A DNA stretch of 27,902 bases, from positions 1 through 27,902 of the IMG/VR virus record IMGVR_UViG_3300005077_000117, one strand, 5' to 3'. Within the stretch, counting starts at the first letter, position 1. Each line of letters begins with the position of its first letter. The stretch is from a virus. Its lineage: Duplodnaviria; Caudoviricetes. The notes beneath the pieces were generated by a model. The model searched no databases. It worked only from the letters and a program-made list of their open reading frames with translations, and was not told where the DNA came from. This document shows positions 1 through 27,902 of this stretch, in pieces. The translations under genes were made by a program, and so were the position numbers.

Positions 1-2023
1 CCTTCCAACTGTCCATGTCGCCGGTGACGACGGCGTAGAACCCGTCCTGCCAAGCGCCGCGCAGGTCGCCGAAGACCTCGTAGCCCACCTGGCCGAACTG
101 CGTCAGTTCGTCTTCCATCTCGGCCACGCCGGCGGCGAACCCCTTGACAAAGTCATCAGAATTCTTGGCGTTTTCAATCAGGGTCTCGCGCCATTTTTTC
201 TGGCGGTAGGCGGCCAGGGTGGTCTCGATGGTGCTGATCTGCGCCGACACATCCCGGGTGTCATCCAACTGGCCATAAAGGGCGTCGCGGTACTGCTGCA
301 CCTGGTTGTCCAGGGCCTCTTTCTGCTGCGCCTCATACTGCGTGCCGTACTCGCCGATGCCCTCGTAGAGCTCCTTCCAAACATCGGCGATTTCCTTGGC
401 GCTGGTCTTTTTGCTCTCGACCACCGCCTTGTCGGCATTAAGGCTTTGCCCCTCGTAATCCGTCAACCATTCCTTTTCGAACCCCTGCAACTCCATCTGG
501 CGGTCGTAATACTCGCCCAGCATCTTGACCGACTTGTCCATGGCGTCGCGGCGCTGTTCCGCCACCCACTGCTCCCACTGGCCAGCACTCAGTTTCCCGG
601 CATTGGCCTCGGCCTCTTTGGCGATCATTTCTTCCTGGGTCGCCAGCCAATCGGCAGCCAGGGCCGGGGTCTCGGCCAGGGCCTTGAGATACGCCTTCTG
701 CTGTTCCTCCAGTTCCTTCGTCGCCTTGGCGTTGTCATTCGTCGCCTTGGCGTTGTCATTCGTCGCGGCGGTGTTACTCGTGGTTGCTACAGTCGCCTGT
801 TTTGATGCATCAGCCTTAAAGACCAACGCATGTTGCGTTTCTCTGATACCGGCAACCTCGGTGGAGTGCGCATTGTTGATTGCCGTAATTGCGCTATGAT
901 AATCCTCGGTGGCTGTCGAGATGTTCCGCAGGCTCTTTACGACGTCAGATGCGTCGATTTCCATTCCTGGTATCTTGTTCAACAGTGCAACTATGCCGCC
1001 AAAGGAATCCGCGGCCTTTTCGGCGAGTTCATCAAACGCCACAAAGAGCGCAGCCTTGATGGTTTCGCCGCCAACCTCGAAGTTTTGCACCATTCCGTCC
1101 CAGGCAATGAGGATTTCTCCTATTGCCCAGGCTGAAAATTGTCTGTATTCTTCAACTCCTTTAGACGCTAGTTTAAGCCCGCCCGCCAGTGCGTCCATCA
1201 CCATGCCAATGCTCTGCGCGAAACCGGCGTTGTTGAATGTCCTCAGCAGGTCATCCCAGGCTGTTTTCATCCTGTTCAAATCAGCCTGCATGGAATTCGC
1301 CGCACTCTTGGCAGGTTCGGCAACTTTTTCGTGCAGGGTGGCGGCAAACTTGTCAAAAAATGCTGCATCTGCAAAAACATCACCGCTTTGCAGCATTTTA
1401 TCCAACTGCGCCGTGGTCACCCCCAAGGCATCAGCAGCCAGCTTAAAGGCCCCTGGCAATCGTTCGCCCAACTGACCGCGCAATTCTTCTGCGGAGATTT
1501 TGCCCTTGCTCATCATCTGCCCAAGGGCCAGAATTGAGCCTGCCGTGTCGTCAGAGCTCAGCCCCAACGCAGTAGATGCTTCAGCCACTGCGCTGAAAAG
1601 GTTTTGCACCTGCGACATGCTCATACCAGTGCCGTCTGAGCTTGCGGCAAGTTTGGCGAATCCTTCAGCTGATGTGTTGAGATCGAGACCGAGGCGCTCT
1701 GATTCTGCCCGGACAAAGGCAAAGGCGGCGGCGGCGCCTCCACTTGATCCGGTGACTAATTTTAGTGTGTTATCAATTTTATCTGCCTGGACTTGCGCAT
1801 TGATCAGCGCGTTGGCTGCGCCAGTCACTGCTGCGCCGATCAAACCCCATGCTACGGCGGAACTGGCGGCCATGGAGGTGGTGGATGCGCCGTATTCCCT
1901 GGTGCTGGTCGCGGCGGTCTTGGCGTCGGTGGACACCTTGGTCAGATGTTTCTCGACCTCTTTCAGGGCCGGGGCAGCCTGATTGTCACCGACGATGATG
2001 ATTTTGATTTTTTGGTCAGCCAC
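1..2023 (-). CDS. Tail tape measure protein (5' part; runs off the window)
   Basis: Absent from the ORF track because there is no stop in the window. Manual translation from GTG at 2023: MADQKIKIIIVGDNQAAPALKEVEKHL...LALGQMMSKGKISAEELRGQLGERLPGAFKLAADALGVTTAQLDKMLQSG, a typical tape-measure motif. Ala-rich, follows the tail chaperones, and its start overlaps the upstream stop (GTGGCTGA). Confidence 0.93.
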   Translation of the reverse strand, partial: MADQKIKIIIVGDNQAAPALKEVEKHLTKVSTDAKTAATSTREYGASTTSMAASSAVAWGLIGAAVTGAANALINAQVQADKIDNTLKLVTGSSGGAAAAFAFVRAESERLGLDLNTSAEGFAKLAASSDGTGMSMSQVQNLFSAVAEASTALGLSSDDTAGSILALGQMMSKGKISAEELRGQLGERLPGAFKLAADALGVTTAQLDKMLQSGDVFADAAFFDKFAATLHEKVAEPAKSAANSMQADLNRMKTAWDDLLRTFNNAGFAQSIGMVMDALAGGLKLASKGVEEYRQFSAWAIGEILIAWDGMVQNFEVGGETIKAALFVAFDELAEKAADSFGGIVALLNKIPGMEIDASDVVKSLRNISTATEDYHSAITAINNAHSTEVAGIRETQHALVFKADASKQATVATTSNTAATNDNAKATNDNAKATKELEEQQKAYLKALAETPALAADWLATQEEMIAKEAEANAGKLSAGQWEQWVAEQRRDAMDKSVKMLGEYYDRQMELQGFEKEWLTDYEGQSLNADKAVVESKKTSAKEIADVWKELYEGIGEYGTQYEAQQKEALDNQVQQYRDALYGQLDDTRDVSAQISTIETTLAAYRQKKWRETLIENAKNSDDFVKGFAAGVAEMEDELTQFGQVGYEVFGDLRGAWQDGFYAVVTGDMDSWK

Positions 2024-2420
2024 GGCGATTCCGGTTTCCACGGTTCCTGCGATTCCTGGCGGCCATGATTTCCAGCGCCGCCTGTTCCAGCTCCTGCAAG
2101 CCGGCAAACATTTCAGCCTCGTCGTTCCCTGGGGCGATGTCCAGGCCGAGCAGGCGGGCGGTGGGGGCAATCACCGCGTAATCCAGGCCCACCGGACCCC
2201 CTGGTCCCATGCGCCACTGTGTCAGCATGGCCAGGAACAGCCGGGTGGGGATGATATTTTCCGGCCAGAGGGCCACGGCCTCTTCCGCGGCCCGGGCCTG
2301 TTCGCGCGCCCGCAGCGCGGTCAGCGCCGGTTCCGGCACGCCCATGGCGCGGGCCGACTCCACGGCCCGCTCGACATCACCGCCGCCGCCGTCCATGATC
2401 CGGCGGGCGGCGGCCCTCAG
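2016..2420 (-). CDS. Tail assembly chaperone C-terminal extension (gpT-like, DUF1799-like), probably made by -1 frameshift
   Basis: WPEN..LFLAMLTQWRMGPGGPVGLDYAVI motif. The frame is open from the slippery site at about 2420-2426 (KLRAAARRIMDGGG...). Confidence 0.8.
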   Translation of the reverse strand: MRAAARRIMDGGGGDVERAVESARAMGVPEPALTALRAREQARAAEEAVALWPENIIPTRLFLAMLTQWRMGPGGPVGLDYAVIAPTARLLGLDIAPGNDEAEMFAGLQELEQAALEIMAARNRRNRGNRNRRG

Positions 2421-2731
2421 TTTTTTTGCCGGCCCCGCATCAGCGCCAGGCGGTAGGCCTGGACAATGGCATCGGCGGCGGGTATGTAGTTGTCCAGCAG
2501 CTTGGCCAGATTTTCCGGGCTGAACTCGGCATCCATGTTCTGCCAGCCCACCACCAGGCGCAGGGCCGCGTCGAGATCGCTGAGACGGCCCCCCTGGGCC
2601 TCGGTGGCCAACTCCATGAAGGCCGCGCGGCCCATGTGGCGAAACTCCAGATCCAGCCCCAGCGGATCGCCGCCGGGCTGGGGAATCATGACGGTGGCCG
2701 TAAAGGTCGGATCAGGTTGCAGTTTGAACAT
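2417..2731 (-). CDS. Tail assembly chaperone (gpG-like)
   Basis: 104 aa MFKLQPDPTFTATVMIP...LVVGW...LLDNY. Lies between tail tube and tape measure and ends in CAA AAA AAC TGA. Confidence 0.85.
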   Translation of the reverse strand: MFKLQPDPTFTATVMIPQPGGDPLGLDLEFRHMGRAAFMELATEAQGGRLSDLDAALRLVVGWQNMDAEFSPENLAKLLDNYIPAADAIVQAYRLALMRGRQKN

Positions 2732-2742
2732 TGGTCCCTCCG

Positions 2743-2789
2743 GTAGGGGCGGAAAATTTTCCGCCCGTACAAAAAATTTTGCCCCCTAC
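2743..2789. repeat. GTAG-type REP-like palindrome
   Basis: GTAG GGGCGG AAAATTTT CCGCCC GTAC followed by AAAAAATTTTGCCCCCTAC, an opposed half copy whose GTAG supplies the tail-tube stop codon. Confidence 0.55.
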
Positions 2790-3748
2790 AGCATGACCAG
2801 GCGGACTTCATCGTTGCCGCTGACCGGCAGCACCCGCAGGGTGTATTCCATCAGCAGCAGGCCGTCCTTGTCGGTGGGCTTGGGGCTGGTGAGCTGGACC
2901 GCGGGCAGGTACAGCAAGGCCTTGTTGCCGGTGGTGGTCCCGATCACCAGGCCCAGGCTCATGGTGGTGTTGGCCTCCACATGGCCGGCGAAGGTAACCT
3001 CCTGGGCCGCGGTGAGATTCAGTTGCATGGTGGCGGTGGACGCGCGGTCGGTGATGCTGACCGACTCCGAGCCGAGCAGCGCCAGATGGGTGACCACCTG
3101 GCCCAGGTCCAGCTCGATGCCGCCGCTGACGTATTCGGTGCCGCCGCTCAGGGCGCCGGCGGCATAGGTGCAGCCCAGGGTGATCTGTCCGCAGTTGGCA
3201 TCGGTGAGCACAAACGGCACCTTAAACGCGGAATCGTCCACCCCACTGGGGGTAGCCGCCGCGGGGCCGCCGTCGACACCAACGAACTCGAAGCTCAGGC
3301 TGGGAATCTCGCCCACCAGGGCGGACAGCTTGACGTTGCCCTTGCTGTACAGCAGTTTGTAGCGGGCGCCGTCGCGGAAATAATACTGACTGGCGCTTTC
3401 CTGGCCGGTGGTGACGGGCAGATATTCGACCCGATCGGGGGTGGCCTCGATGTTCTGGTCCATGCCGCAGGCGCGCAGCAGGGGACCATAGGCCGGGGGC
3501 GTGCCGGCGGCGCCGCTGCCGGCCAGTTCGACGGGATAGCTCAGCTTGGCGTATTTCACCCCGGCCAGCTGGGCCTTGGCGCCGAAATAGCTGGCGAGGA
3601 CGTTGCGTTCCTTGTTGTCGTAGTTCACCTCGTGGCTGGGCTCGCCGCAGAGGATGGCATTGGCGGCGCCGGTGGGCACCGCGTCGGTGCCGGGGGTGGT
3701 CTCGATCTTCGCCAGGACGGTGGAATTTCGTAGATATCGCTCGGACAT
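2786..3748 (-). CDS. Major tail tube protein
   Basis: 320 aa from MSERYLRNSTVLAKIETTPGTDAVPT; GSGAAGTPPAYGPLLRACG motif; AAGGAG RBS; lies upstream of the chaperones. Confidence 0.85.
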   Translation of the reverse strand: MSERYLRNSTVLAKIETTPGTDAVPTGAANAILCGEPSHEVNYDNKERNVLASYFGAKAQLAGVKYAKLSYPVELAGSGAAGTPPAYGPLLRACGMDQNIEATPDRVEYLPVTTGQESASQYYFRDGARYKLLYSKGNVKLSALVGEIPSLSFEFVGVDGGPAAATPSGVDDSAFKVPFVLTDANCGQITLGCTYAAGALSGGTEYVSGGIELDLGQVVTHLALLGSESVSITDRASTATMQLNLTAAQEVTFAGHVEANTTMSLGLVIGTTTGNKALLYLPAVQLTSPKPTDKDGLLLMEYTLRVLPVSGNDEVRLVML

Positions 3749-3779
3749 GGTCGTGGTCTCCTTTCTTCCTGCCAGCCGG

Positions 3780-4205
3780 TCAACCCCGGCGGTAGCGTTC
3801 CCATTGGACATTGAGGCCATAGCCGGCGGCGCCGCGGATATCCGCCGGCAACACATCGACAATGGCCTGTGGTATCAGGCGGCCGTCGCTGATGATGAGG
3901 TCGCGCAAGAGGGGCTCGACGGCAATGAGCAGCTCGGCGCAGGCCGCCGGGGTCCAGCCGGTGCCCGGCTCGGCATCCAGGTCCATGGCGACCACCTGGA
4001 TGGTCATCCGGTCGCGCACGGTGACGGAGGTCATGCGCTGGTCTTCCATCTGGGCGCCGAGAAACCGCACCCGCAGGGCCGGCAGGGCCACGCCCTGGCC
4101 GGTCAGGTCCGGCAGGTTGCCGGTCCATGGCGCCGCGGCTGATCCCGGCAACCCGGCGTTGATGGCGGCGCAGACGGCCGCGATGACATCGGTCACGATA
4201 CCCAC
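3780..4205 (-). CDS. Putative tail terminator / tail completion protein
   Basis: 141 aa directly upstream of the tail tube; called on synteny only. Confidence 0.5.
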   Translation of the reverse strand: MGIVTDVIAAVCAAINAGLPGSAAAPWTGNLPDLTGQGVALPALRVRFLGAQMEDQRMTSVTVRDRMTIQVVAMDLDAEPGTGWTPAACAELLIAVEPLLRDLIISDGRLIPQAIVDVLPADIRGAAGYGLNVQWERYRRG

Positions 4206-4207
4206 GT

Positions 4208-4825
4208 TCAGTCGGCCCCCTCGCCGCCGGCGACCTTGCCCTCGATGCCGAAGGCGTAATTGAGCTGGGCCGCCATGCGCTTGGCGAAATATTCCTTGAT
4301 CTCCGGCTCGTCACGTTCAAAAACCTTGGCCATGGCCTCATCGATCCGGACGGTCCCCTTGACCACCGGAAAGCGGTGCCGCAGGTGGCGCGGGGTAGAA
4401 CCAGCGCCTCTTCCGCCGTGGACGTAGAGAGCCGGATCGTAAAAATCCGACCGCTTCCTGATCCAGATGTTTTCCTGCCCGCTGTAGATCCTGGCGAGAA
4501 AGGCGCCCATGTACTGCCGATTGCCGACCTCGACCCCGACCATGGGGTTGTAGCTCGGCTGGCCGAGCTTGTAGGGCGACAGGTTCCACAGACCGGCCCA
4601 CAGGTGGCCCTGGGTACTGGCGTTGGTGACGCTGGATGTGAGCACGCGGGAGGCGATGTCCTTTTGCCGCACAGCCAACTCCGCCGCGGCGTCGCGTTTG
4701 ACCCTGGTGCGGACCCAGCGCAGGGTGTCGCGGATGGCGCGGGCCTGGGCCACGGTGGCCTTTTTCGGGTAGATGGCCCGGTACAACGCCAGTTGTTCGG
4801 TCAGGCCCTGCATCTCAATGCGCAT
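4208..4825 (-). CDS. Minor tail protein Z-like (tail completion)
   Basis: Basic protein with ARAIRDTLRWVRTRVKRDAAAELAVRQKDI and GAFLA..RFPV motifs; TGATG coupling at 4823-4827. Confidence 0.65.
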   Translation of the reverse strand: MRIEMQGLTEQLALYRAIYPKKATVAQARAIRDTLRWVRTRVKRDAAAELAVRQKDIASRVLTSSVTNASTQGHLWAGLWNLSPYKLGQPSYNPMVGVEVGNRQYMGAFLARIYSGQENIWIRKRSDFYDPALYVHGGRGAGSTPRHLRHRFPVVKGTVRIDEAMAKVFERDEPEIKEYFAKRMAAQLNYAFGIEGKVAGGEGAD

Positions 4826-5124
4826 CAGGCGTACCTCTCGCACACGGCGTCGGTGACGCTGGTTGACGGGTTGACGGACAGCACCATCCAGTGCTGCCCG
4901 TCAATGACCAGGTCCTGCCCCACCCGCACGGTCAGGGCCTCGATCGGCGCCACCAGGCGGTAGCGCTCGACCGCCGCCATGGGGAGGCCGGCCATGGGGA
5001 CGGCCGGCGCCAGCGGGAACCACAGGGCGGTGACCGGTACGTTATCCACCACCAGGACCTGCCCGAACAGCTCGTCGCCGAGCAGCTCGAGCAGGTCGTC
5101 CTGGACCTCGGTCAGCAGGCCCAT
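4825..5124 (-). CDS. Head-tail joining / head closure protein (FII-like)
   Basis: 99 aa with VGQDLVIDGQHWMVLSV beta-rich C-terminus; synteny. Confidence 0.6.
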   Translation of the reverse strand: MGLLTEVQDDLLELLGDELFGQVLVVDNVPVTALWFPLAPAVPMAGLPMAAVERYRLVAPIEALTVRVGQDLVIDGQHWMVLSVNPSTSVTDAVCERYA

Positions 5125-5126
5125 GG

Positions 5127-5513
5127 CTAGTAGTACTCCACCGCCACGGTGAACTTGCCGGCGGTCAGGGCCGCGGCGGCAATGGTCATGGTGAGTCCCA
5201 GCCCGCCGGAGGTGGCGCGGATGGACGTGGCCGCCGTCGATACCGGCACCACGTCCAGCAGGGCATTGGCGCTGAACGAGGCCACGGCGGTGGCCGCCAG
5301 CACGTCGGCGGCGTTCAGAATGTGCAGGGCGATGGTGGCCGATCCGCCGGAGGTCAGCGCGGTGTTGACATGCACCATGCCGTCATTGACCACCGCATCG
5401 TTGGGCAGCCGGTCGCCGCGCAGGCTGATGGTGCCCACGGCGCCGCCGTCGCTGGCAAAGTCGTACTCGAAATAGGCCACCCGCTTGGTGGGCTCCAGGC
5501 CTTGTCGGTTCAT
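5127..5513 (-). CDS. Virion structural protein downstream of capsid (decoration/cement candidate)
   Basis: 128 aa, Ala/Gly/Thr-rich and beta-like; AAGGAG RBS; follows the capsid gene. Confidence 0.55.
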   Translation of the reverse strand: MNRQGLEPTKRVAYFEYDFASDGGAVGTISLRGDRLPNDAVVNDGMVHVNTALTSGGSATIALHILNAADVLAATAVASFSANALLDVVPVSTAATSIRATSGGLGLTMTIAAAALTAGKFTVAVEYY

Positions 5514-5593
5514 ATCAGTTCTCCTTATCAGTGATCAAAGGTCAGGGAACGGAGGACCGGGGTACTCCCGCATCCTCCGTGGTCGTCACCGCA

Positions 5594-7507
5594 TCAGACG
5601 CCGGCGTTCTTGGCCAGGGCCTTCCAGTCCAGGGCCTTGGCGGCGGCGTCGATGCGCACCTTGTATTCCACGCCGTCCACGTTCCAGCCGCTCTTGGTCT
5701 CCAGGTACGGGGTCTGCTGGCCGTTGAGGAAAAAGACCGTGACGGTCATGCCCTTGGGGCCGGCCAGATACCAGGCGGTGGTGCTGGAGTCGTCCAGCCG
5801 CGCGTCGTACACGCGGGTAAAGCGGTTGCCGGCATAGGGGTTGGTGCGGGTCGAGCCGACGCCCGAGCCGCTGAACTGCGCCGAGTTGAAGAAAATCTCG
5901 GCCGCGCCCTCGATGGTGGCCGGGGCAATGAAGTACTGCGCGCGGATATTGAGCCGACGCTTGGCCTTCAGATCCTTCTGCAACTTCATCAGCTTGATGG
6001 CCTCGGCAATGGTGGTTTCACTCACCACCCCGGCGGTGCCCAGGTTGTTGTGGCTGGCGTAGAACAGGGCCACGCCGTCCCGCATGGCCGCATTTGCGGT
6101 CAGCACCGCATAGGCCACGTCGCCCACTTTGCGCGCGGCGGCCTCGCCGTGCTTCATGGCCGAAGCCATGGCCAGGGTGGAGGTCTTGAAGTCGGGCAGG
6201 CTGCCGGTGTTGCACCACTCGGCCCAGGTCTCGCCGGCGGTCTCGTAGCCGGCGGCCAGGCTCTTGTTGGCGATGTTGCCCAGGATGGACGGCATGTCCG
6301 AGCTGGTGATCGACCGCCCCAGCATCTCCATCACGGTGCCGCCGTCCGGCTGATTGGCCAGCACCAGCCCGCGACGGGCCAGCTCGCGCAAGGAATACCC
6401 GCGCAGCTCCTCGGCGCCGGCGGCGGGGGTGGCCACGGCAATGCCGGCCCGCAGCAAAATGGCGTCCTCGGCGGCGGCGCGGAACTTGTCGCGCTCATCC
6501 AGCCCGACCGACAGCCGGAAACCAGGTTGCGGCTGGGCGGCGCGCTGCTCGGCCACATGGTCCAGCACCTTGGCGCGGGCATCCAGCACGCTGACGCCGT
6601 CGCTCACCAGCTGGCGGGCCAGCTCGGCACAGCCCATGCGCGCGCCCATGGCCTCAATCTCGGCGATGCGCCGGCGCTCTTCAGCCACGCCGGCCCGCAC
6701 GGCGGCGTCCACATCGGGCGCGCCGGCAGTGTCCGTCGGGTCCAGGGGCATGACGCGGAGAAACTCCAGCGCCTCGTTTTCGGTGGCGGTCTGGGCAAGT
6801 CCCCGGCTTTCCAGGAACGCCCGCAGTCGTGGGTCCATAGCGGTCTCCTTCTTTTGCGGCTCGGGGTTGCTTGCCCTGGCCTCGGTTATGATGGCGGCCG
6901 CGGCGCGAGCCTTGGCCCCTTCATCCGCCCCGATGGGGCAGATACTCAGCTCCTTCACGCGCCAGGCGGTGACCACCCGCACGGGTCCGGCAAAACTCCG
7001 GCCCTCGATCACCGCGCTCTGTCCCTCCGGCACCCACACCGCCCCGCCGGGCTCGACCGCCCCACCGGGCTCGATGCGATAGCCGATGGAAAAGTCGGTC
7101 AGGTGTCCGGCCCGCACCTTGTTCCAGGCGCTCTCCACCGCCGGATCGTCGGCGAAATGCACGCGGGCCACCAGACGGTCGCCCTCCACCCGCAGGTTGC
7201 GGGCCGAGCCCATCACCGAGGCGACGCCGCCGCGATCATGGGTGTCCAGCAGCGGCACCTGCCGATTGTCCGGCAGCCGCGCGCCGCTCATCAGCAGCAC
7301 CTCGTCGATGGGCTCCCAGCGCTCCCAGTCCATCACCCGCACCGGCGCCTCGGTGGCGCATACCGCCTCCACCGTGCGGGCGTCCTGGTCCAGGCTCAGC
7401 GGTCGGCCGTCCTCGGCCAGCGAGAGCGACAGGCCACGGGTCTGGATCTCGCGCGCCGGCGCGGATCGGGTCATCATGGGGTCAGGCCCCGGGTTCGGTG
7501 TCGTCAT
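5594..7507 (-). CDS. Prohead protease-major capsid fusion, apparently with an internal in-frame deletion
   Basis: N-terminal HK97-type protease motifs (VPLLDTH, DFSIGY, ELSICPIGAD). C-terminal capsid motifs (SDMPSILGNIANKSL, DFKT, ALFYASHNNL, WNVDGVEYKVRID). Confidence 0.9.
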   Translation of the reverse strand: MTTPNPGPDPMMTRSAPAREIQTRGLSLSLAEDGRPLSLDQDARTVEAVCATEAPVRVMDWERWEPIDEVLLMSGARLPDNRQVPLLDTHDRGGVASVMGSARNLRVEGDRLVARVHFADDPAVESAWNKVRAGHLTDFSIGYRIEPGGAVEPGGAVWVPEGQSAVIEGRSFAGPVRVVTAWRVKELSICPIGADEGAKARAAAAIITEARASNPEPQKKETAMDPRLRAFLESRGLAQTATENEALEFLRVMPLDPTDTAGAPDVDAAVRAGVAEERRRIAEIEAMGARMGCAELARQLVSDGVSVLDARAKVLDHVAEQRAAQPQPGFRLSVGLDERDKFRAAAEDAILLRAGIAVATPAAGAEELRGYSLRELARRGLVLANQPDGGTVMEMLGRSITSSDMPSILGNIANKSLAAGYETAGETWAEWCNTGSLPDFKTSTLAMASAMKHGEAAARKVGDVAYAVLTANAAMRDGVALFYASHNNLGTAGVVSETTIAEAIKLMKLQKDLKAKRRLNIRAQYFIAPATIEGAAEIFFNSAQFSGSGVGSTRTNPYAGNRFTRVYDARLDDSSTTAWYLAGPKGMTVTVFFLNGQQTPYLETKSGWNVDGVEYKVRIDAAAKALDWKALAKNAGV

Positions 7508-9014
7508 CGCCCTGCACTCCCTGTTGCGCCACCGCCGCCGGGTTGTCGGCCAGGGCGGTGGAGATGGTGTTCATGGCCACGGTCAGGCCCATGTCGCGGG
7601 CCATGGCCTCGGCCTCACTGATCTCGCGGTAGATGTCCTCGAGGTCGCGGCCCCGGGCGGCGGCGATCTCCTGTGGCGAGCGCAGGCGCGCGGTGATCTG
7701 GTCCACCTGCGCCTTGCTCTCGCGGCTGATGTCGATGGAGTCCATGCCCGGCGCCTGCCAGGTGCAGCGCAGCCAGGGGGCGGGGTCGGCGAAGTAGCGG
7801 CCGGCGAACGGCAGGCGACCGGCCAGGACGGCCTCGTCCATGAACCAGCGCAGCACCGGCTGGCAGAAGCCGCGCACATGCCGCGCCACCATGGGCCGCA
7901 GGGCCTGGGCGAAATCCACCCGCACCATCTTGCCGGTGGAAAAGTTCATGCCGGAGTAGTCGCCGGACAGCAGCTCGTAGGGCACGTTGGTGGCCGCCGA
8001 CAGCATGGTGAGAATCAGCCGCACCATGGGCGGGAAGTTGCCGCCGCGGTTGTTGCTGGCCAGGTTCATGGTCTCGCCGGGCCGCAGATACTCGATGATG
8101 GCGTTCTCCACCGTGTCGAGCTTCTTGCCGTCGTCGTCGTCCACCTCCAGACCCAGCTGCCGCGAGGCGATATCCGGGGTGGTGACGAACCCCACCCACT
8201 TGGCCGCCATCTTGGCGGCGTCGATCTCGGTGTCCATGTATTGCGACAGGTCGCGGGCCAGCATCACGCCGGGGGCAAAATCGCTGATGCCCACCAGCTG
8301 TCCGGGCCGCAGGGTGCGATACCCATGCAGCACGTCGGCGGCGGGAATGCGCATGGTTTTGCCCCAGCTGTCGGGGTCGGTCAGGTGATAGGCCACCGGC
8401 CGACCGGTGGAGCGGTCGTATTCCACCCCCTGTTCGATGGCGTTGCCGGCCGCCACGGCGGCGCCGCAGCTGGTCAGCCAGTCCACCTCCACCGCCTGCA
8501 GGGCCAGGGGGAGATAGCGCCCGCGGTCCGACAGGTGGCGGCGAATGAAGAGGTAGTTGCCGGTCTCGTTCTCCTGGCGCTTGGCCAGGTGCATCAACTC
8601 GTAGAAGTGCAGCCGGCCCGAGACATCGGCCTCGTCGGCCCAGCGGGCAAAGGCGTCCTCGACCCGCTGTATGTGCTTTTTATGGAGTTTTTCCGCGGCG
8701 GTGCGGATGGAGGACTGATAGACGATGCCGGCCCCCACCACGTAATCGGCCAGCACCTGGTTGGCGCGGGCAAAATAGGGGAAGTCGCGCACCAGCTGGC
8801 GCACCCGCGCGCGCACGGTGGCGGCGCTGGCGCCCACCAGGTCGTTGATACGGCCATCGATGGCGGACCAGTCCCCAGAGGCCCGCGGCGACCGCGCGGC
8901 GGCATACAACGCCGACCGCGCCGCGCGCCGACGGCAGGCGCTCGCCGGCGCCCACACCCCCACCAGGGAATCAAGGGCGTCGCCAAGACGCCGCAACACG
9001 GGCCGCCCGCTCAT
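7482..9014 (-). CDS. Portal protein, lambda family
   Basis: 510 aa with VRARVRQLVRD, RPGQLVGIS, VPYELLSGDYSGMNFS and SPQEIAAARGRD motifs. Confidence 0.95.
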   Translation of the reverse strand: MSGRPVLRRLGDALDSLVGVWAPASACRRRAARSALYAAARSPRASGDWSAIDGRINDLVGASAATVRARVRQLVRDFPYFARANQVLADYVVGAGIVYQSSIRTAAEKLHKKHIQRVEDAFARWADEADVSGRLHFYELMHLAKRQENETGNYLFIRRHLSDRGRYLPLALQAVEVDWLTSCGAAVAAGNAIEQGVEYDRSTGRPVAYHLTDPDSWGKTMRIPAADVLHGYRTLRPGQLVGISDFAPGVMLARDLSQYMDTEIDAAKMAAKWVGFVTTPDIASRQLGLEVDDDDGKKLDTVENAIIEYLRPGETMNLASNNRGGNFPPMVRLILTMLSAATNVPYELLSGDYSGMNFSTGKMVRVDFAQALRPMVARHVRGFCQPVLRWFMDEAVLAGRLPFAGRYFADPAPWLRCTWQAPGMDSIDISRESKAQVDQITARLRSPQEIAAARGRDLEDIYREISEAEAMARDMGLTVAMNTISTALADNPAAVAQQGVQGDDDTEPGA

Positions 9015-9241
9015 CCACGGCCCCCATCGCGCAGGTGCACCCGCAGCCTGACGGCGCCGCTCTCCAGCGCGGCCATGTCGCGGGCATGGTCAATGGCCGC
9101 CCGCAGTTCGGCCGCCGAGGCCCAGCGCACGGACAGACCGTTCCCGATGGACGCCGCGGCCTTGTCGAAGCGGGCATTGCGGTACAGGGTCAACAGGTGG
9201 GCCAGCAGCTCGGCCCAGGTCGAAAACGCGGTGCTTGGCAT
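9011..9241 (-). CDS. gpW-like head completion protein
   Basis: 76 aa coupled to the portal (ATGA overlap); SIGNGLSVRWASAAELRAAI resembles gpW-family proteins. Confidence 0.65.
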   Translation of the reverse strand: MPSTAFSTWAELLAHLLTLYRNARFDKAAASIGNGLSVRWASAAELRAAIDHARDMAALESGAVRLRVHLRDGGRG

Positions 9242-9515
9242 GCCGCAAGGCTACCCGCCGTTTTTCGCCCGATCTGACCCACGGCGGCATATGCGGACGC
9301 ACGGGCACACATGCGCCCGTGTCGGCAATCACGGGGCATTTTTTTGCTTGACAGGGATCAGCGCGGCAGGGGGCAGGTGAGACGGCAGGGCGGGGATCAG
9401 GAGAGGGCAGGGCCGGACAGCCCGCCGGTACCGGCGATAGACCGTGGGTTTTTTTTATAGAGTTTCAGCACGTTGCACGAAAAGTATTTTTTCTCACCCC
9501 CCATGCATTATTTTC

Positions 9516-9543
9516 TTGACTCAATCTGTGAGTCGTGTAATAT
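9516..9543 (+). promoter_or_regulatory. Sigma70-type promoter with overlapping inverted-repeat operator
   Basis: TTGACT (9516-9521), 16 bp, TAATAT (9538-9543). GACTCA-N5-TGAGTC palindrome at 9518-9534. AT-rich upstream tract. Confidence 0.7.
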
Positions 9544-9549
9544 ACAAGT

Positions 9550-9606
9550 AACAGATGAGAGGGGAGCGGCACCCACCAAGCCGCCGGACCCGGACGAAAC
9601 CGGGAA
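9550..9606 (+). repeat. 57-bp structured leader repeat, copy 1
   Basis: Identical to 10137-10193. Hairpins GCGGC/GCCGC and CCCGG/CCGGG; followed by RBS and ATG. Confidence 0.95.
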
Positions 9607-9621
9607 AAAGGGAGAAAGACC

Positions 9622-9849
9622 ATGGTAGTTATCAGGGAAACAAGCACCGGCCGCGAGGAGTGGTTGGTGGGCGCCTGGCATAACCAGGGCACCATAAATT
9701 TTATATCGGGTCAGGGGCACACCTCCCTTGACCATGATTCTGGGATAGCCTGGGATTGGCCCCAGGCTACCATTAACTCCTGGGACGATGTGTCCCAAGA
9801 GTCATACGACATCTTACCCGTCCCCAGCGGATGGGAGGTTGTCGCATGA
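9622..9849 (+). CDS. Small acidic Trp-rich hypothetical protein (anti-defence candidate)
   Basis: 75 aa; GGGAG RBS; first gene behind the promoter and repeat. Confidence 0.7.
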   Translation: MVVIRETSTGREEWLVGAWHNQGTINFISGQGHTSLDHDSGIAWDWPQATINSWDDVSQESYDILPVPSGWEVVA

Positions 9850-10049
9850 CTACCAGCCACCCCACCATCAGGGCCGCCGTCAACGCGGCGGCTTCCCTCA
9901 ACTCCTCCCGGCACGTAATTTGCCGGGATGGCAACGAGTACGTCCTGAGCACCGGCGAAGACTTCGCCCGTGCTCTGAACAAATATCTCCGCTCCCTCAG
10001 CGCGAGGGAACGGGAAATCGTCGAACGGCATTACTCCATGATGGGGTGA
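9846..10049 (+). CDS. Small hypothetical protein
   Basis: 67 aa MTTSHPTIRAAV...; ATGA coupling and GGAGG RBS. Confidence 0.7.
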   Translation: MTTSHPTIRAAVNAAASLNSSRHVICRDGNEYVLSTGEDFARALNKYLRSLSAREREIVERHYSMMG

Positions 10050-10136
10050 TGCCGTTTTTTTGCCCCGGCCTGGGCAAGCCGCGAAACTGCCCGCCACTAA
10101 ACACCGGACCCGGGAAGATGGGAGGAACGAGGATGA

Positions 10137-10193
10137 AACAGATGAGAGGGGAGCGGCACCCACCAAGCCGCCGGACCCGGACGAAACCGGGAA
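10137..10193 (+). repeat. 57-bp structured leader repeat, copy 2
   Basis: Identical to 9550-9606; followed by AGGAGG and ATG at 10210. Confidence 0.95.
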
Positions 10194-10209
10194 GACAGGA
10201 GGGAAAAAG

Positions 10210-10677
10210 ATGGAAAGGATTCTGAACCTGACGCAGCACCCGGCCAGCGCCGACCAGATCGCGGCCGGCGTGGTTGACCTGACCAACGATCTCGCCGCCC
10301 TCAAGGCGGCCCTGACGTTCGGCGAACTGCCGAACGCGCAGGAGATTCGCAACAGGGTGCGCAAGATCGCCGACCTGGCCGTAGCCAGCGGCATTCGCAC
10401 CGCCATGATCGGAGGTGCGCCATGGCTCATGGGGCCATTGGCTGCAAAGTTAAGTCAAAGGGGCATTACGCCCCTGTTTGCTTTCTCCGTCCGCGAGACG
10501 GAGGAGCAGGCTCAAGCGGACGGCAGCGTCCGCAAGGTGGCGGTTTTCCGCCATGCAGGGTTTATCCCTGCTGTAGTCGATCCCACAAAAGAGATTTCCA
10601 AGCAGGACGCGACCTGCCTCTTGCTTGATTGGGGGTATAGCCCTAAAGACATAACTGCCATGCTAAGGAATGCTTAA
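10210..10677 (+). CDS. Csx20/Csx15-like Rossmann-type protein, candidate ring nuclease or cOA sponge
   Basis: 155 aa: ILNLTQHPASADQ ... AMIGGAP ... GITPLFAFSVRETEE..DGSVRKVAVFRHAGF. This parallels the recalled Csx20 pattern (SH.LT.EQ; LIQGD; PIYATT.R..E...G...K..F.H..F). Confidence 0.6.
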   Translation: MERILNLTQHPASADQIAAGVVDLTNDLAALKAALTFGELPNAQEIRNRVRKIADLAVASGIRTAMIGGAPWLMGPLAAKLSQRGITPLFAFSVRETEEQAQADGSVRKVAVFRHAGFIPAVVDPTKEISKQDATCLLLDWGYSPKDITAMLRNA

Positions 10678-10727
10678 GATGGCAGCTACTGGCTGCACAC
10701 AAAATGCGATAAATGCGGAGAACCTGA

Positions 10728-11234
10728 ATGATATCAAAAAAGCCAAAACCCACCGGCCACCAGGGCCGGGTGGTCTCGATCTACCTGTACCATGACCTGG
10801 CCGAACGCCTGGCCAGCTACCTCGACGAACCGTCGGGCCGTGGCGGCATGGGCGTGGTGCTGCAACACATGGCCGACCAGTACCTGGAAATAATCTCCAG
10901 GAACATGCCCGAGTTCTCAGAAAACGAGTGGTCGGCCATCCTCGACGCCAACAACGGCGGCGGAGCGCTGTGGCTGTACGGACCCGGCGACCAGGTCAGC
11001 ATCGGCGTCACCGGCCTCTGGGCCAACGTCGCCGACTCGCCAGAGATGGACGAAAAATGGAACATCAGCACCCAGACCCTGGCCACCCGCCTGCGGGATC
11101 TGCCCTACGCCGCCCAGGTGGCGGCGATGGACGTTGTCACCAAGTTCTGGTGCAGCCCCGATCTCAACAACATCAGCACCCCCGACCTGCTGCGCCGCTG
11201 CGGGGCGAAAATCACCCCCCAGGTGGCACCATGA
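10728..11234 (+). CDS. Putative ribbon-helix-helix regulator with helical C-terminal domain
   Basis: 168 aa; N-terminal RVVSIYL strand followed by two helices; GGAG RBS. Confidence 0.5.
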   Translation: MISKKPKPTGHQGRVVSIYLYHDLAERLASYLDEPSGRGGMGVVLQHMADQYLEIISRNMPEFSENEWSAILDANNGGGALWLYGPGDQVSIGVTGLWANVADSPEMDEKWNISTQTLATRLRDLPYAAQVAAMDVVTKFWCSPDLNNISTPDLLRRCGAKITPQVAP

Positions 11235-11410
11235 AGGCCCTCACCGTGCGCCAGCCCTGGGCGCACCATATCGCCCAGGGCCTGAAAACCATCGAGGTGC
11301 GCAGCTGGCGCACCTCGTATCGCGGCCCCCTGCTCATCACCGCCCTGGCCATCAATGGCCGCCTCTCCCTCTGGTCGCCGCCACCGGAAATTCTCCAGGC
11401 CCTCGGCTAA
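11231..11410 (+). pseudogene. ASCH-domain protein, internally shortened (59 aa)
   Basis: The ASCH N-terminus MKALTVRQPWA..IAQGLKTIEVRSWRTSYRGPLLITA is joined directly to the C-terminal INGRLSLW motif. Confidence 0.75.
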
Positions 11411-11418
11411 GACCCACC

Positions 11419-11449
11419 GCCCCGGCTACCCGGCCGGGGCATCTTTTTT
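11419..11449 (+). terminator. Rho-independent terminator of the moron
   Basis: GCCCCGGC-TACCCG-GCCGGGGC followed by ATCTTTTTT, just after the last plus-strand stop. Confidence 0.8.
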
Positions 11450-11612
11450 CAGCCGCCCCAACGGCCCGCGCCGCAAATTTTCCAGCAGATAGGCCCACTC
11501 CACAAACTGCTCCGTCACCGGCACCCCCAGCGCCGCCGGACTTGGTCCGACCACGCAGGGCCGCCGCACGCGCAACGCGCTGCTTGCGAGTCGTCTGCTT
11601 CGCCATTCGCCA

Positions 11613-11834
11613 TCACCTCCTTTTCCCTCGTAAGGGTTTTTCCACCGACGCCGGGGCATCCCCGGCGCCCTCAACCATGCGCCGCCGCCACTCGTCAATC
11701 GACTCGGTGGTGCTCTCCCATATTCCCACCAGCTTGACCGCCGGGAAATCAAAGTCCCGGATCAGGGCCAGCACCGTGGCGTCACTGCGGCGGACATACT
11801 CGGTGATCTCTTTCATTCCCAGAAGTGCAGCCAT
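11613..11834 (-). CDS. Small AlpA/excisionase-like HTH DNA-binding protein (possible late regulator)
   Basis: MAALLGMKEITEYVRRSDATVLALIRDFDFPAVKLVGIW; TGATG coupling to the terminase stop. Confidence 0.7.
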   Translation of the reverse strand: MAALLGMKEITEYVRRSDATVLALIRDFDFPAVKLVGIWESTTESIDEWRRRMVEGAGDAPASVEKPLRGKRR

Positions 11835-13753
11835 CACCACCTCGATTGCGTTGATTTTTTTTGTTCGGCCGCGTCGGCCTGCCGCGCCGGCCGCTTCTCC
11901 CCGGGTCGCCGCGGCAACCGGCTCTTGACCATGTGCCGCAGGGCCAGGGCATAGTTGGTGCAGTCCCAGTAGTCGTTGCGCTGCCGCCGATCGTGCACCC
12001 AGCCGCCGTCCGGGGTCTTTTTCTCCGCCGTGAAGTGGGCGGCGAAATGCTCGTCGATCCCGGCATGGAACGACAGCGCGCCGGCGTCGTCCGGCTCCAT
12101 GGCCAGCAGCCGTTCCAGCTGGTCTTTGAAATCGTCCACGCGGATGTTCACCCGCGTCAGGCCCCCCTTGATGGCCCGCGACGTACCCGGCAGGGTGACG
12201 ATGGACCGATAGGACACGATCTCACCGGCGCCGCCGGCCACGCCCTTGTGCGGCATCATTGTTCGGTGGCGGCTGCACCACTCATAGACCTCCACCGTCC
12301 GGCTGTGTTTCTTCCAACCGGCGCGGGTGCCGCCGCTGTCGATCAGCCCGGCGCGGATATGGTAGGGGTGGCCCGCGTGGTCCAGCCATTCGCGCTCCAG
12401 CAGGCCCTCCAGGTCGGCAAACGTCTGCACCTGGCCATGGCGCATCATGTGCAGCGCCGCCCCCGGCGCGTAGCCGCAGGCCCACACCTCGTAGTAGAAC
12501 GACACCTGCTGCGTATCCACCAGCAGCCACACCATGGCCGTGTCCGGCGGCACCAGGTTGCGCGGCCGGTCCGACGCGCGAAACCGCAGCAGCCCGGCCG
12601 AGGTCACCGCCACCACCGCGCGCTCCGGCACGTCCTCGGCCTCGATGCCGTGGTGCCAGGCGGACTCGTCGGCGGGCAGTCCGCTTTGTTTCCGCAACCA
12701 GGCGCGGGCAATCTCCAAGAGCGGCACGTCCAGGCAGTCCCAGGCGCGGTGATGCACCCCCACCAGGTCCGGCTTGGCCACCTCGGCGCCGCGAATGCAG
12801 ACCCAGCCTCCGGACAGCCGCGCCAGTTGCAGGTCCTGTTCGCCCCACAGCCCGCCGCACTCCGGGCAGGCCACCTGCACCGCCCGCGCCGGCAGGGTCT
12901 CCGGCTCGGCGCCCTCCGGCACCACCAGGTGATCCCCCGTCGGCCGCACCATGCCGCCGCAGTGGGGACACCACAAGCGATGCTCCCACACCTGCGCGCA
13001 GGCCATGGTGTGGCGATAGATGAACCGGTTCTGCGGGGTGCTGCAGAAAAAGGCCTTGCCCAGGCCGCGATAGGTCCGCAGCCGCTTCAATATCTGCCGC
13101 ACCGGGTCCGTGGCGGTGCCGCCGGTGGCGGGGAACTGATCGATCTCGTCGGCAAAAATGTACTTGGCGCTGTAGGTGGCCATGCTCACATTGCTGTTGG
13201 CCCAGGCGGTATGTATGGTCACCCCGTTGGCCAGCACCATGCGCCGCTGGCTTTCGTCGTCGTGCCGCCGCGACAGATAGCGTTGCAGCCGCGGCGAGGC
13301 GTGCAGCATGGGCCGTATCTTGCCCGCCGCCACCTTGTCCGCCGTGTGCTCGGTGGGCATCACGTAGAAAATATCGCCCGGCGCGCAGTCGATGCCCCAG
13401 CCCATGGCGTTCAGCATGGTGTTGGTCTTGCCGCTCTGGTCCACGCCGCAGAACCACAGCTGCTGCACCCAGGGCTGGCCGTACAGTTCCAGGATTTTTT
13501 TCGTGTGCGGGGCATACTCGTAACGCCACGGCCCCACATGCGCCCCATCGGTGACCACGCGATGCAGCGGCGCCCACAGCTCGGCCGGGGTCCGCCGCGG
13601 CTGCCGCGCCCGCAGCCGCACCGCCCGCCCCGGCCGCCTCAACGACACCGAGTTCCCGCCCAGCCGCTCTGCCAGCCAGGAGGGCAACCCCGGCACCAGC
13701 GGCACCAGCCGCCGGCAGAGGGTGGGTTGGATAGCTGATTCAGCCAGATTCAT
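11834..13753 (-). CDS. Terminase large subunit, lambda GpA family
   Basis: Walker A DQSGKT, Walker B IFADEID, coupling motif CSTP, CPHC/CPEC zinc motif, nuclease motifs VDTQ and IDSGG, C-terminal NDYWDC. Confidence 0.95.
   Translation of the reverse strand: MNLAESAIQPTLCRRLVPLVPGLPSWLAERLGGNSVSLRRPGRAVRLRARQPRRTPAELWAPLHRVVTDGAHVGPWRYEYAPHTKKILELYGQPWVQQLWFCGVDQSGKTNTMLNAMGWGIDCAPGDIFYVMPTEHTADKVAAGKIRPMLHASPRLQRYLSRRHDDESQRRMVLANGVTIHTAWANSNVSMATYSAKYIFADEIDQFPATGGTATDPVRQILKRLRTYRGLGKAFFCSTPQNRFIYRHTMACAQVWEHRLWCPHCGGMVRPTGDHLVVPEGAEPETLPARAVQVACPECGGLWGEQDLQLARLSGGWVCIRGAEVAKPDLVGVHHRAWDCLDVPLLEIARAWLRKQSGLPADESAWHHGIEAEDVPERAVVAVTSAGLLRFRASDRPRNLVPPDTAMVWLLVDTQQVSFYYEVWACGYAPGAALHMMRHGQVQTFADLEGLLEREWLDHAGHPYHIRAGLIDSGGTRAGWKKHSRTVEVYEWCSRHRTMMPHKGVAGGAGEIVSYRSIVTLPGTSRAIKGGLTRVNIRVDDFKDQLERLLAMEPDDAGALSFHAGIDEHFAAHFTAEKKTPDGGWVHDRRQRNDYWDCTNYALALRHMVKSRLPRRPGEKRPARQADAAEQKKSTQSRW
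13664..13732. repeat. 69-bp direct repeat, copy A (inside terminase 5' end)
   Basis: Exact match to 15551-15619; encodes IQPTLCRRLVPLVPGLPSWLAER. Confidence 0.95.
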
Positions 13754-13773
13754 CACCGGCAATCTCCCAGAAC

Positions 13774-13826
13774 AAAAAAAAGGCCCCGCCTCCACTGGAT
13801 ACAATCCAGTAAAGAAGCTGGGCCTT
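13774..13826 (-). terminator. Long-stem terminator just upstream of the terminase start
   Basis: AAGGCCC..ACTGGAT-TGT-ATCCAGT..GGGCC followed by TTTTTTTT on the minus strand. Confidence 0.8.
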
Positions 13827-13881
13827 ACGGCACAGCTCAACACACGGGTCGCACAGGGCCGCTACGCGGCACGGTGCTTAT

Positions 13882-13989
13882 TTAGTTTTTTCGACTGCTT
13901 GTCTTTCCGATCCCGAATTCCTTCTCCAGCAGCGCGACAAACATCTTCGCCACCTGATAGAGAATTCGAACCAGCACGTTTTCGGTCAC
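13882..13989 (-). CDS. 35-aa amphipathic peptide (not in ORF track)
   Basis: AAGGAG RBS then GTG: MTENVLVRILYQVAKMFVALLEKEFGIGKTSSRKN*. Confidence 0.5.
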   Translation of the reverse strand: MTENVLVRILYQVAKMFVALLEKEFGIGKTSSRKN

Positions 13990-13990
13990 G

Positions 13991-14073
13991 CTGTCTCCTT
14001 GCTGAAAAAAACCTTGCCTTGTGAGGACGCTACTGGCCTGGCCTTGAGTCGCCATGACATGCGATGTATTCCG
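13991..14073 (-). ncRNA. Second, degenerate pentamer unit with conserved 3' tail (candidate guide RNA 2)
   Basis: Minus strand: CGGAA TACAT CGCAT GTCAT GGCGA CTCAA GGCCA GGCCA GTAGC GTCCT CACAA GGCAA GGTTTTTTTCAGCAAGGAGACAG. The tail matches 14634-14666 apart from one extra T. Confidence 0.55.
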
Positions 14074-14631
14074 TCAGCACATCAACAGTTCCTTGACGGC
14101 AAACTTCCCGTAATAGCCGTTGTTTCTCGGGCGAAACCGACCGATGCCGATAATCTCCCCCGCCATGACCAGGTGGTCGTGCAACACATTTTCTGTAATA
14201 ATTTCATCAAATATCCGAAACGTCACCTCACCGGACCACTGGTGGATGATGGGAAAGCACTTCACCACCCGCTTGCCGCCGCCGCGCCGACCGTCGGAGG
14301 GCACGAAGAGCAACTCGCTGTCCACCTCGTCCTTCTTGATCGGCAAGACCAATTCTGACGTCACCATCACCCCCGCCTCGATATGCTTGGTGTAGGTCGC
14401 CTTTCCCCCTCCAGGAATCTTCATTGACAGGTACCGCGCCGCGTCCGACAGGCAATTCTTGAACGCCATCGGCGGGATGAAGATATAGCCATCCTTGTTG
14501 GCCCAGCACCGTTCCCGCCAGGTACGGTCCTCGTAGTCACGCTGTATCTCGCGCTCCAGTTTCGGCACATCGTAGAACCTGCTCTGACTGTACGCACTCA
14601 TCGATTCAAGCCGCGCGATTGCTGTCTTCAT
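14074..14631 (-). CDS. Stand-alone Cas7/RAMP-like RNA-binding protein (Vipr-like)
   Basis: 185 aa from MKTAIARL with AAGGAG RBS. RAMP-like motifs GYIFIPPMAFKNCLSDAA and RVVKCFPIIHQWSGEVTFRI, plus a C-terminal Gly-rich loop AGEIIGIGRFRPRNNGYYGKFAV. The 328-aa track ORF is an artefactual extension through the repeat. Confidence 0.8.
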   Translation of the reverse strand: MKTAIARLESMSAYSQSRFYDVPKLEREIQRDYEDRTWRERCWANKDGYIFIPPMAFKNCLSDAARYLSMKIPGGGKATYTKHIEAGVMVTSELVLPIKKDEVDSELLFVPSDGRRGGGKRVVKCFPIIHQWSGEVTFRIFDEIITENVLHDHLVMAGEIIGIGRFRPRNNGYYGKFAVKELLMC

Positions 14632-14633
14632 TT

Positions 14634-14815
14634 CTGTCTCCTTGCTGAAAAAACCTTGCCTTGTGATGCCCCGCCTCGCCTTGCCATGCCCTGCCTTGCC
14701 AGGCCCCGCCTTGCCTCGCCTTGCCATGCCTTGCCTCGCCTCGCCGTGCCACGCCCCGCCAAGCCCCGCCGCGCCCTGCCCCGCCCTGCCATGCCCTGCC
14801 GCGCCAAGCCCTGCC
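14634..14815 (-). ncRNA. GGC-NN pentamer array (30 uninterrupted units, 14666-14815) plus conserved 3' tail; candidate guide RNA
   Basis: Invariant GGC every 5 nt with variable dinucleotides; intergenic, directly upstream of the RAMP-like gene. Confidence 0.85.
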
Positions 14816-14842
14816 GAGGACAAAAAATATATCAACCAACCA

Positions 14843-15358
14843 TCATCCCTGTTCTTTTTCCAGGCCATCGCCGGACAGCGCCTCAAAGCACACCCCAACC
14901 GGCAGCGGGCTGGCGCAGTTGCTGATACAGCGCGCGGCAACGGCCTTGCGTGACGGCGCCGTGCAGGCGTGGTGCAGCGCTTGCAGCATGGACCCCACCA
15001 GGTTGTGCTGGCGACGATCCTCATGCGACAGCGAATTGTAGTCCGTCGCCGCCAGCACACTCATTCCCCGGAATGACACCCGCCGATTCTTGTCGATGTG
15101 CCCGTCCGCGTGGTGTAATTTTTCCCGCTCCGTCATGCGGTACAGCCCTGTGTTCTTGATCACGCCGAAGATAATGCCGCGATCAGCCTGCAAGCGTCCG
15201 CGCGCACTGCGCAGTGACGACGTGGAGCTGTCCACCCGGCGGCCAATGACCCGGCCTATTTCCGCATACGTCACCTGACCCGAGACCTCGACATGCGACA
15301 GCAGCTCCATGATGGCCAGCATGTCCATTTTGTCGCGTTTCGTGAAATCAACCTCCAT
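14843..15358 (-). CDS. Putative winged-HTH protein associated with the RAMP/pentamer locus
   Basis: About 171 aa with VTYAEIGRVIGRRV..LRSARGRL...GIIFGVIKNTGLYRM. GGAGGT RBS before ATG 15358; alternative start at 15370. Confidence 0.65.
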   Translation of the reverse strand: MEVDFTKRDKMDMLAIMELLSHVEVSGQVTYAEIGRVIGRRVDSSTSSLRSARGRLQADRGIIFGVIKNTGLYRMTEREKLHHADGHIDKNRRVSFRGMSVLAATDYNSLSHEDRRQHNLVGSMLQALHHACTAPSRKAVAARCISNCASPLPVGVCFEALSGDGLEKEQG

Positions 15359-15386
15359 GATCACCTCCATGATGCAAACACCTCAT

Positions 15387-15545
15387 TCACCACCCCAGAG
15401 CCACGCGCGCCCGCTTGGTGGCGCACGGCACGCACTTGCAGCGCTCAACCATCCCCGCTTGGCACGATGCGCGCATCGCGTGCGCGGCCAACAGGTCGGT
15501 AAGCGCCTCAACCAGCAGAGCCTCGCGTTTCTGGTAGTCGCTCAT
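15387..15545 (-). CDS. Small Cys-containing hypothetical protein
   Basis: 52 aa MSDYQKREALL...CKCVPC; ATGA-coupled to the terminase remnant. Confidence 0.45.
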   Translation of the reverse strand: MSDYQKREALLVEALTDLLAAHAMRASCQAGMVERCKCVPCATKRARVALGW

Positions 15546-15634
15546 CTCGCCCGCTCTGCCAGCCAGGAGGGCAACCCCGGCACCAGCGGCACCAGCCGCC
15601 GGCAGAGGGTGGGTTGGATGGTGGCGTGGCTCAT
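15542..15634 (-). pseudogene. Orphan terminase N-terminal remnant containing 69-bp repeat copy B (15551-15619)
   Basis: MSHATIQPTLCRRLVPLVPGLPSWLAERAR*, coupled by ATGA to the methyltransferase stop. Confidence 0.8.
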
Positions 15635-16872
15635 CCGGGAAATTCCCGGCCGGTAGCCTCCAGCGTGGCCTTCTTCCCGGTGAATTGCTGCCAGCGCCGG
15701 ACAGCGACGTCGACGTAAAGGGCATCCATTTCCATGCCACGGTATTCCTTCCCGACTTGTTCGCAGGCGATCATCGTTGTTCCGCTGCCGTTGAATGGAT
15801 CGGCCACCGTGCGCACAAACGGCACATTTTGCAACAGCGCGGCCACGACATCGACTGGCTTTTCTGTCGTGTGATGGAAATTTCCAGTACGCTTGCCGTG
15901 CAGCACGTTGCCAACTCCGGGTGCATGCTTGTCGAATGGCGCCGTCTGTTTGCACCCCCACAGCACAAGCTCGTGCTGAGCCCTCCAGCCACGGCCCATC
16001 CCTGGGGTGCCTTTATCCCACACAATCATTGACCCCACGCCGAAACCAGACGATTCAGACACATCAAAAAGGTATATCCACATCCGCCAGTCGGTGAAGG
16101 CGTAGAGATACTGCGCGCCGAACAGAGAAAAAGCAGACTTGAGCAGCGCGCTATAGCCGCGAGTCGATAACGTGTCGTTGGCCACCATTTTGTGCTTGGC
16201 ACTGGTGCCGACCGACCCGCTACTCTTTCCGTTTTCTTGAAACCCGCCGCTGCAATACGGCGGGTCGGTGCATACCAGGTCGACGGTGGCGCCGACCAAT
16301 AACCTTTCGACATCACCGGACAATGTACTATCCCCGCACATCAGGCGATGCCGCCCCAGCAGCCACACGTCACCAGGCTTTGTGATGGCTTCGGCCTGCG
16401 CCTCCGGCACTGCATCCGGGTCAGTCAGGCCCTCGATACCGGTGGCACCATCGCCCAGCAACCTGGACATCTCTGTCTCGCTGAATCCGGTCAGCTCCAC
16501 GTCGTATCCGTCCAGCTTCAAGTCTTCCAGCTCAATGGCCAGCAGTTCCTCGTTCCACTCGGCCAGGTCGTTCAGCCGGTTGTCGGCGATGCGGTAGGCC
16601 TTTTTCTGCGCCCTGGTGAGGCCCTCGGCCACATGCACCGGCACCGTTGCCAGACCAAGCCGCCGGGCCGCCTTCAGCCGGGTATGTCCCACCAGGATAA
16701 CCATGTCCTCGTCCACCACGATCGGCTGACGAAAGCCGAACTCGCGGATGGACTTCGCCACCGCCGCCACCGCCTGGTCGTTTTTGCGCGGATTGGCACC
16801 ATAAGGCCGTACCTGGTCAACGGGCACCTGTTGCACCAGCATTCCACCCTCCATGTCCGGTCGAAAACTCAT
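15631..16872 (-). CDS. ParB-like N-terminal domain fused to N6/N4 DNA methyltransferase
   Basis: NPRKND..SIREFGFRQPIVVD..GHTRLKAA..YRIADNR (ParB/Srx); TDPPY, HTTEKP and DPFNGSGTT (beta-class MTase). Alternative start at 16842. Confidence 0.92.
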   Translation of the reverse strand: MSFRPDMEGGMLVQQVPVDQVRPYGANPRKNDQAVAAVAKSIREFGFRQPIVVDEDMVILVGHTRLKAARRLGLATVPVHVAEGLTRAQKKAYRIADNRLNDLAEWNEELLAIELEDLKLDGYDVELTGFSETEMSRLLGDGATGIEGLTDPDAVPEAQAEAITKPGDVWLLGRHRLMCGDSTLSGDVERLLVGATVDLVCTDPPYCSGGFQENGKSSGSVGTSAKHKMVANDTLSTRGYSALLKSAFSLFGAQYLYAFTDWRMWIYLFDVSESSGFGVGSMIVWDKGTPGMGRGWRAQHELVLWGCKQTAPFDKHAPGVGNVLHGKRTGNFHHTTEKPVDVVAALLQNVPFVRTVADPFNGSGTTMIACEQVGKEYRGMEMDALYVDVAVRRWQQFTGKKATLEATGREFPG

Positions 16873-17717
16873 GCCGCACGCTCCTCGATGGCCTCGTGCT
16901 CGCCATCATCCTGTTCCTGGTCGTTGTCCGGCCGCTGGAACTGCACGTCGATGCGCTTCAGCTCGGCCAGCTCGTTGAAGGCCGCGTTGGTGACCAGGGT
17001 TTCCACCGCGTCATAGACCTCCGAGGCCGCCGCGCGGTCGCCGCGCGCCGCGTCCACCAGCAGGTACTGCGCCTGGTTGGCATAGTGGCGCAGAGCGTCG
17101 CGCAGGATGCCCAGCAGGGCGGCAATGGCCGCCCAGGCCTCGTCGCGTTTCAGCCACTCACTGTCCTCGCGGCGGTTCTCAATCGTGCGCTTTTCCACCT
17201 CCAGCCGCAGGCGCTCCACTTCGTAGCGCAGCTTGTCGGTGGCCAGGTCCTCGGACTGGGCCGCCTCGATGGTCTCGCCCGTCGGCACCTGGCCGGGCCG
17301 GACGATGTAGTTGAGGGCATACTTCTTCAGCGCCGCCGCGGTGATCTCTCCCCGGCGACTGCGCTTCAGCTTGCCGTCCTGCACATGCCGGTAAAACGTG
17401 GCCTGGCTGACAGTCCAGCCCCAGGTCAGCAGGAACCGCAGGGCGTCCTGCCGCTTGCCGCTCGGCTGAAACGCCTCCCACGGCGTGCGCGACGGATCGG
17501 CCGACCCCGGCCCGGCCTGCGCCGGGTACTTGGCCTGCAACCCCGCCAGCAGGGCCAGACAATGCCGCTCCAGATCCTGCGCCGACCTGAGCGCCGCCGA
17601 GGTGGCCTGATCGTTCAGGGCCTGCAAGGCCTTCACATGGGCATTGTAGGCCACCGTCACGGCCCGCAACTCGTCCGCCGTGGCCCGCCCCCGCAATGCC
17701 TCAATCTGCTCTTTCAA
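16869..17717 (-). CDS. Putative terminase small subunit (Nu1-like) with HTH
   Basis: VSQATFYRHVQDGKL HTH followed by a coiled coil KLRYEVERLRLEVEK..WLKRDE; lies upstream of GpA. Confidence 0.6.
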   Translation of the reverse strand: MKEQIEALRGRATADELRAVTVAYNAHVKALQALNDQATSAALRSAQDLERHCLALLAGLQAKYPAQAGPGSADPSRTPWEAFQPSGKRQDALRFLLTWGWTVSQATFYRHVQDGKLKRSRRGEITAAALKKYALNYIVRPGQVPTGETIEAAQSEDLATDKLRYEVERLRLEVEKRTIENRREDSEWLKRDEAWAAIAALLGILRDALRHYANQAQYLLVDAARGDRAAASEVYDAVETLVTNAAFNELAELKRIDVQFQRPDNDQEQDDGEHEAIEERAA

Positions 17718-17762
17718 GGTGTGGTGGTCCCTGAGTGGGTCGTATTGCTGCTGTTATCCACC

Positions 17763-18554
17763 TCACGCCGCCTCATCCACGCTCAGCAACTCCACCGGGG
17801 TCGGCAGGGAGGAAACCGCCGCCGGCTGGCCCTGGTCAACCTGCTCATCGCCGACAATGATCCGCGCGGCCAGGTAGTTGATGGCCCCCAGCAGCTCTGC
17901 CCGGGCCTGGGGCCAGGGCAGGCGGGTGGACTCGACGATTTTTTTTCTGGCCTGACCCAGGGGAAAGCCGGGCCCCAGCTCCCGGGTGATGACGCAGATC
18001 AGCTGCTCGCCAAAGGCCTGTCCCTCCACGGCGTGCCGGGCCTTGCCCTTGCCGTTGGCGGCCTGTTCGACGGCATCGGCCAGCACCGACAACAGGGACT
18101 CGTAGCCGTCGGGGATGATCGCTCCGTCACTGGAGGACGGCGACCACTTGGCCACGACCTGGGCGGCGGTCAGCTCGGCGCGCAAATCATCCAGCTGAAA
18201 CCGCAGGCCCTCATTGACATTGGCCAGCGCGACATTTTCCGCCAGGACCTGCTTGAGCTCGGCCTCGATCTCATCCCTGACGGCGGGGCTGGGCGCCGCC
18301 TGTTCCGTCTCCGCCACCAGCGCCAGGCCCATGTGCCTGGCCAGGGCGCGAACGGCCTCCGGGCGGCGGTTCATGGCGCCGGCAATGTTCTCGCAGGACG
18401 AGCACAGGTACAGTCCGCGATGCCTGCCGTTCTTCGGGGGGCGCGCCCGGCCGCAGATATCGCAGATGTCGTGGACGTCGGGGTCCTTGGCACTGGCCTC
18501 GACCTTGTCTGCGCCGACAACCGGCGCAACTGCCTTTTTTTTCTCTTCGCGCAT
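17763..18554 (-). CDS. Hypothetical phage protein: zinc finger, coiled coil and all-alpha C-terminal domain
   Basis: CDIC...CSSC; C-terminal GYESL..VL..AVEQAANGKGKARHA...GQARKKIVES..ELLGAINYLAA. Confidence 0.7.
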   Translation of the reverse strand: MREEKKKAVAPVVGADKVEASAKDPDVHDICDICGRARPPKNGRHRGLYLCSSCENIAGAMNRRPEAVRALARHMGLALVAETEQAAPSPAVRDEIEAELKQVLAENVALANVNEGLRFQLDDLRAELTAAQVVAKWSPSSSDGAIIPDGYESLLSVLADAVEQAANGKGKARHAVEGQAFGEQLICVITRELGPGFPLGQARKKIVESTRLPWPQARAELLGAINYLAARIIVGDEQVDQGQPAAVSSLPTPVELLSVDEAA

Positions 18555-18569
18555 GGCTGGTTTCCCCTG

Positions 18570-18878
18570 TTATGGTTTGAAATAGTCAACCGGCACACTC
18601 GTCACCTCCCGCGGCATGGTACCGCTGCACTCGGCCGCGCAATACCTGTCCGCCGGCGAAAGCCCTCCGTCCATCAGGTCCCGCCGCGAAGCACCGGCAT
18701 GCGAGCCGAGCAGGCGCCGGTTGCACTGGTGACGGCGGTCACAATCCCGCTGCCAGGCCTTGCCCGTCACCGTCAACGGCTGCCCGTTGGTCAACGGGCA
18801 GCGCCGCAGGACAAAAACCAACGGGCTGTCCTTCCCGGTCAGGGAAGGCAATGCGGTTGCCTTGCTGGTTCGCGGCAC
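18570..18878 (-). CDS. Cys-rich hypothetical protein
   Basis: Fills the operon gap in the co-directional frame; no recognisable motif. Confidence 0.4.
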   Translation of the reverse strand: MPRTSKATALPSLTGKDSPLVFVLRRCPLTNGQPLTVTGKAWQRDCDRRHQCNRRLLGSHAGASRRDLMDGGLSPADRYCAAECSGTMPREVTSVPVDYFKP

Positions 18879-18885
18879 GCTTCAC

Positions 18886-19269
18886 CTATCGCCCGGCTGA
18901 CGCAAACCTGGAATCAAATCCAGGCACAGGCCTGTTGTCCCAGATGTCCGCCAATGACTCCCGGACGCTGTTGCCCCGCCCGCCACGTTGCGACTGCCGG
19001 GCGGCAAACTGGTACTGGCCGGGGCAGCAGTTTTGCAGCGCATCAATCCGGCCCTGGTTTCTCCTGACCAGTGCCCGGGCGACGTATTCCTCAAGCCAGG
19101 GCAGAAATGCCGCCCTGGTGGTCATCCAGCGGAAATGGCTGCGCTTGCCTTTCCCGGGCCATGCCGGAGCGCCGCGGGCCACCATCTTGCTGGCATTGCC
19201 GCCCCCTTTGCCCAGCTCTTCCATGAGGTCCTTCAGGGGGACCTCGACGTCCAGGTCAATGTCCTGCAT
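18886..19269 (-). CDS. Hypothetical protein
   Basis: GGAGGG RBS before MQDIDLDVEVP; co-directional with the operon. Confidence 0.5.
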   Translation of the reverse strand: MQDIDLDVEVPLKDLMEELGKGGGNASKMVARGAPAWPGKGKRSHFRWMTTRAAFLPWLEEYVARALVRRNQGRIDALQNCCPGQYQFAARQSQRGGRGNSVRESLADIWDNRPVPGFDSRFASAGR

Positions 19270-19307
19270 GATTCCCTCCAGCAATGTCTCGCTCCACCCT
19301 CCCCGTT

Positions 19308-20837
19308 TCACCGGCGCACACACGGCCCGCCGTAGCGCACATAGGACCCCGGGAAGACCTCTTTGACCATCATCACCCCATCCAGGATCGTTTTCGCCAT
19401 CCCCGGCGCTGCGTCCACACAGGCGGACTGGGCCGCCTTGATTCTCTCAAGCTCGTTGGCCGAAAAAACCAATGTTCCGCCGGCGGCAAGCGCGGCGTTC
19501 CATTGCGCCCGTTCGCGCACCACCGATATTTTGCGGCCATCTGTCAGGCTCAGGTGCATGACGGCGTCGTTCGCCGCGTTCCCTGGCGTCGCCGATACAG
19601 CAGTACTCTGTTCCGCCGGCGCCCGGAGTATCATTTCTCTTTCTTTGTCCGCCCCTTCCCCCTTCGTGATACTCACAGGGCAAAGGCCAGACTCATGGTC
19701 TGCCGCCATGATTACCGGGGACACCGCCGGCGCCAGGCCGGATTCGAGCCACTGATGCAGGTTGCCGCCGGCGCGGGCCAGATCGCCCGGGTCTTTTTCG
19801 CGCGGCACCGGCCAGTATTCCGCCTGGCGGTACTGCCGCAGCCACAGGCGCGAGACCGCCTGGCCGGGATCGGCCAGGCCGGCCTGGCCGGCATCCAGCG
19901 CCACCAGGATGCGCGGCGCCGCGGTCAGGACGGCGGCAGCGCCGGGGGTGATGGGGGAGTTGACCGACCCCAGGGCCAGCGCCGTCACGTCGGGGTGCGC
20001 AGCCGCGCAGGCCATGGCGTCAAGCTCGGCCTCCACCACCACCACCCCCCGGCTGCGCCCTGACGACGGGGGGATCAGCAGCGGCTCGTTACCGCTGCCA
20101 TCCAGCCAGACGTATTTCAGCTCCGGCAAAAACCGGGCGCGGGACTCTGGCGTCCGCCGCACCCGCAACCGGTGCAGCAGGCCATCGGTGGACCAGGTCG
20201 GGATCAGCAGTCCACCAGGCAGCCAGAGCGTCGTCTTCCCATCAGGACGTGGCCCCAGGCCAAGGTCCGCGCGGCCGACCTTGGCGTCATGCCGAAGCCA
20301 GCCCAGGGCAAAGCGCTCGACCGCCTCGCGGTCGATGCCGCGGGCCGCCAGCCAGGCCAGCTCCTCGGGCCGGGCCAGCAGCTCCTGGTGGGCCTGGTCC
20401 ACCAGGGACATGGCCCACACCGTCCAGCGACCGGCAACCGGCCCCTTGCCGGTGCCGCGCGGCAGCGTCTTCCCCGGCGCCTGGCGCGGGACGGTCAGGC
20501 TGGTTCTGTGACGGCGTGTACCATCCCGGCCGGACCCGTCGCCCAGGCGGCAGGTGCCACGCACAGGGCAGGTCGTCGCCCGGCAGGGCAGACCGGCGGC
20601 ATCATGGGCATCAGGACAGCAAAGCTGGTCATGGTCCCGCAACAGGGTGATGATGTCGCCCCGGTAATCACAGCCGCCGTAGCACTTGAAGCCCCCATCC
20701 TCATGCAGCACGAACCTGGTGGACTGCGCCGACCCGCCGCAGCGCGGGCAACGTCCCGCCCAGCGCCCGTTGCCGCGCCGCAATTCGAAGCGCTCCGCGA
20801 ATTTTTCCGCCAGGGAAAGCGTACTCATGGTGCTCAT
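19308..20837 (-). CDS. DNA primase (zinc-binding domain + TOPRIM)
   Basis: CPRC..FKCYGGC..GDII, WLAARGI, VVVEAELDAMA, ILVALDAG and KDPGD motifs. Confidence 0.9.
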   Translation of the reverse strand: MSTMSTLSLAEKFAERFELRRGNGRWAGRCPRCGGSAQSTRFVLHEDGGFKCYGGCDYRGDIITLLRDHDQLCCPDAHDAAGLPCRATTCPVRGTCRLGDGSGRDGTRRHRTSLTVPRQAPGKTLPRGTGKGPVAGRWTVWAMSLVDQAHQELLARPEELAWLAARGIDREAVERFALGWLRHDAKVGRADLGLGPRPDGKTTLWLPGGLLIPTWSTDGLLHRLRVRRTPESRARFLPELKYVWLDGSGNEPLLIPPSSGRSRGVVVVEAELDAMACAAAHPDVTALALGSVNSPITPGAAAVLTAAPRILVALDAGQAGLADPGQAVSRLWLRQYRQAEYWPVPREKDPGDLARAGGNLHQWLESGLAPAVSPVIMAADHESGLCPVSITKGEGADKEREMILRAPAEQSTAVSATPGNAANDAVMHLSLTDGRKISVVRERAQWNAALAAGGTLVFSANELERIKAAQSACVDAAPGMAKTILDGVMMVKEVFPGSYVRYGGPCVRR

Positions 20838-21083
20838 GGGCAACTCTTGTTTAACTCATGGCTGAAAAATACAGTGGTTTTACTACAATACATATTATAT
20901 ATGAGTACATGAGTTAAAAATATATACATACGCGTGAGAGAGAAAACAGAGAGGAGAGAAAAAACACGCCTACGCGCGCAGGCGCGCATTGAACTCATGC
21001 ACTCATGATTTTCCGAAAAAATAAATACCATCAAATATTTGCAGGCCATGAGCAGGCCATGAGCAGGCCATGAGTTCATGAGT
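20823..21083. other. Putative replication origin with CTCATG/CATGAG iterons
   Basis: About 10 copies of the hexamer in both orientations around AT-rich tracts, including tandem GCAGGCCATGA x3 (21041-21073); lies between helicase and primase. Confidence 0.7.
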
Positions 21084-22761
21084 TGCCCCCACGTTTCGCG
21101 CGGAAATCCGCCACGTCATCGGCGCAGTCCGGGTGGATCACATGGTCGAATATCCAGGTTTTCCCACCCTTTGACTCGACCTTGTAGCCGCGCTCGCGCA
21201 GCTCGTCGTTGATCGACTTCATGCCCGGGGTACGGTTCTCCCGCCCATCCCGGTTCTGCGACCACCACCAGCCGAAGGCCTGGTACATCTCCGAACAGGC
21301 CAGCCGCTTGTCACTGCCCGGCATGTGCAACAGACAATCCTCAATAAATCTTGAGATATAGTCCTCTTGCCGCTGGAGTTCGTTTACGCAATTAAGCACG
21401 CTGGCTGGCGGCGACAGCCCGACTTGCTGCCACTCCAGGCAGCCCTCGACCAGCCATCGCAGTATTCCAGGCCGACAGGCCCGCAGCTTGGTCTTCAGCA
21501 GCGGGTCTTTCAGCCGGAATTTTCCGGCCCTGGTCGGGTATTTCTTTTCCGCGGCCCTGATGTCGTCCACGTACATGTATTGCAGGTCGATCTTGATCAG
21601 CCGCTCCACCATGGCAAAATCACGGGTGAGCCCGATCGGTATATGATTGGTGTGTAAAAACAGTGAATGCGTGGGGTTGAAAACGATTTCCGAGTGGTAC
21701 ATCCGCCGGCAGGTGATGGCGTCCTCGCCCACCAGCCCCTTCACGGCCGATTCATCGATGCGCTGGCCCCTGTTGGTCTCCGCGCCGACGATGATCCGCT
21801 TGCCAAGCAGGGAATACAGGTGCTCCGAGGCCGCATTCGGGGACGGCTCGTTGCGCTGCTCCAACAGCATGGCGCGCGAAATTGCATGGTAGTATGGTCC
21901 CAGCACGTCATTGAGCATCGAGAACAGCACACCCTTGCCGTTGCGCCCTGGGCCCACGAACACCCAGATGAACTGTTCATACGAGTGCCCGGTGATCGCA
22001 TAACCAAACGTGCGCTTGAGAAATGCCGACAACTCCGGGTCACTGCAAATTTCGTCAATAAATGCCTGCCACGGGGCATAATCGGCGTGCTGGTCGTACT
22101 CAAGACTAAGCGCCCTGGTCAGCATGTCGTCCGGGCATCCACGCTCCAGCACCCCTGTCCGCAGGTTGACGACACCGTTGGCGACCGGCAGCAGCCATGG
22201 GTGCCGGTCGAAGTCCGACTCGATACACGTCATGCTCGGGTCCACGACCGGAGCCCATGCCAGGGCCTTGCTGGCCCCCGACAACGAGCGCAGGCGGGAA
22301 ATTCGGCTCTTGTATTCAGATGCCAGATGGTGTTTCCATCCCTCTGGCCCCTTTTTATCTATCTGTTTTTCTTTTATTTCACCCCTCAACAGATCAAGCG
22401 CACGCTGATACTCCAGCGCGACGGCATCTACCGCCGCCAGTGACCTGCGGGTAGTGTCCGGCTCCCATATCCGGCCATTCCACGCCAGCCACTCGCCGTC
22501 CTTCGGCGTGACGTTGCAACGATACTGCTCTCTGTTCAGCGCTGCATACAGCACCCCATCGCCGCGCTCGTTGGCCTCAAGGCACTGCCGGACAAACTCG
22601 CCACTGAGCTGCACCGCATCGTCAGGCGGCGCCAGCGCCGCGGCCCGCTCCCGAACCGCTGCCGCCGTAGCCGCCAGCTCGCTGGCGGCGCCGCCGACCG
22701 ATACAGTATCAGTTTTTTTTATTTGTTCAGCGCCATCGGCGCAAAACTGATTATTTCCCAT
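21076..22761 (-). CDS. P4-family / D5-like SF3 helicase
   Basis: D5_N-like region (LLPVANGVVNLRTG), Walker A GPGRNGKG, IIVGAE, LHTNHIP. Confidence 0.92.
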   Translation of the reverse strand: MGNNQFCADGAEQIKKTDTVSVGGAASELAATAAAVRERAAALAPPDDAVQLSGEFVRQCLEANERGDGVLYAALNREQYRCNVTPKDGEWLAWNGRIWEPDTTRRSLAAVDAVALEYQRALDLLRGEIKEKQIDKKGPEGWKHHLASEYKSRISRLRSLSGASKALAWAPVVDPSMTCIESDFDRHPWLLPVANGVVNLRTGVLERGCPDDMLTRALSLEYDQHADYAPWQAFIDEICSDPELSAFLKRTFGYAITGHSYEQFIWVFVGPGRNGKGVLFSMLNDVLGPYYHAISRAMLLEQRNEPSPNAASEHLYSLLGKRIIVGAETNRGQRIDESAVKGLVGEDAITCRRMYHSEIVFNPTHSLFLHTNHIPIGLTRDFAMVERLIKIDLQYMYVDDIRAAEKKYPTRAGKFRLKDPLLKTKLRACRPGILRWLVEGCLEWQQVGLSPPASVLNCVNELQRQEDYISRFIEDCLLHMPGSDKRLACSEMYQAFGWWWSQNRDGRENRTPGMKSINDELRERGYKVESKGGKTWIFDHVIHPDCADDVADFRAKRGGNS

Positions 22762-22801
22762 TTTCTCATCATTTCAAAAATTTACAACCACACACAAACA
22801 T

Positions 22802-22843
22802 GGGTCGCCGAGCCCGTTCTTGGCGGGCACGTCAGGAGGACCC
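22802..22843 (-). other. Lambda-like cosQ-cosN packaging site
   Basis: Minus strand GGGTCCT-N21-GGGCTCGGCGACCC compared with lambda GGGTCCT-N22-GGGGCGGCGACCT (recalled). Confidence 0.65.
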
Positions 22844-23027
22844 GCGACGGTGGGGGTGGTAAATGGTTGGCCTGGTGAAAATCACGTAGGGGGTGGAGGG
22901 GAGCAGCGGCGGTGGTGCATTGTGGTGGCAGCTGCTCGTGATAGACTGAGAGGATCAAGGAGGTGCTCAGTGCAGATGGCTTGCGCATGCACCTGGACCT
23001 ACTGGCCATCTGTGAGCCATGAGAGGG

Positions 23028-23306
23028 TTAGTTCTGCTCTTGCATGGCCACGATACCGGGGCCATGCATTACAAGGATTTTGCCCACCTGGCCAACTGCG
23101 GTGATGGGGACACCAGCACATGCTCCGCTGTCTCGCAACGCCTCCAACTCCACCGCAATGGCCTGCATGTCGCTCTTGGCCAGGAAAAGCTGATCTATCA
23201 GTAGCGCACTATGCTTATCCCTCGCGTCATCGAACCCTATGACTATTCCGGCCACCAGGCCGACGCCGGCCAAGAACGCGCCCATGTGTGTCAGTATCTG
23301 TTTCAT
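23028..23306 (-). CDS. Hypothetical protein with N-terminal transmembrane helix
   Basis: GAFLAGVGLVAGIVIGF; AAGGAGG RBS; ATGA coupling. Confidence 0.65.
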   Translation of the reverse strand: MKQILTHMGAFLAGVGLVAGIVIGFDDARDKHSALLIDQLFLAKSDMQAIAVELEALRDSGACAGVPITAVGQVGKILVMHGPGIVAMQEQN

Positions 23307-23488
23307 TTTCGCCTCCTTGTTGCTGCCAGGTCTTTGGCCGGGCGCATGGTGGATTGCCTGGGCTGAGGTGGCAGGTGTATTGCTGCCTCAGCCTCTACTA
23401 GTTGGTCTGCGAGCAGGATCAGGCGGTGGGCCATGGCCCGCAGTTCTGTGGCGTTGAGTTCCGCTGATGTGAGCTTGCGCAGCGGCAT
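23303..23488 (-). CDS. Small hypothetical protein
   Basis: 61 aa; TAATG coupling to the CII-like gene. Confidence 0.6.
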   Translation of the reverse strand: MPLRKLTSAELNATELRAMAHRLILLADQLVEAEAAIHLPPQPRQSTMRPAKDLAATRRRK

Positions 23489-23946
23489 TATGCGGCCTTG
23501 GCTGCGGCAATGGCCGCCATTATGGCCTGGGCGGCCCGGTAACCAGCCTCTTCAATGCCTGCCGCTTCTGCGGCGGTTATACGCTCATCGTGCAGGGCGG
23601 CGGCGATATCCTGTGCCAGCCCTCCGAATCGCGACGATGCTTCAACGGCAGCGCGCATCAGGTCACGGGCTGATGAGTCATGAGGCGGGATGGTCATTGC
23701 TACCCGGCCACAGGCCTGCTCCATGTAATCGAGCAAGGCAAAATTTCCACTGGCTTTGGTCAACGCAACCACCCTGTCGGCGTGCAGCCTGGGCTGCTTC
23801 AGGTCATGGTTGGCGGTGTTGACCAGCAGCTGGTAGCTGATCCCCAGCTCTTCAGCCTGAGCCTTAGCTGATACTTTTGACTGGTGCACCACGTCGTATA
23901 GTGCGTCGGCGAAAGTGGAGATGTTCCGGGGATGTCTACTTGTCAT
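23488..23946 (-). CDS. Phage regulatory CII-family protein
   Basis: AEELGISYQLLVN.AN HTH; LLDYMEQACGRV; AALHDERITAAEA. Confidence 0.8.
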   Translation of the reverse strand: MTSRHPRNISTFADALYDVVHQSKVSAKAQAEELGISYQLLVNTANHDLKQPRLHADRVVALTKASGNFALLDYMEQACGRVAMTIPPHDSSARDLMRAAVEASSRFGGLAQDIAAALHDERITAAEAAGIEEAGYRAAQAIMAAIAAAKAA

Positions 23947-23961
23947 GTGCGTCTTTTTTGG

Positions 23962-24237
23962 TTAGGGTTTACTCTGGATGCTCATGTCATCAACGCCACG
24001 CTCCTGGAGTGCCACCAATGCAGACAGCAGACTATGACCGAATCGCTCGTGCGCTTGACGAAGCACTTTCTGCATTTCCTCCAGACAACTCCACGACAGA
24101 TTTGCAAACTCTTCGGCTGAAATCTCGGGTTCTGAGCCTCCGACTAGCCGTGGCACGAAAGTTGAGTCAGCCCTCACGGACAACGAAACATCGAGCCCGT
24201 TGATGGCCATGGACAATTTTAATGCAGGATCACTCAT
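23962..24237 (-). CDS. Hypothetical early protein
   Basis: MSDPALKLSMAINGLDV..., overlapping the Cro-like stop, with GGAG upstream. Confidence 0.45.
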   Translation of the reverse strand: MSDPALKLSMAINGLDVSLSVRADSTFVPRLVGGSEPEISAEEFANLSWSCLEEMQKVLRQAHERFGHSLLSALVALQERGVDDMSIQSKP

Positions 24238-24445
24238 TGCATGACTCCGGCCACAGTTCATCCACCGGGACGCCGAGGATATCGGCGATGCCTTGGCGAA
24301 TATATGCGGTGTCACGATCACCCCTGATCACGTTGACGACCCCCTGGTAATGGCATCCGATGGTGCGGGCCACATCGCGCTGGGTCAGGCCCTGGCGCAG
24401 GAGTTTGACCTTTATTTCTGTGGCTATGTCAGTTGAGGTGCGCAT
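24230..24445 (-). CDS. Cro/Ner-like HTH regulator
   Basis: IKVKLLRQGLTQRDVARTIG..IADILGVPVDELWP; divergent from the repressor. Confidence 0.85.
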   Translation of the reverse strand: MRTSTDIATEIKVKLLRQGLTQRDVARTIGCHYQGVVNVIRGDRDTAYIRQGIADILGVPVDELWPESCNE

Positions 24446-24617
24446 TTACTTTCGTTGTTAAGAATGATTGCCGCCAAATGTGGAAAAGAGAGTGTTTTTA
24501 CTCCAACAAATAAATTGCGATAGAATCATTGGCCCGGTCACCCCACACTTGGCGTTGCTCGTGTTTCAAATTTCTCGATGAGAATTTCCGTGACGGTCTC
24601 TATGTTGGGTAAAGCAT

Positions 24618-24664
24618 AAATCACCTGAGATGACTATGTCAACGAAAAAAATCACCATAGATGA
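24618..24664. promoter_or_regulatory. Paired operator-like sites at the repressor start
   Basis: AAATCACCTGAGATGA (24618-24633) and AAATCACCATAGATGA (24649-24664), both pseudo-palindromic. A further palindrome, TTCTC-GAT-GAGAA, lies at about 24572-24584. Confidence 0.55.
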
Positions 24665-25181
24665 ATTTTCAGGAGAAATACTTCGTAAATCCAGGGAATC
24701 AAAAGGAAAAAATCAAGAAGATGTTGCAAGAGAAGTTGGCGGCCTAAGCAAAGGGCATGTATCCGCCATAGAACTGGGAAAAAGAACATGCAGCCTGAGA
24801 TTACAAAAGGATCTAGTTGATTGGATCAATGCCGGTATAATTGATACCGACACCACAAAAGAAAACACCGAAAAGGCAAAAAACGCCTCAGGCGACCTTG
24901 TCGCCACTCCAAATCATAACTTTCAGTCCGGAGCAGTCCCGGCATCGGTCGTCCAGGCCTTGACTGACCCTGACCTGCTGGCGTACATTGACAAAACAGT
25001 GACGGTGCTCACCTCGGGCACCGACATGGGTAAGGCCCTCAAATCGAGCATAGAGGCCTTTCACCGGGCTATCGAGGACAAACGCCGTATCGATCGGCTG
25101 GAGCAAGAAGTTGCGGAGCTGCAACACCAGATTCACGAATTGGCGGCAAAAAAACCGCACAAGGCGGGCAATACCGGGTGA
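24630..25181 (+). CDS. CI-like XRE HTH repressor (no S24 peptidase domain)
   Basis: LRKSRESKGKNQEDVAREVGGLSKGHVSAIELGKR; C-terminal coiled coil. Confidence 0.85.
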   Translation: MTMSTKKITIDEFSGEILRKSRESKGKNQEDVAREVGGLSKGHVSAIELGKRTCSLRLQKDLVDWINAGIIDTDTTKENTEKAKNASGDLVATPNHNFQSGAVPASVVQALTDPDLLAYIDKTVTVLTSGTDMGKALKSSIEAFHRAIEDKRRIDRLEQEVAELQHQIHELAAKKPHKAGNTG

Positions 25182-25293
25182 TCATCAAGTATGGCCCGCG
25201 ATCATCACCGCGGAGCCACGGAGGGAAAGTTTACTGGCTTTTTGAGAGCATATAGAAGGCATGTCCTCAAAGGTCTGCAATGGAGGTTGACCG

Positions 25294-25773
25294 GTGAAGT
25301 GCTTAAACTGCGGACACGTGCGCACCATGGCCGACAATAAACACACTCCTCCGACTGAGTGTCCTGGCTGCGGCGGGCTCTACGCCAAAATGGTGCCGCC
25401 GCGCCAGGTCGGGCCACCGCTGCAAATCCAGGCGGCAGCTATCCCCCAGGCGGCGCCTGCCATGACCAGGAGTGAAAGCGGCGCACCGGCGCCGACCAGG
25501 CCGGGCAGCATCGCCGGGAAACTGCTGGCATGGATGGTGGCTGGCGGCATCGGGGCGTTTCTTTTCGGCGCGCTGGTGGCCATCTGCAACCCCGACGGCG
25601 ACACGATGAATCCCCGCATCGCCGAAACGGTGGCCTCTCGGCCGACCATGCCCACGGCTGCCGTGGCAGGGTCCGCCGTGGGCGGCAGTATGATTACCGG
25701 TGCGCTGGGCTTTGTCGGCTTTTTTCTGGGGGCCTTTTTTCTGGTAATCTGGTTGCTTTCAGGGAGAAAATGA
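25294..25773 (+). CDS. Zinc-ribbon membrane protein (lysogeny-expressed; superinfection exclusion candidate)
   Basis: CLNC...CPGC plus two hydrophobic helices; GGAGG RBS; coupled to the integrase. Confidence 0.7.
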   Translation: MKCLNCGHVRTMADNKHTPPTECPGCGGLYAKMVPPRQVGPPLQIQAAAIPQAAPAMTRSESGAPAPTRPGSIAGKLLAWMVAGGIGAFLFGALVAICNPDGDTMNPRIAETVASRPTMPTAAVAGSAVGGSMITGALGFVGFFLGAFFLVIWLLSGRK

Positions 25774-26831
25774 CCGTCTCCCAACTCAAAGACGGCCGCT
25801 GGGTCTGCGAATATCCCCGCGGGCGCAACCCGGAGGCGCCGGACCGCAAGCGCAGCTATTTCGGTCGGGGCCCGGAGGCCGAGGCCCAGGCCTGGGCGCT
25901 CAACGCCCGTCTGGGGCTGGGCACGTCCCGGCAACAGCCGTCAGCGTGCCCCACGTTCGCCGCGCTGGCCGAGCAATACATGTCCGCCAGCCTGGCGCGT
26001 GAAGGAAGCTGGGAACGCACCTACAACCGCCTGGCGGCGGTCATTGTCCCCCTCATCGGCGGCATGCTGGCCAATGAGGTGACAGAGACCTCGCTTAGCC
26101 GGTACATCCTGCATCGTCGCAGCCAGGTCAAGGACGGCACGGTGCGCGGCGAACTGTCGGTCATTCGCACGGTCTTGCGCTGGGGCTGGAAAAATAAATA
26201 TCTGGCCAGCAACCCCATGGAGGGTTTTCGCCTGCCTGCGGCAAATTATGCCTGCATTCAGCCGCCGACCACCAGGGAACTGGCGGCCATTATCGACCAC
26301 GCCTCGCCGCACCTGCAACGGGCAATACTGCTGGCCTATCATACAGGCTTGCGGCCAGGGCGCGAGGAACTTCTATCGCTCACCTGGGCGGCAGTGGACT
26401 GGCACAGCCGAACAATCCACATCACCAGCGCACACAAGGGCGGAAGGCCGGTCCGCATCGTCCCCCTAAGCGCGGCCCTGTACGCGCACCTGATCACATG
26501 GCGAGCTGAAGACAGCGCCGCCGTGAACCACATCGTGCATTTCCAGGGGCACAGGATAGACAGGTTGACCACCGCCTGGAACGCGGCCAAGCGCCGGGCC
26601 GGTATCACCAGGCGCCTGAGGCTGTATGACCTGCGGCACAAATCCATCACAGACATGCTTGACGCCGGCGCCGACCTCAAGTCGGTCTCGGAAATCGTCG
26701 GCCATTCCACCCCGGAGCTGACGCTGAAGGTCTACCAGCACACCACCACCAAGCAGCATCGGTCCGCCGTCGAATTTCTGGGGGCATCACTACCCCCAGA
26801 AAAACCAGATAACCACCAGATATTACAGTGA
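25770..26831 (+). CDS. int: Tyrosine integrase
   Basis: Start MTVSQLKDGRW (ATGA overlap). Catalytic motifs TGLRPG, HKGG, LYDLRH, IVGH, KVYQH. Adjacent to the tRNA fragment. Confidence 0.95.
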   Translation: MTVSQLKDGRWVCEYPRGRNPEAPDRKRSYFGRGPEAEAQAWALNARLGLGTSRQQPSACPTFAALAEQYMSASLAREGSWERTYNRLAAVIVPLIGGMLANEVTETSLSRYILHRRSQVKDGTVRGELSVIRTVLRWGWKNKYLASNPMEGFRLPAANYACIQPPTTRELAAIIDHASPHLQRAILLAYHTGLRPGREELLSLTWAAVDWHSRTIHITSAHKGGRPVRIVPLSAALYAHLITWRAEDSAAVNHIVHFQGHRIDRLTTAWNAAKRRAGITRRLRLYDLRHKSITDMLDAGADLKSVSEIVGHSTPELTLKVYQHTTTKQHRSAVEFLGASLPPEKPDNHQILQ

Positions 26832-26837
26832 CAGATT

Positions 26838-26887
26838 TCGGCCTTCGAAGCCGAGTGCCGGGGGTTCGAATCCCTCTGGGCGCGCCA
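26838..26887 (+). mobile_element. att core: 3' part of tRNA-Arg(UCG)
   Basis: Anticodon arm TCGGC-CTTCGAA-GCCGA, T-arm GGGGG-TTCGAAT-CCCTC, acceptor 3' strand TGGGCGCG-CCA. No 5' acceptor strand or D-arm upstream. Confidence 0.85.
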
Positions 26888-27146
26888 TTTGCGCGTTTCA
26901 TTCTGGGGGTATTTGGGGGTTATTACCCCCACGGCGCGGGCTGGCTGCTGGATTAGTCTTGCAAATGCAGGACGGCAAGCCCGATGCCTTCGTGTCCGCA
27001 TTCCGTGCAGTACTGCCAGCGGAAGCGGGAACCCCGAACACGTCGCTGCATACTCACGCCCCACACTGGCACGGCGGGTATTCCATGCCAGAAAAAAGTG
27101 ACCCCAGATGGTGCGCTTGCGGCAGAGGCGTCCGGGGTGTTGTTGG

Positions 27147-27902
27147 CTACTTTCCGATGCGCCCGTACTTTGTCGTATCACTACTGTTATGCGCCTGCCG
27201 CGCTATCGAAAGCAGCAGGTCGCGGAAGGGCAGCGGGGTGGCGTTGCGAATCGCGGTCTTGTCCTTCCCGCCCACCATCGCCACCACGCCGATGCGCCTA
27301 GCCTTTTCGTAGCCGTAGCGCTCGATCATCCAGGCGGGCAAACGCTGCTCTCCCTTCGTCCAGTTCAGCTCGGGCAAGGCTGCCCGCCGTTGGCCACCGC
27401 CAGCAGCCATGTCGGCTTGCGGCTGTCGTGCCCGTAGTGGCCTTGCTCGACGTGGCACACCCACGCCATCGTTTCCGGGTCCAGTTGCCAACCAGCGCCG
27501 GCTTGCGGCTTCTTCAGCCAGAAGTGGTCCCATGCCTTGCTGTGCGCCGGGTGCTCAAGCACTCCACCCCATTGGTACAGCGCACGCAGAGCATTGGCGA
27601 AGCATCCGCCGTCGTCGCCCAACTTGTACTGGTGCGGTTTTCGCGTGCTGCCGTGCCAGAACCTTCCCCACCGCTGGCAGGGCGGGTGCGCAACCACCGG
27701 GTGCGGCCCCATGTACGTGCGCGCATCGCGGGCTTCGTCCCATGGGTCCACGCCTAGCACGCCCACATAGCAGCCTTTCGGCTCCACGTAGAGGGCCGCC
27801 ACCGTGCGCACCCCCGCCTGGTTCATCACCTGCAGCGCAAGCGTCCGCCAATCGGCCAGGTGCTCGTCGTACAGGGTCGAGGGGTAGCCGGAGAGGATGA
27901 CC
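27147..27902 (-). pseudogene. Dam/D12-like MTase C-terminus fused in frame to a C5-cytosine-MTase-like protein, frameshifted near 27385
   Basis: VILSGYPSTLYDEHLADW...VRT runs into VAALYV..AHPPCQRW..VLEHP..EQGHYGH..KPTWL. The C-terminus (LPELNW..RNATPLPFRDLLLSIAR) is in another frame. Confidence 0.6.

Follow-up and report, generated by a model that had tools for sequence, protein, structure and literature searches.

The window analysed here, a stretch of 27,902 bases with a G+C content of 63%, encodes a portal, a head protease-capsid, tail proteins, a primase, a CII-like regulator and an integrase, and the presence of integrase, CII-like regulator and tail genes identifies its source as a temperate tailed phage. 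Protease and capsid are fused in one 637-aa ORF (5594-7507, minus strand) that matches both major head protein and head maturation protease (phrog_4523 and phrog_133). Downstream of a ParB-methylase gene lies a cassette whose members all occupy the minus strand: a 52-aa ORF, a 175-aa partner gene, an array of pentameric repeats, a 185-aa gene that we annotate as vipr, a second copy of the array's tail, a 35-codon ORF and a terminator (Table 1). The next gene after vipr, again on the minus strand, encodes a GpA-type large terminase (terL), which places the array 0.9 kb from terL. Neither a CRISPR repeat-spacer array nor other cas genes were found in the window, and Tandem Repeats Finder reported no period of 24-48 nt.

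Table 1. Features of the cassette and its borders, in the order in which the minus strand is read
Feature	Position	Strand	Description
ParB-methylase	15631-16872	-	Upstream of the 52-aa ORF
69-nt perfect direct repeat, upstream copy	15551..15619	-	Truncated terL start MSHATIQPTL...AERAR*
52-aa ORF, cassette head	15387..15545	-	PHROG match absent
vap candidate	14843..15370	-	175 aa; N-terminal winged helix, helical C-terminal half; from homologues, AF2 and VIA-align
vrRNA-A guide region	14666..14815	-	30 uninterrupted GGCNN units = 60 variable bases; from sequence and unit table, period 5
vrRNA-A 3′ tail	14634..14665	-	CACAA GGCAA GG, U-run, CAGCAAGGAGACAG; read from sequence
vipr	14074..14631	-	185-aa Cas7-like RAMP; from PDB match, hhalign, AF2 and Foldseek
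vrRNA-B candidate	13991..14053	-	Six degenerate units GGCGA CTCAA GGCCA GGCCA GTAGC GTCCT plus tail copy
35-codon ORF	13882..13989	-	GTG start behind second tail and ribosome-binding site; read from sequence
Intrinsic-terminator-like hairpin + U8, cassette end	13774..13826	-	-29.9 kcal/mol, z -4.6, 0/200 shuffles as good
69-nt perfect direct repeat, downstream copy	13664..13732	-	In frame in terL 5′ end (MNLAESAIQPTL...)

Read from 14815 to 14666 on the minus strand, the array begins with GGCAG GGCTT GGCGC and keeps its GGC fixed in 30 of 30 units, while the two variable positions (NN) take ten different forms (AG, GG and AA five times each, AT and GA four times, TT and GC twice, and GT, AC and CT once). 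A purine stands first in the NN of 27 of the 30 units, C fills just 4 of the 60 variable bases, and past unit 14 the NN composition changes from G-rich to A-rich. An array of this length is far more than chance would produce, since no other run of GGCNN units on either strand of the window exceeds three. Tandem Repeats Finder described it with a period of 5 (29.8 copies, 72% matches); periods of 10, 15 and 20 reached matches of just 73-76% and thus fit no better, so that a higher-order period is not real. These results bear out a sequence-only reading of the same DNA, which had listed the invariant GGC and the NN series (our re-reading agrees letter for letter), had called the NN pairs diverse and non-periodic, and had set the array apart from a slippage microsatellite, the GGC being constant while NN varies. 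The array continues beyond 14666 with a unit 31 that reads CACAA (14661-14665) and a unit 32 that reads GGCAA (14656-14660), followed by GG, TTTTTT, CAGCAAGGAGACAGAA and the ATG of the 185-aa gene at 14631. It lies upstream of that gene at a distance of 35 nt, on the same strand. Rfam yielded none of its families at gathering thresholds in the whole window and, at E ≤ 1 over 13500-15800, three hits only, all at chance level; a sigma-70 promoter scan of 13800-15700 found none.

Among all PDB chain sequences, the 185-aa protein has a sole significant match, chain 36pp_D, 'SUSP1 Vipr protein', with an E value of 9.4e-4 for the single sequence and of 6.2e-7 for a profile of 28 homologues (A1). Alignment of the 28-sequence profile by hhalign with SUSP1 Vipr itself gave 96.6% and E 5.8e-10 over 125 columns, and the two proteins share about 28% identity over the aligned part. 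The AF2 model (pLDDT 90.7, pTM 0.83) has a beta-alpha core, and in Foldseek it matched 69 PDB chains at E ≤ 1e-3 (best 8z4j_J, 3.3e-6); the matches listed are Cas7-type RAMPs, namely type VII Cas7, Csm3, Cmr4, gRAMP and a type I-A Cascade chain. A beta-hairpin 'thumb' with the tip DGRRGGGKR spans residues 104-129, as assigned from the secondary structure of the predicted model. The protein also contains a G-loop (GIGRFRPRNNGYYGKF) that aligns as GIGRFRPR..GKF with GVGDWRPR..GRF of SUSP1, and it ends in GIGRFRPRNNGYYGKFAV, which we take to be a RAMP-like glycine loop. Two SUSP1 positions, D177 and R138, which belong to the published RNA-contact residues (10.64898/2026.04.26.720927), are not conserved in the 36pp_D alignment, where they correspond to R165 and F126 of the window protein; the SUSP1 residues W178 and R179 align with F166 and R167. 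By sequence match and predicted fold, with the RAMP hallmarks of RRM core, glycine-rich loop and thumb, the 185-aa protein is a Vipr homologue, a minimal Cas7-related RAMP.

The protein family around it comprises 3,362 members at E ≤ 0.001, the nearest of them 68% identical, and no close relative of the window turned up in the collections searched. Its named members carry only the label 'hypothetical protein' and come from Ca. Accumulibacter and Aquabacterium; by these names the host of the phage is probably a betaproteobacterium. Among 50,697 phage records, blastn with 13900-15500 gave no match and tblastn with Vipr gave nothing below E 0.1, SUSP1 and its relatives appearing at about E 1 over residues 127-180. 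A Vipr scan with the single sequence returned one viral locus (L137, in which an upstream array is absent) and one genome locus (L138, Lentimicrobiaceae).

The 175-aa partner gene closely precedes the array, which gives the order partner, array, vipr. Of 80 Vipr loci, 32 encode a homologue of it (23-35% identity), which stands just downstream of vipr in 29 and upstream in three. As a query on its own, the partner sequence found only itself among 5.8 billion proteins, and the partner profile found 51 unnamed proteins; Pfam and PHROGs hold no family for it. In its AF2 model (pLDDT 91.5), the N-terminal domain is ordered helix-strand-helix-helix-strand-strand, and VIA-align placed residues 6-79 on winged-helix domains with Z scores from 8.8 to 6.3, among them MAGE-G1 (Z 8.8, rmsd 2.5, 74 residues), PurR (Z 7.7) and ScpB (Z 7.3). 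Foldseek with the same model returned zero matches at E ≤ 1e-3, its weak rows being mostly winged-helix regulators. The comparison with SUSP1 Vap1 was not significant (hhalign 5.6%, E 0.0068). With vap genes termed 'predicted DNA-binding' in the published account (10.64898/2026.04.26.720920) and a winged-helix N-terminus predicted here, the partner is a vap candidate of the DNA-binding kind.

VIPR was first described in 2026 from an enterobacterial and a pseudomonad clade. As described there, the system comprises a minimal Cas7-like RAMP called Vipr, an accessory gene, vap, and vrRNAs, each of which has 9-16 GGY/NN repeats and a constant tail in an RNA of less than 100 nt; the range of 9-16 repeats is a description of the studied clades, not a criterion (10.64898/2026.04.26.720920). 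The same account reports, with experimental proof, that the NN pairs read double-stranded DNA with one base skipped per pair, mostly the codon wobble, and that the targets lie in rival phages, prophages and satellites. It distinguishes seven VIPR types, including staggered arrays (in which one vrRNA's end is the next one's start), ribozyme-separated arrays and single-vrRNA forms, and the authors' own systems are described as having no self-target (10.64898/2026.04.26.720920). One Vipr protomer is reported to sit on each repeat, with the contact residues named (10.64898/2026.04.26.720927). A later paper, which also gives YP_009199429.1 as the accession of SUSP1 Vipr, adds solo vrRNAs and guides against rival VIPR systems, and its VIPR caller admits up to 40 units (10.64898/2026.10.15.759431). 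For the present work, VIPR arrays were taken to be at least four tandem GGY/NN (YNNGG) pentamers on the vipr strand in flanking non-coding DNA, a pattern that the window array fits.

The closest known system is the Type II VIPR of Escherichia phage SUSP1 (vipr YP_009199429.1, vap1 and four vrRNAs, as published). Both systems are phage-borne and have a small Cas7-like Vipr with a second small gene beside it, and, going by the published description of SUSP1, both have GGY/NN arrays that directly flank vipr on either side and share its strand, a constant 3′ tail and no self-target. They differ in that the units are all GGC in the window and mostly GGT in SUSP1 vrRNA1, in the unit count (30 versus 12), in gene order (partner-array-vipr versus vipr-vap1) and in the tail, which is a short, unstructured CAAGGCAAGG with a U-run in the window and a pseudoknot of 40-60 nt in the SUSP1 description; the partner, as noted, shows no significant similarity to Vap1. 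With 30 units and two tail units, the window guide RNA would measure about 170 nt, in contrast to the 9-16 units and less than 100 nt of the published vrRNAs. A temperate carrier, as in the window, is also found in the Pseudomonas fulva prophage clade of VIPR, likened here by its published description only; its guides are reported to target mostly regulators of resident prophages (10.64898/2026.04.26.720920).

The tail of the array proved to be a signature of the clade around the window protein. For this comparison, 80 IMG/VR loci were fetched by Vipr homologues of 55-66% identity. The arrays of these loci end in CAAG[GA][CT]AAGG followed by T-rich sequence, and this motif, which is present in 51 of the 80, occurs 122 times on the vipr strand versus 0 times on the other, so that motif and strand rule together offer a quick annotation of vrRNAs in this clade. 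In the window it occurs twice, at 14663 and 14021, both on the minus strand. The first copy belongs to the vrRNA-A tail, in which CAGCAAGGAGACAG includes the vipr ribosome-binding site AAGGAG and for which a stable fold was not predicted (z +0.8). A stretch of 32 nt of this tail recurs downstream of vipr, near-exact for tail and ribosome-binding site: there, just 3′ of vipr, six degenerate units are followed by CACAAGGCAAGG, U7 and CAGCAAGGAGACAG. The second tail and the degenerate units give the window the usual upstream-plus-downstream layout, its downstream guide being, to judge from these units, decayed or very short. In the predicted fold of the whole array, the U-run pairs weakly with the AAGGAG site of vipr (14632-14655, minus strand), and this modelled pairing could link vipr translation to guide processing or to the loading of Vipr.

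Arrays and vipr are tightly linked in the related loci. Perfect GGYNN arrays of at least six units are present in 34 of the 80 Vipr loci, 77 arrays lying on the vipr strand versus one on the opposite strand, mostly 12-60 nt before or after the gene. Many Vipr loci without perfect arrays have degenerate G[GA][CT]NN or CGCNN arrays, in line with the 'related consensus' mentioned in the VIPR paper (10.64898/2026.04.26.720920). Approached from the array side, GGCNN repeated eleven times and closed by GGC was found in at least 136 IMG/VR loci, and we estimate that about 750 stored IMG/VR stretches carry similar arrays. In the pattern-found loci the arrays are intergenic and on the sense strand, with diverse NN, often several arrays per locus and a frequent AA AA end, and they often lie directly 3′ of a gene ending in ...YG[RK]F.V..W or 5′ of a ribosome-binding site. 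A Vipr-profile match was obtained in 47 of the 136 pattern-found loci listed (in the DNA examined), and the array-vipr pairs of these 136 share the strand in 111 cases versus five on opposite strands.

Four loci (L203-L206) show that arrays differ between otherwise identical loci. Their vipr genes are identical at 537 of 537 nt and their flanks are identical too, yet they hold arrays of 19, 19, 23 and 32 units with different NN. Comparison among related phages, which the sequence-only reading had called for, therefore finds NN variable against a conserved scaffold and conserved flanks, with the variability assessed one step away, on these four loci rather than on near-identical kin of the window. 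The L203-L206 arrays lie about 30-200 nt downstream of vipr and consist of blocks, each of which begins anew with GGCAG GGCYN, and odd joining units in them (GGAAA, GCCAC, AGCTC) repeat the leader junction. From their sequence, these arrays seem to lengthen at the leader end, through duplication of blocks. As to length, 172 non-microsatellite GGCNN arrays of at least 12 units in the pattern-found loci listed have a median of 13 units; seven reach at least 25 and two at least 30, and uninterrupted arrays of 25-37 units do exist. The 74 arrays beside close Vipr homologues have a median of 9 and a maximum of 25 units. The window array thus stands at the extreme of the length distribution, which leaves room for either one long guide or several joined guides.

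The search for a target of the array was negative, at limited sensitivity. In the window, gapped scans with skips of 0-3 bases and 100 shuffles each gave nothing above shuffled guides; one skip-3 value of 21/30 was equalled by 3 of 100 shuffles and is taken as chance among 48 tests. No target above shuffled guides was found in 1.16 Mb of fetched viral loci either. Exact 9-unit seeds in which one base is skipped after each pair (NNx; units 1-9, 6-14, 11-19, 16-24 and 21-29) gave 1, 0, 12, 19 and 0 hits in IMG/VR (32 in total), none of which extends (totals 26-35/60, best 35/60), and an exact 10-unit seed (units 5-14) gave two hits in JGI metagenomes, at 33/60 each and again without extension. 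In both collections, the units flanking the seed hits match at chance level. A target with scattered mismatches escapes an exact seed, so that this negative result carries little weight. With units 11-19 and 16-24, most hits correspond to in-frame peptides (LGVTEEKIK, EKIKEKGLK) of AT-rich phages, and hits of this type show only a codon-like reading of the guide. When the skip rule was examined with 293 clade arrays over 1.19 Mb, skip 1 gave 41 guides scoring at least 0.8, a weak edge over the 22, 18 and 27 guides obtained with skips 0, 2 and 3; without 11 low-complexity guides (282 left), 34 guides scored at least 0.8 at skip 1 versus 21-29 for shuffled ones.

The sequence-only reading had proposed that the NN pairs spell one or more targets, either contiguously or with a base skipped after each pair, and had itself seen no convincing self-target by eye. 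The window scan concurs on the last point, and the enrichment of gapped matches over shuffled NN that it had named as a check did not appear in the window or in the 1.16 Mb of viral loci. What upholds the notion of a spelled target is family membership (Vipr homologue, partner, tail and hypervariability), and not a target of the array's own; of the two registers, it is the skipped one with its omitted wobble, not the contiguous variant, that coincides with the published VIPR rule. As a separate observation, when the guide is read as NNx codons, its best class match among 172 proteins is the window's own partner (13/30; 14666-14815 against 14843-15370), in the register of the invariant Ala-Arg and Gly of the partner family. 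A profile test of the guide against the wing region of that family was not significant (132 of 2000 shuffles equal or better), and the match may hint, at most, at the partner gene of a rival as the guide's target.

With a Vipr homologue, a partner gene, the tail of the clade and hypervariable arrays in relatives, the evidence supports the VIPR reading: judged by sequence and by analogy, the 30-unit GGCNN array is likely a vrRNA (guide-RNA) gene of a phage VIPR system. If the published findings on SUSP1 and Pseudomonas fulva carry over, transcription of the cassette would yield the array as a separate RNA of about 170 nt, on which Vipr protomers would polymerise, one per repeat, each GGC being buried and each NN presented. 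An 89-bp stretch of double-stranded DNA would serve as the target, base-paired by the 30 NN with every third base, usually the codon wobble, left out; once bound, the complex would keep a gene of a competing phage, prophage or satellite from being transcribed.

Whether such an RNA acts as one guide is a matter on which the observations point in two directions. A single uninterrupted vrRNA that nucleates a filament of about 30 Vipr protomers on an 89-bp gapped target, within a family whose arrays would grow by leader-end block duplication, is possible but somewhat doubtful; if true, VIPR filaments would be without fixed length, and duplication of blocks at the leader end would allow guides to be gained or stacked by simple repeat expansion. 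Quite conceivable, while still short of probable, is that the same VIPR system carries two or more vrRNAs head to tail, processed inside the array. This would bring the guides back to the 9-16 units of the published ones and has a precedent in the staggered arrays described in the same paper (10.64898/2026.04.26.720920); it also agrees with the long arrays of L205 and L206, which are made of shorter blocks with odd units (GGAAA, AGCTC), and with the turn from G-rich to A-rich NN past unit 14. Against joined guides stand the 30 units themselves, which contain no odd junction unit and no internal tail motif (the motif being confined to 14663 and 14021), and the uninterrupted arrays of 25-37 units among the 172 counted above.

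The remaining explanations dispense with a guide altogether. We consider it unlikely that the array is a targetless Vipr-binding track in the vipr leader, serving autoregulation via its own mRNA or as a sponge or decoy while its NN drift freely. Its position in the 5′ leader of vipr, 35 nt ahead of the start codon, would suit such a role, as would the weak predicted pairing of the U-run with the ribosome-binding site, the failure to find a target (in the window, the 1.16 Mb of loci, and with exact seeds in IMG/VR and JGI metagenomes) and the scarcity of C in NN (4/60). However, SUSP1 vrRNA1, which like the array lies upstream of vipr, is described as a working guide (10.64898/2026.04.26.720920), drift alone does not explain whole-block differences between loci with 100% identical flanks, and the scans for a target had low sensitivity. 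It is very improbable that the array arose as a microsatellite by slippage, or that it is a structural element of the DNA (a packaging site next to terL, an R-loop or a G-quadruplex) unrelated to its neighbours: although G is frequent on this strand, with a GG recurring at 5-nt intervals, and terL is only 0.9 kb off, slippage makes entire units alike, and here GGC stays constant beside ten forms of NN; the arrays are locked to one strand (77 to 1), and they track vipr rather than terminases, a terL match being present in just 2 of the 80 Vipr loci in the DNA examined. Least credible, to the point of being negligible, is that the array is translated and extends the 185-aa protein at its N-terminus with a low-complexity peptide. 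The ORF 14074-15060 is indeed open through the array and in frame with vipr, but all three frames are open over the array because its sequence lacks stop-forming letters, that ORF overlaps the 175-aa gene, and a 5-nt period is incompatible with reading-frame meaning. In addition, the start Met (M1) is invariant in 28 of 28 aligned homologues and is preceded in the window by AAGGAG, which argues against a coding extension.

The VIPR reading places the array beside better-known RNA-protein assemblies. Vipr and the Cas7 filament of class 1 CRISPR systems (Csm3, Cmr4, type VII Cas7) have a fold in common, and, as far as the published descriptions go, both use one protomer per fixed RNA step and a thumb that periodically interrupts the guide-target duplex; the step is 5 nt with three bases buried in VIPR, in contrast to 6 nt with one flipped base in class 1 Cas7, and the VIPR target is read with gaps. 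The trp RNA-binding attenuation protein (TRAP) binds 11 (G/U)AG repeats with spacers of 2-3 nt, one subunit per triplet, as a closed ring; its spacers are not known to hold information, and it is not known to target DNA. The likeness to the window array is that of a triplet-plus-spacer RNA read by an oligomer, and homology is absent. A ring of this kind, a site bound by the terminase and an R-loop or G-quadruplex element had been candidates and were dropped given the clear Vipr homology.

The borders of the cassette suggest that it was inserted recently: on either side stands a copy of the same 69 bp, duplicated from the start of the terminase gene. The present terL begins with MNLAESAIQPTL... 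and contains the downstream 69-nt repeat in frame. The upstream copy stands behind an ATG that overlaps the methylase stop and reads MSHATIQPTLCRRLVPLVPGLPSWLAERAR and then a stop, a 30-codon terL remnant. From this arrangement we infer that a VIPR cassette of 1,887 bp was inserted in the first terL codons, with 69 bp duplicated. In phage records, tblastn of TerL found only relatives below 27% identity. A cassette with its own terminator and a 69-bp duplication provides a concrete example of VIPR movement between phages. The locus also adds a well-preserved VIPR system in a G+C-rich temperate phage, with named Vipr relatives that are betaproteobacterial, and extends what is known of VIPR by a guide array of about twice the published length, a linear tail motif instead of a pseudoknot and a different partner gene. 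The logic of the gapped code could be read here from the raw sequence alone.

Array units and array ends take further forms elsewhere. Within the same Vipr clade, one locus has CGCNN units (L231, 4700-5000) and another mixes GACNN with GGCNN (L152, 5549-5700). In five IMG/VR loci (L008, L023, L133, L015 and L044), each array is followed by a conserved hairpin, for example ACACACTGCATCTC TTCG GAGGTGCAG, or by a terminator-like stem with a T-run, so that tail types vary by clade. In a further IMG/VR locus (L007, about 2980-3217, minus strand), two arrays each lie directly 3′ of a sequence resembling a tRNA 3′ end (GGTTCGACTCC T-arm plus acceptor), and thus tRNA-like elements can separate arrays.
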